From positions 96,001 through 160,000 of the forward strand of contig CAXXGO010000006.1 of NCBI GenBank assembly GCA_963666835.2: 64,000 nt of DNA, written 5' to 3'. A program made the translations under genes and the position numbers. Source of the stretch: Phycisphaerae bacterium. Lineage in GTDB: Bacteria > Planctomycetota > Phycisphaerae > UBA1845. Positions 1-64,000 of this stretch are shown here, in pieces. Below the pieces are notes generated by a model, which was given only the letters and a program-made list of their open reading frames with translations, made no database searches and had not been told where the DNA came from. Each line of letters begins with the position of its first letter. Within the stretch, counting starts at the first letter, position 1.

Positions 1-44
1 GCCTTTGGCGTAAGTTCGGAAGATGCACGTCGCGCAGAGATCAC

Positions 45-191
45 GGCAGGTCTCGTTCCTCGACCATGCCCTACGTTCGCTGGGCTGGGCGAAGGCCGAA
101 GGCAGGTTTCGTTCCTCGACCGTGCCTTACGTTCGCTGGGCTAGGCGAAGGCCGAAGGCAGGTCTCGTTCCTCGACCGTGCCCTACGTTCG
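45..191. repeat. Three tandem 56-bp units, each containing a 30-bp GTAG-type REP-like hairpin (REP-A)
   Basis: GGCAGGTCTCGTTCCTCGACCGTGCCCTAC-like copies at 45-74, 101-130 and 157-186, separated by near-identical spacers. The reverse complement starts GTAG and folds (GGCA-C-GGTC...GACC-TGCC). Confidence 0.9.
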
Positions 192-316
192 TGGGCGTTG
201 CCGGTGACACGTCGCCGGCGTTATTCGGCATAGTGCAGGCATGCCGACGTTACGCGAGGGCCGCATGCAGGCAGATGCCTGCGTTACGTGCGGGATGCCT
301 GCGCTGCGAAACGACC

Positions 317-3300
317 TTACTTCAACCGTTTGAGCAGGTCCTTTACGGCCGCGCGGAGTTGCTCGTCGTCGTCGCGCGACTCGGCTTCGGGGGTCTGGTC
401 GACGATTATATCCGGCACGGCCCCGTGATTGTCCATATCGGTGCCGTCGAGCAGATGCCAGCCACGCATGGGCAAACGTACCCAGGTACCATCGATGAGC
501 AGGGTCGCCCCTGTGCTGATAACCGATCCGTGCGTAGTCTGTCCGACCAGAGTCCCCCGATTAAGGGTCTTGAATGCGTGCGAGATAATCTCCGCGTTAG
601 AGTAGCTCTGTTCGTTGCACAGCATGTTGATCGGTAGCGTATAGCGTTGGATGTACAGTCGACCCTGCGGATAGGACCCGGTTTGCGAGGGGTCGCCGCC
701 GCGGGGGACGGTATACGCGTGGTTCGGGGCCATGATAGACGCCAGCAGCCGGTCGGTGGTCCAGCCGCCGCCGTTGCTGCGCACGTCGATTATCAGGCCC
801 TCCTTGTCGCCGGCGGCGGCGTAGAGATCGCGTTCGAACACGTCGAGGGACTCCTGGCCCATAGCTTGAATGTGAATATACCCGATCCGTCCGTCCGACC
901 ATTCTTCGGCCAGCTCCGCCTTGCGTCGCCGCCAGGCGTTGTACTTAAGCTGCGTTTCCTGCCGATCGGAGATCGGAGTGAGCAGCACGTTAAGGTCATG
1001 CGGCTCTCCGTCGTCGAGGACACGGCGGATGCTCACCAGGGTCTCCTGCCCGACGCGCCCGCGCAATAGCGACTCTATCGTGTCAGTTTCCCCGAGCGGG
1101 GTCAGCTCGATACCGGTGATGACATCGCCCGGCAAAAGGGCCATGTCGCCCTTGGCCGCGGGCGACTCCGGCGTCACCTCGACGACCTCGTAGCCGTCAC
1201 CCACCCACCGATGCCGCGTGCCCAAGGTGCCGGTCGGCTGGGCGTTCGGTAACTTGGGGCTGTGGGTATACACGGCCATGTGCGAAGCACTCAGCTCACC
1301 AATGAAGCGGTTGGCGACGTAGTTGAACTCACTGGCGGTCCGCGCCCGGCGGGCGAGTTGGTGGTACTCTTCAGTCAGCTTCGCCCAGTCGAGCCCTTTC
1401 ATCGAGGCGTCGTAGAAGGCCTCGCCCAAAGCCCGGGCCGCCTCGCGGAACTTCTGACTGGATTGGGCCTGAAGGTCGATGAGGATCTCGTCGGAGATGT
1501 CAACGTATTCCGCCGCGCCCCCGCCGGGGCCGACCGTCCCTGCCCGGCCGTGGTTGACGAATACGACCTTGTCGCCGGTCAGGCTGACGTGCTGAACGTT
1601 GGCCGCCTCGCCGAGCCTCGTGCGATCTTTGCCGTCCCATTTCACCGAGTACAAGCCTCGCTCGCCGATCGTGGCCGTGAAGATGTAGCGATCTCCGCCG
1701 GGCGACAGGGCGCTATCATGCTCGAAGCCGCTCAGAGTCGTCACGCGCTTCAGGCGCAAGTACGCGTCATCAAGTCCCAGCTCCACCGGCTCATCTTCGT
1801 CTTCGTCTTCCTCTTCCTCGTTGTCGCTCTTATCGTCCTTCTTCTCGGCGTCGGGCTTCTTGTCGTCGGCCTGATTCGCGGTCTTGTCGTCCGCGTCATC
1901 CTCGGCGCTGCTGGAATTCTCTTCCGGGTCCGCGTCATTTTCGGTTTCGGCGTGCTCTTCCTTCTCGGGCTTCTTGACCTCGAGCGGTTTGCGTTTCTTA
2001 GCGGCGTCGGCGGCGTCCTCGTAGTACTTCTCCAACTCCAACGGTGTCAGGGCTTCAAGGTTTGCGTCCAGGTACACCATCCAGACGTCGGATTCGTCGT
2101 TCACTCTTTCGGATAGGAAGCTGAGGATCTTGCCGTCGGCCGACCAGCTCGGTGACGAATCGTCGTCGGGATGGCGGGTGATGTTCACGGCCGGGCTCGA
2201 GCCGTCCGCCGGTATGATCCAGATATCCGTATTGTAATTGAGGTCGGACTGGACGTAGGCGATATGGCGGCTGTCCGGGCTCCATTCCCAGTGCAGTCCG
2301 GCATCCCAGCCGGGGACCAAAACGCGCGTCTCGCCGCTCTCGAAGTCGTAGATCGCCAGATCACCGAGCCCGCGCCGGAAGCTAAGAGACTTGCCGTCGG
2401 GCGCGATACTCGGTTCGCGATCGTTGGTCTCCTCCGCGATTACGGCTTCGATGTTGAACTCCAGAGCATCGTGCCAGCGCTGGGGCTTAAGCTCTTTGGG
2501 GAGTTCCTCTTCCTTTTCCTTTTCCGCGGCATCGTCATCATCCGTCGTGGCTTCCTCGTCGTCTTCCTCCTGGGCGCCATTCGGCTCGGTTTGCTCTTCG
2601 GCGTCGCCTTCGGGTGATTCCGCGGCGGCATCATCGGCGGTTTGATCCGACTCGTTCGGAGGAGTTGCCTCTTGATGTTCTTCCTTCTCGGGCTCCGGTT
2701 CATCCTCTTTCGGAGGATTGATCGCTTTCTCGAAGTCTTCTTTGATCTCACCGCGCGTGCGGGCGACGGTAGCGGCGTAGATGGACTCGGTACCGTCGCG
2801 GTCGCTGACGAAATACAGCTTCAGCCCGTCGGGTGACCAGGTAATCTCCTTCTCGCGGGCGGGGTTGCGGGTGACCCGTCGCGTCGGGCTGCCCTTGTCG
2901 ATACTACGCACATAGACTTCGCCGTAGGCCACGAACGCCATCACTTTGCCGTCCGGGCTCAACTCCGCTTCGCTTACCTCTCGGTCGATCTTCTTGAGTT
3001 CCTGCCGGTCAAACTCATCCTCGGTAGCCCGGATCGACAGAGCCACCGGCGTGGCATCCGGTGAAGTCAGATCCAGCGTATAGAGCGTATCCCACGCCAC
3101 AAAGGAGATCATCGCGCCGTTGGCGGACACGGCGAAGTCCTGTACGTCCTTCTCGGTGAACTTAGTCAGTTGCCGGGCGCGTTTGCCGCCCTTATCCGCG
3201 TCCATCCGGTAGAGATTCAAGCAGTTAGACTCGCGGTCGGAGAGAAACACGAGGGTCTGCGAATCGGCCCAGCGGGCTTTGCCGTCGTTTCCGGCCCAAT

Positions 3301-3994
3301 GGGTCAGCCTTGTGAATGCATCGGTCCTTCGATCGAACAGCCACACGTCGCGCGAGTTGGCCCCGCGGTAATGGCGCCTCGTCCAGATGACATCTCCGCG
3401 AGTAAACGCCACGCGGGTGCCGTCCGGACTGATCACCGGGGAGCTGCCGAAGGCATCGTGGACTCGCCGAATCTCCCCACCGGACGGGCGGACCATGTAC
3501 GGACGTGGGGCCGTGTAGACGTCGCCCTCCAACGCGGCCGCGAAGGTAATCACCTCGTCCCCCTCTTCGTCGACGCCGAAGCCGGTCATGATGCACTGGC
3601 CGTCAATGTCGGTCACCTGCCGAAGAGCCGTACCATCCTTGTTCATCAAGTGGATGTTGGGATAGCCGGTCCGGGTAGAGACGAAAGCGATGCGCTGTCC
3701 GTCCGGGCTCCAGGCGGAAGTCAAGTCGTCGCCGGGGTGGCTGGTCAGGCGGTGAGCGGTGCCCCCTACCGAGGGCACAATCCACAGATCGCCGCGCCAG
3801 GAGAAGACGATCTGCGTTCCGTCCGGGCTGATTGACGGATACCGCGGCAAATCGACATTTCCGGCGCCGGCTGCAGGCAGAACCGGCCGGGTGGGCGGCT
3901 GCACTTCGATGCCATCCGCTCCCGACGACCGGGCGCAGCCCGGGGTGCTCAACACAAAGACGATCATTGACAAGTGGATGAACGTTCGAATCAT
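317..3994 (-). CDS. Tricorn-like S41 family peptidase (PD40/TolB beta-propellers, PDZ, S41 domain), secreted
   Basis: Signal/lipoprotein-like N-terminus; many SPDG/WSPDG propeller repeats; GYIHI, IIDVRSNGGG, SYSNAE (catalytic Ser) and GAVPDI motifs; RBS GAGGAG. Confidence 0.93.
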   Translation of the reverse strand: MIRTFIHLSMIVFVLSTPGCARSSGADGIEVQPPTRPVLPAAGAGNVDLPRYPSISPDGTQIVFSWRGDLWIVPSVGGTAHRLTSHPGDDLTSAWSPDGQRIAFVSTRTGYPNIHLMNKDGTALRQVTDIDGQCIMTGFGVDEEGDEVITFAAALEGDVYTAPRPYMVRPSGGEIRRVHDAFGSSPVISPDGTRVAFTRGDVIWTRRHYRGANSRDVWLFDRRTDAFTRLTHWAGNDGKARWADSQTLVFLSDRESNCLNLYRMDADKGGKRARQLTKFTEKDVQDFAVSANGAMISFVAWDTLYTLDLTSPDATPVALSIRATEDEFDRQELKKIDREVSEAELSPDGKVMAFVAYGEVYVRSIDKGSPTRRVTRNPAREKEITWSPDGLKLYFVSDRDGTESIYAATVARTRGEIKEDFEKAINPPKEDEPEPEKEEHQEATPPNESDQTADDAAAESPEGDAEEQTEPNGAQEEDDEEATTDDDDAAEKEKEEELPKELKPQRWHDALEFNIEAVIAEETNDREPSIAPDGKSLSFRRGLGDLAIYDFESGETRVLVPGWDAGLHWEWSPDSRHIAYVQSDLNYNTDIWIIPADGSSPAVNITRHPDDDSSPSWSADGKILSFLSERVNDESDVWMVYLDANLEALTPLELEKYYEDAADAAKKRKPLEVKKPEKEEHAETENDADPEENSSSAEDDADDKTANQADDKKPDAEKKDDKSDNEEEEDEDEDEPVELGLDDAYLRLKRVTTLSGFEHDSALSPGGDRYIFTATIGERGLYSVKWDGKDRTRLGEAANVQHVSLTGDKVVFVNHGRAGTVGPGGGAAEYVDISDEILIDLQAQSSQKFREAARALGEAFYDASMKGLDWAKLTEEYHQLARRARTASEFNYVANRFIGELSASHMAVYTHSPKLPNAQPTGTLGTRHRWVGDGYEVVEVTPESPAAKGDMALLPGDVITGIELTPLGETDTIESLLRGRVGQETLVSIRRVLDDGEPHDLNVLLTPISDRQETQLKYNAWRRRKAELAEEWSDGRIGYIHIQAMGQESLDVFERDLYAAAGDKEGLIIDVRSNGGGWTTDRLLASIMAPNHAYTVPRGGDPSQTGSYPQGRLYIQRYTLPINMLCNEQSYSNAEIISHAFKTLNRGTLVGQTTHGSVISTGATLLIDGTWVRLPMRGWHLLDGTDMDNHGAVPDIIVDQTPEAESRDDDEQLRAAVKDLLKRLK

Positions 3995-4393
3995 ACCGGC
4001 TCCTCGCTATCCTTCGGTCCGCACAGACTCCAAAGCCCTTTCGTCTCCGATATCGCCGGCGACGGTGTTCGCGGAGTTCGTCTATTCCGGGGTTCGGGAC
4101 GCCTTGCCGGCTGCTTCCCGGCGACGGCATTGCCAATCGGGGATCCCAGGGCTGGTACCGCCGAATCGCCCCTCAATCACGCATCATAAGCGCAACCCTA
4201 ACGTGATAGGGGCCGGCCAACAAGAATCAACGAAATCGGAGAAGTTCATGCGTGCGGATAGCCGGGTTGCAGGGGCGGTGCAACACGCCGAGCGACTCCG
4301 GTTCTGCTGCTTCTTCCGTTGCGAGCCGGCCGCGGTTTCGTACGTTCGACGGAAGACTATTGCCGAGGGAATCTGCCGATACAATAGCCACTA

Positions 4394-5155
4394 ATGGACA
4401 TGGTCGTTGCGGATAGTCTGGAGAAGGTCTTCCCTACGCCCTATGGGGAAAAGCGGGCAGTGGACGGGCTGAGCTTCTCGGTGAGCGAGGGTCATATCTA
4501 CGGGCTGCTCGGGCCCAACGGGGCCGGCAAGACCACGACTCTGCGCATGCTAAGCGGGCTGATGGCACCAACCAACGGTTCGGCTATCCTCGCGGGCTAC
4601 AACGTGGAGACCAATCCGTACGATGTCAAGCGAGTGCTGGGTTTCCTCACGGCCAACACCGGGCTCTATCAGCGTCTGACCGGCCGAGAGCTACTCAAGT
4701 ACTTCGCCCAACTTCACCAGATGGACGGCGCCGAGGCTGGGGAGCGGGCCGAGCGCCTTATCGACTGGCTCAATATGCAGGAGTTCGCTGATCTGCGTTG
4801 CGGGGCGTTGTCGACAGGCCAGAAACAGCGGGTCAACATCGCTCGGGCTCTTGTTGCTGATCCTCCGATTCTGATTATGGATGAGCCCACTCTCGGTTTG
4901 GACGTACTGAGTAATCGGGTGATTCTCGATTTCATTAAACGCGAGCGGGATGCCGGCAAGACGATCATCCTCTCTACTCATTACCTGGACGAAGCGGAGA
5001 CGATGTGCGATGAGATCGGCCTGTTGCACGAAGGTCGCCTCATCGCGGAGGGGAATCTGGACACTCTGCGCGCGCTTTCCGGTGAGCAACGTCTTAGCAA
5101 CATATTCCTCAAGCTCACCGGTGCGGATGCCCCGGTCGGAGTCTCCGGCTCATGA
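4394..5155 (+). CDS. ABC transporter ATP-binding protein (NatA/DrrA-like)
   Basis: Walker A GPNGAGKTT, signature LSTGQKQR, Walker B IMDEPT, STH switch. Confidence 0.95.
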   Translation: MDMVVADSLEKVFPTPYGEKRAVDGLSFSVSEGHIYGLLGPNGAGKTTTLRMLSGLMAPTNGSAILAGYNVETNPYDVKRVLGFLTANTGLYQRLTGRELLKYFAQLHQMDGAEAGERAERLIDWLNMQEFADLRCGALSTGQKQRVNIARALVADPPILIMDEPTLGLDVLSNRVILDFIKRERDAGKTIILSTHYLDEAETMCDEIGLLHEGRLIAEGNLDTLRALSGEQRLSNIFLKLTGADAPVGVSGS

Positions 5156-7287
5156 GTTTCACCGATCGCATTCGTACGATCTACCGCAAGGAACTAACGG
5201 ATATCCTCCGCGACCGCCGCACGTTGGTCGCCATGATTGTTGTGCCGATTGTGCTGTATCCGCTGCTGATGCTCGGCTCGATCCAGGCCGTGAGCTACCA
5301 GGCCGAGGCCCTCGAGGATGAGAGGATCGCCATCGGCGTCGTAGGCAAGAACGAAGCGCTGTTCCTGCAGAAGATCATAAAGGAAGATGCGGAGATTCTG
5401 GCGGCGGCCGATCCCCCGACCGATTCCGATGCCGACCAGGAAGAAGAATCGATCAAGCCGATCGATGACGCCGATATCAGGATCCTCGAGTCGGTCGAGC
5501 AGATGGACCGGCTGATTCATGGCCGTTTGATTCATCTGGGGGTTATCCTCGACGCCGATCACATGCTCGAGGACATCGATCGGCAGATTTCGGTTGATTA
5601 CCACGTGGATCGGGAAGACGTTCGCAGTGCCACCGCGATGTTCCGGGTGGATGCGGTAATTCAGCGCACGAATGATCGCCTCTGTGCCCACCGGCTGGCC
5701 GTGCGGAACCTCCCGGTCGAGATGATCGAGCCGTTCGTCGCCACCGTGACGGACCTGGCCGTGCCTTCTTCCATCCTCGGGCAGATTCTGCCGCTGATTC
5801 TCATTCTGATGACGATTACCGGGGCGATCTACCCGGCGATTGATGTGACGGCCGGGGAACGGGAGCGCGGGACACTCGAGTCTCTGATGGTCTGCCCGGT
5901 CTCGGTGATCGATTTGATTGTGGGCAAGTTCCTGGTGGTCACAACGGTCGCCATCATGGGCGCGGCGCTGAACCTGACGGCCGTCAGTGCCACGGTGTTC
6001 TTCGGAGGGTTCGACGTTCTTCTGACCAGCGGCGGAGGTGGGCTTCCGTTGGGGAAGATGTCCGTCATTCTGATGTGCCTGATACCCTTTGCCGTGCTGA
6101 TGTCGGCGATCATGATCGCGGTGTGCAGCTATGCCCGGACGTTCAAGGAAGCCCAGAACTACGTAACCCCCGTGATCCTGGCGGTGTTGATCCCCGGGGG
6201 GATAGCGGCCTTGCCGGCAACGCGTTTGGATGGCGTGATGCTGGTGATGCCGGTGGGCAATATGGTGCTGTTGGCGCGGGATCTGTTGCTCGGGGCCGTG
6301 GTCCCTCATTGGCAGACCGCGACGGTTTTGCTCTCGACGACGCTATATGCGGGAGCGGCGGTGGCCGTGGCGGCCGGGGTGTTCGGCAAGGAATCGGTGG
6401 TCTTTGCCGATTCCGGGTCGTTGCGGACCCTGTTTTCGCGCAAGTTGATCAAGCCGTCCGCCCGCCCGCCGATATCGATGGGGCTGCTCGTCGTATCGCT
6501 GCTCTTTCCGGTGTGGTTCTTCATTCAATCGGCTTTGTCGCCGAGTCCGGACGAAGATGCGCGCGGGTTATTATACGCCTCCGGGGTGCTGATGCCGCTT
6601 CTGTTTGTGGTACTGCCGGTGTCGGTGTTGCTGTACTGGCGGGTTGATGTTCGTAACACGTTCTCCCTGCGCCTGCCGTCTTTGGGGCATCTGGCGGCCG
6701 GCTTGCTGATCGGGGCGTTTGCGTGGGTCCTGTCCCACGGAATAAACGTGGTCCAAACGGCGCTGGTGCAGCCTCCGGAGAGTCTCACGGAGAGCCTGGC
6801 GCGAATGCAGGATACTCTGTCCGCCATGCCGGCGCTGACGATTGTGCTTGTGTTGGGGCTGGTTCCGGCATTAGCGGAAGAGGCTCTGTTCCGGGGTTTC
6901 CTGCTGGGCAGCCTGCGCTCGGTGGCGGGTAAATGGACGACGGTGCTGGTGACCGCGGGCATTTTCGCGGTGTTCCACTTCGTCGTCTTCAAGTTCCCGG
7001 TGACGGCGGTGTTGGGGGTGATTCTGGCTTATCTCTGCTGGCAGTCCCGTTCGATTCTCCCGGGCGTTATCGCCCATCTTCTGCACAACACTCTGGTGAC
7101 GCTCATGACGGTCCGTCCGGAGTGGGCCGAGAGGTTGGGCCTCACCACGGGCGGGGAGAGCAGCGGCCCGCACTTCCCGCCTCACGTTCTGGCGATCGGA
7201 GCCGGCGGGTTGATTGTCGGATTGGTGCTGGCAGCACGGCCGGCGAAGCTGCCGCCGGACAAGGAGGGCCATCTCAAGGTCACTTAG
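5152..7287 (+). CDS. NatB-like ABC-2 permease fused to a CPBP (CAAX/Abi) intramembrane metalloprotease
   Basis: KELTDILRDRRT and AGERERGTLESL permease motifs; C-terminal EEALFRG, FAVFH and HLLHN CPBP motifs; ATGA overlap with the ATPase gene. Confidence 0.9.
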   Translation: MSFTDRIRTIYRKELTDILRDRRTLVAMIVVPIVLYPLLMLGSIQAVSYQAEALEDERIAIGVVGKNEALFLQKIIKEDAEILAAADPPTDSDADQEEESIKPIDDADIRILESVEQMDRLIHGRLIHLGVILDADHMLEDIDRQISVDYHVDREDVRSATAMFRVDAVIQRTNDRLCAHRLAVRNLPVEMIEPFVATVTDLAVPSSILGQILPLILILMTITGAIYPAIDVTAGERERGTLESLMVCPVSVIDLIVGKFLVVTTVAIMGAALNLTAVSATVFFGGFDVLLTSGGGGLPLGKMSVILMCLIPFAVLMSAIMIAVCSYARTFKEAQNYVTPVILAVLIPGGIAALPATRLDGVMLVMPVGNMVLLARDLLLGAVVPHWQTATVLLSTTLYAGAAVAVAAGVFGKESVVFADSGSLRTLFSRKLIKPSARPPISMGLLVVSLLFPVWFFIQSALSPSPDEDARGLLYASGVLMPLLFVVLPVSVLLYWRVDVRNTFSLRLPSLGHLAAGLLIGAFAWVLSHGINVVQTALVQPPESLTESLARMQDTLSAMPALTIVLVLGLVPALAEEALFRGFLLGSLRSVAGKWTTVLVTAGIFAVFHFVVFKFPVTAVLGVILAYLCWQSRSILPGVIAHLLHNTLVTLMTVRPEWAERLGLTTGGESSGPHFPPHVLAIGAGGLIVGLVLAARPAKLPPDKEGHLKVT

Positions 7288-9730
7288 GCGAACGGCGCTG
7301 TGAAGGGGAAGAGCACGCCGAGTCGGCGACCTTAAGGAGCAGGCGCGCGACCGTCGCGGTCAGTTCTGACATCCGAAACGGTCTGCGAAGCACTGCGGTT
7401 TGATTGTTGGTTTCAATCTCCGGGCTCGATTCGACATCGTCGGAAATAACGACCGCCGGTATCCGGGGGGCGCGCCGGCGGATTTGTGCCAGGCATTCGC
7501 GGCCACTCATCTTTGACAGATCCGCATCGAGCACTGCCAACCGAATGTCCGCTTGGTACTCCTCGAACAGCCTCATTGCTTCGAGCCCGTTTTGGGCGGA
7601 GAGGGTCTTGAATCCGGTGTGATGGAGCGCCGCCTCAACCAGCGATCGAACGTGTTGATTGTGTTCGGCCAGGAGAATCGTCTGGTCCCCCCCCAGGATG
7701 TGCGGGTTGGAGTCGTCGGGTTCTTCCACTGATACCGGCCTGTCACAGCAAGGAAAGCCGGCCACAAACCGCGCACCTTGCTCTGTGCCCGGGTGGACCT
7801 CGATGTGTCCGCCGTGATCCGTGACTACACCGTAGACCATCGACAAACCGAGACCGGTACCGCGACCGCGCGGTTTCGTGGTGAAGAACGGTTCGAAGAT
7901 CCGGGCGCGCAGGTCTTCGTCGATCCCGCAACCCGTGTCCTCGACCGTTAGCACCGCCGCCCCTAAGCTCCGGGTGGCGATTGTCGGGAAGCACTCTGCC
8001 GAGTCGAGAGCCTGGTGCCTCACCGAGATCCGCAACTGTCCACCTTTGGGCATGGCGTCTCGGCTGTTGATGGCCAGATTCACGACAATCTGCTGAATCT
8101 GAGCGGCATCCGCCGAAATCCACATAGCGTCGCTGTCGGCGATATCCAAGACGATCTCAATGTTGTTGGGCAACATCGGACGGAGCATCTTGACGGACCG
8201 GAGTACCGTGTTCCCGAAATGAATGGGAGTCTTGTGGGCCGGAGTTTTGCGGCAGAACGTCAACAGAGAACCGGTAACGGCCGTGGCGTGCCGCACGGTT
8301 TGCTCGATGCCCTCCAGCATCTCACCGATATTGCTCCGCGGCGGAACTTGGGGGCGGGCGAGGGTGGCGTAGCCGAGAATGGCCGTGAGGATGTTATTGA
8401 AATCATGTGCGATCCCGGAGGCCAACGTGCCGATGGCCTCCATCTTATGTGCCTGGCGTAGTTTCTCTTCGAGTGCGATCTTCTCCAGTTCGGCCCGCCG
8501 GCTCTCGGTGACGTCTCGCCCGACGGCGAGCACTCCCATACTGTTTCCCGCCGGGTCTGTCAGGTGAGTGTTGTGCCACTCTATCTCGCGCTCGCGGCCG
8601 TCCTTGGTCAGAATGGAATTCGTCGTGCCGGATGTGGATGTTCCTCCGATGGACTTCTGATGTACGGCCCGTATCCGGTCGCGCTCGGACGGGGGCACGA
8701 ACACGGTGAACCAGTCTTGGTTGCGTACTTCGTCGAGGCAATACCCGGAGATCTCCTCCATATAGCGATTGAAGCGGATAATCCGTCCGTAATTATCCAA
8801 GACCAGCACGATCACGGGAGCGGTGTCAATCAGCTCTTCCGCGAAGTCTCTTTCGCGCTGCAGAGCTTCCTCCGCCTGCTTGCGCGTGGTGATATCTTGT
8901 CCGATGGCGACGATTCCCATCGGCTGCCCGTTGTCGTCCGGAGTGCTGCCGATGCTCCACGTGTAGAACCGTCGGCTTCCGTCGGCGGTTCGAACGGGGG
9001 ACTCGAATTCGCGAACCGGCTCACCGGTCAACACCGCCCGCATATCCGCAGCGACCCGCTCGCGGATTCTCTCCGGGAGGAAGAGGTCGAAATAGCTGCG
9101 TTCGAGGACCTCGGCCTTCTTGTAGCCGAAGACGCGCTCCGCCTCCGGGTTGAATTCGGTGATGCGCCCGTTCGGCAGCAGGCAGACAATGACGCTGGGC
9201 GCGGTGCGAATCAGAGCTCTGAAGCGTGCTTCGCTTCGTTGGAGAGATGCGGTCCGCTGGGCCACGGCGTCCTCCAGCTCATCGGTGTATTCGCCGATTT
9301 TTTCGTGGAACGCCCGGTGGATGTGCCGGACCAGATTCTCGGGATCACCCGCCTTCTCGACGTAGGCAAACGCTCCTAAGTTGACGGCTTCTTTGGCCGA
9401 GTCGAACGATCCGTAGGCGGTATTCAGGATGATCCGGACGGAGCTGTTGATTTTGCGGATTTCGCTCAACAGTTCGATGCCGGGGCGATCGGGCAGCCGC
9501 AGGTCGACTACCGCAACGCCGAACTCCGACTCGCGGGCGTGCTGAAGGGCCTCTGCCCCCGTTGTGCAACTGGTGACCTCGAAACCCTCGCGTTCGATGA
9601 TACTAGACAGGGTGTAGCGCTGGGCATCGTCATCTTCGACCAGCAGCACGCGAGAGATCCGGCCTCGCAGGGTCTTCTCGGGCATTTTCGTCGACTTCCC
9701 CATTGCCTTCCACGGGATTCCACCGGGCAT
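7280..9730 (-). CDS. Hybrid sensor histidine kinase (REC-PAS-PAS-HisKA-HATPase-REC)
   Basis: VLLVEDD...VDLRLP receiver; two PAS domains; [10 protein letters not shown]-box; NSRDAM, DTGCGI, FFTTK, GTGLGL. The true start may be 9703 or 9685. Confidence 0.93.
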
Positions 9731-9806
9731 TCATCCAGAGCCGTAGACAGCTTGACGGCGACTGGTTTGCACCTCGCTTGATATCCCGAACGAAACCACC
9801 GGTTAC

Positions 9807-12362
9807 TCATACGGAATCGAGGCCACCGCTCTGGTCCTTGCGGGGAAGACGAATTCGGAAACTCGCCCCGGGACCCTCGGTGTCGACCAGGTCCAGCGTT
9901 CCCCCGTGCCGCTCGATGATTTGCCTGCATATGGCGAGCCCTAGTCCAGTACCTTTGGCCTTAGTGCTGAACAGCGGCTCGAAGACGCGATCGCGAATCT
10001 CGGGGGCGACACCTTCTCCGGTATCTCGAACCGTAATCTCATCATAGCGGGTTCCGTGCGTTGCCGCTACGGAAATAATACCGGTCTCAGCTATTGCCTG
10101 GCGAGCATTTCGGAACAGATTGGCCAGCGCCTGGCCGAGATGGGCCGGGTCGGCCAGAACGAGGAACGGTCGACACTCCAGGTCGAGGCGTTGTTCCACG
10201 GCGTTGGGGACGTTGGCCCGATCCCACGCGGTTTTGACGACGCCGTCGAGCTCGATCTCGGCGGCAAGAGGCTCGGACCCGCGCGACATCTCGAGCAGGT
10301 CGCGGATGATCCCGTCCGCCGTGTTTATTTCACACTCGATGATCCGCAGGTGTTCGGACAGGTCCGGTCGTCCACCGCCCACTTCGCCGCGGAGGAAGTA
10401 CGCGGCGTTTCGCACCGCGCCGAGCGGGTTTCGCAGTTCGTGGGCGACGCTGCCGGCCAACTGTCCGAGCGTCGCCAGCCGCGTAGTGCGGATGAGCCGA
10501 TCCCGGGTCTTGGCCAGTTCATCTTCGACCAGCTTCTTCTCATGTTGTTGCCGTTCGATCAGCTTTCGCTGAGCGGCTTGACTCGCCGCTTCCGCCTTGC
10601 GCCGAGCGGTCACGTCGCTCATCGTTCCGAGCATTCGGTAGGCCCGGCCGCGCTCATCGGGCAGGAACACTCCATGTTCCTCGATGTCCATGTAAGTTCC
10701 GTTCTTGCGTCTGAAGCGGTATTCTACGTCATAGGTGCCGCATTCGTTCATGGCCTTGTCAAGTAGTGACACGGTAGCGTCACGATCACTCGGATGAACC
10801 ATCGCGGTCCAGCGGACAATATCGACCTCGCGAAACTCCTCCGCGGTGTATCCGGTGATCAACTCGACCGCCCCCAGCCAGCTTATAGCCCCGGTTGCGG
10901 GGTTGTAGTCATACACGAGTTGACCGGTCTTCTCGGCCACCGTGCGATAGCGTTCTTCCGCCTCTCGGAGGCTCTCCTCCGCCGTTCGTCGCTCAGTGAT
11001 GTCGATGGCCGCTCCCAAGACCAGCCGGGGGCTTCCATCCTCGTTCCGACTCACCACCTTGGCCCGTGTGCCGATCCACATCCACTCGCCGTTTTCTTTC
11101 AGCAAACGGTGCTCATGAACATACAGAGGGGTCTCCCCCCGAAGATGGGCGTTGACGGCCGCGTGCATCTCCTCCCACTCGTGGGGGTGGTGCATCGCCT
11201 CGAAGTCCTTCGAGGTCTTCGGTAATTCATCTTTCTGATAACCAAGAAAGCCGCGGAACCGCTCGTCTACGGTGATCCGATCCGTGTTGAGATCCCACGT
11301 CCATACCGCGGCGTTGGCTACTTCCAGAGCCTGCGAGAGCAGCTCTTCATTCTCCCGCAATCCCTGTTCTATTCGTTTGCGCTCGGTGATGTCACGGGTG
11401 AAGACGGCAACTTTGTCTACAATTCCGCTGTCGTTCCAGATGGGGAATATTCCGCAATCGTCCCAGATTCCATCGCGCGCGTCCTCGTCGCGAACGCTCC
11501 GGCCCGTCTCGAAGACCTGCATGATCGATTCCCGGCGCCGTTTTGCCGTCGAATCGGGTAGATATCGCCATACTTGGTGCCCCGGCATTTCACCCCGGTT
11601 CCGGTTGAAGCGAAGGGCACAGGCCTCGTTTAGATCCAGGATTGTGCCGTCGCGATCCAGTAGCACGACGGCGTCGGTGGTGGCGTCGAGCAACGCCCGG
11701 ATCATGGTCTCGCGTTCTCTGGTCGTCGCCTCGTTTCGCTCTCGCTGGATGGCGAGCCGGCGGAGAGTCAATTGGGTGTGCATCCGGGCCAGAAGCTCGT
11801 CCTTCGAAAAGGGCTTGGCCAGGTAGTCATTCGCCCCCGCTTCCAACCCCTCCACAACGTCCTCGACGCGGTCCTTCGCGGTCAATAGGATTACCGGCAG
11901 CATGTCCGGGGAATATGCTTGTCGAAGACGGCGGCAGACTTCGTATCCGGACATTCCCGGCATCATTACATCGAGAAGTACCAGATCGAACGGCGCAGCG
12001 GCGGCGGCGGCCTGTTCCACCGCGTCGAGTGCCTCGGCGCCATTGCAGGCCTGTGTCACTTGGCGCTTCTCGGAGGACAGGTGGGCCGCGAGAACCTGTA
12101 AAGCGAGCGGTTCATCGTCTACCGCCAGGATGCGGGCTGGATCTTCGCCAGGGTCCGCCGCGTGATGTGTGATTTCCCGGCGGGCTCCGGGTGAGCCCGG
12201 CCGGGCCACGGGTCTGCTCGGCGAATCGACGAAAGCGGCAGTCTCGCTTTCCGAGCCCGATACCGGCTGACCGCAAAGCGCCTCCAATTCAGCGACACGG
12301 CTGCGGCACTTCTCCAGTTCTTCGAGTATCTGAGCCCTGGTCCTTCTTGGCTCTTCTGCCAT
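9807..12362 (-). CDS. Cytoplasmic histidine kinase (REC-PAS-PAS-PAS-HisKA-HATPase)
   Basis: AVDDE...LDVMMP...KPF receiver; three PAS/PAC domains; VAHELRNPL; DTGEG, FSTK, GTGLGL. Confidence 0.93.
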   Translation of the reverse strand: MAEEPRRTRAQILEELEKCRSRVAELEALCGQPVSGSESETAAFVDSPSRPVARPGSPGARREITHHAADPGEDPARILAVDDEPLALQVLAAHLSSEKRQVTQACNGAEALDAVEQAAAAAAPFDLVLLDVMMPGMSGYEVCRRLRQAYSPDMLPVILLTAKDRVEDVVEGLEAGANDYLAKPFSKDELLARMHTQLTLRRLAIQRERNEATTRERETMIRALLDATTDAVVLLDRDGTILDLNEACALRFNRNRGEMPGHQVWRYLPDSTAKRRRESIMQVFETGRSVRDEDARDGIWDDCGIFPIWNDSGIVDKVAVFTRDITERKRIEQGLRENEELLSQALEVANAAVWTWDLNTDRITVDERFRGFLGYQKDELPKTSKDFEAMHHPHEWEEMHAAVNAHLRGETPLYVHEHRLLKENGEWMWIGTRAKVVSRNEDGSPRLVLGAAIDITERRTAEESLREAEERYRTVAEKTGQLVYDYNPATGAISWLGAVELITGYTAEEFREVDIVRWTAMVHPSDRDATVSLLDKAMNECGTYDVEYRFRRKNGTYMDIEEHGVFLPDERGRAYRMLGTMSDVTARRKAEAASQAAQRKLIERQQHEKKLVEDELAKTRDRLIRTTRLATLGQLAGSVAHELRNPLGAVRNAAYFLRGEVGGGRPDLSEHLRIIECEINTADGIIRDLLEMSRGSEPLAAEIELDGVVKTAWDRANVPNAVEQRLDLECRPFLVLADPAHLGQALANLFRNARQAIAETGIISVAATHGTRYDEITVRDTGEGVAPEIRDRVFEPLFSTKAKGTGLGLAICRQIIERHGGTLDLVDTEGPGASFRIRLPRKDQSGGLDSV

Positions 12363-12556
12363 AGTCCGTCCTCACTTGTCGAAATACGCCAGACCAGATC
12401 CGAGAGACGGGCAACTTCGTCGAGTCGCTCCCCGAAGCCCGACCGATTGTCCCGCACCGGATAAGGGGACGCAATCACCCGATAGGGGGACACCTGGATA
12501 GGTCACTTCGGCCCCGCACAGACCGCGAGCCGGAGAATCGGATCGTCGGTGCTTCT

Positions 12557-14047
12557 TCAGGGGTTATCGAAAGAGAGCTGGAAAGTACTGAGGTCGACAA
12601 GGTCCACGTCGCCGTCGGCATCCAGGTCGGCGAGTTCGCAGCAGCAACCGGAGTATAGACAGGGGTCGCAGACTTCAGTTGGGCAGGGTTCGGTTAAGCA
12701 CGCGGACAGCCGTTCGAAATCACCCAGACCCGCCATCCCGTCTCCATCGAGGTTTCCTCTCGCTACCGAGAAGACATGCACGGCACCCGTAATGGTCCCC
12801 ATCAGTTCGGGAGTATGCCGGTGAGCACCAATGGCCAGAACACCGTTGCTCATCGACACGCTGCCGAACGTGTCCAAACTCGAGGTGTTCGCGGCCACGA
12901 ACTCCGTATCCTGGATCCAATCATCGTCGTCGATCTGCGGGGTGCCGTTGTCCATCCGGCGAAAGAGGTAGGCCGAACCGGAATCCAATCCCGCTCGGTC
13001 GTCTCGGAGCGATCCGATCAGGATGAGGTCGCCGTCGATGACCAGGCTCGCTCCGAATTCGTCTGCGAAGAGCCCGCCCTCCGGGACGAGCTTGACCGGT
13101 GTAGACCAGGTGCTTCCGGTTTCGTGATAGACGTAGGCCGCGCCCGAATGAACGTACTCCGCTCCGCCGTTGAGGGAGCCCACCACGATCTCAGCTTCCT
13201 GCAAGGCTACCGCTATGCCTAACTGGTCGTCCTGTTCGGCATCCGGCGCGATCAGCTTCTGGTTTGTGAACCAGATCTCTGCGCTGCGGCGATAAACGTA
13301 AGCCGCGCCGGCGCTGATTCCCTCCCGGCTTTCGAGCGGGGCTCCGACAACCAGGACGTCTCCCTCGATGGCGACGGAGTGCCCGAAACTGCTGCGTCCC
13401 ATGGAGTCCCAGGCGATGAGAATGTCTGTCTCAGACCAAATTCCGTTTTCTCGGTGATAGACATAGGCGCGGCTCTGCCCCGGCGCGCCCACCAACGCCG
13501 TGTCGCCGGCGATGTCCACGGACGTGCCGAAACGGGACAGTTCCATCGTGGACGAACCGTGTAACACGGCCTGCTCGGTCCACCGGTCATCGGCCGGGTC
13601 GTCAGGGGTGTTGTTGTCGTCCCTGACGAAGACGAATGCAACTCCTACCGCTTCACTGCCGGTGACGTCCTTGTCCGGCGCTCCTACTATCGCGGTGTCC
13701 CCGTCCAAGGCGACCGACCAGCCTAGTTGATCCTCGCGGACATTGTCGGAGACCTCTAGCTTCTCGAGCGTAACCCACTCACCGGCGATGAGCTGGTGAA
13801 CGTATGCGGAGCCGGAATCGCAGTCGGTCCCCCTGCGCGGACAGCCGTCATCGTCAAACGGGGATCCGGCGATGATGGTACACCCGTCGATTGCCACGGA
13901 CCAACCGTACCCGTCTCCGCCGCCGGCGTCGTCCGGAACGACCGTGCTCAGCTCACATTGGGCTTGGGACCGCGTGGTTGGCAACGCGCACATCGTCCCC
14001 ACGAGGACGACGAGCCTAACAAGCGATAAGCCACGACCGATGGACAC
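12557..14047 (-). CDS. Secreted FG-GAP repeat beta-propeller protein with dockerin-like C-terminus
   Basis: Signal peptide; about 7 repeats of (F/L)GxSVAxxGDxxxVGAP...G.AYV; paired Ca-binding loops GNLDGDG...DF and DLDADGDVDLVDL. Confidence 0.88.
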   Translation of the reverse strand: MSIGRGLSLVRLVVLVGTMCALPTTRSQAQCELSTVVPDDAGGGDGYGWSVAIDGCTIIAGSPFDDDGCPRRGTDCDSGSAYVHQLIAGEWVTLEKLEVSDNVREDQLGWSVALDGDTAIVGAPDKDVTGSEAVGVAFVFVRDDNNTPDDPADDRWTEQAVLHGSSTMELSRFGTSVDIAGDTALVGAPGQSRAYVYHRENGIWSETDILIAWDSMGRSSFGHSVAIEGDVLVVGAPLESREGISAGAAYVYRRSAEIWFTNQKLIAPDAEQDDQLGIAVALQEAEIVVGSLNGGAEYVHSGAAYVYHETGSTWSTPVKLVPEGGLFADEFGASLVIDGDLILIGSLRDDRAGLDSGSAYLFRRMDNGTPQIDDDDWIQDTEFVAANTSSLDTFGSVSMSNGVLAIGAHRHTPELMGTITGAVHVFSVARGNLDGDGMAGLGDFERLSACLTEPCPTEVCDPCLYSGCCCELADLDADGDVDLVDLSTFQLSFDNP

Positions 14048-14346
14048 ACGAACACCCGACAGGACGCCACGCCCTGAGAACGAGAACCCGCACGGATAAC
14101 AGTATCAGTATAGCGTAACTCATCGAGCCGAACCACGAGAAACGAGGGCAGAGGCCGATAACGACGACAATTTCAGACACGGTGCAACCGAGAAGACCTA
14201 TCGTCCTATAATATAGGCAAGAGTCGGCAGTGCGTCCTTCGCCCTGAGTCATATCACAGTGGAGAGAGGGCTCCGCATCCAGGAGGCCGTTACGGGGCAC
14301 GCACTGCGCACCAGGCGAAGGGTGGGGAATTGACTGTGTAGCTCTC

Positions 14347-14376
14347 GTAGGGCACAGTCGAGGTACGAGACCTGCC
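14347..14376 (+). repeat. REP-A copy (GTAG-first orientation)
   Basis: GTAGGGCACAGTCGAGGTACGAGACCTGCC; inverted partner at 14975-15004. Confidence 0.9.
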
Positions 14377-14514
14377 GCAAAGGCGCGAATTCCGAAAAGA
14401 CCGATTGCGGTACGCGAGCTACTCTCGGTTCTTCATCCGTCCCCCACTCATTCCGGTGGGGAATCAACATGACTGTTCCATTCCGGCAAACGCCGGAATG
14501 GGCGGGGCACGCGG

Positions 14515-14853
14515 CTACGGCTTCGCCTTGTACCGGTCGGCGTCGGCGAACATGTCAATCGCCCGAAAGTGCGTCAGGAAGGTGGCACCATGTTCAACGC
14601 CGGCGGGAATGTGATACGTATCGCCTTTGCGGTAGATCTGCGTCCGGCCGCCGATGGTCAGCTCCATCTCCCCTTCGATCACCACGCCCCATTGCTCCCC
14701 GTGGGTGTGCGGCGTTACCGCTCCGATCGGGTCGATGTCCAGAAACACCAACTGGTGGCTCGCCGCCTGAGACAGCCACCCCCGCACCCCGGGGAACGGA
14801 ATATCCGCCTGCGGTAAACCGGTGACCATCTCTGGATAGGTGCCATCAGCCAT
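14515..14853 (-). CDS. Cupin domain protein
   Basis: PHTHGEQWG and IPAGVEH cupin motifs; GGGAG RBS 8 nt before ATG 14853. Confidence 0.9.
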   Translation of the reverse strand: MADGTYPEMVTGLPQADIPFPGVRGWLSQAASHQLVFLDIDPIGAVTPHTHGEQWGVVIEGEMELTIGGRTQIYRKGDTYHIPAGVEHGATFLTHFRAIDMFADADRYKAKP

Positions 14854-14974
14854 AATCGTCACTCCCGTTGGCCGTGCCGGCCACGCCTCCGAACGCGGCC
14901 GTGATTCTCCAGGGAACTGTAATCCGAAACCGACGTACCGGGCAATGGCAGAGCTTATACGTGCAGACGGCTAC

Positions 14975-15004
14975 GGCAGGTCTCGTGCCTCGACCGTGCC
15001 CTAC
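14975..15004 (-). repeat. REP-A copy
   Basis: GGCAGGTCTCGTGCCTCGACCGTGCCCTAC on the + strand. Confidence 0.9.
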
Positions 15005-15047
15005 CTTTGTTGCCGGCGTTGTGCGAGACGGATTTTCAGGCGAGGGG

Positions 15048-16571
15048 CTACGGCGAGTCGAGCGAGCTTTGAAACGCGGCGAAATCGGCGAGGTCGACAT
15101 CTTCGTCATCGTCGTGATCGAAGGTACACCAGCACACCGACTCGTCCGCGCCGCCCGCCGAGTCCAGGCAGTCAACCAGACCGACGTAATCCTCTAACCG
15201 GAGCACACCGTCGGCGTCGAAGTCGCCGGTGCTCTGAACGGTGTCCGACTCGTACGCTCCGCGATCCACGCGGCAGCCTTGCAGCCGCGGCGCGCCGGCC
15301 ACATCCGTAGCGTCCGGGTCGTCGGGCACTTCAGATGGATCGCCCGTATTGATCGCCGCGGATCCAATCCCGAGCCGCAAGTCGTCGTCGGCCGTGCCGA
15401 CCACCGCGTCGGGACCGGCCGCGTCTACGAACAGAGGATCACCCCCGCCCGACCCGGTTCCTGTAAACGCACCGGAAAAACCCTGTATCAGGCTGTAATC
15501 AACGACCACCCCCCCGGTATCAAAGTTGATCTGGGCCAGCTCGTCCGTGCCGCGGCTGTCGAAATTGCCCCAGAGGATGCAGTTTATCAGGGTCGGCGAG
15601 TCGTCGGCGTCCAGCACGTTCCAGATTCCCCCGGAAGTATCCGTGGCCGTGTTGCCGGCAATCGTGCAGTTGGTCAACGTCGGATTACCGTTTACGTAAT
15701 TCCCCATCGCCGCTCCGAACGGAGCGATGTTGCCGCTGAATACACAGTCCGTGAATGTCACGTCGGTGGCGGTATTATAGACCCCGGCCGCCTTGCCGGT
15801 GGCGATGTTGCCGCGGATGATGCAGTTCGTGAATATCGGATTGCCTAGGTAGTTGTAATTGAATACTCCGGCACCGCGGTCCTTAAGCGCGGTGTGAACG
15901 TCAGCGAAACCACCCGTAATCGTGCATCCGTCGACGATGGCCGTGTTGTCTACCTCGTAAGCGGTGATAACATGATGGCTGTTATCGCAGGTATTCCCGC
16001 AGGTCGAACAGCAGAGCATGGCCGCCAGGGCGACGCATTGTTCGTCCCATTCTTCGCTGCAACAGGAAGGTCGCGGGAACGGCCGGTCCGTACCAGCCCC
16101 GCCCTCGACGCAGACCAGTGTTTCGCACGTAGCACTATCGCAGCCGGCGGTGTCGTGCGCATTGCAGCAGGTACTTGTCGGTGCGGGGTCATCGTTGAGA
16201 AGAAGGTCACCGCTGAGGATAGTCTCGTAGGCAATGAAATCGCGGGCGTCCGGGTCGCCTGCCCCGCAACCGGCATATCCGCCCCGTATCGCGACGCGGT
16301 CTTGCAGCTTGAAGGTCTTGAGCCGTCCGTTCCCAAGCGTGGGGATGTAGACCCCGTCGGCCACTCGAATCTCGGTATCGGCTTCCGAGTCGGCCGCGTC
16401 CAGGGCTTCCTGGATAGTGTGATACGCCCAGCACCAACTCTGCCCGGTGTACGGGTACGTCGCGTTGCGATCCACGTAGATGATCTCGGTCTCCGCGCGG
16501 CTCGCGCCGGCGGTCAGCAACAGCCCCAGCGCGCAAGTTAGCACCGTGATATTGAATCGAAACGGACGCAA
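15048..16571 (-). CDS. Secreted right-handed parallel beta-helix protein with Cys-rich insert and dockerin-like tail
   Basis: Signal peptide; TIQEALDAA..IRVADGVY, repeated NCxxxGN rungs, DPLFVD...DDLRL...AINTGD, VDRGAYE; GDFDADG and DHDDDEDVDLADFAAFQ. Confidence 0.85.
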   Translation of the reverse strand: MRPFRFNITVLTCALGLLLTAGASRAETEIIYVDRNATYPYTGQSWCWAYHTIQEALDAADSEADTEIRVADGVYIPTLGNGRLKTFKLQDRVAIRGGYAGCGAGDPDARDFIAYETILSGDLLLNDDPAPTSTCCNAHDTAGCDSATCETLVCVEGGAGTDRPFPRPSCCSEEWDEQCVALAAMLCCSTCGNTCDNSHHVITAYEVDNTAIVDGCTITGGFADVHTALKDRGAGVFNYNYLGNPIFTNCIIRGNIATGKAAGVYNTATDVTFTDCVFSGNIAPFGAAMGNYVNGNPTLTNCTIAGNTATDTSGGIWNVLDADDSPTLINCILWGNFDSRGTDELAQINFDTGGVVVDYSLIQGFSGAFTGTGSGGGDPLFVDAAGPDAVVGTADDDLRLGIGSAAINTGDPSEVPDDPDATDVAGAPRLQGCRVDRGAYESDTVQSTGDFDADGVLRLEDYVGLVDCLDSAGGADESVCWCTFDHDDDEDVDLADFAAFQSSLDSP

Positions 16572-16942
16572 GATGAACGTCTCCCCTCCCAGTCTATTGG
16601 TGCATCGCTACACGTAGAGGCTCGGGGCGAATCCACACCATTCCCCAGTCCTGCACCGCTCAAGAGCAGTGGCACACCCGAGAGCCTCGGTGTTACGTAG
16701 CACTAGATGGCCGCCCGCTGAAAAACCGTGAACAATGCCACCGGACGATTATAGTGGCGGGTTTGCCGCGAATAAACGCCGGAAGCGTTATCGAGCGTCA
16801 TTCCCCAATCGCAAGCCGCATGACCGGACATTGACCTGACGATAACCTTCCGGGAGACCGACTCCGGCGAGCAAGGCAACGGGGTCGGCCGGTCTGGAGT
16901 TATCGGTCCATTGTCGCAACGGATGCTACGGAGTCTCATAAC

Positions 16943-17327
16943 ATGGGCGCGGCGATATCGATGACGGCGCGGTGTGCGGTGCTGGTGCTCGGCATTGTCC
17001 TGATCGGGGGCTGCTACTCGATCAACCCGGATCTAATCGATTACGACGGGGACGGAGTGCCGGACGTCAGCGACGCGTTTCCTGCTGACCCCACCGAGCA
17101 CACCGATAGCGATGACGACGGAGTGGGGGGACAACGCCGACGCCTACCCGTTGGACCCGGATCGAACCACGGCCGAATCCAATCCGGATGACGATGACGC
17201 CGACGAGACTGCCGACAATGACGAGGATTCAGTCGACGATGAAGGAGAGGAGCCGGCCGACGACGATGCGGAGGAACCGGCCGATTCTGACTCATCCGAG
17301 GACGAAGACGGCGGCGGGCGGAGATAA
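16943..17327 (+). pseudogene. Small acidic lipoprotein with thrombospondin type-3-like DxDxDG repeats, split by a +1 frameshift in a G6 run
   Basis: Lipobox LIGGC and DYDGDGVPDVSDAFPADP. Removing one G from 17125-17130 restores DSDDDGVGDNADAYPLDP and joins ORFs 16943-17191 and 17112-17327. Confidence 0.8.
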
Positions 17328-17697
17328 GCCTCTCGGCGGCAACTCGGCCCCCGGTGCCGTGGGGAATGCGGATGATGCTGTATCGCCTCTGTGGGGAACG
17401 GAATAGCCGCAAGACTGCTGGTCGGCGGAGCCGCGATCCACCGGCCGTACCGCCTCAAGCACCCGAACGTCACCCCTTCATTCTTTGCAGTTCGACATTT
17501 AGACCTTTGGTCTGACTGGCCAAGCTGCTATGATGGCGCTTTAGTAGTCCGTTGAGGTAGGGGGCGGACACCTCACCGAAGGTGATTGTTGGCACGGGCA
17601 GCGCGAATCTGCTCGGAACCGGTCTCCTCTCTCAACGGTGTTCTGAGCCGTTCGATCGCAGGGGTCGGGGCTCGCCATTGACTGAAAGGGACGCAAC

Positions 17698-20600
17698 ATG
17701 TTAGCGAAGCGCGGCTTGCTCCTGTGGAGCGCGGCGGTGATCTTGGGCATTGGTCTGGGCACAGCCGGACTGACTCCGGTGGATTCCGCAACGGCAATTG
17801 AACCTGAAGATGCGGCCTTCGCCGCGAAACTCCATCCGGCGCTGCTGACTCGCTTGGCCGAGGAAGGCGAAGAGGTAAAGGCCTGGATCTTCTTCGCCGA
17901 CAAGGGCACTACCTCTCCGGACGAGTACGCCCAAGCTATCGACAAGGTCGCGGCGGAGTACAACCCCCGCGCGGTTCAGCGCCGCCGATTGCGCGGCACG
18001 GCCGCCCGCGGCGGAGCCCTATTCACTCAACATGATCTGCCGGTAGTTCGCGAGTACGTCGAAGCCGTCAAAGCCACCGGAGCGCGGGTCCACGTTACCA
18101 GCCGCTGGATAAACGCGGTCAGCGCATACGCTACGCGCGACCAACTGGATGAAGTTGCGAAGCTGTCGTTTGTGACCAAGCTGCAGCCGGTCGCTCGGGC
18201 GGCGCGGGTTCTTCCTCCGGACCAGGACCAAACCGCCAAGGAAAAGCCTCTGCTTCCGCCGTCCTCGCCGCGCGGGGACAGCCGGGTCGATTACGGCGCT
18301 TCCCAGGCTCAACTTGCCCAGATGAACCTGATTGCGCTGCACGAGCAGGGCTTCACCGGTGACGGCGTGATCATCGGCATGCTGGACAGCGGTTTCAAGA
18401 CTACCCATGAAGCCTACAACGACCCACTGCATCCGCTGAACGTGATCGCCTCCTACGATTTCGTCAACGACGATCCCAACGTGGGTCCGGAAGCGGGTGA
18501 CCCGTCAACGCAGCACAACCACGGCACCCAGACGCTCAGTTGCATCGGCGCCTACAAGGTGGGCAGCTTGGTCGGTGGGGCCTACGACGCCTCGTTCGTA
18601 CTGGCTAAGACCGAAGACACGTCCGACGAGTACCCGGCGGAAGAGGATAACTATGTGGCCGGGCTCGAGTTCATAGAGGAACACGGCGCTGACATGGAGA
18701 CGTCATCACTCGGTTACATTGACTGGTATACGCAGGATGACCTGGACGGGCTGACGGCCGTGACCACGATCGCCGTGAACATCTCGACTTCGCTCGGGAT
18801 CCATCACTGCAACTCGGCCGGAAACGAGTATCACGATTCGGACCCGAGCACGTCCAGCATTATCGCCCCGTCCGACGGCTTCGACGTCATCGCCGTCGGA
18901 GCGGTGACCAGCTCGGGCAGTATCTCTTACTTCAGCTCCGACGGTCCCACGGCCGACGGGCGGGTCAAGCCGGAGGTGCTCGCCCTGGGCAGCGGGGCCG
19001 CTACGGTCTCGCCGAGCAGCGATACGGGCTACACCAGCGCCGATGGTACTTCTTTCTCCGCTCCGCTGGTCGCCGCGGCCGTGGGGTGCCTGGTCCAGGC
19101 CAATCCGCATTGGACGGTCCAGGAGATGCGGGAGCATCTTTTCTACACTTCCGACTATTACGTAGCCCACGGGACTTTCGACCCGCAGTATGTGCGCGGC
19201 TATGGGATTATCAACGCCTTCGCCGCCTGGGCCGACTGTAATCTGAACGAGATCGCCGACGAGTGCGATATTGACTGCGGCGTCGCCGGCGGGCCCTGCG
19301 ATGTGCCCGGATGTGGCGGAAGTCTCGACTGCAACCTTAACGGTGTCCCGGACGAGTGTGAGGCCGACTGCAACGACAACGGCATTCCGGATGATTGCGA
19401 CATCGCCGATTGCACGCCCGGTGATCCGCTCTGTGCGGACTGCAACGGGAACGGCATCCCCGACGAATGCGACATTCCATTCCCGCAGCAGGGGCGTGTC
19501 CTTCTCGATCGCCCGCGCTACGCCTGCGAGTCCGTGGCCGTTATTCAAGTGGACGACTGCGGATTGAACTTAGACGGCGGAGTGGTAGAGACCGTCTCGG
19601 TGACGATTACTTCGGACTCCGAGCCGGGCGGCGAGACCGTTCTGCTGACGGAGACCGGGACGGCGTCCACCGTGTTCGAGGGTTCTATCTCTTTGAGCGG
19701 AACCGATAGCGCCGGCGTGCTTCTCGTCGCGCCGGGTGATGCGGTAACCGTCAGTTATCTCGATGCCGATGACGGTCTCGGCGGCACGGATGTGGTTGTG
19801 GCAGAGAACGCCCTGGTAGACTGTGACGGGCCGATCATCTCTTTCGTGCGGACCACCGATGTCGGGCCGTATTCGGCGAACGTCGAATTCCAGGTAGACG
19901 AATCGTCCACGGCCACGGTGCGTTATGGGTTTACGTGCGGTGGTCTGAACGAGCAGGTCCCCAGTGGAGGCTTCGCCACGACATTCCAGATACCGCTCGT
20001 GGACCTGGAGAAGAACACCTTGTACTTCTTCGCCGTGGATGCCGAAGACCAGGCCGGCAACCTGACTACCGACAATGCCGGCGGGGCGTGTTACTCGTTC
20101 ACCACTACCGACATCCCCGATTTCTTCACCGAGCAGTTCACCGGCGGCTTCGACCTTGACGGCTTGACCATCAGTTTCACCCCCGACGGGTCCGGCGATT
20201 TCTATGCCGGTTGTGCCGAGGGCAATACGGGCCTGCCAACCGACCCGGCCGGTGGGACCACGCTGAGTTTCAGCCCGAGCAACGATGACGGCTACGCGGC
20301 GATCAGTTTGACGGGAGGCGCTACGGTGTCGTTATACGGCACGTCGTACTCGTCTTTGTACGTAGGAAGCAATGGGTATTTGACGTTCGGGGACAGCGAC
20401 GACGATCATAACGAGACGCTCGAGGAGCACTTCGCCATACCACGGGTTGCGGGGCTGTACAACGACCTGGACCCGTCGGACGGCGGGAGTGTGTCGTGGA
20501 AGCAGCTTGTTGATCGAGTGGCTGTAACGTGGCAGTCCGTGCCGGAGTGGAATACGAGCAACTCCAACACGTTCCAGATCGAGCTGTTCTTCGACGGCAC

Positions 20601-21447
20601 TATCGCAGTCAGCTACGCCGGGATCGCCGCCTCTGAAGGAATCGTCGGTTTGTCCGAAGGTGAAGGGCTCAGTGCGGAGTTCTACGCAACCGACCTGTCG
20701 GATATGGGAGCATGTGTTCCCTTCGCCGATTGCGACAACGACGGCGATACGGATGAAGACGACTACGCCGTAATGTGCGCTTGCTTCTCCGGCAGTGGCG
20801 GGGGTGTGGATTCGGGTTGCCGATGCGTGAACTACGACGGCGACAACGACGTCGACTGCAAAGACTGGAATCAGTTCGCGGCCCTGTGGACCGAAGGCGA
20901 TCCGCCGGTATTCCCGCCGTGCGAGTCCATCGAAGCCGACGCGATCGGCGGGCGCTATCTGGCCGTCACCCCGTCGGAGGGAACCGAGCCGGTGGCGCTG
21001 CTGCTGACCGGCGGGGCGTCCGAGCCGGCCGTGTCGTGTTTGGCCCGCTATGTTCAGGCGGACGGCACCCTGGGTGATGACCCCGTATTCCGCCTGCCGA
21101 TGGAATGGGGCACGGTCTTCGTGTCCGGAGCGGAGATCGGACCGGACACGCCCTACGCGGTTCAGGGCGACTACGGCACTCCCGGGAATCCGGTCCTGAC
21201 TCCGGCCCAGCCGGTACGGACGCGGTTGTGGGCGGACATCGACGGCAACCTGATCGTCAACCTTGCCGACATTCAGATACTCGTATTGGCGTTTCAGGGC
21301 ACCACCGGCTTGGCGGACTTCGAGGCGATGGACTTAGCCGGATGCGAGTTGGACGGCACCATTAACATGACGGACGTCCAATGGGCCGTTCTGGCGTTCC
21401 AGGGGAAAGCCTACTGGGACGTCCAATGCGCGGCCCCGTGCCCGTAG
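17698..21447 (+). CDS. Secreted S8 (subtilisin-like) serine peptidase, multidomain
   Basis: Signal peptide and propeptide; triad motifs GMLDSG, HNHGT, GTSFSAP; DCNxNGIPDEC repeats; FN3-like and nidogen-like regions; dockerin-like loops. Confidence 0.93.
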   Translation: MLAKRGLLLWSAAVILGIGLGTAGLTPVDSATAIEPEDAAFAAKLHPALLTRLAEEGEEVKAWIFFADKGTTSPDEYAQAIDKVAAEYNPRAVQRRRLRGTAARGGALFTQHDLPVVREYVEAVKATGARVHVTSRWINAVSAYATRDQLDEVAKLSFVTKLQPVARAARVLPPDQDQTAKEKPLLPPSSPRGDSRVDYGASQAQLAQMNLIALHEQGFTGDGVIIGMLDSGFKTTHEAYNDPLHPLNVIASYDFVNDDPNVGPEAGDPSTQHNHGTQTLSCIGAYKVGSLVGGAYDASFVLAKTEDTSDEYPAEEDNYVAGLEFIEEHGADMETSSLGYIDWYTQDDLDGLTAVTTIAVNISTSLGIHHCNSAGNEYHDSDPSTSSIIAPSDGFDVIAVGAVTSSGSISYFSSDGPTADGRVKPEVLALGSGAATVSPSSDTGYTSADGTSFSAPLVAAAVGCLVQANPHWTVQEMREHLFYTSDYYVAHGTFDPQYVRGYGIINAFAAWADCNLNEIADECDIDCGVAGGPCDVPGCGGSLDCNLNGVPDECEADCNDNGIPDDCDIADCTPGDPLCADCNGNGIPDECDIPFPQQGRVLLDRPRYACESVAVIQVDDCGLNLDGGVVETVSVTITSDSEPGGETVLLTETGTASTVFEGSISLSGTDSAGVLLVAPGDAVTVSYLDADDGLGGTDVVVAENALVDCDGPIISFVRTTDVGPYSANVEFQVDESSTATVRYGFTCGGLNEQVPSGGFATTFQIPLVDLEKNTLYFFAVDAEDQAGNLTTDNAGGACYSFTTTDIPDFFTEQFTGGFDLDGLTISFTPDGSGDFYAGCAEGNTGLPTDPAGGTTLSFSPSNDDGYAAISLTGGATVSLYGTSYSSLYVGSNGYLTFGDSDDDHNETLEEHFAIPRVAGLYNDLDPSDGGSVSWKQLVDRVAVTWQSVPEWNTSNSNTFQIELFFDGTIAVSYAGIAASEGIVGLSEGEGLSAEFYATDLSDMGACVPFADCDNDGDTDEDDYAVMCACFSGSGGGVDSGCRCVNYDGDNDVDCKDWNQFAALWTEGDPPVFPPCESIEADAIGGRYLAVTPSEGTEPVALLLTGGASEPAVSCLARYVQADGTLGDDPVFRLPMEWGTVFVSGAEIGPDTPYAVQGDYGTPGNPVLTPAQPVRTRLWADIDGNLIVNLADIQILVLAFQGTTGLADFEAMDLAGCELDGTINMTDVQWAVLAFQGKAYWDVQCAAPCP

Positions 21448-21518
21448 ACGCCTTTGACTGACAGATAGATGTCATAATAGAACGGTTGGCCCACGGATGG
21501 GTGGTCCGCGCCCCGGAT

Positions 21519-21792
21519 GGGTGGCCCATCGCTTCAGCGGTGGGGGCTCGAACTGCTACCCGGGTGGCATGGGTCAACTTGTTGACCCGTGGAGCGTCGG
21601 AGAGTCGCCGCGCATCAGTACCGTCAGGGAGTGGCCATCGCGCGTCGGCGCGCCGCAACGGATCGGTCGGGGGCCGCTCGTTGACACTCGCGGTACCGAT
21701 TGCGGCCTGCCCCACAGATGAGTGTCCGATCGCTTTTGCGATAGGAGCTCGAACTGCCACCCGAGTGGCATGGGTCAACTTGTTGACCCGTG
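21519..21792 (+). repeat. Two composite REP-C + REP-B units (GGGTG-headed hairpins) with an internal inverted-repeat module
   Basis: GGGTGGCCCATCGCTTCAGCGGTGGGG-CTCGAACTG-...-GGGTGGCATGGGTCAACTTGTTGACCCGTG at 21519-21591 and a variant at 21720-21792. Confidence 0.85.
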
Positions 21793-21842
21793 TCGCGAAG
21801 GGGGCGTACTCTTCAAAAGCAATGGCACACTCGCCGGGGTGA

Positions 21843-22077
21843 AGCCCCTTGGGGCGACAGGTCCTCTAGCCCCATGGCGTAAGCCTGGGGAAACCATTCG
21901 GACGTTTCGCGCCAAGCCCCTTGTGGGCGGCAGAACGCATCAAGGTTCGGAACGGAAACCGGTGATTCAACATCATACGGAAAGCACGTTGGCGACCACC
22001 GGGATCTCTTGGAGCGTCGAAGACTCGATCCCGCGGCTCACGCCGCGGGCTAGCCAGAGCTGTCGCCCTGGCGGGCT
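21843..22077. mobile_element. Palindromic MITE-like element with imperfect terminal inverted repeats
   Basis: Ends AGCCCCTTGGGGCGACAG and CTGTCGCCCTGGCGGGCT (14/18 inverted match) plus subterminal hairpins; same architecture as 31707-31916. Confidence 0.6.
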
Positions 22078-22089
22078 GGTTCTGCGAGA

Positions 22090-23208
22090 CACGTGGGTGG
22101 CATGGGTCAACTTGTTGACCCGTGGCTTGTAGCGCGGGCATCCACGGGCAAGCTGCAAGCGTCCATGCCTCCATCGCGTAATCTCTTGTCGTGCGGCGGA
22201 GTACTCTACGCGCGAGCTACTCTTGCCCATGCCACCCATCACGTAGCGTAGGCACCCTGCCTGCAGCATCTCGCGCAACGCGCCGAACGACGCCGCTTTC
22301 CGGACATGGGTTTGGACGATGCGCGCCGTTGCGGCAGGTCTCGTACCTCGACCGTGCCCTACAACCGCTGACACGTGGGTGGCATGGGTCAACTTGTTGA
22401 CCCGTGGCTTGTAGCGCGGGCATCCACGGGCAAGCGGCAAGCGCCCATGCCTCCATCGCGTAATCTCTTGTCGTGCGGCGGAGTACTCCACGCGCGAGCT
22501 ACTCTTGCCCATGCCACCCATCACGTAGCGTAGGCACCCTGCCTGCAGCATCTCGCGCAACGCGCCGAACGACGCCGCTTTCCGGACATGGGTTTGGACG
22601 ATGCGCGCCGTTGCGGCAGGTCTCGTGCCTCGACCGTGCCCTACAACCGCTGCCACGTGGGTGGCATGGGTCAACTTGTTGACCCGTGGCTTGTAGCGCG
22701 GGCATCCACGGGCAAGCGGCAAGCGCCCATACCTCCATCGCGCAATCTCTTGTCGTGCGGCGGAGTACTCTACGCGCGAGCTACTCTTGCCCATGCCACC
22801 CATCACGTAGCGTAGGCACCCTGCCTGCAGCATCTCGCGCAACGCGCCGAACGACGCCGCTTTCCGGACATGGGTTTGGACGATGCGCGCCGTTGCGGCA
22901 GGTCTCGTACCTCGACCGTGCCCTACAACCGCTGCCACGTGGGTGGCATGGGTCAACTTGTTGACCCGTGGCTTGTAGCGCGGGCATCCACGGGCAAGCG
23001 GCAAGCGCCCATGCCTCCATCGCGTAATCTCTTGTCGTGCGGCGGAGTACTCTACGCGCGAGCTACTCTTGCCCATGCCACCCATCACGTAGCGTAGGCA
23101 CCCTGCCTGCAGCATCTCGCGCAACGCGCCGAACGACGCCGCTTTCCGGACATGGGTTTGGACGATGCGCGCCGTTGCGGCAGGTCTCGTACCTCGACCG
23201 TGCCCTAC
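22090..23208. repeat. Tandem array of four 282-bp mosaic REP units (BIME-like)
   Basis: Unit starts at 22090, 22372, 22654 and 22936; a few SNPs between units; each unit carries REP-B, a GTAGCGTAGGCACCCTGCCTGC hairpin and REP-A. Confidence 0.95.
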
Positions 23209-23354
23209 CCGGATGTCAGGCCGTAGACCGTCCCGGAGGGACGAAGGCAAGTAGCCACGGGTGGAGCGCAGCGGAACCCGTGGAAGGATTCGCTCCCGTA
23301 CGCTCCCGTCCCGAAGGGCCAGCGGACGGTTGCCGAGATCTCGCGGAAAACCGC

Positions 23355-23384
23355 GGCAGTTCTCGTGCCTCGACCGTGCCCTAC
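23355..23384 (-). repeat. REP-A copy
   Basis: GGCAGTTCTCGTGCCTCGACCGTGCCCTAC. Confidence 0.85.
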
Positions 23385-23478
23385 AACGGCCCATGCGAAG
23401 CGATACGGCCGCGGTACTGTCCAGATCGCCCCCGGTCCGGTACCATAGCGGGTATCTGAAAGAAAGGACCGCTAAGAC

Positions 23479-23958
23479 ATGGTAACCGACAGACCTCTTC
23501 CGGAAGTATTATCGCTGATCGTCTGCGATCAGATCATCACCGACCGAATCACGGGCAAGCAGTCCCTGATCGGGATGTTCGCCCGGGTACACGCCCGCAA
23601 GTTCCCGGTGGCGCATCCCCTGCTAAGTGTTTTCGCCTCGCTTACCGAGGGCTACGGGCAGGTCGAGCTGACCATTCGCGTCGTCGACGCTAACGACGCC
23701 CGCCCGCCCATCGTCGAAGGGCGCGGCAAGGTGGAGTTCAAGGACCCTAGGGCCATCGCCCACCTGGCCTTGCAGTTCCACGGACTTGTCTTCCCCGAGC
23801 GCGGCGAGTATCGCGTGCAACTGGTCTGCGACGGGCAGCTTCTCCGCGAGGCCCGCTTGGACGTGATCGAAGTCCGGCCCAAGTCCGAGCAGCCGCCCGG
23901 TTCATCCGACTACCCGGAGCCGCCGGACTTCAACGCGCCGCCGGAGCAGCTTTCGTAG
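23479..23958 (+). CDS. Conserved hypothetical beta-sandwich protein (DUF6941-like)
   Basis: CDQIITD..TGKxSLIGMF and FPxxGEYRVQL pattern; RBS AAGGA. Confidence 0.75.
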   Translation: MVTDRPLPEVLSLIVCDQIITDRITGKQSLIGMFARVHARKFPVAHPLLSVFASLTEGYGQVELTIRVVDANDARPPIVEGRGKVEFKDPRAIAHLALQFHGLVFPERGEYRVQLVCDGQLLREARLDVIEVRPKSEQPPGSSDYPEPPDFNAPPEQLS

Positions 23959-24003
23959 TTGCGAATGACGATCTGATGCGGGACCGCGAGCGCGCCCCCG
24001 GTT

Positions 24004-24666
24004 CTAAAGGCAATCCACCGGGTGCCGCTCCTGATGCATGACCGAATCCGGCTGCCGAGCGCGACTGCTCCACACAACGCGGATCACTTCGAGCAAGTCG
24101 ATCGTTTTGAAATGCGAGCACTGAACCTGCGGAATGACCAGCGGCTTTAGACCCGCCCGTGCGGCTTGTTCGAAGAAGTGGATGTCCTCGCCGGTAATCC
24201 CGCCGCCGGGTTGGTGGCGGAACGTAAACCACGGATACTCCAAGCGATCGAACACGCTTCGCTCGATGAGGCAGCAGCCCATCCCCGCGGCGTCCACCTC
24301 GAAGGGCTGCCCGGGTAGTTCGCCCAGAAACTCGAGTTCGCCGGTGTCGTTGCGTTTCGCTACCGAAGTGCAGAGCCGCCGCCCGAGCAGCAGGGGATAG
24401 ACCCCGCAGACGATCGGCCGACCGGCCGCGAGCATCAGGGCCAGACTGTCGTCCGGTGGAACCACGTCGCTATCGAGGAAGAAGATGTGCGAATGCCGGC
24501 TCTCGCGGAAGCGCCGGACCCCGAGGTTGCGGGAGTAATCGGCCGGCTGGGCCTCGATTGTGCAGAACTCCACTCCACCCGCATGGCCGGCACAAACGCG
24601 AAAGGCGGCCTCGGTCGTGCGGCTGTGGATATCGCGAGCGGTGGGGATACACACGAGAATGCTCAT
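24004..24666 (-). CDS. Glycosyltransferase, GT-A fold (family 2-like)
   Basis: SRN, FLDSD (DxD), GMGCCLIERSVF, GEDIHF motifs. Confidence 0.85.
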   Translation of the reverse strand: MSILVCIPTARDIHSRTTEAAFRVCAGHAGGVEFCTIEAQPADYSRNLGVRRFRESRHSHIFFLDSDVVPPDDSLALMLAAGRPIVCGVYPLLLGRRLCTSVAKRNDTGELEFLGELPGQPFEVDAAGMGCCLIERSVFDRLEYPWFTFRHQPGGGITGEDIHFFEQAARAGLKPLVIPQVQCSHFKTIDLLEVIRVVWSSRARQPDSVMHQERHPVDCL

Positions 24667-24761
24667 AGGGTCGGCTCCCAGGCGTGCTATGCGCCGTCAG
24701 GTTCCATCGGCAATCATACCAGGGACCTTGCCATTGGCTTTCTCACCGCGTCTAAAATCGT

Positions 24762-25276
24762 CTGCAGCATTGCTGACGCGTCGGTACACACGAGTAGTCC
24801 ATGACGGGTCTCGTGCCTCGACCGTGTCCTACGGAACTTACATCGAGGGTCATCAGGTTTGGGACGTTGATCATCGGCTCCCCCGGGTCCGACGTGTGTT
24901 GTTCGGACGGTTTCAGACAAGTCGGACGCGGCAAGAGGTTCAAGAGGACCCGGGCCACCCGGCCGGGTGGCATGGGTCAACTTGTTGACCCGTGGCACGT
25001 GGAAGAGTCGCCGCGCATCAGTACCACGACCGTCAGGGAGTGGGCGCTATACCTAACACGAGTAGCGGCTGAGGGCCGCTCGTTGACACTCGCGGTACTG
25101 ACTGCGGCCTGCCCCCCAGCCGTTGGGCGGGCGGCATATCGCCTTAGCGGCGGGGGACGCAACGTTGCGGCAGGTCTCGTGCCTCGACCGTGCCCTACGA
25201 GGCTGCTGCAGCGGTGCCGACGCGCCGGTACGCATGAGTAGTCCAAGGCAGGTCTCGTGCCTCGACCGTGCCCTAC
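24762..25276. repeat. REP mosaic cluster bounded by an approximately 70-bp direct repeat
   Basis: REP-A at 24803, 25169 and 25247; REP-B at 24965; degenerate REP-C near 25130. 24762-24832 resembles 25206-25276, and 24965-25115 resembles 21562-21710. Confidence 0.85.
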
Positions 25277-25390
25277 GGGGGCGGCGCCGTGTGGGGGCGG
25301 TTTCTGCAAGTGTCTCGGGGGGTTGCGGGCCTGGGGCGGCGGGGGGGAGTGAGGCTACCAATCCGGCCCGTGAGCAGGTATCCTGTACGG

Positions 25391-26290
25391 ATGATCATGG
25401 CCGCGAAGCGCGATAGTCAGTTGCTCGATCCGGAGTTCATGGCGAAGCTGGACCAACTTTCGTTGGTCAGCCGCAAGATCTTCGCGAGCAAGCTGCGCGG
25501 CGAGCGGCTCAGCAAGCGCCGCGGCGACTCGGCCGAGTTCGCCGATTACCGCAACTACGTGGTTGGTGACGACCTTCGCTATCTGGATTGGAACATCTAC
25601 GCCCGGCTCGAACGGCTCTTTATCAAGCTGTTCCAGCAGGAAGAGGATCTGCACGTCAGCCTGCTCGTTGATGTGTCCAAGAGTATGGACTGGGGCGACC
25701 CGAACAAGGGGCTGTACACCCGGCGGATCGCGGCGGCCATCGCCTACATCGGCCTGGTCAACTTCGATCGCGTGAGCGTATACGCCTATTCCAACGGGCT
25801 GCAGTATGAACTGGTCGGCGTGCGCGGCCGGCGTTTGATGTTCAAAGTCATCGAGTTTCTCAACAAGGTCGAATACGGCGGTCCCAGTAACCTGGCCGCG
25901 GCCGGTAAGCAGTTCGCCATCCGCCATCCGCAGCAGGGTATCGTCCTGCTGTTGAGTGATTTCTTCGAGAAGGACGGATACGAAGAGGGGCTGCGGTATC
26001 TGCTGGCCCGCAAGTATGATGTTTACACGGTGCAAGTGCTCAGCCCGGAGGAGATCGACCCGCCCCTGGTGGGTGATCTTCGGCTGATGGATGTCGAGGA
26101 TGACGACACGGCGGAAGTAACGGTCAGCCGGGCTTTGTTGAACCGGTACAAGCGCAATCTGGAGGCATATTGCGGCGGACTGCGGGAATACTGCACGCGG
26201 CGGGGTATCAACTACTTCTTCACCAGCTCCGAGGTGCCGTTCGATCAGGTCGTGCTGTCGTACTTCCGAAACCGGGGGCTGCTCAAGTGA
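25391..26290 (+). CDS. DUF58 domain protein (MoxR-associated, VWA-like)
   Basis: EFADYRNYVVGDDLRYLDWNIYAR, DVSKSM, LLSDFF. Start at 25391 or 25397; the longer ORF start lies within a REP. Confidence 0.92.
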   Translation: MIMAAKRDSQLLDPEFMAKLDQLSLVSRKIFASKLRGERLSKRRGDSAEFADYRNYVVGDDLRYLDWNIYARLERLFIKLFQQEEDLHVSLLVDVSKSMDWGDPNKGLYTRRIAAAIAYIGLVNFDRVSVYAYSNGLQYELVGVRGRRLMFKVIEFLNKVEYGGPSNLAAAGKQFAIRHPQQGIVLLLSDFFEKDGYEEGLRYLLARKYDVYTVQVLSPEEIDPPLVGDLRLMDVEDDDTAEVTVSRALLNRYKRNLEAYCGGLREYCTRRGINYFFTSSEVPFDQVVLSYFRNRGLLK

Positions 26291-26345
26291 TGCCCCGGCG
26301 ACTACACAATCCGGCCGGGGATGGGCGAATGGGGAGAACGGCCGA

Positions 26346-28373
26346 GTGAGCTTTTTGAGCCCAATGGCGATTGCGATTGCAGCGGCGGCCACCATTCCTC
26401 CGCTCGTCGCTCTCTATTTCCTGAAGCTCAAACGCGACGTGCGCCTCGTCCCCTCCACGCTGCTGTGGAAGCGGGCTGTCGAAGATCTGCACGTGAACTC
26501 GCCTTTCCAGCGCTTGCGGCGCAGCCTTCTGTTGCTGTTGCAGTTGCTGGTATTGATTGCCGCGGCCATAGCCCTGGGCAAGCCGATGCTGCAGACAACC
26601 GAAAGTCATTTGGACACCGTAATCATCCTGATAGACCAGTCAGCTTCGATGAATGTGGTAGAAGCCGACGGTCGCAGTCGGTTGGAGCGAGCAAAGGAGC
26701 AGGCCAAGCGTTGCGTCGATAACCTGGGCGATGACGCCCGTGCCATGGTCATCGCCTTTTGCGATCGGGCGACGGTAGTGTCATCATTCGACACCGACCG
26801 CGCGGCTTTGAAGCGGAAGATCGACTCGGTAGAACCGACGGACAGTTCGTCTACCTTGGGCGAAGCGATGAGCCTGGCCGAGGCGTATACTCAGAACATC
26901 ATCATCGGTGGCGACGAGGCCGGTGCCGACAAGCCGCCGGACTCGACCGCGCCGCCGGCGTCGGTTTTTCTGTTTACAGACGGTCGGGTTCAGGATTCCG
27001 AACATGTGGCGCTTCAGAAGTTCGCCCTCGATAAGATCAGCGTAACCAACGTAGCCCGCCGTAGCGACAACGTCGGCATAATCGCGATGGACGCCCGCCG
27101 GGACTATGAACGGCCGGAGATTCTGGAAGTGGCCGCCACGGTCGAGAACTTCGGACCCGAGCCGGTAACCGTCGACGCGGTGTTGTATATCGACGGGCAG
27201 AACGTCGACGTGCAGACCGTGCGCCTCGAGGCCGCGTTTGAGAAGGTGGAGGACGACTCGGCGAGACCGCCCCGCCCCGCGGAGAATCGGATGGGGATTA
27301 TTGCGTTCGACGACATCGAATTCGGCGGCAGCGGGGTCGTAGAGGTTGTCCTGCGCATAGACGACGCCTTGTCGACGGACGACCGGGCCTGGACGGTCAT
27401 CGAAGAGCCCAAGAGTGTTCGGTTGCTGCTGGTGACCGCGGGCAACATGTTCCTGGAGAGTATCCTCTCCTCGCTTGAGATCGAAATGGTGCTGATGACG
27501 CCTGCGGAATACGAACGTGCTCCCGATGACGCGTTGCAGGATGGCCAGCATAGCACGTTTGACGTCGTAATGATGGACCGGCATTCCACGGAACGGCTGC
27601 CGCGGGGAAACTACATGTTCTGGGGCGGGGTCCCCCTGATCGAGGGAGTGGCGGCCGGGCGGGTTATCGAAGACGAGGTCATCTTCAATTGGGACGAGAC
27701 GCATCCGCTGCTTCGGCACGTGGCCGTGGAGACTTTGCAGGTGTACGAGTGGTTGAAGCTCGATCTGCCGCCGGAAGCCGTGTCGATTGTAGATGGGGAA
27801 ACGAGTTCGGTTATCGCCTTGCTCGCGCGGGATGCCAGCCAGTATCTGATCAGTGCCTTCAGTCTGATCGTGGACGATGAAGAGGCGGGCGGTCCGATGG
27901 TGAATACCTATTGGCCCACTACGGTCGACTTCGTCGTATTCGTTCAGAACTCCGTACAGTACCTGGCGGGGAATGCGGCCGCGGTCGGCCGCCGGAGTAT
28001 CCGCCCGGGCGATCCGGTCATACTGCCGATTCCCAAAAGGACGCGCCAGGTGAAAATCCACCGGCCGGACGGCGTGACCGAGTCGCTGTCGGCCGCGGGT
28101 TACGAAACGCTGCACTACGCTCGGACCCGCCGGGTCGGCACGTATCGGGCGGAGCCCGGGCTACGCGGGCGCGACGTCTTCGCCGTCAACCTGTTCAACA
28201 CGGTGGAGAGCCGAATCGAGCCCGCGGAGGCTCTTACCCTGGGAGCGCAATCGGTTGAGGCTCGGGCCGGCACTATTGAAGTCAACAATCCGGCCTGGCG
28301 TTATCTGCTCCTGGCCGCTCTGGTATTTCTGCTTGTGGAATGGGTCATTTACAATCGGCGCGTTTTCGTTTGA
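26346..28373 (+). CDS. BatA N-terminal / VWA domain membrane protein
   Basis: LYFLKLKR...VPSTLLW, LLLLLQLL...ALGKP (BatA); MIDAS DQSASM and FTDG; C-terminal TM segment with LLVEW. Confidence 0.9.
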   Translation: MSFLSPMAIAIAAAATIPPLVALYFLKLKRDVRLVPSTLLWKRAVEDLHVNSPFQRLRRSLLLLLQLLVLIAAAIALGKPMLQTTESHLDTVIILIDQSASMNVVEADGRSRLERAKEQAKRCVDNLGDDARAMVIAFCDRATVVSSFDTDRAALKRKIDSVEPTDSSSTLGEAMSLAEAYTQNIIIGGDEAGADKPPDSTAPPASVFLFTDGRVQDSEHVALQKFALDKISVTNVARRSDNVGIIAMDARRDYERPEILEVAATVENFGPEPVTVDAVLYIDGQNVDVQTVRLEAAFEKVEDDSARPPRPAENRMGIIAFDDIEFGGSGVVEVVLRIDDALSTDDRAWTVIEEPKSVRLLLVTAGNMFLESILSSLEIEMVLMTPAEYERAPDDALQDGQHSTFDVVMMDRHSTERLPRGNYMFWGGVPLIEGVAAGRVIEDEVIFNWDETHPLLRHVAVETLQVYEWLKLDLPPEAVSIVDGETSSVIALLARDASQYLISAFSLIVDDEEAGGPMVNTYWPTTVDFVVFVQNSVQYLAGNAAAVGRRSIRPGDPVILPIPKRTRQVKIHRPDGVTESLSAAGYETLHYARTRRVGTYRAEPGLRGRDVFAVNLFNTVESRIEPAEALTLGAQSVEARAGTIEVNNPAWRYLLLAALVFLLVEWVIYNRRVFV

Positions 28374-28433
28374 TCATCGGACTGCACGGTTTCGGCGGAT
28401 GAGGTTCTCTCGGCACGGGTCACGGGGAGTGCG

Positions 28434-29480
28434 GTGAAAAGGCTCAAGGCGGCGTTGATCGGGCTGGCAGGCGTGGGGGGTGATTATCTTTCCGCGCTTC
28501 AGGCGGATGACCTGTTCGAAGTCGTGGCCGTGGCGGACCGTGACGCTGCGCTTCTGCGGCAATGCACGGAAGGCACCTCTTTGCGGCAGTACGCGGACTA
28601 CCGTTCTTTGATCGTGGAAATGGGGCACGCCGGGTTGGATGCTCTTTTCGTTGCGGCGGAGTCGTTTCGGTCTTTCGAGTACATGGAGGCGGCCGCCGAG
28701 CGCGGGATCGCCGTATTTCACAAAGCTCCGCCGGCCCGCAACGTGGACGAGGCCCGGCGCTTGGCGGAGTGGTTCTCCGGTAAGGGGCGGTCATTTGTGG
28801 TGCCGCGCCTTTGGCAGTGTGATCCGGCGTTCGCCTGCCTGATTGATCCGGCGGAGCCCATAGGCCGCGTCTGCACCGCCGTTGCGGAGGTACGCACGAC
28901 GGCCGGATCGCAGGGTTGGCGCGGCGACTCGGTTCGCGCCGGTGGTGGAGTTCTGCTAAACAGCGCTTATGAGCAGGTAGATATGCTGGTGGCTCTGCTG
29001 GGCGTGCCGGAGTCGGTGTACGCCCAGTGCGGAGCGACCGCCCTGCCGGGCACGGCGCGCAATTACGATACCGAAGACACCATGCTGGTGAGCCTGCGTT
29101 TCGCCGGGGATCGCATCGCGTCGGTTGCCGCGTGGCGCGGGGCTCCGGCGCCGCATTCGCGAGTAGCTTTGATCGGAACCCAAGGCCTGGCCGAGGTCTT
29201 CCCCGACCGTCTGGAACTTGCCCTTGCGGGTGGAGCTACGGAATCTAACGTAGTGCGGACCGTGCCGCCGGTAGCCGGCGCCGTACACGCCTTCGGAGTC
29301 GCCCGATTGGCCGAGGACCCCCCGGAGGATCAACCGGACGACGGGTGCCTCGCGCGTCCTGCCGCTACCCCTGCTCCGAAGCTGGAGGTCGAGGATTACG
29401 TAGCGACCATGGCCGTAATCGAGGCCGCATACCTTGCCGCCAAGACCGACGAGCCCGAATCACCCAGCCGCTGGCTGTGA
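28434..29480 (+). CDS. Gfo/Idh/MocA family oxidoreductase
   Basis: ALIGLAGVG Rossmann motif, HKAPP (EKP-like), GGGVLLN..YEQVD, TEDT. Confidence 0.85.
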   Translation: MKRLKAALIGLAGVGGDYLSALQADDLFEVVAVADRDAALLRQCTEGTSLRQYADYRSLIVEMGHAGLDALFVAAESFRSFEYMEAAAERGIAVFHKAPPARNVDEARRLAEWFSGKGRSFVVPRLWQCDPAFACLIDPAEPIGRVCTAVAEVRTTAGSQGWRGDSVRAGGGVLLNSAYEQVDMLVALLGVPESVYAQCGATALPGTARNYDTEDTMLVSLRFAGDRIASVAAWRGAPAPHSRVALIGTQGLAEVFPDRLELALAGGATESNVVRTVPPVAGAVHAFGVARLAEDPPEDQPDDGCLARPAATPAPKLEVEDYVATMAVIEAAYLAAKTDEPESPSRWL

Positions 29481-29538
29481 CCTGAGCCACCCGTCGAGCT
29501 GGGTGGCATCGCGTGCGCGTCTTTGTAGCGGTTCGAAT

Positions 29539-29566
29539 CCGCCACCGCTAAAGCGATGGGCCACCC
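29539..29566 (-). repeat. REP-C copy between convergent genes
   Basis: CCGCCACCGCTAAAGCGATGGGCCACCC on the + strand. Confidence 0.8.
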
Positions 29567-29594
29567 GACGTGATTCCATGAAAGAGGGCTTACC

Positions 29595-30575
29595 TTACGA
29601 AGGCACCTCTCGCCGGCGCAGAAACACTTGTGTGCCAACCGTCAGAGCTAGTAACGTCATAATCACAAAGCCCCACTCCGAGACGGCCGGTACCGGACCG
29701 CTGGTTTGGCAGACCTCTACATAATCGATCTCGTATGCGTAGATCTCGTTCTCGCCAATCGTGTTCACCGGCTGAAGATCGGCGCTGTATGCGTCCATCC
29801 AACCGGCGTCCGGTGCCCAGAAGTTGAAATATAGCGACATGGGCTCATCCGGCACGATATCGGGGTCCCTCACCGTCCGCAGCACGACCTCGCCGTTAAC
29901 CGGATCGAGCCAGGTCCATCTGATGCTCGGTGCCGTCGCGCACCAATAGATCCGAAACGTATTCCATTCCGTCATATCAAGTCCGTCGGGGTATACGTAT
30001 TCCGGATGTTGGGCCGATTCGTTCCATGCATTCGTCAATGCAGGATCACCGGCCGGGTAAGAAACGTCGTCGTTAATCTTGTTGGTCACATATTCATAAT
30101 CAATCTCGTCCGAGAAGGCCCCATCATAGCCGTAAAGAAAGAACGAAGCCACCAGCCCATCCGGGGGTGGCAAGTATGGAGAGACTGTGTTGAACCGAAC
30201 CCGAGCCTCAAAATAGTAACAACTGTCCGGGGAAAATTCGAGAACCGTATGAATTTCTCCACCGAGAAATACCGTGTTAGGATCACCCAAGTCATACGGG
30301 TTGTAGAGATGGTGTTCGATAATACAGACACCGTTCTCCACCCGGGGGAACTCACCCGTTCCCAGCCAGGGGTTGGGATCTGGGAAATGTGTGCGACCTT
30401 GCACCCACCACGGTTCCCCCGGGTGATTGACCACCCAATCCGCAGGATCGGGCATGCCGGACGGGGGGTCATCGAAGTCGTCGTGCAGAATAACCGTTTG
30501 GCACGTGTCGCCCCAAACCGAACCGCAGCCAAACAACACAAACGCCGCCACAATGCCAGTCAATGAACGTTTCAT
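29595..30575 (-). CDS. Glycoside hydrolase family 16 protein with IPTL-CTERM-like sorting signal
   Basis: Signal peptide after a GGAGG RBS; catalytic EIDYE; WNTFRIYW; YEIDYVEV; C-terminus VPAVSEWG + TM + RRR. Confidence 0.88.
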   Translation of the reverse strand: MKRSLTGIVAAFVLFGCGSVWGDTCQTVILHDDFDDPPSGMPDPADWVVNHPGEPWWVQGRTHFPDPNPWLGTGEFPRVENGVCIIEHHLYNPYDLGDPNTVFLGGEIHTVLEFSPDSCYYFEARVRFNTVSPYLPPPDGLVASFFLYGYDGAFSDEIDYEYVTNKINDDVSYPAGDPALTNAWNESAQHPEYVYPDGLDMTEWNTFRIYWCATAPSIRWTWLDPVNGEVVLRTVRDPDIVPDEPMSLYFNFWAPDAGWMDAYSADLQPVNTIGENEIYAYEIDYVEVCQTSGPVPAVSEWGFVIMTLLALTVGTQVFLRRREVPS

Positions 30576-30906
30576 GTACTCTACCTCCAGAATGGACACC
30601 TACCAAGATCTGTGTTCACTTCCGCAACGAAGGCCCTCCGAAATGTCTGGGTCGGCCTGTGCGGCATTCTAGGCGGCCACGTACAACTCCGCAAGCGAAA
30701 ACCACGGCTTGGCGAGAACGGCGACAGGTTTCTAAGGCAGCCCTCCACCAAGGTTCGTTCGAGCTCTCGGGCGCTGAACGGTATGATACCTACTCCGCGT
30801 GGGCGGTATCCACCGGGCCTAAGCGGTGCGCAATCAGCACAGCAAGTATCAAACGGGGGCGCTTGTCCGATATGCAATGTCGGCTGGGCAGAAACAGGAG
30901 CTTCGC

Positions 30907-31416
30907 ATGGCCGTGAACATCGAAATCAAGGCTCGGGCGACGGACTTCTTGCGGCAACGCGAACTAGCCGGCGGAATCAGCGATTCCCCGGTCGAGCTGC
31001 TCGAGCAGACCGATACGTTCTTTGTGGTTGGGAACGGGCGGCTGAAGCTGCGGGAGTTCGCCGACGCCGACGCCGAGCTGATCCACTACTGGCGCCCGGA
31101 TCAAGCCGGGCCGAAGAAATCCGAATACACCATCGTACCGGTGCCGGACCCGGCACTTCTCAAGTCGGTTCTGTCGGCCGCGCTGGGGACCCGCGGCGTC
31201 GTGCGAAAGCGCCGCCATCTGTACCTTGTCGGGCACACGAAGATTCACTTCGACGAGGTGGTCGACCTGGGTGAGTTCATAGAGCTGGAGGTGGTCTGCT
31301 CGACCCAAGAGCAACAACGCCAAGGTCCAATCGTAGCCCGCGGGTTGATGAAACAACTGGAAATCGTCGAGGCCGACCTGATCGATCGTCCCTACATCGA
31401 CCTGCTGGGGAACTAA
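30907..31416 (+). CDS. cyaB: CYTH / class IV adenylate cyclase family protein
   Basis: NIEIKAR (ExExK), QTDTFF, RLKLRE, VRKRR, LGEFIELE, YIDLL; RBS CAGGAG. Confidence 0.9.
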   Translation: MAVNIEIKARATDFLRQRELAGGISDSPVELLEQTDTFFVVGNGRLKLREFADADAELIHYWRPDQAGPKKSEYTIVPVPDPALLKSVLSAALGTRGVVRKRRHLYLVGHTKIHFDEVVDLGEFIELEVVCSTQEQQRQGPIVARGLMKQLEIVEADLIDRPYIDLLGN

Positions 31417-31525
31417 TGCTCTGTCACCCGTGAAGGTCCGGGTCTAATCCACCCTATGTCCCGTCCCAGCACTGCTCAAGAGCAGTGGCACAGCCGGCGT
31501 AGACCTTCATACAACGCACTTTCTT

Positions 31526-31613
31526 GTAGGGCAGGTCGAGGAACGAGACCTGCCGCAGTCCACGCGCAACATACGCCATTGGTGGCAGGTCTCGTTCCTC
31601 GACCGTGCCCTAC
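31526..31613. repeat. REPIN-like inverted REP-A doublet
   Basis: GTAG...TGCC, a 29-nt spacer, then GGCA...CTAC; second copy with a near-identical spacer at 32005-32093. Confidence 0.9.
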
Positions 31614-31706
31614 GGGAGCTGACAAGGCTGCGGCACGTCAGAGCCCGCAGCGCTAACGCGACAGGCAACCCGGGCGGGTGTGCGGCAATGCTCGGCGCGG
31701 CGAACC

Positions 31707-31916
31707 ACGCCGAAGGCGTTGCGCCCTACAGCCCAGGGTTGCCGCGCAGCGGCTACCCTGGGATCACGGTTACATCAAGGATGAACCCCAACGGGGTTCC
31801 GGCGTTGTTCAACCCACTTCGGGGTTGGTGCGTTAGGGGCTCGGCGACCCAGGGTGGCACTGCGCGGCTACGCCGCTTCGTTTACCCTGGGCTTTGCTGT
31901 TTAACGCCTTCGGCGT
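31707..31916. mobile_element. 210-bp palindromic MITE-like element
   Basis: Perfect 14-bp terminal inverted repeat ACGCCGAAGGCGTT / AACGCCTTCGGCGT; symmetric CCCAGGGT...ACCCTGGG and AACCCC...GGGGTT internal hairpins. Confidence 0.8.
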
Positions 31917-32004
31917 AGGTGCAAAAAGGGAATAATGAAAGGTTGAAAGGTGGGGCAGTCACCGTCTTTCGTTTTTCGGGGTGGCCGGATTCGCGTTGGT
32001 TTGT

Positions 32005-32150
32005 GTAGGGCGTGGTCCCCGTCCGAGACCTGCCGCAGTCCACGCGCAACATGCGCCATTGGTGGCAGGTCTCGTGCCTCGACCGTGCCCTACAGGTGCT
32101 GCCACGTTGGTGGCACTTCGAGTCCCCCACCGCTAAAGCGATGGGCCACC
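32005..32150. repeat. Second REP-A doublet plus REP-C
   Basis: Degenerate REP-A 32005-32034, REP-A 32064-32093, reverse REP-C 32124-32150. Confidence 0.85.
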
Positions 32151-33470
32151 TGATCGCACGCGCAGGCCGGGTGAGATCTCCCGGGACGGGTGGGACACTA
32201 CGGTGTCACTAGCCGTGACGCCGGAGACGATCTGGACCAGGTCCTCGTTCATCAGGCCCACTTCCACCGCGCCCAGCTCGGTAACGCCGTTCCGCACAAG
32301 CATGACCTGCCAGCCGGAGCGCGGACCGCGGAAAAGGCAGGTCCGCGGTAGTGTCAAGGCGTCGGCGGCCTCATCGTAAAAGACGCGCACATGCACCCGA
32401 AAACCGACGCCCAGACGCTCGGGACGTTGATCGAGCTTGACCGCCACCTTCACCCGCTGCTGTTCCACGCCGAGCGAGCTGATCTTCTTGAACCCCGCGG
32501 GGAACACCCGAGCAACGGACCCGGCGATCGGACCGTCGGGCAGAGCCTCCCCGTAGATCTCCACCGGGTCCCCGGGGACGATACGGGTGGCCCGCTCGGT
32601 CAGCACCTCGACGTGAACCTCGATCTCGTCCAACCGCCCAACCGTCAAGAGCGGCGTACCGGCCGCGAGAAACTGCCGACGGGTCTGATGCCGGTGCAGT
32701 ACTACCCCGTCTATCGGGCTGCGCACCTCGGCGCGCTGCAGGTTCCGCCGCGCGATCTCCAGTTCGGCCCGGGCTTGCTCCAACTGACTCTTCCACGTAT
32801 CCGTCTTGAACGTCTTGCGGTCGATGTAATCGCGAATGAACTTCGGCCCGATATAGCTCACCGCCGAAATGGTCTTCAGGGCGGCCAGCTCCAGTACATC
32901 GCTGCGATAGTCCGCCTGGGCCTTGCGAAACTCCAGTTCGACCTGGCGAAGCTCGCGGTCGGCCGCAGAGCCGGTCTCACCGAGATCGCTCAGACGCTTA
33001 ACTTCCGACTGGGTGAAATCGAGAGTCGCCTTGGCGGCCTCCAGCTTCGCTTCCGCCGCGGCCACGGTCTCGTCAATCGCCTTGACGGTTGCTTCCGTCT
33101 CGACCAACGCGTTCTCTTCCAACCGATGGTCCGCGGTCTCGGCGATCTGGACTTGCAGCTCCGTCAGACGCTGCTCCGCCTGCCGCACGCGGTCGGCCAG
33201 GTCAAAAGTCTCCAGGCGAGCCACCACCTGCCCCGCGGCAACCGGGTCACCCTCGCGTAGCAGGATCGGTTCCAGCCAGCCGGCAATCGACATCGAGATC
33301 AGATAGTCCTGCGGCAGCTCCGTAACGGCCTGCTCCTCGACAAAAGCCCGCACAGTCTGTCTTTGTGGTTGCACCACGACCACCGTCAGCGCCGGCCGCG
33401 AACTCGCCCAGACGATAATCGCAATCAGCACGACCACGACGAGAATGACGGTCAAACGTCCCTTCTTCAT
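32133..33470 (-). CDS. HlyD/MacA-type efflux periplasmic adaptor subunit
   Basis: N-terminal TM, EGDPVAAGQVVARL lipoyl half, long coiled coil, VRSPIDGVV, KISSLGVEQQRV. Confidence 0.92.
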   Translation of the reverse strand: MKKGRLTVILVVVVLIAIIVWASSRPALTVVVVQPQRQTVRAFVEEQAVTELPQDYLISMSIAGWLEPILLREGDPVAAGQVVARLETFDLADRVRQAEQRLTELQVQIAETADHRLEENALVETEATVKAIDETVAAAEAKLEAAKATLDFTQSEVKRLSDLGETGSAADRELRQVELEFRKAQADYRSDVLELAALKTISAVSYIGPKFIRDYIDRKTFKTDTWKSQLEQARAELEIARRNLQRAEVRSPIDGVVLHRHQTRRQFLAAGTPLLTVGRLDEIEVHVEVLTERATRIVPGDPVEIYGEALPDGPIAGSVARVFPAGFKKISSLGVEQQRVKVAVKLDQRPERLGVGFRVHVRVFYDEAADALTLPRTCLFRGPRSGWQVMLVRNGVTELGAVEVGLMNEDLVQIVSGVTASDTVVSHPSREISPGLRVRSGGPSL

Positions 33471-33480
33471 GAGCCAAACC

Positions 33481-35862
33481 TCACTCTTTCACCTGAATGC
33501 CGGCCAGCCAATCCAGCTTCCGGATCTGCCGATGGACACACCACTGCACCGCGGCCACAAAGAACCCGGCGATTACCACGGTCAACACCACCGCGGCCGG
33601 CCTGATGAACACGGGCATGCGGAACAACTCCGAGTCATACGCCTGCGCCATAGCGATGAGCAATGCATAACCCAGCGGGAAGGCCAGAACCAACCCGGCT
33701 GTAAACGTGGCCAGATTCTCCCGCAAGAAGATCCCGGAGACGTGGCCCGGGCGGTAACCCAGAACTCGAAACGTCGAGATCTCGCGGATGCGATCGCCGA
33801 TCTCGATCATTGCGGTATTGAGCATCGTCCCAAACGCGATTACTCCGGCGAAGATGATCATAATCCCCAGGGAAACAACCAGCGTATGCACAAACGTCTC
33901 TTCAAGGCTGGCCTTCGTATCGTTGCGAACGCTAAGCCCCTGCGCATTGGGCAGGACTTTGACCGCCTGGTAGAACGCTGCGGTAGCGGCCGGGTCAACG
34001 GCGAGCTGAATCGAGTTAACCGCCTGAGCTTCACCGACGATACCGCTGAGGTAACGAATGTCCCCGTAGCATTCCATGCCGAGATACCCGCCCACGACGG
34101 AAGCCACCCGAACGAAGCGTGTATCCCGCCGTCCGCGCACGGGGGTCAGTTCGAGCGTATCGCCGGCTTTCACGTCCAGAACCTCGGCCAGTTTGCCCGA
34201 CACCACCAGCCCGCTCGGCGGGATCACAATGGGCGAGCCGTCCGTCTGCACCGGAGTGGTTAACCGATGACTTTCGCTCAGCCCGACGATCCCGATCCGC
34301 CGGGCGCGGCGCCCGTTGCGTAGCTCGCAGACGACGCCCAAAGACGGCTCCGCGTAGTCGACCCCCGGCAGCTCCCGACCCTCCAGCAGGGCGGCCACGG
34401 ATTTCTCCTCCCGCATGCCGATATCCACGTCGCTGTGGGCCACCTGCTTAAACTGAAAGTCGATCAGATAGAACGCCGAGTCGTACATGACCAAAGCTGC
34501 GAAGATCAACGCCACCGACAAGGCCGACGACGCCACCCCGGTCAGCGTACGGGTGCGGTTGCGGAACATCGTCCGCAGAGCCATCTGACTGCGGAACCCC
34601 AGCCGTTGCCACAAGCCGGGAATCCGTTCGAGGATGATAGCTCCACCCCGCTCAGGCGGCTTGGAGTGCATGGCCTCGGCGGGCTGAAGCCGCAATACCG
34701 CCCAGACCCCCTTGGCGGCGCCCAGCACGGCGAAAAGCACGCTCAGAACCATACCGACCGCCAGCAGATCCGGGTGAGGCCGAAACAAGAAGGTCGGGAA
34801 GTCATAGAACTCCTTGTACATCTCGATCATGCCCGCGGCCATCGCGATTCCCAGTCCGCCTCCGGCTATCCCGCCGGCGACTCCGATCACCACTCCCAAC
34901 TTGAGGAAGTGAACGAATACGCGAACGTCGGTGTAGCCGATGGCCTTCAAAGTTCCGATGACAACCCTCTGTCTCTCAGCCAACCGGCTGAGTACGACGT
35001 TGAGAACCAACGCCGCCACGACGAGGAAAATCGTCGGCATCACGGTGGCCGAAACGACCAACCCGTGGATCTCGTCGGAGAGGAACCGGTGCGAGGCCTG
35101 CCGCTCTCGAGGCGTAGTGGCTAAAACGCCGTACGGCTCGAGGACGCGTTCCATTCGATCGAGGAGCAACTCGATGTCGCCGTTGCCGTCGGACAGCAAC
35201 ACCCGGCCGACGACTTGGTTGCAAGCATCCTTGAAATCGAGCACTTCGCGGGCATAACGGTCTTTTACATAGAATACGCCGAAGTGCTCGGGGTCTGGAA
35301 TGATGTCTCCCTCGCCGCGCACCAAGTACACATATTCCGGGCTGATGGCCGTGCCGACGATCAGGAACGACTCCCGCTTACGGTTGAGGATCAAATGGAC
35401 GCGGTCACCGGGCCTTAGACCGTGGGCCTGCGCGAAGGACTCGCTGAGGATAACCTCCTCGTTGCGCCGGCCGGAGAACCCGGAACCCTGCACCAGACAC
35501 AATCCATTGATTGACCGATCGAATCCTTCTTCGGGAACCGAGAGCAGCCGACCGGATATCGGGCGGATCTCCTCCGGCAGATCCACGATGACATCGAACA
35601 CGATGCGCCCGGCAACGGCGGACACCCCGGGGAACTCGGCCAGCCGGTCAACGGCGCTGATCGGGGCTCGTTTCACATCAATCCAGAAATCACCGAAGCG
35701 GTAGTCGCGATAGTAGGCCGCTTGGCTGGCACTGAGGATTCGGTGGGCGGACCCCAGCCCGACGAACGAACCCGTGCCGACGGCGATGATCGCCACGATC
35801 GTGGCGAGCGTACCCCACGTGCCGAACAGGTCGCGAATGAGCTTGCGGTTGAGGGCACTCAT
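33481..35862 (-). CDS. ABC transporter permease (FtsX/MacB-like, duplicated)
   Basis: LNRKLIRDL; two FtsX domains (IGTLKAIGY, ISTFRVLGY); about 8 TM segments. Confidence 0.92.
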   Translation of the reverse strand: MSALNRKLIRDLFGTWGTLATIVAIIAVGTGSFVGLGSAHRILSASQAAYYRDYRFGDFWIDVKRAPISAVDRLAEFPGVSAVAGRIVFDVIVDLPEEIRPISGRLLSVPEEGFDRSINGLCLVQGSGFSGRRNEEVILSESFAQAHGLRPGDRVHLILNRKRESFLIVGTAISPEYVYLVRGEGDIIPDPEHFGVFYVKDRYAREVLDFKDACNQVVGRVLLSDGNGDIELLLDRMERVLEPYGVLATTPRERQASHRFLSDEIHGLVVSATVMPTIFLVVAALVLNVVLSRLAERQRVVIGTLKAIGYTDVRVFVHFLKLGVVIGVAGGIAGGGLGIAMAAGMIEMYKEFYDFPTFLFRPHPDLLAVGMVLSVLFAVLGAAKGVWAVLRLQPAEAMHSKPPERGGAIILERIPGLWQRLGFRSQMALRTMFRNRTRTLTGVASSALSVALIFAALVMYDSAFYLIDFQFKQVAHSDVDIGMREEKSVAALLEGRELPGVDYAEPSLGVVCELRNGRRARRIGIVGLSESHRLTTPVQTDGSPIVIPPSGLVVSGKLAEVLDVKAGDTLELTPVRGRRDTRFVRVASVVGGYLGMECYGDIRYLSGIVGEAQAVNSIQLAVDPAATAAFYQAVKVLPNAQGLSVRNDTKASLEETFVHTLVVSLGIMIIFAGVIAFGTMLNTAMIEIGDRIREISTFRVLGYRPGHVSGIFLRENLATFTAGLVLAFPLGYALLIAMAQAYDSELFRMPVFIRPAAVVLTVVIAGFFVAAVQWCVHRQIRKLDWLAGIQVKE

Positions 35863-35877
35863 GGGATCGCGATCCTG

Positions 35878-36621
35878 CTACCAGTTCACGTCTGCGGCCA
35901 AGATCGGATTCTCGTTCACGCGGGTTTCGGCCACCCGCCCGCTGACCAGGCGAACGACTTTCGTAGCCACGTCGGTTAGTGCCGGATTATGCGTGATCAA
36001 CACGATCGTCAGGTCTCGCGTCCGGTTGAGCTCCTGCATAATCGCCAGGATTCGGCGGGCCCCTTCGAGGTCCAACGCGCCGGTGGGCTCGTCGGCCAAC
36101 AGCAACTGCGGCTTCTTCACCAAGGCCCGGGCAATTGCGACCCGCTGTTGTTCTCCCCCCGAAAGCTGCGCCGGAAAGTGACCGGCCCGCTCCGCCAGGC
36201 CGACCAAACCCAGAGCATCGCGGGCATCCAGAGGTTCATCCACCAACTCGGCCGCCGCCTGGACGTTCTCCACTGCGGTCAAGGTCGGTACGAGATTGTA
36301 GAACTGGAACACGAAGCCCACGGCCAGGCGGCGATAGTCGGTAAGCGCTTCGCTGGTCAGAACAGACAGATCGGTGTCACCATACCACACCTTCCCCGTG
36401 GTGGGCCGGTCCATCCCGCCGATGAGATTGAGCAGAGTGCTCTTACCCGAGCCGGAGGGGCCCAGAATCACGACGAAATCGCCGCGGACGACCCGCAGAT
36501 CGGCGTCGATCAGCGCGGGCACCTCCACCTCGCCCATCCGAAAGATGCGTCCCGCCCCTTCAATCCGGAGCAAAGCCCCATCCTCTCGCGAAACGTCTGT
36601 TTGAACGTCTCTTACCATCAT
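35878..36621 (-). CDS. ABC transporter ATP-binding protein (LolD/MacB-like)
   Basis: GPSGSGKST, LSGGEQQRVAIARAL, ADEPTGALD, ITHN. Start trimmed to ATG 36621. Confidence 0.95.
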   Translation of the reverse strand: MMVRDVQTDVSREDGALLRIEGAGRIFRMGEVEVPALIDADLRVVRGDFVVILGPSGSGKSTLLNLIGGMDRPTTGKVWYGDTDLSVLTSEALTDYRRLAVGFVFQFYNLVPTLTAVENVQAAAELVDEPLDARDALGLVGLAERAGHFPAQLSGGEQQRVAIARALVKKPQLLLADEPTGALDLEGARRILAIMQELNRTRDLTIVLITHNPALTDVATKVVRLVSGRVAETRVNENPILAADVNW

Positions 36622-36882
36622 CGCCCTACGATAACGGCAACCCGGCGGCGCGGAAAGCTTATCGGGCATATCGGATCGCAGGCCTACCGCTCGGCGGGAA
36701 GTGGCAGACTCCGATAGTACCACGATTCGCGGAGCGAGGATCACGCCATTACGCCCGCCCCGGCGGTGTTCCGATACACCACCCGGAAAAGCCGAGTCTG
36801 GGTGGTCATTATCGCCAATCGTCCGAGTGGTCGGTTCGATGGCGGATCGTCCATCGGGCCCTCTTATTCAGGGTTGCTATTC

Positions 36883-39636
36883 ATGGTGCATCAACGCCTG
36901 CGAGCCGTCGTGCGGACCGCGCTGTGTGTCTTCGCCGCCTTGGTGGTCCTCGGAGCCGTGACCGGATGTGAGTCCGGCCTCTTTGCGGGGGCGGAAAGGA
37001 CTCCGACGAGCGCGCAGTTCCTCGAGAAGGGCACCGCGTGTGAGGTCGTTGTCTACTTCAACAACTCCGTGAAGAACCAGCCGGCCTCCAAGCCGTCATA
37101 CTATCGTTTGAGCACCGGCGAGTACGCGACGGATACTGCAGACGTACCCGACGTCCATGCCGTCATCGTGACTTTTCCGGCGCCGGTTACCACGGCCGAT
37201 CTGATCGCCATCGGGGCCGACACTTCGAACGAGACCATTCTGGCGGTAACAACCAATACCGCAGATGCCGAGCCGGCGGAATTCGTCGACGCGTCTTTCG
37301 TCGCCGATGCCGCGGCGCCGGTCGTGGCGTTGTCTTTCGACGGAGCCCTCGACGCCACCGTCGCTTCGGATGTGACCCGCTACGCGCTGCAAGGCACGAT
37401 CGAGCATCCCATCTCGGCGGAAATGACGGATTGCGGCCAGAAGGTCGAACTGACCTTTGCGGCGCTCAAAGCCGATACCCGGCTCGATTTCGAGGGCTTA
37501 ACCGATCTCAACGGGGTGCCCGTTGAGGATCGATTGGGTCTCACCGTGGCGGCGGCCGAGGAAGAAACGCGGCCTGTGGTGGAATCCGCCGCGTTTGCCG
37601 TCGACGGGGCCTATGCGACTGCCGAGGTGACCTTCAGCGAGGCGATCGACCAGACTACCGCCGAGACCGTCGCGAACTACACTCTCATGCCCGAGGGGAC
37701 CGCCCCGGCCTGGGCCGCAGTAAAGGACGACGGGCGGACGGTCGCCGTTGTGTTCTCCGAGATCCGGCCGCCGATTACGCTGAATGTCAAAGGGGTGACC
37801 GACCTGGCCAAGAACCCCATGATGGAGACCAGCGGTATCGAGGTGAACCGCGCCGAAGATTCGACACCTCCGATGCCGGTTGCGGCGAGCCCGACCGGAC
37901 GCAACGGCGGACTGACTGTCGAGGTGACGTTTAATGAGGCCGTCACGCCCAATACCGCAGAGTTGGTTACGAATTATGTGCTCTCCGGCCCGCAGGAGCC
38001 GGCCACACTGCAGCCTACCGCGGCGGACGTTGTGGACGAAGGATCAGCGGTTGCGCTGACCTTCGACTATGTGCCTGCCGACGGTACGCTGGAGGTTTCC
38101 GGAATCTCCGACCTTAACGGCAACGTGATGGCGGACTCGGCGGAGGTCGCTGTGGACTTCACGTATGATCGAACCGCCCCGGCGGTCTCGACGGCGACCT
38201 TCGTGGCAAACTCGACGACGCCGGCGGTGGACGTGGCGTTTGACCAACCAATGTTGCAGACGTCGGTCGAGACGGTTACCAACTACACCTTCAGCACCGG
38301 AGCGGTCCCCCTGTCGGCCACGCTGCAGTCCGACCAGCGTACCGTGCGGTTGGTAACGACGTCACTGGCCCGCACGACTACACTGGCGATTGCCAATGTA
38401 GTGGACGCCTCGGGTAATATAGTCGTGGCCGTGGCGAATGCCGCGATCAACGCCGCTGCCGATTCCACCGAGCCGTTGGCTTCGTCGGTGGCGTATTTGG
38501 ATGACACTTCCAGCCCGACGGTGCTGGTTACGTATTCCGAAGCGGTGGACGAAACCTCGGCCGAGACGGTAAGCAACTACCTCAGCACGACCGACAGCCA
38601 GGCTCCGGACACGGCCGTGATGCAGTCCGACGGGCGGACGGTCGAGCTGACCTTTGGTCCGATGCCGCTGGGCACGCAGTTGAAGATCAGCGGAGTAGTT
38701 GATCTCGACGGTAACGCAATCGCAACGGTAACGATGGACATTGCCGCCGACGCCGACACCACCTCGCCAACCGTGGTAAGTGCGCAGTTCCTCGCCGACG
38801 CGGGTTCCCCCACGGTGGAGGTGGAGTTCAGCGAAGCAGTTAACGAGACGCTGGCCGAAGCTCCCGCTTTGTACCTGATGGGTACCGCCCGGACCTCGGC
38901 GACCTTGGCCACCTTGCAGGACGACGGGCGTACGGTGCGGGTGGTCTTTCCCGCCGTCGCCAGAGCCGACAAGCTGGAGATCCGCTCGATCACCGATATG
39001 AGCGGCAACGCCATTACCGCGGTCAGTGATCTTACGGTGGACTCCGCGGAGGACGACAATCACCCACGGGCAATCTCGGGCACGTTTGCCGCGAACGGCA
39101 CTACGCCAACGGTCACCCTCGAGTTCAGTGAGGCGGTCGATAAGACCTCGGCGGAGACTTTGACCAACTACACCCGCGTGCGCGACGGAGCCCACCCGAC
39201 CAGCGCCACCGTGCAAAGCGATGGCAGGAGCGTCGCATTGGTGTTCAGCTCCCTGGCCTCCTCAGATTCGCTGTTGACCGAAAACGTCTCCGACTTCGCG
39301 GGCAACAAGACGACCACGACCGTGGACGTGCCCCTTACCGCGAACTCGGAGACCACCGCTCCGACTATATCGTCGGCCACCGTTTCCGGGGTCCACGAGA
39401 TCACCATCGTCTTCAGCGAGGTTGTCGACCGAACCAGCGCCCTGGTGGTCACTAACTACACCGGTCTGCCCACCGGAGCGTCAGCTAGCTCGACGTCGAT
39501 TGCCACCGACGGCAGGACGGTGACCCTGACCACGATCGGTGTCCACCTGAGTGCCGGCGATCAGTTTGACGTCGCCGGAGTGAAGGACCTTAACGGCAAC
39601 ACGATGACCGCGGTGACCGACTACACGACGAGTTGA
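36883..39636 (+). CDS. Surface lipoprotein of tandem Ig-like (SbsA/Big_5-like) repeats
   Basis: Lipobox VTGC; about 9 repeats of roughly 97 aa, pattern D.T.P.V.SA.F...V.V.FSEAVD..SAETV.NY...DGRTV.L.F...DL.GN. Confidence 0.85.
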   Translation: MVHQRLRAVVRTALCVFAALVVLGAVTGCESGLFAGAERTPTSAQFLEKGTACEVVVYFNNSVKNQPASKPSYYRLSTGEYATDTADVPDVHAVIVTFPAPVTTADLIAIGADTSNETILAVTTNTADAEPAEFVDASFVADAAAPVVALSFDGALDATVASDVTRYALQGTIEHPISAEMTDCGQKVELTFAALKADTRLDFEGLTDLNGVPVEDRLGLTVAAAEEETRPVVESAAFAVDGAYATAEVTFSEAIDQTTAETVANYTLMPEGTAPAWAAVKDDGRTVAVVFSEIRPPITLNVKGVTDLAKNPMMETSGIEVNRAEDSTPPMPVAASPTGRNGGLTVEVTFNEAVTPNTAELVTNYVLSGPQEPATLQPTAADVVDEGSAVALTFDYVPADGTLEVSGISDLNGNVMADSAEVAVDFTYDRTAPAVSTATFVANSTTPAVDVAFDQPMLQTSVETVTNYTFSTGAVPLSATLQSDQRTVRLVTTSLARTTTLAIANVVDASGNIVVAVANAAINAAADSTEPLASSVAYLDDTSSPTVLVTYSEAVDETSAETVSNYLSTTDSQAPDTAVMQSDGRTVELTFGPMPLGTQLKISGVVDLDGNAIATVTMDIAADADTTSPTVVSAQFLADAGSPTVEVEFSEAVNETLAEAPALYLMGTARTSATLATLQDDGRTVRVVFPAVARADKLEIRSITDMSGNAITAVSDLTVDSAEDDNHPRAISGTFAANGTTPTVTLEFSEAVDKTSAETLTNYTRVRDGAHPTSATVQSDGRSVALVFSSLASSDSLLTENVSDFAGNKTTTTVDVPLTANSETTAPTISSATVSGVHEITIVFSEVVDRTSALVVTNYTGLPTGASASSTSIATDGRTVTLTTIGVHLSAGDQFDVAGVKDLNGNTMTAVTDYTTS

Positions 39637-39837
39637 TCTTTGCCAAAATGGAGCGAGGCGGGACCGGCCGGCGTCGACGCCGACATCGCGACGCCGACTC
39701 GACGTGTCGCGGAAAGGAACGCACGGGGACGCCGTCCCCTTGCATCGCGGCAACCTCGCCCTACCCTGATGATGTTCGGCAAACTGAATCCGAGGAAGGT
39801 AACGGGGCCGACTCCGGGACAGTAGAAAGGGTGGTCA

Positions 39838-41295
39838 ATGCACCGCTTGACAGCTCAAACGATCTACCGCTCCCTTCCTGTGTTTCTGCAGAACACGGTT
39901 GTGTCTCTGCTGGGTTTGCGGATGCGTCGCCAGCGCTACGGGCGCGTCTTTCGTGATCGACTTGCGGCGCTGCGGGAATCGGAGTGGGGCAGCGCCGAAG
40001 ACATCGCCGAATACCACCGTGTACAACTTCGCGGGTTGATCGACCACTGCTACGAGACCGTTCCGTATTATCGAGAGCTGTTCGATGCGCAGGGCCTCAA
40101 ACCTGCGGATATTCGCGAGCCGAAGGATCTCGCCAAGCTGCCGGTGCTTACCAAAGAGGATGTCCGCCAGAACACCGACCGTCTGATCTCCCGCGCGTAC
40201 CGCAAGAAGGACCTGGTGAAAGGCCGCACTTCCGGGACCAGCGGCAAGGCCCTGGAGTTGTACTACACGCCCGAAGCGGTGCAATTCCAATGGGCGGTGT
40301 GGTGGCGGCATAAGGCGCGGTTCGGTCTGCGGCTGGGGGATCCGTTCCTGTCGTTCGGAGCGCGGGTGCCCATCCCGATCTCCCAGACCAAGCCTCCGTT
40401 CTGGCGTCGTAACCGAGCTTTCGCCCAGACGTACCTCTCCACCGGACACCTGACCCCCGAGTACATGCCGGAGATCGTCCGGTTCCTCAACAACAATGAC
40501 TTCGACTTCTACACCGGAAACCCGTCCGCCATGGCCGTGCTGGCCAACTTCATGCGCGATAACAACCTCCGCCTGACCAACCGGCCCAAGTACATCGTCA
40601 GCGGCGGCGCCGCCCTGCTCGCGTGTTTCGAGACGCTTCTGCAAGAGGTGTGGGGCGTGCCGGTTACCGAGCAGTACGGGACCGGCGAGTATTGCGTCAA
40701 CTATGCGAAATGTCAGCACGGCCTGTTCCACGAGGACTATGAGTTCGCGATCCCGGAGCTGTTGGAGAATCCGCACGACCCCCAAGGCGCCAGGCGGATC
40801 ATCTCCACCGGCCTGGCCAACCGGGCCATGCCGCTGATCCGCTACGAAACGGGAGACTTAGCCGTCCCGAGCGATGAACGTTGCCCCTGCGGTCGGGCCA
40901 CGCGCGTGATTCGCAGCGTCGACGGACGGACGGAGGACTACGTACGTACGCCGGATGGCAGGATGGCCATCGGCATGAACCAGGCGTTCGTGTGGGTCCC
41001 CGGTGCCAAGGAGATGCAGATCGTCCAGAACGAGCTCGAACGGATCGTCGTGAAGATCGTCAGGCGCGATTCATATTGCGAAGACGACACGCGGGCGCTC
41101 ATGCGCGAACTGCGCAACCGTCTGGGTGAGGTGATTACGATCGATTGCGAGTTTGTGGACGAGATCGCCCGGGCGCCGAACGGCAAATTCCGCGCTGTCG
41201 TGTCGACTTTGGGGAACATCCCGAACGAACGGCAAGCAAAGAACCGCGCTTCGACCGAGTCGCCGCGAAAAGCCGCGGAAGTCGGATCATTGTAG
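39838..41295 (+). CDS. Phenylacetate-CoA ligase-like / CapK family adenylate-forming enzyme
   Basis: VPYYRELF, LPVLTKE, TSGTSG, YGTGE, MPLIRYETGD, GRTED, GKFR. Confidence 0.9.
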   Translation: MHRLTAQTIYRSLPVFLQNTVVSLLGLRMRRQRYGRVFRDRLAALRESEWGSAEDIAEYHRVQLRGLIDHCYETVPYYRELFDAQGLKPADIREPKDLAKLPVLTKEDVRQNTDRLISRAYRKKDLVKGRTSGTSGKALELYYTPEAVQFQWAVWWRHKARFGLRLGDPFLSFGARVPIPISQTKPPFWRRNRAFAQTYLSTGHLTPEYMPEIVRFLNNNDFDFYTGNPSAMAVLANFMRDNNLRLTNRPKYIVSGGAALLACFETLLQEVWGVPVTEQYGTGEYCVNYAKCQHGLFHEDYEFAIPELLENPHDPQGARRIISTGLANRAMPLIRYETGDLAVPSDERCPCGRATRVIRSVDGRTEDYVRTPDGRMAIGMNQAFVWVPGAKEMQIVQNELERIVVKIVRRDSYCEDDTRALMRELRNRLGEVITIDCEFVDEIARAPNGKFRAVVSTLGNIPNERQAKNRASTESPRKAAEVGSL

Positions 41296-41316
41296 CAACC
41301 CAATTGCTCCCCGGTT

Positions 41317-41734
41317 GGGTGGCCCATCGCTTTAGCGGTGGGGGACTCGAACTGACACACGGGTGTCATGGGCTAACTTGTTAGCCCGTGGTCTGAATCT
41401 GGTCCGCGGCGCGGACCCTGCCCGCTTGCCCATGCCGCCCGCCCGGCGTAACACAAGCATCCTGCCTGCAAGAGCGTACGGCAGTTCTCGCGGTCCGCGG
41501 GCATTTGCGGCAGGTCTCGTACCTCGACTGTGCCCTACAGAAGTGTCACTTGGGTGGCATGGGTCAACTTGTTGACCCGTGGAGCGCGATGCGGCGCGGG
41601 CATCCCCGGGCAAGCTGGAACGGTCCATAACCCTAACGCGGAATCAAGTAACGAACGGTACTTCGCCGCGCGAATCGGCGACGCTTGCCCATGCCACCCT
41701 CGGCGGCAGGTCTCGTACCTCGACCGTGCCCTAC
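41317..41734. repeat. REP mosaic cluster (REP-C, two REP-B, two REP-A)
   Basis: REP-C 41317-41344; covariant REP-B 41361-41390; REP-A 41509-41538; REP-B 41552-41581; REP-A 41705-41734. Confidence 0.9.
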
Positions 41735-41949
41735 GGGATCGGCGTAACCGGGGCATCCCACCTGTCGAATTCCATCCAACACGCGAGACCTGGATTCCAA
41801 ACACCTTCAGACGGGTCCGCCCCGGCACCACGGTGGCGTCTTCTTCAAACGGCCGTTACCATAATCGCTTCGGTAAGACGTGATTCATCCCGGCCGCCGG
41901 CCGTGCTGAAGGAACTGCATCGAACCATCTTTTGTCGAGGGACTGATCC

Positions 41950-43323
41950 GTGATTGACCAGGTTATTGCCCACATCGAGTCGAAGAAAGACGCCAACATC
42001 CAACGTATGATCGATCTGCTGCGGATCCCGAGTATCTCCACCGATTCCGAGCACAAGCCGGACATGGTCCGGGCCGCCGAGTGGGTCCGCGACTTCTTCG
42101 ATAAGGCGGGGATGGAATGCGAGATCATAAGCACGCCGGGGCACCCGGCCGTGCTGGCCGACAGCGGCCCTGTCGCCACCGGCGGCCCCACGGTGCTGAT
42201 CTATGGGCACTATGACGTGCAGCCTACTGGGGATGAATCGTTGTGGGACTCGCCGGCGTTCGAGCCTACGGTTCGCGACGGCGCGGTCTTTGCCCGCGGA
42301 TCCGCGGACGACAAGGGGCAGGTTCTGGCGCAGATGGTCGCCGCGGAAAGCTGGATGAAGGTGGCCGGCAAGCCGCCTATCAGGGTCAAGTTCCTCGTCG
42401 AAGGCGAAGAAGAGGTCGGATCGGCCAACTTGGAGGAGGTCATCCGCACGCACCGCGAACGCCTCGCCTGCGATTACGTCGCTCTCTCTGATACGCCGAA
42501 GTTCGACGCGCGGGTCCCGGCCATCACCTACGGTACGAAGGGCATGGTCTATAAGGAGATACTGATCTACGGGCCGAAACAGAATCTCCACAGCGGATCA
42601 TTCGGCGGAACGCTGGCCAACCCCGGGAACGTACTCGCGGCAATCATCAGCTCGCTCAAAAACGCCGACAACCGGGTGACCATTCCGGGCTACTACGACG
42701 ATGTCCGCGAGCTGACGGACCAGGAACGAACGAACATCAAAAACCTGCCGTTCGATGAAAAGGGATACCTCGCCGCGACGGGGGCGCCCGGGCTGCTGTG
42801 CGAGAAGGGCTTCAGTACCCTGGAAAGCCGCTGGGCTCGGCCGACCTTGGACGTCAACGGACTATTCGGCGGCTTCACTGGCGAGGGGGCGTCAACCGTA
42901 ATCCCGGCGAAGGTCATGGGGAAGGTGTCCATGCGTATCGTGCCGGATCAGGACCCCGAGAAGATCTCGGCCGCATTCGACCAGGCCGTCCGGGCCGCAA
43001 CCCCCGACTCGGTCAGGCTGGAGATCAAGACCCACGCAACTTGCCCGGCCTACGTGGGCAACCTCGATTCTCCCGGAATGAAGGCCGCGGCCGCGGCAAT
43101 GCAAGCGGGGTTTGGAGTGGCTCCTTTCTTCACCCGTGAGGGCGGTTCTTTGCCGATCCTGCCGCTGTTCAAGGAGGTCCTCGGGGCGGACTCCCTTATG
43201 ATGGGTTTCTGCCATCCGGACTGCAACGCACACGGCCCGAACGAGTTCTTCGGGCTGGACGACTTCCACAACGGAACCAAGACCGGGGCGCACTTTATGC
43301 GCCTGCTGGCGGATGGGAAGTAA
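41950..43323 (+). CDS. M20 family metallo-dipeptidase
   Basis: YGHYDVQP, RGSADDKGQ, EGEEE, LHSG, GGSLP, AHGPNE. Confidence 0.94.
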   Translation: MIDQVIAHIESKKDANIQRMIDLLRIPSISTDSEHKPDMVRAAEWVRDFFDKAGMECEIISTPGHPAVLADSGPVATGGPTVLIYGHYDVQPTGDESLWDSPAFEPTVRDGAVFARGSADDKGQVLAQMVAAESWMKVAGKPPIRVKFLVEGEEEVGSANLEEVIRTHRERLACDYVALSDTPKFDARVPAITYGTKGMVYKEILIYGPKQNLHSGSFGGTLANPGNVLAAIISSLKNADNRVTIPGYYDDVRELTDQERTNIKNLPFDEKGYLAATGAPGLLCEKGFSTLESRWARPTLDVNGLFGGFTGEGASTVIPAKVMGKVSMRIVPDQDPEKISAAFDQAVRAATPDSVRLEIKTHATCPAYVGNLDSPGMKAAAAAMQAGFGVAPFFTREGGSLPILPLFKEVLGADSLMMGFCHPDCNAHGPNEFFGLDDFHNGTKTGAHFMRLLADGK

Positions 43324-43543
43324 GGCCGGCAGTTCATTGGCACTGTCAATCTGCCACTCTCAATGCCGGAGTGCCGTTGCCGTGGTTTTCTTGCCGCGTC
43401 CGGTGGATTGAATGACCGATATCGGCAGGGTGGCGCTATGGGTGCGCCGAGGCCATTGCTTGCATTGCCTGCCTGCTCGCGAGTACGTTAGCAAGCGGCG
43501 GCCGACGAATCGTTTGGGCGTGCCCGGAGTAGAGGAGCCGATC

Positions 43544-44422
43544 ATGTTGCGTATGCGAGTTGCTACGATTGCCGTGTTGCTGTGCGGCGGGCTGGCCGGT
43601 TCGGCGCGGGCCGATATGTTCCGTGATATTGGCTATGGCTTGCTCTACGCCGGTTTCAACATCGAGGGCGATCGGAATTACGCCAGCGGCGGGGCGGATT
43701 TCCTCATCAACCGCCAGCTTCTGGGTAACACGATTGACTTCGGGCCGTCGGATCTGACTGTCGCCGGGCCCGTATCGTTGTCGGCGTCTTACGGCGGGCG
43801 GTTTCTCAGCACGTTCGACGTCTCGTTCCGCACGGCGTTGGACCGTTGGAGCGAAGCGGAACCGCTAACGTACGTGCTTAACTCCGACGTGGGTAATCAG
43901 ACGGCCCAGATCAGCGGGAGTCTGTATGTCGATGCCAATCTCTCCGTGAATGAACTGGGTTTTTATGACATAGACCTGACGTACTCGTCCCGGCAGGACG
44001 CGAACACGCGGGGACGTTTCGCCAACGAGAACGAAGACAACGACTTCGACGTGGGCCCGATCAACATCTCCGGCAATGTCTTCGCCGACGCTCTGGCACT
44101 GCTGACCGCTCCGCTTTTCGACGCAACCGGTACGGTCAACGTGTTCTCCGAATTCAGCGGGGCGTACAGCTTAGCCAGTTTAGCCCAGGACGACATCTCC
44201 GAAACGCTTCGCCAACTGGCCGAAGGCACCGCTTTGAGTGATTCCAGTATGATTGTTCCGGATAGTGCCAAATTAGCGTCACTATTGGCGGCGGAACAAG
44301 GCTCGGGCAACAGTGACGCCGCCCCGTCGCGGTTTGCGGATACGGTCGTGCCGGAGCCGGCCGTGTTGGTCCTGCTGCTGGCCGGCGCCCCGTTCGTATT
44401 CCGTCGGCGCTCGGCCCGCTGA
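43544..44422 (+). CDS. PEP-CTERM sorting-domain protein
   Basis: GAGGAG RBS, signal peptide ending ARA, C-terminus VPEP + TM + RRRSAR. Confidence 0.88.
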   Translation: MLRMRVATIAVLLCGGLAGSARADMFRDIGYGLLYAGFNIEGDRNYASGGADFLINRQLLGNTIDFGPSDLTVAGPVSLSASYGGRFLSTFDVSFRTALDRWSEAEPLTYVLNSDVGNQTAQISGSLYVDANLSVNELGFYDIDLTYSSRQDANTRGRFANENEDNDFDVGPINISGNVFADALALLTAPLFDATGTVNVFSEFSGAYSLASLAQDDISETLRQLAEGTALSDSSMIVPDSAKLASLLAAEQGSGNSDAAPSRFADTVVPEPAVLVLLLAGAPFVFRRRSAR

Positions 44423-44527
44423 GCTCTTCTGATCGCTTCTTCGGCAAAAGGGCCGGCCGCGCCTGCGAGTCGGCTACTCTCGCAAGCACGGCCGGAGCGA
44501 GCGAGCCATGTCTGGTGAGGCTTTTGC

Positions 44528-46735
44528 CTACGGCAGCTCCTCGATCCCGTGGGCTCCGCGTACGTAGGCGACGAAGTGCTTACCCCACGAGGGTATCCGG
44601 GCGTTGAACGGCGTGGGGTAGAAGCAGACGACTTCGGCCCGGTCCCACGGAGCGTATTCCTCCGGATGAGCGGCGTAGTAGGGATCGTTGATCTGCGCTC
44701 CGAGCTGCCAGGACAGCGCCGTGTCGTAGTCGTGATCTACCACCCACTTGCGCGACCGCTCCCCGGCCCGGGCCCAGCCGGCGGCCAGCGAAACCCACGG
44801 CATCACGCTGCTGATGCCGTGATCGTCGGCCTTGAGGCAGTTTCTCCGGAAGGATTCGACCATCGTGTTGACGTACCAGGGTAGATAGAAGTCCGTGCTG
44901 AAGTAATCCCCCATCTCGTTCAGCGTATAGAATCTCTCTTGGCACCACGTCGTATGGTCCTCGCACGGGATGATGGCTCCGCGCAGGTAACGTTCGATCC
45001 GGGCGTCCGGGAACAGCTCTCGAGCTATTGAGTATATTGCGTTGTGCTTGACATCAATCGCTTCGTTCCACTCCTGCCAGCCGTCGTCTCCTTCGCGCTT
45101 GGTGAAGAAACGCTCCGACTCGAGAATGATCGCCGAGATTTCGATCGAGGCTCCGTAGGCCTTGTTGGCATCGGCCACCCACTGTTTGAACTGCTCTGCG
45201 GTGGTCCGGAAGAACTCGATCTCCGCGTCGTGGTCCGGTCCCATGTCGGTGGGCGGGGCGTCTTCGGGAAAGACCATGTGCCAAGGGGAGAAGTTGAGCG
45301 CGATCGTCGCCGGGATATCCGGGTGCGTGTTGTTGACCTGCCGGCACGCCTCGACCGCGGTGTAGACGTCCGTTTCCTGAGGCCACCGGGTGCGCACGCT
45401 GCACGCGTTGGTAATCCGCACAAACTCGTACATCAGCGGATTGAGCGGTTGGCGATACAAGAACGGCTCGACCGCGTACGAGTAGTGGACTTTGGGAAGC
45501 GGATCCAGCTCCTGCAGCCAGGCCAGGACCTGCGCCTCCGTCGGATCCGCGCGGTCTTCGGTCACCGTGACGAAGACCTCGTCCGTGGCCGACACCTCCT
45601 CTTGAGTGACGACAAGCTGGAAACTAACGACGAGCGGCTCGAGTTCGATTTCGGGGGCGGTAAACGAGATCACCTCGGCGTACGGGTCGGCGACCGCAAC
45701 CGCAGGACCCCATGTTTGAGTCCAATGATAAGCCAGAGGGTCTGAGCCCGTTCCAAAGCTCTCTGCGGCGCTTAGAGTCACCGACGCACCACTCCGAACC
45801 GGCTGGTCCGGTCCCGCATCGGCCGTGACTACCGGCAGCGGCTCAACATTGTCGTCGCGCGGGTTGACCAGGATTTCCACCAGATCGCTGGCAACCAAGT
45901 CGTTTTGAGACACGTCCAACCGGAACACCAGCAGCACCGGCTCGTCAACTTCCTCGGGAGCCTCGAAGACCGGCATCGCACTGGAAGAGTCGTTTAGGTC
46001 TACGTCCGGACCGTCGGCCTGGGTCCACGCAAACACCAACACGCCATCCTCACTTCCGCCGCTCCCGGAGCCGTCGAGCACGACGTCATCACCGGCAACC
46101 ACGGACTGACGAGGGCCCGCTTCGGCAAATAACTGGTATGATGACGTACTGCTGTCACTAGGATCGTCATCCACAATGTCGATCGGATCCGCGGACGGCT
46201 CGTTGCTCGAATCCGACGTCGCGGGCGGCGGTGAAATGCTAATGGCCACGACACCCTGATCGTCGAAGCCAAGAGAAAGTGTCTGAGTCGCGGTGAGGAT
46301 CGAACCATCGTTCAGGTGGATCTTGAGAGTGATCTCGTAGTCACCGGCCCATTGATAAGTATGATTCGCCACCGGACCTTCGCCAACGCGGTCGTCTCCG
46401 AACTCCCAGGAGTACTTGACAATGTTGGCGGAATCCACGCCGGTTACCTGGGCATCCAGTTCTATCGAAAGCGGATTACAGCAGAACCCCGGACCCGCAC
46501 TGATCGCCACGTTCGGCGGGGTCTCATCGACGCCGGCAGGACCGATGATCGGATCCTCCCCGGCGGCCGCGGTGATGTTCTGGTTCAACGTCGGACGATC
46601 GGTTTGTCCGTCGTCGGATGGCGTTCCCCCGCAGCCGATCACCGCGGTAAGCCCTGGGGCGCAAAGCAAGCTCCAGACGCTCAATCGGTAACGCCGGCGC
46701 GCGTGGTATACGGGTGGCATCGTGTTCCGGCTCAT
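44528..46735 (-). CDS. PKD-domain lipoprotein with uncharacterised C-terminal domain
   Basis: VIGC lipobox; YSWEFGD..HTY..AGDY PKD; two AGPxQxV...WTQxxGP repeats; about 340-aa aromatic-rich C-terminal domain. Confidence 0.8.
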   Translation of the reverse strand: MSRNTMPPVYHARRRYRLSVWSLLCAPGLTAVIGCGGTPSDDGQTDRPTLNQNITAAAGEDPIIGPAGVDETPPNVAISAGPGFCCNPLSIELDAQVTGVDSANIVKYSWEFGDDRVGEGPVANHTYQWAGDYEITLKIHLNDGSILTATQTLSLGFDDQGVVAISISPPPATSDSSNEPSADPIDIVDDDPSDSSTSSYQLFAEAGPRQSVVAGDDVVLDGSGSGGSEDGVLVFAWTQADGPDVDLNDSSSAMPVFEAPEEVDEPVLLVFRLDVSQNDLVASDLVEILVNPRDDNVEPLPVVTADAGPDQPVRSGASVTLSAAESFGTGSDPLAYHWTQTWGPAVAVADPYAEVISFTAPEIELEPLVVSFQLVVTQEEVSATDEVFVTVTEDRADPTEAQVLAWLQELDPLPKVHYSYAVEPFLYRQPLNPLMYEFVRITNACSVRTRWPQETDVYTAVEACRQVNNTHPDIPATIALNFSPWHMVFPEDAPPTDMGPDHDAEIEFFRTTAEQFKQWVADANKAYGASIEISAIILESERFFTKREGDDGWQEWNEAIDVKHNAIYSIARELFPDARIERYLRGAIIPCEDHTTWCQERFYTLNEMGDYFSTDFYLPWYVNTMVESFRRNCLKADDHGISSVMPWVSLAAGWARAGERSRKWVVDHDYDTALSWQLGAQINDPYYAAHPEEYAPWDRAEVVCFYPTPFNARIPSWGKHFVAYVRGAHGIEELP

Positions 46736-47248
46736 ACTTCAATCCCCCTCGAACAGGCAGTGTGTATCGTGGCAGGCGGACCCTGGCACCGACGGACACG
46801 TCGCTTCACTCGTGCGACGTTCCGTCCCCGGACCAGAACTTCCCTAGCGCAATGTCCGACCGCTTGCTTCGAGCGGTCGACGCGGTGGGAAACCGGCGGC
46901 AGAATTCCTACAGTTTACGTAGTTTCACTATACCACTCTACTTGACAGGGTAAGATACGCATGTGGGCCGGGCAACCAACGGCAGCCCCGGAACGGACGG
47001 CGAAGTCCAATACCTACACGGTCCCATTCTCTTGCGTGGAGGCGTTGCCGGTATTGGACGATCAGATATCGGAACGGCGCAGTCCGTCATCGCTGATCTG
47101 AGTCTGATATGTCCGGCGGCATCACCGGGAGTGATCTTGCTTGAACGAGTATCCTGCCCATACCATCAAGCGCGGCCTGTGTGGATGCGATGCAAATCAG
47201 TGCGTAAGAGCACCCCGTGCTTTCCACGGTGGTGGCCGCCTGGTCGGT

Positions 47249-49921
47249 ATGCGCAAGTCGGAGCCTGTAGTGAGGCGAAGCTGCACGCCATTGTGGTTCG
47301 TTCTGGGGCTGATCGCAGGGGTCTGCGCCCTGCCGGTCCGCGCCGAGGTCCTACTTGTACCCGAGCAATATCCGGTAATTCAGGCGGCTCTGGACGCGGC
47401 GGTGGATGGTGATGAGGTGGTGCTGGCGCCCGGTGCGTACTCCGGCCAGGGGAATCGTGATCTGGACGTAGCCGGCAAGAGCGTCGTTGTGCGTAGCCGG
47501 GACCCGTTCGATAACTTGGTTGTGGCCGCCACCGTGCTGGATTGCGAAGGTGATGCGGATGACCCCCATCGGGCCTTTGCCTTTCGTTGCGGAGAGAGCT
47601 GGGATACCCAGGTTATGGGACTCACCATAATAAACGGGTATGCACCGCCCGAGGCAATCGGAGGGCGGAACCGGCCGACGGGAGGGGCGATCGTGTGCGT
47701 TGGTAGCGATCCGACGATCTCCCGTTGCGTCCTCACGGGGAACGCGGCCGACAGAGGCGGGGCGATAGCCTGCTGGGATGGGGCGAGCCCGCTTATCACC
47801 GATTCGACCTTTGTAGACAACGCTGCGGCAATCGATGGTGGCGCGATCATCGCCCGTGACTCAAGCGCCGTTCTGCAGGATTGCGTGATTCGCTCGAGCG
47901 GGGGCGGCGGTGCGGCCGTTCATGTGGGGGGATCCGGAGCAGCGACGATTCACGGTTGTGTTTTCGACAACAACTCCGGAAGTGCCATCTTCTCGACCCA
48001 GGAGGCACCGCTTGTTTCAAACACCCGAGTAAGCGGGAATGAGACGGACGACGCCGGGGCCGTGCGTCTTATGGGCAGCAGCGCGGCGCTTAGAAACTGC
48101 CTTATTAACGGGAACGCCGGGGGAGGTCTTCGGATGTTTGGGGCCGAGCCGTCCCTGCTCGGGTGTACCGTCACCGGCAACACCGACGCGGAGACCGTCG
48201 ACGGTCCGGTGTGGATCGACACGCCTGACCAGCTCGCCAACGTCCCCGGCGGATCGAACGGTGTGTACGGTTTCGTCTGCGGTTACTGGCGTGACAAGCT
48301 GTGGGGATATCGCTTTCGCCGACTGGTCTCGTTCGACGGGGAGTCATTTGCGGACGGCGCGAACACGGTGCCGACGAATATCCCGCGGATCCCGTACTTC
48401 AACGACGCCGGCGCGTTCGTTTACTCCTATCGTGACGGTTTAGGGTATCTCGAAAAGTCCATCGACGGAGTTGAACCGTTCGAGATCAAGTTGCCCGGCG
48501 CGACATCGATCCACGCGCTCCCGCGTTCGCTCGTGTATTGCGGGCCTACCGATATGCATCCCGGCGGAGTCATGTTCTTCTTCGAGTACCCCGGTGCGAT
48601 ACCGTACCTTTATGCCAGCACCGACAACGGTGAGACCTGGACAACGCTCTTTCGTTGTGCCTACAAGTCGATTCGCCACTTCCATGGCGGCGTGTTTGCA
48701 CCAGGGCTCGGGGAGCATGAGGGGCGGCTTTACGTCCTCACCGGTGATGATAGCTACGAAAGCTCGATCCTGACGTGCGACGACATTGACGACTTGCTGG
48801 CCAACCCCCTTGTCTGGAAGCAGCGCTGGGGTCTGGATGTTGCCTACGATCATCTCCTGGACCCGGCGTATACCATTAACGACAACCTCGACGACGCCGG
48901 GCGTCCGACCACGCAGGACTTCCGGAGTGTAGACCTGTTGATCGCAAGTGACGGCTACGCCTACTGGGCGGTAGACTCGGCGCTTCCCAGCGGGCAGCAC
49001 GTCTTTCGCGTCAATCAGGAAACCAGAGCGGTCGAGAGAATCGGCACCGAAAACGTGATCGGGTCCGGCTGGATCTGGATGGAGACTTCCCAGGGCGAAG
49101 TGCTCTTCACCACCGGGTCGGAATCAACTGCGGGCCACCCCATGGCGGGTCATGACGCTTACGCTCATCTTTACGCGCTTACGGACGACCGGCGGGATTT
49201 CGTCGAGCTGCGGCGGTGGATCAGAACTGACAGCGCCGAGCCTTCCGGCGCCTTGCTGGCCGGGTACATGTCCGAGGCGTTCGGGCATCTTTGGGTGGGC
49301 GTGGCGGCCGGGAGTATCGAGTACGGCAGTTGGAACATGGTTGGGCGGATCGAATCGTACCCGGAACCGCGGGGCGCCGGCGTGCACGCCTTCGACAGCA
49401 CGTGGACCGCCCGGAACTCGATCTTCTGGGGCAACCACTGGGAAGGAGTGTCTCCCGAGGAGTCGCTGCAAACGGGCGGCGGTACGCCGGGAATCACGTA
49501 TAGTTGTATCGGCGGCTTGTCGCGATCCGGCGGGCGCCCGGCCAACATCAACGCCGATCCGCGCTTTGTCGACCCGGTCGGAGCAGACGGGCTCACCGGC
49601 ACGGACGACGATGACTTGCGCCTGCTTTCCGACTCGCCGTGTATCAACAAGGGAGACGGCGGCACGAACACCTTACCCGATGAGACCGATCTGGACGGCT
49701 TCCCGCGGATTCTGTGCGACCGGATCGACATGGGGGCTTATGAGTTCGGGATCGGTGACGAGAATTGTGACAGAGTTGTGTCTCTTAAGGACTTCACCTT
49801 CTGGGCCGAGTGCATGGACGGGCGGTGCGATTGCAGGGCCTTCGATTTCGACGCCGACGGGACAATAGACCTTCGCGACTTCGCCGGTTTCCAACAAGTG
49901 CTCGACACCCCCACCCCGTAA
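47249..49921 (+). CDS. Secreted beta-helix protein with inserted Asp-box propeller-like domain and dockerin-like tail
   Basis: VPEQYPVIQAALDAAVDGDEVVLAPGAY, GGAI rungs, DPRFVD...DDLRLLSDSPCINKGD, IDMGAYE; STDNGETW Asp-box; DFDADGTIDLRDFAGFQ. Confidence 0.85.
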   Translation: MRKSEPVVRRSCTPLWFVLGLIAGVCALPVRAEVLLVPEQYPVIQAALDAAVDGDEVVLAPGAYSGQGNRDLDVAGKSVVVRSRDPFDNLVVAATVLDCEGDADDPHRAFAFRCGESWDTQVMGLTIINGYAPPEAIGGRNRPTGGAIVCVGSDPTISRCVLTGNAADRGGAIACWDGASPLITDSTFVDNAAAIDGGAIIARDSSAVLQDCVIRSSGGGGAAVHVGGSGAATIHGCVFDNNSGSAIFSTQEAPLVSNTRVSGNETDDAGAVRLMGSSAALRNCLINGNAGGGLRMFGAEPSLLGCTVTGNTDAETVDGPVWIDTPDQLANVPGGSNGVYGFVCGYWRDKLWGYRFRRLVSFDGESFADGANTVPTNIPRIPYFNDAGAFVYSYRDGLGYLEKSIDGVEPFEIKLPGATSIHALPRSLVYCGPTDMHPGGVMFFFEYPGAIPYLYASTDNGETWTTLFRCAYKSIRHFHGGVFAPGLGEHEGRLYVLTGDDSYESSILTCDDIDDLLANPLVWKQRWGLDVAYDHLLDPAYTINDNLDDAGRPTTQDFRSVDLLIASDGYAYWAVDSALPSGQHVFRVNQETRAVERIGTENVIGSGWIWMETSQGEVLFTTGSESTAGHPMAGHDAYAHLYALTDDRRDFVELRRWIRTDSAEPSGALLAGYMSEAFGHLWVGVAAGSIEYGSWNMVGRIESYPEPRGAGVHAFDSTWTARNSIFWGNHWEGVSPEESLQTGGGTPGITYSCIGGLSRSGGRPANINADPRFVDPVGADGLTGTDDDDLRLLSDSPCINKGDGGTNTLPDETDLDGFPRILCDRIDMGAYEFGIGDENCDRVVSLKDFTFWAECMDGRCDCRAFDFDADGTIDLRDFAGFQQVLDTPTP

Positions 49922-50148
49922 CCCCGGCCGGCGGGTGCCCCATCCGCCCTGAGTTATATCGCAGCAAAGAAGAGGCACCGCATCCAGATGAAGTTGCGGC
50001 ATGCGCACCATACCCTGGGCGAAGGGTGGGGGACTGACCGGGTGGCTCACGTCCTCTTGTCTTTGCCATGCGTTTCGAACCTTCGCGGATCGTTCAAGGC
50101 CGTTTCCGCCGGACGTCAACGAGCCGATGATCAGCCGTCGACAAACGC

Positions 50149-50178
50149 GGCAGGTCTCGTACCTCGACGCGGCCCTAC
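50149..50178 (-). repeat. REP-A copy (degenerate)
   Basis: GGCAGGTCTCGTACCTCGACGCGGCCCTAC. Confidence 0.8.
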
Positions 50179-50292
50179 ATGGCCGCGGCACTGGCCTACG
50201 GATTGACGGGCGCGCTCCGGGACGGTAAGAACAGCCCCTCGACCGCGAAAGGGCGGGTGCCCGCGGGCGGTATTTGGGTGGGGAGATACACC

Positions 50293-51459
50293 ATGACTGA
50301 CTGCCGAGCTGAACGACTTTCAAAGCTGCCGCCGTATCTGTTCGTCGAAATCGACCGGAAGAAGAAGGCGGCCATCGCTGCCGGACGCGACATTATCGAC
50401 TTCGGAGTGGGCGATCCCGACTGGCCGACGCCGCAGTTCATCGTCGACCGGATGGCCGAGGCGATCCGAGACCCGGCGAACCATCCCTACGCCTTCGGCA
50501 TCGGCTTGCCCGAGTTCCGCCGGACCGTGGTCGAGTACTTCCAGAAGCGCTTTGGGGTCGCCCTGGACGCTGATAAGGAAGTCGTTGCACTCCTGGGTTC
50601 CAAGGAGGGGATCGGCCACCTGCCGATCGGCGTGGTAAACCCCGGAGATGTAGTGCTTTGCCCGGAACCGGGCTATCCGGTTTACATCAGCGGGACCATC
50701 CTGGCCGGTGGGGAGCCGTATTCCATGCCCCTGCGCGAAGAAAACGGCTGGCTGCCGGCGCTGAACGAGATCCCGGCGGAGGTATGCCGTCGCGCCCGGC
50801 TGATGCATCTGAACTACCCGAACAACCCGACAGCGGCGACCGCACCGATGTCGTTTTTCGAGGAGGCCGTCACGTTTGCCCGCAAGCACGACATCATCCT
50901 CGCCCAGGACGCCCCCTACGTGGAGCTCTACTTCGGCGATAAGCCGGCCAGCATTCTGCAGGTGGATGGGGCGCGGGATGTCGCTATCGAGTTCCATTCG
51001 TTTTCCAAGACCTTCACCATGACCGGTTGGCGTCTGGCGTTTGCGGTTGGTAATCCGCAAGTGCTGGCCGCCCTCGCCAAGGTCAAGAGTAATCTCGACT
51101 CCGGCGTGTTCATGGCCGTGCAGCAGGCGGGCATCGCGGCTCTGCGCGGCATCGACCGCCCCGAGATTCGCGACCAGATGGAGACCTATCGGTGCCGGCG
51201 CGATCTGCTGATTGGTGGGCTGCGAGAGGCCGGCTGGCCGGTGACTTCGCCGGAGGCGACCTTCTATGTCTGGGCGAAGTGCCCGAACGGGGCGGATTCG
51301 ATGACCGTCGCGGCGAGAATCCTTGATGAAGCCGACGCAGTTGTGGTCCCCGGCGCCGGCTTGGGGGCGACCGGTGAGGGGTTCGTGCGGTTCTCGCTGA
51401 CGGTGAATGAAGAACGGACCCGCGAGGCGCTGGCGCGTATCGCCCGGATCACCTGGTGA
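50293..51459 (+). CDS. dapL: LL-diaminopimelate aminotransferase-like class I/II PLP aminotransferase
   Basis: AERLSKLPPYLF, GVGDPD, GSKEG, NYPNNPT, HSFSKTFTMTGWRL; RBS GGAG. Confidence 0.8.
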   Translation: MTDCRAERLSKLPPYLFVEIDRKKKAAIAAGRDIIDFGVGDPDWPTPQFIVDRMAEAIRDPANHPYAFGIGLPEFRRTVVEYFQKRFGVALDADKEVVALLGSKEGIGHLPIGVVNPGDVVLCPEPGYPVYISGTILAGGEPYSMPLREENGWLPALNEIPAEVCRRARLMHLNYPNNPTAATAPMSFFEEAVTFARKHDIILAQDAPYVELYFGDKPASILQVDGARDVAIEFHSFSKTFTMTGWRLAFAVGNPQVLAALAKVKSNLDSGVFMAVQQAGIAALRGIDRPEIRDQMETYRCRRDLLIGGLREAGWPVTSPEATFYVWAKCPNGADSMTVAARILDEADAVVVPGAGLGATGEGFVRFSLTVNEERTREALARIARITW

Positions 51460-52004
51460 TGGACCCGGGCGGGCCTGCTATCGCCTATCTGGGCCTTGGC
51501 TCGAACCTCGGAGACCGGCGGGCGAATCTGATTGCCGCTATTGAGGCACTTCAGAAGTCCCCGGAGATCGACGTAGATCTCAGTGCCGGAGTTGCGGCAT
51601 TATTTGAGACCGACCCGGTCGGCGGCCCGCCGAATCAACCGACGTATCTGAACTCGGCCGTGCGCGTAGCGACGGCTTTGACTCCGCGCGGATTGCTGGC
51701 CGCGGTTCTCGATATCGAAGCGGGTCTGGGTCGCACCCGCGAGCAACGCTGGGAAGCGCGGGTCATCGACATAGATCTGCTGCTATATGGAGATGTCGAA
51801 CACCACGATGCCGTTTTGACTGTCCCCCATCCGCGGCTGGCGACGCGGCGGTTCGTATTGGCCCCGCTTTGTGAAATCGCCGGGAGCGTGGTGCATCCCG
51901 TTCTGCATTCCACGATCGCCGAACTGGCCTGCAGACCAGATCAGCAACCTTCGGGCGATGCCGTGACCAAAGTGGCAGGACCCGATTGGCCCGTAGCCCG
52001 GTAG
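51459..52004 (+). CDS. folK: 2-amino-4-hydroxy-6-hydroxymethyldihydropteridine diphosphokinase
   Basis: YLGLGSNLGDR, YLNSAV, RVIDIDLL, VPHPRL..RRFVLAPL; TGATG coupling to the upstream gene. Confidence 0.95.
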   Translation: MDPGGPAIAYLGLGSNLGDRRANLIAAIEALQKSPEIDVDLSAGVAALFETDPVGGPPNQPTYLNSAVRVATALTPRGLLAAVLDIEAGLGRTREQRWEARVIDIDLLLYGDVEHHDAVLTVPHPRLATRRFVLAPLCEIAGSVVHPVLHSTIAELACRPDQQPSGDAVTKVAGPDWPVAR

Positions 52005-52160
52005 GGCCACTCCGTCGCCGAGTTCGGGCACAGCCTCAAACGGCCGGGAGACTCGGAGAGTTCTGACAACTTCGGCCACTGAGCTACGAATACCCGATGA
52101 ATACCGGGGGGACAGTCACCGGTTTTCTGCCCGGGCTTGCGAAGCTCACGTCAAATCGAT

Positions 52161-52256
52161 GGCAGGTCTCGTGTCTCGACCGTGCCCTACGCCGATGCCA
52201 CCGTACCCATTGAGCCGGAATCGGGCGGCGATCTGCAGGCAGGATGCCTGCGCTAC
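52161..52256 (-). repeat. REP-A plus GTAGCGCAGGCATCCTGCCTGC-type REP between convergent genes
   Basis: REP-A at 52161-52190; CAGGCAGGATGCCTGCGCTAC ending at 52256. Confidence 0.8.
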
Positions 52257-52335
52257 GTGCATAGCTGGTCTACACGATTCTGCAGACAGGATGTGCATGC
52301 AACACCTGCCGGGCCTCCATCGCCGTGTGGCGCGG

Positions 52336-53865
52336 TCAGAGCTGCCGATCCAGGCGGCGGTAGTGGATTGCCTCCAGCAGGTGGTCCGCCGAGATATCGG
52401 ATTGATCGGCCAGGTCGGCGACAGTGCGGGCTACGCGCAGGACCTTGTCATGAGCCCGGGCGGACAAGCCGAGCTCGGTCATCGCCTGCTTCAAAACGGT
52501 CTCCCCCGCGGCATCGATCCGGCAGCAGTCCCGCAAAACCTTCGACGACATTCGCCCGTTGACCACGGTGGGATCGTCCGCGAAGCGTTCGCGCTGCCGT
52601 TGTCGCGTACGCTGGACTTGTTCGCGCATGATGGCCGAGGACGTCCCGTTCCCGCGGGCCCGCAGCTCGCTGAACGGTACGGCCGGCACCTCTACGTGAA
52701 TGTCGATCCGATCGACCAGCGGCCCGCTAATACGTGACAAGTATCTGTCAATCTGCTGCGGCGAGCACTTGCAGGTTCGTTGGGCGTCCGTGAAATAGCC
52801 GCAGGGACAGGGGTTCATCGCGGCGACCAGCATGAACGAGGCCGGGAAGCTGACCGTGCTGTGGGCTCGGGCAATAGTGACGCAGGCATCTTCGAGCGGC
52901 TGGCGGAGCGATTCCAAAGCCGGGCGAGAGAATTCCGGAAACTCATCGAGGAACAGCACCCCGTAATGGGCCAGGGAGACTTCGCCGGCTTTGGGGACGC
53001 TCCCCCCGCCGACCAGCGCCGGGATACTCGCCGAATGATGCGGCATGCGTACCGGTCGCGTACCCAAAAGCGCCGTGTTCGGCGGCAGCGTGCCGGAGAC
53101 CGAGTGGATCCGCGTCGCCTCCAGTGATTCCTCCAGATCCAACGGCGGTAGGATCGTCGGCACGCGCTTGGCCAGCATGGTCTTGCCGGACCCCGGCGGG
53201 CCGATCAGCAACAAATTGTGCCGCCCGGCCGCCGCAATTGTCAAAGCGCGCTTGACGTGTTCCTGCCCGCGAACGTCGCTGAAGTCGCAATCGTACGTCC
53301 GGGCATCGGTGAACAGGCTGTCGACATCCACCACCACCGGCTCGAGCGGAAGCTGACCGGACAGAAACCCGGTGGCTTCGGTCAAACATGTCACCGGTAT
53401 GACATCTATTCCTTCCACCACGGCCGCTTCGGCGGCGTTCGCAGCCGGAACGATAATCCCGCGCAAGCCGCGCTCCCGCGCCAGCATCGCCGCGGAAAGC
53501 GCCCCGTTCACCCGGCGGACCCGCCCGTCCAGCGCCAGCTCACCGGTCACCAGGTAGCCATCCACCGACTCGGCCACGACGTCCCCGTTGGCGAACAGAA
53601 TCCCCAGCGCGATCGGCAAATCGAACGCCGGGCCCTCCTTCCGCAAATCCGCGGGAGCCAGGTTGATCACCGTCTTGTGACGCGGGAACTGATACCCCGA
53701 GTTCTGCATCGCGCTGCGCACGCGCTCGATGCTCTCCTTGACGGCCGCGTCCGGCAGACCCACGACCGTCGCCCCTGAAAACCCCCGCCGGGCGACGTCG
53801 ACCTCCACCTCGATGCGCAGAGCCTCAATCCCGGAAAACGTCACACTGTGAAGTTGAGCTACCAT
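52336..53865 (-). CDS. comM: YifB/ComM Mg-chelatase-like AAA+ ATPase
   Basis: VGLPDAAVKESIERV, NLAPADLRKEG, GPPGSGKTMLA, PHHSAS, LFLDEFPEF, AAMNPCPCG, SGPLVDRID. Confidence 0.95.
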   Translation of the reverse strand: MVAQLHSVTFSGIEALRIEVEVDVARRGFSGATVVGLPDAAVKESIERVRSAMQNSGYQFPRHKTVINLAPADLRKEGPAFDLPIALGILFANGDVVAESVDGYLVTGELALDGRVRRVNGALSAAMLARERGLRGIIVPAANAAEAAVVEGIDVIPVTCLTEATGFLSGQLPLEPVVVDVDSLFTDARTYDCDFSDVRGQEHVKRALTIAAAGRHNLLLIGPPGSGKTMLAKRVPTILPPLDLEESLEATRIHSVSGTLPPNTALLGTRPVRMPHHSASIPALVGGGSVPKAGEVSLAHYGVLFLDEFPEFSRPALESLRQPLEDACVTIARAHSTVSFPASFMLVAAMNPCPCGYFTDAQRTCKCSPQQIDRYLSRISGPLVDRIDIHVEVPAVPFSELRARGNGTSSAIMREQVQRTRQRQRERFADDPTVVNGRMSSKVLRDCCRIDAAGETVLKQAMTELGLSARAHDKVLRVARTVADLADQSDISADHLLEAIHYRRLDRQL

Positions 53866-54249
53866 GCGGCAGATAATTGTAATCAACGGCGGAACATCAC
53901 GCGACTGGTACAACGTCAGAGGCCTAGGACCCACAAGAGTTCTCGCCGGCGGATAGGAGCGAGGGCGCGCCCGGCAGGGTCCTTTCGCAGCCCATCCGAT
54001 CTGGACAGGTCAGCCAACCCGTGTTTGGCGTACCCGCTCGGAGGGTGAGGTCCTATAATACTCGCGTTCCTCCCATGAGCGTGCGATTCGCAGCACGACC
54101 GGGACCATCAACCGAGTGCCGCGAGCGGCCGAAGCGACCCCCTCTAACTGCCGATAACTAGAGCGAGGACCGCCAGGCAAACCCCATAACTCGGAAGCTG
54201 ACCTGGGCGGCGCGACAACAGGTACATGGCATCGAAGGAGACCAACTCC

Positions 54250-54609
54250 ATGCATGAAAGACGATTACACGTCGGGATGCTGACTCTGCTGGCGACCATC
54301 GGCGTCGTCGGGTGCATCACCATCGACATCCCCGAGCAGGTTTCGCTGCTCTCGACCGGCACTTCGTTCGTAGTGAGCGGAACGGCCGCACTGGAGGACA
54401 CCGACGGCCCGTGCCTGGTCTGGATCGGTGATAACGGCATCATCTACCACCTTTTCCAGAATCCCCGCGTGGACAACGAGACGTTCGATCGAATAACGAC
54501 ACCCGGAGTGACCTCCCGTCTCGAGATAGCCACCAGAACCGATCTGGAGCTGGCCTGCCAGATAGGAACCATCGTGGAAGTGCAAGATGTCCTTGATATT
54601 GAGGACTAA
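54250..54609 (+). CDS. Small hypothetical lipoprotein
   Basis: AAGGAG RBS, hydrophobic signal ending VVGC, two further Cys. Confidence 0.75.
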   Translation: MHERRLHVGMLTLLATIGVVGCITIDIPEQVSLLSTGTSFVVSGTAALEDTDGPCLVWIGDNGIIYHLFQNPRVDNETFDRITTPGVTSRLEIATRTDLELACQIGTIVEVQDVLDIED

Positions 54610-54663
54610 CTCGACCACCCGCTGCCCGGACACGTTGTCGGGCGGACTACCCGGACTGAACAC

Positions 54664-56331
54664 ATGAATCGGACTCGCCAGTGGCTGCTTCGTGTTCCAA
54701 CCTATCTGCTCACCATGGCCCTGGGGGGTGGCTGCGCATTACAGCCGGAGACCCTGCCGGCCGACGACGCGGCCATGTATGCGCCGGTCTTCCTCGTTGA
54801 CACGGAGCAGCTCGAACCGCCGGCCGTGGGAGTGGCGGCGGCGTTCACGCCGACAACGCTGCACGAGATTGAACAAGACGATCCCGTTGCCGTGCGAGCG
54901 GCCGGGTTCTTCCTTACTTTCGCAACTGCGGCGCCCGAATTGCTCACCCTGCGTATGGTCGACAGGGAATCCGGCACGGAAACGGTGTTGACGGCGATAG
55001 GTCCGCCGGAATCGGATGCCGAGCGGTTGTTGGCGGCCCAACCGCGAGCGTTCAACGATGCGAGTTGCTCTATCTTGCGCGGTGGTGGTGGCTGTTACTG
55101 GCCGACAGACAGTGGGGCGGTTGACGCGTCGGCCTATCGGGTCGGGGTTCTTATCCCTGAGGAATCGCTGGTTTCCGGCGTCCAGCTTGAGGCGTTTACC
55201 CTGCAGGCGGGCGATGGAACGCCGGTTGGCGCTGCGAGCATTGAATTAGTCTCCGGTTTCTTCTACCTGGCGGTGATCGGCGACTCGGTCCAGTGGGGCA
55301 ACGGGTTGCGGGAAGAGGACAAGATGTCGGCGCTGGTGGCCACGACTGTTCAGAGCGAAACCGGACGGCGAGTCATCCAACAGCGATACGCTCATTCCGG
55401 GGCGAAGATCCTGTCGGCGGAGGGCGACGGGATCTGCGAGGTCAATTGTAACGGCGAAGTGCCGCATGTACGCACTTCGATCCTGGTCCAGGCTCAGCAA
55501 ATAGAACGCCCCGATCTTATCGATTTGGTTCTGATGGACGGGTGTATCAACGACGTAGGTGTCTGGACGATTCTCGATCCCTTCGTACCGGAAGAGGAAC
55601 TGGCCGAGCTGACTCGACAGTACTGCGCAGACGAGATGGCTGTCTTGCTGGAGGAGGTTCACGCCATAGCACCGCAGGCCCGCATCGTGGTCACCGGCTA
55701 CTTTCAGATCGTCGGCCCGGATAGCGACCTGTTTGCCCTTGAAACGTGGCTCGAGACTCAAACGCTGGCCGAATCCGAGTCGAGCGAGCCCTCTGACGAA
55801 ACGGATAACGCCGCTGATGAAGCTGATTCCGAGGTAAGCGAACCGGCAGACGATGACGCTAGCGTGGCAGCCGCCGAAGACGAGGCCGAGGCGGTTGAGA
55901 ATGTCGAGGCGCTCATCGACGTATTCACGTCGCGATCCGTGGTGTTTCATGAGACCGCACACACTGCTCTGGCTTCTGCGGTTGAGGCAGCTAACACGGC
56001 GATCGGCAGCGACCCGGTGATTGCGTTCGCTGATCCGGGGTTCGGTCCTGAGAACGCCGTGTTTGCCCCGGACCCCTGGCTATGGAGCCTGACGGAGGAC
56101 GATACCGTATTCGAAGGCCTCGACGTGGGCTTGGCGCTGTTCCCTGAGGATCCCATCACCAGGTACCGGCTAACTGCATGTTTTGATACGGATGCGATCG
56201 GTGATCTTATCGGATGCATCTTCCAATCGGTGGGGCATCCCAATCCTGCCGGTGCCCGGGCGTACGCAGATGCCATATTAGAGCAACTCCTTCAGCTCGG
56301 CCTTCTGCCGGAGCCGCCGGACACTCCATAA
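54664..56331 (+). CDS. SGNH/GDSL hydrolase family lipoprotein
   Basis: Blocks IGDSV, AHSGA, GCIND, GHPN; lipobox GGGC; acidic insertion. Confidence 0.88.
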   Translation: MNRTRQWLLRVPTYLLTMALGGGCALQPETLPADDAAMYAPVFLVDTEQLEPPAVGVAAAFTPTTLHEIEQDDPVAVRAAGFFLTFATAAPELLTLRMVDRESGTETVLTAIGPPESDAERLLAAQPRAFNDASCSILRGGGGCYWPTDSGAVDASAYRVGVLIPEESLVSGVQLEAFTLQAGDGTPVGAASIELVSGFFYLAVIGDSVQWGNGLREEDKMSALVATTVQSETGRRVIQQRYAHSGAKILSAEGDGICEVNCNGEVPHVRTSILVQAQQIERPDLIDLVLMDGCINDVGVWTILDPFVPEEELAELTRQYCADEMAVLLEEVHAIAPQARIVVTGYFQIVGPDSDLFALETWLETQTLAESESSEPSDETDNAADEADSEVSEPADDDASVAAAEDEAEAVENVEALIDVFTSRSVVFHETAHTALASAVEAANTAIGSDPVIAFADPGFGPENAVFAPDPWLWSLTEDDTVFEGLDVGLALFPEDPITRYRLTACFDTDAIGDLIGCIFQSVGHPNPAGARAYADAILEQLLQLGLLPEPPDTP

Positions 56332-56420
56332 GGGACCAATTCCGTAGGAGCACTCTCTTTCTGCCGCCGAGAGAACACTGTGTGCGGCAATTGTGCAATG
56401 ACAACGAATCGCGTTCTCAC

Positions 56421-56450
56421 TTGACCCGAGCCCTCGTATTCTGATAAACT
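56421..56450 (+). promoter_or_regulatory. Putative sigma70 promoter upstream of the C10 peptidase
   Basis: TTGACC-N18-TAAACT with an extended -10 TG; implies a leader of about 360 nt. Confidence 0.4.
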
Positions 56451-56816
56451 AGGGTGCTTGGCCGGGTCCGCGCTCGGATTTTGCCTGTTGGCGAGGCAGC
56501 AGGGGGTTGCTTAGAAATCCGAAGGTCCGGGTCTGAGTCGGCGCAGTAGCGTTCTTCGGCGGCATACAGGGGGTCGTCGTAGGGCAAGGTAATGCGGCAA
56601 AGCGGGCGGGCAACCCACCGGGGCCGAAGTTGGGCACTACATCCCTGCTGCAGAATAGATCGGTGGATGTCGGGGTGTGAAGTGTCTTCCCGTTGTCATT
56701 CAGAGAATGTGCTATCGGGAAGTGCGTTCCGCGCCGGCGACCGGCGCCGGTATCGCCGACGATATCGGCGGGAAGAAAGGGACGACTCGAAACTGGATCG
56801 TATGGAGGATGTAGAA

Positions 56817-59800
56817 ATGCGTACCGCTACCGTTCTTGCGGTTGCACTTGTGCTGGGGCTGTTTCTGTCCACGGCTCGCGCGGAGCTGGCAACCCCGGAC
56901 GAGATGAAACTGGTATGTCAGAACTGGCTGACGTACATCGTGGACCAGACCGGAGATTGGGCCGGAGAACGCGAGCCCTGGATCGCCGACGTGCAGGAAG
57001 TGTACGCAGGCGACACCCTTGTGGCACATCATTTTGCCATCGGCCCGCAGGGGCATGTGGTCGTGCCGATTCTCAAGGAACTTCCCCCGATCCGGATGTA
57101 CTCGGACGAATCAAACCTGAACCTGGATGAAACCGACGGTCTGGCCCAGCTCTTGCGAGACGTAATGGAGCACCGCACAGGCTTGTACATCGAGAAGTAC
57201 GGCAGTCTTGAGGCGAAGCAACCGCGCGCCGGCGAGGTACTCCTCGGTCGCGCCCATCGCGACGAGTGGGACCGGTTCGCGATAGACCGTGACCAGTTCG
57301 CCGCGGAGTTGGATTCGCAAAGGGCCGACCCCATCGTCCAGCTCGGACCCTTGTTGACCACGGTTTGGGACCAGGGCCCTCCGTATAACAACCTCTGCCC
57401 GATTGGTGACGGCGGACGCACGGTAGTCGGCTGCGTGGCGACCGCCACGGCCCAGTTGATGGCTTACCACCAGTGGCCGCCCTCCGGTACCGGCGAGCAG
57501 ACGTACACCTGGAGCGGGGACGACTCTTGCGGCGGCAGCACGCCGAGCGAGAGTCTCTATGCCGATTTCTCCGACGAGTACGACTGGGACAACATTGTCG
57601 ACGAGTGTTTCTCCGGATGTGACGCCGCCCAGCAAGCCGCTCTGGCCGAGTTGAATTACGAGGTCGGGGTGGCTTTCTACATGGACTACGGAGTTTGCGG
57701 GTCCGGGGCTTACACTTCCAACGCTCGGCAGATAATGCCCGTGTTCTTCCGGTATGAGGACTCGCTGGACAGTGAATACCGCGACAACCACACGGCGCAG
57801 ACTTGGTACGATACGATCCGGGTTGAAATCAACGCCGCGCGGCCCATGTTGTACGGCATCTCCCGGCATGCCATCGTGTGTGACGGCTACCGCGACACCG
57901 GCGGGACGAACCAATACCACATGAACTACGGTTGGGGCGGCTCGCAGAACACGTGGTTTGCCATCGATGATTTGCATTGTACGTGGGAGGGGTGCCACTA
58001 CATGAACGAGAGCCTGATCCGACACATCATCCCGTTCAAGGACTGCAACGAAAACGATATTAACGATTATCTGGACATCGACGGGGGCACGAGCGAAGAC
58101 TGCAATTCGAACACGATCCCTGATGAGTGCGACCTCGAGAATGGAGATAGCGAGGACTGCAACGAAAACGACGTCCCCGACGAGTGCGATATTGCCAATA
58201 TGGTTAGCGAAGACTGTACCGGCAACGGCATTCCCGACGAGTGTGAACCGGACTGCAACACGAACGGGATCGCCGACAGTTGCGACATCGCGGGCTCCAC
58301 CAGCGAAGACTGCACCGGTAACGGGATCCCCGATGAGTGTGAACCGGACTGCAACACGAACGGGATCGCCGACAGTTGCGACATCGCGGGCTCCACCAGC
58401 GAAGACTGCACCGGCAACGGGATCCCCGATGAATGCGAGCCGGACTGCAATATGAACGAGGTTGCCGATAGTTGCGATATCGCAGGCGCGACCAGTGAAG
58501 ACTGCACCGGCAACGGGATCCCCGACGAATGCGACATCGCCGATTGCCCGACGGAAGATCTCTCCTGCCAGGACTGCAACGGAAACGAAGTGCCCGACGG
58601 CTGCGACCTGAGCGAAGGAACCAGCGCAGACTGTCAGGCAAACGGCATTCCGGATGAGTGCGATATCGTGGCGGGTACCAGCGGGGACTGCACCGCCGAT
58701 GGTGTACCGGACGAGTGCCAGGCAGACTGCAACGGAAACAGCATTGCCGATCTCTGCGACGTCGCCGGTTGGACGAGTGACGACGACAACGGCAACGGCG
58801 TGCCCGATGAATGCGAGGGGCCGAACTTCACGCTCATGCCTGTGGGTGCGTCGGGAACACACATGATCTTCTGGAACACAATCTACATTCCCGAAGGAGG
58901 AGGAACGGTTGAGCTGGAGCTGCAGCTCTCCAGGTGGGGAACCGCCCCCGGAGCTCCGGAATTAGCCGCCTATCAGGCTCAGGTCGACTCGACCGGATAC
59001 GGAAGCGGAAAAGGTGCCCCACTCGTGCCGGTCGGCTGGCCGTCCACGCCGGAAACCGGAGCGTTCATCGACTTGACCCGCGACGATTTCCCGTTCAAGG
59101 ACCTGACTCCACTCGCGGGAACGGACTTGACGTTGCTGGATTACGTGTGGGGATCCACAGCTCTCTACGGATCCCGCGCGGACGCGGGCGGAGCCAGTTA
59201 CGGAGGCACGTTGATTCTGGATATCCCGGCGGGAGCCGATGGTGAGTATTCGATCGGTCTCGTGGACAACGATGATATGACCTTCATGGACGACCCGGAC
59301 GTCCAACTGTTACCGGGCTTGGGGCTTCTGCCCGGGAGGATCATTGTCGGGGAGATGCCCATGGGTTGCTGTCTACCTGATGGCATCTGTGCTCCGGCTA
59401 CTCCGGAGGACTGTGCCAACGCCGGCGGTACTCCCGTCGAGCAATGTTTGGGCGATCCGGGGGGCAACGGTGTCGACGACGCCTGCGAGCAGGCGGGCCC
59501 CGAAGAACCACCCGCTCCCTACAACGTGCCGAAGAACCGCTACCTGTCCTTCGATCCCAACAACGGCGCTTTGAGCGTTGCCTTCCGTGTCGAATTGACC
59601 TCCAGCGTCTATTTCCCAGGATCTACCGGTGTGCTGGGTTGGGTAGGTGAGCCGGACGGAAACGGGATCGCCCGGGTCGAGGCGGATCCATATTACACGA
59701 GCGACTGGCCGGACGTGCTTCACGTGGCCGACTGCGAAATCGTGCCCGCCGCCGTCTACTCAGTATCTTCGACTGCGGACGGAGCGGAATTCTCTCTGGC

Positions 59801-60086
59801 GTTGGAGATCCCGACGACCACCCAGCCGGGCGTCAAGTTCTGGGCTGATATGGTCGGGCCGCTGGACGGCGAGGGCTGGACTCCACCCAACGGGGTCGTG
59901 AGTATGGACGACATCATGGCCGTGATCCAGGCGTTCCAGGCTTCCCCAACCGCGCCGCATCTGTCATGGGTTGACCTCGACGGTGAAGCACCGAACAAAG
60001 TGGCGAACATGACGGACATTCAGCAGGCGGTCAACGGGTTTAAGGGCTTCGCCTATCCGTTCAGCGACCCGGCGGCGTGTCCGTAG
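56817..60086 (+). CDS. Secreted C10 (streptopain-like) cysteine peptidase with Cys/Asp repeats, cohesin-like and dockerin-like domains
   Basis: GGAGG RBS, signal peptide and propeptide; WDQ, GCVATATAQ (Cys), HAIVCDGY (His), HMNYGWGG. Confidence 0.93.
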   Translation: MRTATVLAVALVLGLFLSTARAELATPDEMKLVCQNWLTYIVDQTGDWAGEREPWIADVQEVYAGDTLVAHHFAIGPQGHVVVPILKELPPIRMYSDESNLNLDETDGLAQLLRDVMEHRTGLYIEKYGSLEAKQPRAGEVLLGRAHRDEWDRFAIDRDQFAAELDSQRADPIVQLGPLLTTVWDQGPPYNNLCPIGDGGRTVVGCVATATAQLMAYHQWPPSGTGEQTYTWSGDDSCGGSTPSESLYADFSDEYDWDNIVDECFSGCDAAQQAALAELNYEVGVAFYMDYGVCGSGAYTSNARQIMPVFFRYEDSLDSEYRDNHTAQTWYDTIRVEINAARPMLYGISRHAIVCDGYRDTGGTNQYHMNYGWGGSQNTWFAIDDLHCTWEGCHYMNESLIRHIIPFKDCNENDINDYLDIDGGTSEDCNSNTIPDECDLENGDSEDCNENDVPDECDIANMVSEDCTGNGIPDECEPDCNTNGIADSCDIAGSTSEDCTGNGIPDECEPDCNTNGIADSCDIAGSTSEDCTGNGIPDECEPDCNMNEVADSCDIAGATSEDCTGNGIPDECDIADCPTEDLSCQDCNGNEVPDGCDLSEGTSADCQANGIPDECDIVAGTSGDCTADGVPDECQADCNGNSIADLCDVAGWTSDDDNGNGVPDECEGPNFTLMPVGASGTHMIFWNTIYIPEGGGTVELELQLSRWGTAPGAPELAAYQAQVDSTGYGSGKGAPLVPVGWPSTPETGAFIDLTRDDFPFKDLTPLAGTDLTLLDYVWGSTALYGSRADAGGASYGGTLILDIPAGADGEYSIGLVDNDDMTFMDDPDVQLLPGLGLLPGRIIVGEMPMGCCLPDGICAPATPEDCANAGGTPVEQCLGDPGGNGVDDACEQAGPEEPPAPYNVPKNRYLSFDPNNGALSVAFRVELTSSVYFPGSTGVLGWVGEPDGNGIARVEADPYYTSDWPDVLHVADCEIVPAAVYSVSSTADGAEFSLALEIPTTTQPGVKFWADMVGPLDGEGWTPPNGVVSMDDIMAVIQAFQASPTAPHLSWVDLDGEAPNKVANMTDIQQAVNGFKGFAYPFSDPAACP
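58206..58535 (+). repeat. Intragenic 96-bp tandem repeat (32-aa SEDCTGNGIPDECEPDCNTNGIADSCDIAGST unit)
   Basis: Unit starts at 58206, 58302, 58398 and 58494; the first two are nearly identical at nucleotide level. Confidence 0.92.
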
Positions 60087-60120
60087 TCTGACGCCGTTCG
60101 GTCGGTAGGTATACAAGAAC

Positions 60121-60160
60121 GAGGGGACTCGGGTGTAAGCCCGGGTCCCCTCTTTCTTTT
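60121..60160 (+). terminator. Rho-independent terminator between convergent C10 peptidase and nrdR
   Basis: GAGGGGACTCGGG-tgtaag-CCCGGGTCCCCTC followed by TTTCTTTT. Confidence 0.85.
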
Positions 60161-60177
60161 CCACTGCGATGCTGCGC

Positions 60178-60678
60178 TTATTCTATCCCAAAAAGAGACT
60201 GCTGGGCCGGGCTGTCCTGGGCGACCCGTCTCTTCACTTCGCTGATCTCGTCGATGAACTCGTCGATTGTGCGGTACTTGCGGTGGACACTCATGAACCG
60301 AACGTACGCCACCTGATTGAGCCGGCGCAAGTTCTTACCCACGTACGAACCAATCTGCTCGGTAGTGACATCCCGCTCGTGATTACTGAACAGCTCTTCC
60401 TCTACTCGATCGACCAACTCCTGGAGCTGATCCTCGGCGATGTCCAGCTTGTAGCAGGCCCGCTCCGCCCCGTTCAGGATGTTATCCCGATGATACGGTA
60501 CGCGCTGTCCGTTTGCCTTGATGACCGTGAGCCGGAGTTCGTGCTCCACCCGTTCTTTGGTCGTGAACCGCCGGTTGCACGATTGGCAGACGCGCCGGCG
60601 GCGAATGGCCAGCCCGTTCTCGGTCAGGCGAGAGTCAATGACCTTGTTGTTGTTCTCTTTGCAGGAGGGGCAGAACAT
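60178..60678 (-). CDS. nrdR: Transcriptional repressor NrdR
   Basis: CPSC...KVIDSR...IRRRRVCQSCNRRFTTKE zinc ribbon, ATP cone, VAYVRFMSV. Confidence 0.97.
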   Translation of the reverse strand: MFCPSCKENNNKVIDSRLTENGLAIRRRRVCQSCNRRFTTKERVEHELRLTVIKANGQRVPYHRDNILNGAERACYKLDIAEDQLQELVDRVEEELFSNHERDVTTEQIGSYVGKNLRRLNQVAYVRFMSVHRKYRTIDEFIDEISEVKRRVAQDSPAQQSLFGIE

Positions 60679-60769
60679 CAATCAGCAATCCCAGGGGTCT
60701 CCAACCGCACCGTCCGGTCGGTCGACCCCTCACCAAACGGGGCTGAACGTCCAATATGGACCAACTCAC

Positions 60770-60799
60770 AGCGTACCAACACCAGATGTTGAGTGTCAA
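60770..60799 (-). promoter_or_regulatory. sigma70 promoter of nrdR containing an NrdR-box-like palindrome
   Basis: Minus strand TTGACA-N18-TACGCT (extended TG); spacer contains ACACCAGATGTTGAGT (60779-60794). Confidence 0.65.
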
Positions 60800-60897
60800 A
60801 TGGTCCGGACGAAGGCAGGCCCGAGCCCGCCACGGTCAACGCCGTTTTTTCCCCCCGGCGCTGGACGCAATGGCCGGTCTTCGCTTAAGTACCGGAC

Positions 60898-62205
60898 ATG
60901 GGAAGACTGGTGCAGAAGAAGTTAGGCGGAACTCTGGTCAGTGGGTTCTCGCTGGCCGGAGAAGAGAGCGTGGTCGCGGCTCCGGAGTACAACGTCTGTT
61001 TTGACATCGGACGGGCTCCGCGAGAGGTGATCTCTATCGACAATGTGTGCCTGACCCACGGCCACATGGATCATGCGGCAGGCGTTGCGTATTATTTTTC
61101 ACAACGGTGCTTTATTGGCAATTCGCCCGGGCGGGTCATTGTTCACCGAAGTCTGGCGCAGTCCATCCAGAAGCTCATGGACGTTTGGGCGGACATCGAG
61201 GGGCACCCGTCAGCCGGACAGGTGTACGGCGTAGAGCATCTCGAGGATGTTCCGATTCGCCGGGGGCTCATCGTTCGTCCTTTCACGGTCAACCACACTG
61301 GCAGTTCGCTCGGCTTCACGATAGTCGACGTGCGGCATCGGCTGAAAGAGGAACTCCAGGGCAAGCTGGGGCCGGAACTGGTTGCCCTCAAAAAACAGGG
61401 GGTCGAGATCGAGGACCACGTGGAGATCCCGGTGCTTACATACCCGGGTGATACCGCCCCCGGGCGATTCCTGGATCTGGATTTCGTGCGGAAAAGTCGC
61501 GCCGTGTTACTGGAATGTACCTTCTTCGAGGACGACCACCGTGTCCGCGCTCAAGCCGGCCGGCACATTCACGTGGATCAACTACCCCGAGTCCTCGCGG
61601 CCGTCCCTGACGCGGAGGTGATGCTCATCCATCTCACGAGAAGAACCGACCTCCGGGCGGCCAAGCATCAGCTTCGGTCCGTCCTTACGCCCAGCGATCT
61701 TGAACGAGTAAGCTTCCTGATGGACCGACCGAGGCGCCTGCCTCCGGGTCACCGACCGGATGGTGTCGAGACATTGAATGCGAAAACGCCCCATGCCGCC
61801 TCGCGGGGGATAATTTACAGCAAGAATGCTAACATTGTTGAGATATTTGCCCGTACCGGGACGGCTGCGAAGCGGTCGCCCATGCCACGCAGGCCACCGA
61901 AGACAAAAAACCTGGCGGTTATAGGGTTGCGGTCGGTTGGGGAACGTAGTAAAAGACCCCGCTTCTGGAGCGGATGGATGTACGCACGCAAGGCGCGTAG
62001 CTTCGTTGCCCTGTTGGCGTTTGTCGATCCCGCATGGAAGAGGTGGTTCGGCGAGTGTTCCTTGGCGCGGATCGCTCGGGTGTTTGTCAGGCCGAGCCAC
62101 CAGTTGGGGAGTGTTGCGAACGGGGCGGAAGCGTTCAGCGCAGACGCCTGGAGAAGTGCTTACTACGTCTACTTTCGCGAATGCCCTTCCGGCGCGGGGG
62201 GGTGA
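60898..62205 (+). CDS. Metallo-beta-lactamase fold hydrolase (RNase Z-like); homologous-looking part ends near 61750
   Basis: THGHMDH, VNH, YPGDT, ECTF, HIH, LIH motifs. The last ~150 codons look like non-coding read-through. Confidence 0.8.
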   Translation: MGRLVQKKLGGTLVSGFSLAGEESVVAAPEYNVCFDIGRAPREVISIDNVCLTHGHMDHAAGVAYYFSQRCFIGNSPGRVIVHRSLAQSIQKLMDVWADIEGHPSAGQVYGVEHLEDVPIRRGLIVRPFTVNHTGSSLGFTIVDVRHRLKEELQGKLGPELVALKKQGVEIEDHVEIPVLTYPGDTAPGRFLDLDFVRKSRAVLLECTFFEDDHRVRAQAGRHIHVDQLPRVLAAVPDAEVMLIHLTRRTDLRAAKHQLRSVLTPSDLERVSFLMDRPRRLPPGHRPDGVETLNAKTPHAASRGIIYSKNANIVEIFARTGTAAKRSPMPRRPPKTKNLAVIGLRSVGERSKRPRFWSGWMYARKARSFVALLAFVDPAWKRWFGECSLARIARVFVRPSHQLGSVANGAEAFSADAWRSAYYVYFRECPSGAGG

Positions 62206-62242
62206 AGCGTTGTGTTCAGTTTCTGAAGAGAAAGGGATCGAT

Positions 62243-62323
62243 ATGAGTTGGTGGTGGTGGATTGGTATTGCCGGTGTGGTTGCGTATTTCCTCTTCTACG
62301 GCATGGGAACCACGACAGCGTAA
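62243..62323 (+). CDS. 26-aa Trp-rich hydrophobic peptide 1 (MSWWWWIGIAGVVAYFLFYGMGTTTA)
   Basis: RBS-like AAAGGG 6 nt before ATG; paralog 239 nt downstream with the same length and frame. Confidence 0.8.
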   Translation: MSWWWWIGIAGVVAYFLFYGMGTTTA

Positions 62324-62481
62324 GTGCCAACCGGGGGCTTCTCCGGTGGATGATTGAGAACAAGGGCAGCTGAGCAGTCTGTGCTCGGTTGCGGTCGGAG
62401 TCTGTTGGAGAACGCGGTCGTCCGCCAATGCCGGCGGGTCGTCTGCGAATATCTCCCTTTTTTATGACGAAAGGAATCGAT

Positions 62482-62562
62482 ATGACTTGGTGGTGGTGGA
62501 TTGCTATTGCTGGTGTGGTTGGATATCTGCTGTACTCGGGGATGTTCACCACGACAGCGTAA
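62482..62562 (+). CDS. 26-aa Trp-rich hydrophobic peptide 2 (MTWWWWIAIAGVVGYLLYSGMFTTTA)
   Basis: RBS AAAGGA; differs from peptide 1 largely by conservative changes with no indels; homology is confined to RBS through stop. Confidence 0.8.
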   Translation: MTWWWWIAIAGVVGYLLYSGMFTTTA

Positions 62563-62599
62563 ACGCAGCCCGGACCTTGAAGTTCGGACAGACGTTGAG

Positions 62600-62658
62600 A
62601 AACAACACGGCGAGGGACACGCTGGTCGACCAGGGTGTTTCACTCGCCGTGTTTTTTT
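62600..62658 (+). terminator. Long hairpin plus U-tract terminator after the peptide pair
   Basis: AACACGGCGAG-GGACAC-GCTGGTCGACCAG-GGTGTTTC-A-CTCGCCGTGTT followed by a T run; A-rich 5' side, so possibly bidirectional. Confidence 0.8.
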
Positions 62659-63051
62659 CATGGTCGAGGCGCGAGACCTGCCGCGTCCTTTGCGTGATGC
62701 GCGCAGCAGTGTGTTCGCGCGATGACGCACTCCCGGGCGGTCGCGATGCGGGCACAGGCCCTCAATCGCAAATGCCCGGGAAGCCGTTGGGTGTGGTCGA
62801 GGAACGAGACTGGCCGTAGTCTTTGTGTGATCCCGGTAGCCGTCCGTCGGATCTTCGGGACGGATCACGGGCCGGCAACATGGCAGCGGGCGAGGTGGAT
62901 CGTGCTCTTGCGTACCCCTGCGGCGGACCGTACACTTTGTGGTTTGCGCTTTGCAGCGGACGGCATACCCGATAGTCTCAGGTAATGGGGCTGTAGCGGC
63001 GCGGCCTACCGGCGACATGGGGGCGACCGGCGACAGCAACCAGTTAAGAAG

Positions 63052-64000
63052 GTGGTACAAGACGCGATGACGGCGGAAGCGATTCGGGAGCAGGTCAAGG
63101 CGGGACGGTTTGACGAAGCTCGGCAGGCTCTTGAGGCCATGGGCGAGACTGACGAGAACCGGACTGAGCGATTGTTTCTGCAGGGACGGGTACAGGAAGG
63201 CGAGTATGATCGTAGTGGGGCTCTAGCCACGTACGAAGAGGTGTTGAACCTGGATTCGGAGCACAAGGAAGCCCGTTTTCGGGCCGCGTTGCTTGCAGAC
63301 CTTCTCGGCGACGACGACCGGGCGATCGAGCTCTACGAACGGTGTGTGTCGGACGATTCGGTGCCGGTCAACGCGTTGATCAACCTGGCGGTTCTCTACG
63401 AGGAGAACGGGCAGCTTGGCGACGCGGAGTGGTGCCTCAAGAGCGTGCTGACGACCTACCCAAACCACCGCCGGGCGCGGCATTTTCTCAGTTCCGTCGA
63501 GAGCACCTACACGATGGTGTACGACGAGAAGAGCGTTCGCGATCGCGAGCACCGGTTCGCGGTGATGGACACACCGGTCACCGATTTCGAGTTGAGCGTT
63601 CGCAGCCGCAACTGTCTCAGGCAGATGAACATCCGGACCCTTGGCGATCTGCTCAGAACCACGGAAGCGGAGTTGCTTTCTTACAAGAACTTCGGGGACA
63701 CGTCGCTCAACGAGATCCAGGCGATGTTGCGCCAGAAAGGTTTGCGGTTGGGGCAGGCGATCTCGCCGCTGGACGGCGAGGGCGGTCCGTTCGGGGGGGC
63801 GATTGATCCGATCGGCGCCTCGGCGAACCCTCACTTGAGCAGGCCGGTCTCCGAACTCGAACTTTCCGTACGCTCCCGAAAATGCCTGCAAGCTCTGGGC
63901 ATAACGACCATCGGCGAGTTGATGAAGCGAAGCGAGACCGAGCTGATGGCCTCTAAGAACTTCGGGCAAACGTCACTGGCGGAGATCAAACATCAGCTTT
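63052..64000 (+). CDS. TPR-repeat protein with two RNA polymerase alpha C-terminal domains (3' truncated by window end)
   Basis: Hand translation (absent from the ORF track): TPR-like helices, then TPVTDFELSVRSRNCLRQMNIRTLGDL...KNFGDTSLNEI and RPVSELELSVRSRKCL...KNFGQTSLAEI. Start GTG 63052 or ATG 63067. Confidence 0.92.
   Translation, partial: MVQDAMTAEAIREQVKAGRFDEARQALEAMGETDENRTERLFLQGRVQEGEYDRSGALATYEEVLNLDSEHKEARFRAALLADLLGDDDRAIELYERCVSDDSVPVNALINLAVLYEENGQLGDAEWCLKSVLTTYPNHRRARHFLSSVESTYTMVYDEKSVRDREHRFAVMDTPVTDFELSVRSRNCLRQMNIRTLGDLLRTTEAELLSYKNFGDTSLNEIQAMLRQKGLRLGQAISPLDGEGGPFGGAIDPIGASANPHLSRPVSELELSVRSRKCLQALGITTIGELMKRSETELMASKNFGQTSLAEIKHQL

Follow-up and report, generated by a model that had tools for sequence, protein, structure and literature searches.

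A tandem pair of 26-residue membrane-type peptide genes in a Phycisphaerae bacterium belongs to an undescribed family with a covarying 5' RNA hairpin

The DNA analyzed in this study, a window of 64,000 nucleotides of the forward strand from a Phycisphaerae bacterium (assembly GCA_963666835.2, contig CAXXGO010000006.1, positions 96,001 to 160,000), carries two short open reading frames on the + strand, each encoding an uncharged, Trp-rich peptide of 26 aa with a single predicted helix. ORF 1 lies at 62243..62323 and its paralogue ORF 2, which is 73% identical to it, at 62482..62562; both are supported by sequence, translation and membership of the family described below. A preliminary description of this DNA had given both reading frames, with the same positions and translations, together with ribosome-binding sites and a terminator hairpin, and all of these were found. 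Its observation that the similarity of the two copies ends at the stop codon also holds, since the copies share 66/81 positions over the ORF plus stop and 12/13 over the ribosome-binding block, compared with 16/40 just before that block and 14/40 just after the stop. WWWW, of which the 6.0-Mb genome contains only six instances over its six reading frames, and TTTA had been called invariant; this is correct within the pair and not in the family, in which WWWW is present in 5/61 members and a terminal TTTA only in these 2/61. The further statement that the changes are mostly conservative was too generous, as 7 of the 10 codons that differ are non-synonymous and two of the replacements (Y>S and G>F) are not conservative. 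Calculated per site (pS 0.40, pN 0.14), the comparison of the two copies leans toward purifying selection, the firm evidence coming from the relatives. DNA contigs from public runs span both ORFs without substitutions, the deepest run being possibly the source of this assembly, and one public contig lacks one base inside ORF 2 at a depth of 4.4, at which an error is possible.

Each ORF is preceded by a Shine-Dalgarno block visible in the sequence (62230..62242 for copy 1 and 62469..62481 for copy 2, both +), with opening energies of 11.3 and 9.6 kcal/mol, respectively, against a control median of 11.8 kcal/mol. Across the family, 56 local folds and 54 longer folds were compared with 150 control genes, and the ribosome-binding sites of members were no harder to open than those of the controls (10.3 vs 11.8 kcal/mol), with no sequestration in either the local or the longer transcript folds. 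An anti-Shine-Dalgarno hairpin that appeared conserved by eye was discarded, because members were no more occluded than controls. Upstream of the pair, the -10-like hexamer TACTTT (62170..62175, +) marks a candidate sigma-70-type promoter that is weak in its own genome, the best upstream site scoring 7.0, under the 95th percentile of random windows (8.7); sense promoters of this type at the corresponding position exceeded the random 95th percentile in 26/40 family loci. Just 3' of the ORF 2 stop, a small hairpin was predicted by folding (62569..62587, +), and several relatives have a similar one before a long 3' hairpin. The long hairpin of this locus (62600..62657, +), an inverted repeat with 21-nt arms, a U-run and a fold z of -5.76, is likely the intrinsic terminator and agrees with the strong terminator described earlier after ORF 2. 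Terminator-like sites were found downstream of 33/56 members compared with 38/500 control genes.

The peptide pair is flanked by a gene for a metallo-beta-lactamase-fold protein and by a gene combining TPR repeats with RNA-polymerase alpha C-terminal domains. The former ORF (60898-62205, 435 aa) overlaps the peptide promoter and the 5' hairpin. Its long tail may be an assembly error: in the deepest public contig a base is missing at 61804, which would end the gene near 61813, and the other runs break at that place. The latter (63067-64000) consists of TPR repeats followed by two alpha C-terminal domains and has homologues in most genomes of the order that were searched. Right 3' of the terminator lie two copies of a REP-like repeat of about 50 nt (62659-62710 and 62794-62843), which gave 211 BLAST matches in the own genome and is present on many other contigs of the public runs. 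Farther upstream, 56592-60086 encodes a secreted-type protein of 1,164 aa in which a peptidase C10 domain is combined with Cys/Asp-rich repeats.

A conserved hairpin in the 5' UTR (62183..62203, +), overlooked in the preliminary description, exposes the loop GGCGC at 62191-62195 and was supported by covariation, motif, a covariance model and folds. The motif, a hairpin with the loop RGCGY about 50 nt before the start codon, was identified in 37/61 members; when the best hairpin was chosen blind to sequence, the loop was GGCGC in 29/61, compared with about 0.001 per window in the genome. Across 25 motif-bearing sequences, 85% of the cells pair, double changes were observed in 7/9 pairs, and the covariation score was 0.575 against 0.16-0.22 for slid partners. 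A conserved loop on variable but paired arms suggests an RNA structure rather than a DNA operator. In 31 loci chosen for having a -10 element, from which the transcript start was inferred, the hairpin opens within 3 nt of that start in 26, compared with 41-45% of controls, and the hairpin at 62183-62203 is predicted to start at the transcript's 5' end. Between the two ORFs, a folded hairpin with the loop AAUGCC (62419..62441, +) occupies the equivalent position. The GGCGC loop is often missing from the downstream copies of an array, and of the 23 members without the motif among the first 56, 9 are such copies, which is consistent with co-transcription.

When 101 genomes were searched with a covariance model built on nothing but the hairpin, 14 new matches were inspected; three of them (ranks 1, 2 and 5) lie in front of new peptides of the family and 11 do not, and the hairpin is therefore an independent handle for finding such peptide genes. 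The best match of this model in the own genome is the copy at 62183-62203. A role as a regulon element was set aside, since only the copy in the window scores in the own genome and the next five matches precede no peptide. Two further candidates were not used. The complement of the loop, GCGCC, occurs in 11/52 tRNA/tmRNA genes, mostly at paired or non-loop positions as judged by eye. Arms of the form CGGCG...CGCC[GA], through which the loop might pair with the terminator, were found in 18/54 members against a background of 10.5%, and at terminator-like sites in 8/33 against 3/38, a modest enrichment among genomes that are kin.

Iterated HMM searches defined a family with 61 members, all ORFs of 19-36 aa, from 44 genomes that belong to a single order of Phycisphaerae. 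The members were picked by hand from weak HMM matches and had to combine a short ORF, a Shine-Dalgarno sequence and an apolar core; matches inside long proteins were left out, as were four short basic-tailed ORFs (L007, L565, L127 and L128). The own family of the bacterium (f1) contributed 39 members in 34/101 genomes, family f6 21 members in 9/72 genomes, and a third family of the order one member. No member was found outside the order in a class sample of 401 genomes, in which 21 weak-match loci were inspected, or in a phylum sample of 401 genomes, in which 5 weak matches were inspected. Pattern scans yielded one true member among the 117 matches listed for genomes, one among the 120 listed for metagenomes, and none among 65 matching loci on viral contigs. 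Nine genomes carry 2-4 copies, often in tandem arrays.

The alignments show a common pattern of W-x-W, an apolar core and a neutral tail. Counted over all members, W accounts for 202 and K plus R for 6 of 1,626 residues; 55/61 members have neither K nor R and 36/61 have no charged residue, figures that are partly selected because of the hand picking, the HMMs and filters, and the dropping of the four basic-tailed ORFs. The number of Trp per member ranges from 1 to 6, with the cluster at the peptide start. The longest apolar run, counting W and G as apolar, is 15-18 residues in 47/61 members, and a run of at least 15, long enough to span the membrane, is present in 54/61. AlphaFold predicted one helix for a 31-aa member (residues 7-25, pLDDT 82). 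As the positive-inside rule governs the topology of membrane proteins, these nearly basic-free peptides offer an unusual test case for topology without that rule.

Selection on the peptide, which had been claimed from the copies alone, was checked by dN/dS. In four orthologous pairs between genomes G088 and G090, there were 17 synonymous and 2 non-synonymous changes, and the pooled dN/dS over 18 hand-chosen, non-independent pairs was 0.34; the family is under purifying selection. Uracil is in excess at four-fold sites of members (124/503, compared with 517/4,515 in neighbouring genes), being higher in 23/26 genomes and also above N-terminal (0.17) and membrane-segment (0.135) controls. As uracil content is linked to the membrane targeting of mRNA in the accessible text of PMC12648545, this excess is a lead in that direction only.

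The preliminary description recognized no family, in agreement with our searches of Pfam, NCBIfam, PHROGs, PADLOC, PDB and Rfam, which gave no significant match; the best E value in the PDB sequence search was 2.6, and Rfam gave no match at the gathering score for the window stretch and 12 member loci. A search of 1.84 billion proteins returned three matches, two of them repeat artefacts and one a true, unnamed member. Of ten sequences looked up in a collection of 15 billion, four were present, none of them named, and the two of the window were absent. The best ESM Atlas score, 0.78, belonged to a hypothetical protein, and Foldseek gave no match. No published description of the family was found in the literature covered, which excludes subscription journals, and the sORFdb and GMSC catalogues may hold unnamed clusters. 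These data demonstrate a real and undescribed family of small peptides of the membrane type, which are under selection and accompanied by a new 5' RNA element that covaries. The finding adds both an unannotated protein family and an RNA motif to a lineage on whose small proteome our literature searches returned nothing.

The own genome (G000) contains two further unlinked ORFs of the membrane type, uncharged, of 28-29 aa and with a strong Shine-Dalgarno sequence. One of them (C3:241976, L570) is preceded at the equivalent position by a hairpin with the loop GGUGC, and in its G183 homologue this loop is GGCGC. The other (C1:744141, L571) represents a subfamily found in 11/101 genomes, 10 besides the own one, G026 having two copies. 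Its peptides begin with W-x-W and often end in an FP-Thr tail, and its hairpin loops are different. Both are likely sister subfamilies. Short membrane-type ORFs with a Shine-Dalgarno sequence and basic residues at L007:1560(-), L565:1584(-), L127:984(-) and L128:1053(-) were treated as separate families, L127 and L128 having their own upstream hairpin. A hydrophobic, uncharged ORF of 25 aa with a strong Shine-Dalgarno sequence, 1.3 kb downstream of the G192 member (L055:2791-2865), is a possible remote relative.

Concerning function, small single-helix membrane proteins such as AcrZ, MgtS, KdpF, CydX and CcoQ modulate or stabilize complexes. Like proteins of that kind, the members are shorter than 50 aa and have a ribosome-binding site, purifying selection on the peptide and one predicted spanning helix. 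Modulation of membrane complexes is a frequent role among the known small membrane proteins (PMC12648545). We tentatively favour, at somewhat below even confidence, the reading that the family peptides, each a single helix made from a stand-alone, stable mRNA, assist or regulate a membrane complex whose genes lie elsewhere. The preliminary description had offered type I toxin-like or regulatory single-pass membrane peptides, and it is the regulatory part of this suggestion that agrees best with our data. The locus reads as a self-contained, translatable and stable mRNA that is not silenced, which favours an accessory or regulatory partner. In this mechanism, a housekeeping promoter would make a short stand-alone mRNA, carrying two genes here; the hairpin at its 5' end would stabilize it, as 5' structure is described to do in the accessible part of PMC3997798, while the conserved loop may be read by a protein or an RNA; and the open Shine-Dalgarno sites would permit translation. 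The peptide would then insert with its Trp cluster at one interface and its neutral Thr/Ser/Gly/Ala tail at the other. Having no catalytic or charged residues, it could act only by packing on helices or lipid, and the paralogues might tune one complex or serve several. Against this reading, the own promoter is weak, the codon use of members shows no likeness to highly expressed genes, and the occurrence in 34/101 and 9/72 genomes is patchy for a core subunit, although the sensitivity of HMMs is low on 26 residues. The nearest genes, scanned as one on each side (64 neighbour ORFs), vary widely and thus provide no guilt by association for a partner complex; metG recurs on the downstream side at three scanned f6 loci and DUF362 in three genomes, and there is synteny within genera.

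The favoured role of a partner has to be weighed against several others, one of which, unlikely in our judgement, is that the peptides associate with themselves as structural or bilayer-modifying elements (patches, control of thickness or curvature, or a pilin-like polymer) in which paralogues co-assemble. The tandem arrays of up to four copies, the sister subfamilies in the same genomes, the stand-alone units comprising a promoter, a 5' hairpin and a terminator, the small-xxx-small spacing in 34/61 members and the lack of a linked partner gene would all suit such an assembly; however, strict GxxxG occurs in only 3/61, the alignments contain no leader or prepilin-type cleavage segment, codon use again gives no sign of high expression, and assembly genes do not recur nearby, one pilM being seen among the 64 ORFs. 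The data do not tell partner binding apart from self-association in the bilayer. A link to TatA, the top weak match of the family (6/38 members in NCBIfam, best E 0.024; 2/38 in Pfam, E 0.014), would give the peptides a more specific role, in which helices derived from or mimicking that of TatA, without its amphipathic helix, are incorporated into Tat translocons and dampen transport or the leak of protons, a reading we consider rather unlikely. The scores are far below the curated cut-offs of Pfam (PF02416) and NCBIfam (TIGR01411) for TatA/B/E membership, while the profile-profile comparison with TatA reached 92% over 19 columns, and the family profile repeatedly picked TatA genes in f6 genomes. 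When TatA helices were ranked among the own genome's membrane segments, three from f6 that had been identified independently by way of Pfam took places 4, 6 and 8 of 3,191 scored segments. W-H-W is retained in three members, and one member has an end that resembles the TatA hinge. In E. coli, TatA variants that are inactive have a dominant-negative effect (PMC9424591). This likeness is nevertheless limited to TatA of the f6 type, as f1 TatA ranks 52-1008 and the own TatA of this genome 377; with the smallest profile, of 7 sequences, the independent f6 TatAs drop to ranks 66-152, the f1 peptides do not track f1 TatA, no tat gene was found among the 64 neighbours scanned, and the apolar run and polar position differ as detailed below. 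The polar position is His in f6 TatA and Glu in f1 TatA (L521-L524 compared with L516-L520), and in G088, a genome 93% complete, TatC was found with no TatA match. On these sequence comparisons, the peptides might descend from or mimic an H-type TatA helix. The fuller proposal, of a TatA-derived, helix-only repertoire under GGCGC-loop RNA control that would tune, in a dose-dependent manner, either the Tat translocon or the weakening of the membrane caused by it, is given equally little confidence; if the TatA link were true, Tat export would have a natural regulator in this family.

As a type I toxin, the peptide would depolarize the membrane and be checked by an antisense RNA pairing with the GGCGC loop, an improbable reading in spite of the fitting size, hydrophobicity and tandem duplication and of an exposed, conserved loop that could seed RNA pairing. 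According to the accessible text of PMC8309996, IbsC, ShoB and DinQ have no basic C-termini, and ZorO was found by a search for tandem small hydrophobic proteins. The predictions, in which an antitoxin was sought opposite or beside the gene and behind a sigma-70 promoter, point the other way: antisense promoter scores were at background (2/40 and 1/40 loci, compared with 26/40 for the sense strand), no complement of the UTR within 400 nt exceeded the controls in 32 loci, the ribosome-binding site was not occluded, and none of the 65 pattern matches on viral contigs was a member, so that this part of the earlier suggestion was not supported. The RNA itself might instead be the main actor, as a dual-function sRNA whose loop would form a kissing contact, through its GYGY, with a second copy or with a fixed partner RNA, the peptide serving to tether or stabilize the transcript. 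The loop is indeed conserved while the stems covary, loop positions 3 and 5, where they vary, carry C or U, which would keep self-pairing possible, and a divergent peptide subfamily is preceded by the same hairpin. We regard this as quite improbable, because 24/61 members keep the peptide without the motif, the loops of a sister subfamily differ, purifying selection acts on the peptide itself, and the wobble pattern comes from a handful of variants that an intra-loop G-Y pair fits too. Two remaining suggestions of the preliminary description found little in their favour. A secreted or modified peptide (RiPP) precursor, processed in trans by enzymes encoded elsewhere, agrees with short, stand-alone, multi-copy genes and with at least two Thr/Ser among the last six residues in 26/61 members; it is very improbable given that no leader/core boundary is conserved, Cys occurs in 1/61 members, and no modifying, processing or export gene recurs among the 64 nearest neighbours. 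A Trp-sensing leader peptide controlling the terminator, for which the richness in Trp and the terminator downstream would speak, is scarcely credible: the Trp count varies and the residues cluster at the start, the downstream gene is convergent in 20/40 loci, no Trp-biosynthesis family was named among the 64 neighbours (one divergent Trp-catabolic dioxygenase was seen), and about 330 nt separate the Trp codons of copy 1 from the terminator.

Compared with known systems, the family resembles the toxins IbsC, ShoB, ZorO and DinQ, which in the accessible text of PMC8309996 are hydrophobic, of 19-29 aa, in tandem copies and with a structured 5' UTR; it differs from them in its open ribosome-binding site, with neither an antisense signal nor a sequence match. 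With TatA and TatE, it shares a W-x-W followed by an apolar helix, 19 columns of which align with f6 TatA, and it has little likeness to the own TatA of this genome. The amphipathic helix is essential for TatA (PMC13673990, accessible text), and the 12 consecutive hydrophobic residues of its membrane helix are strictly conserved (PMC9424591, accessible text). The peptides stop a few residues past the helix, with neither amphipathic helix nor hinge, their apolar run is mostly 15-18 residues instead of 12, and the polar residue is mostly lost; since the amphipathic helix and the 12-residue helix are both absent, they are not members of TatA. The family also resembles the class of AcrZ, MgtS, KdpF, CydX and CcoQ, with which the family has in common a length below 50 aa, one predicted membrane helix, no catalytic residues and genes missed by gene callers. 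It has no sequence match to that class and is set apart from it by the near absence of basic residues, the Trp cluster at the start, the multi-copy arrays and a dedicated, covarying 5' RNA motif.
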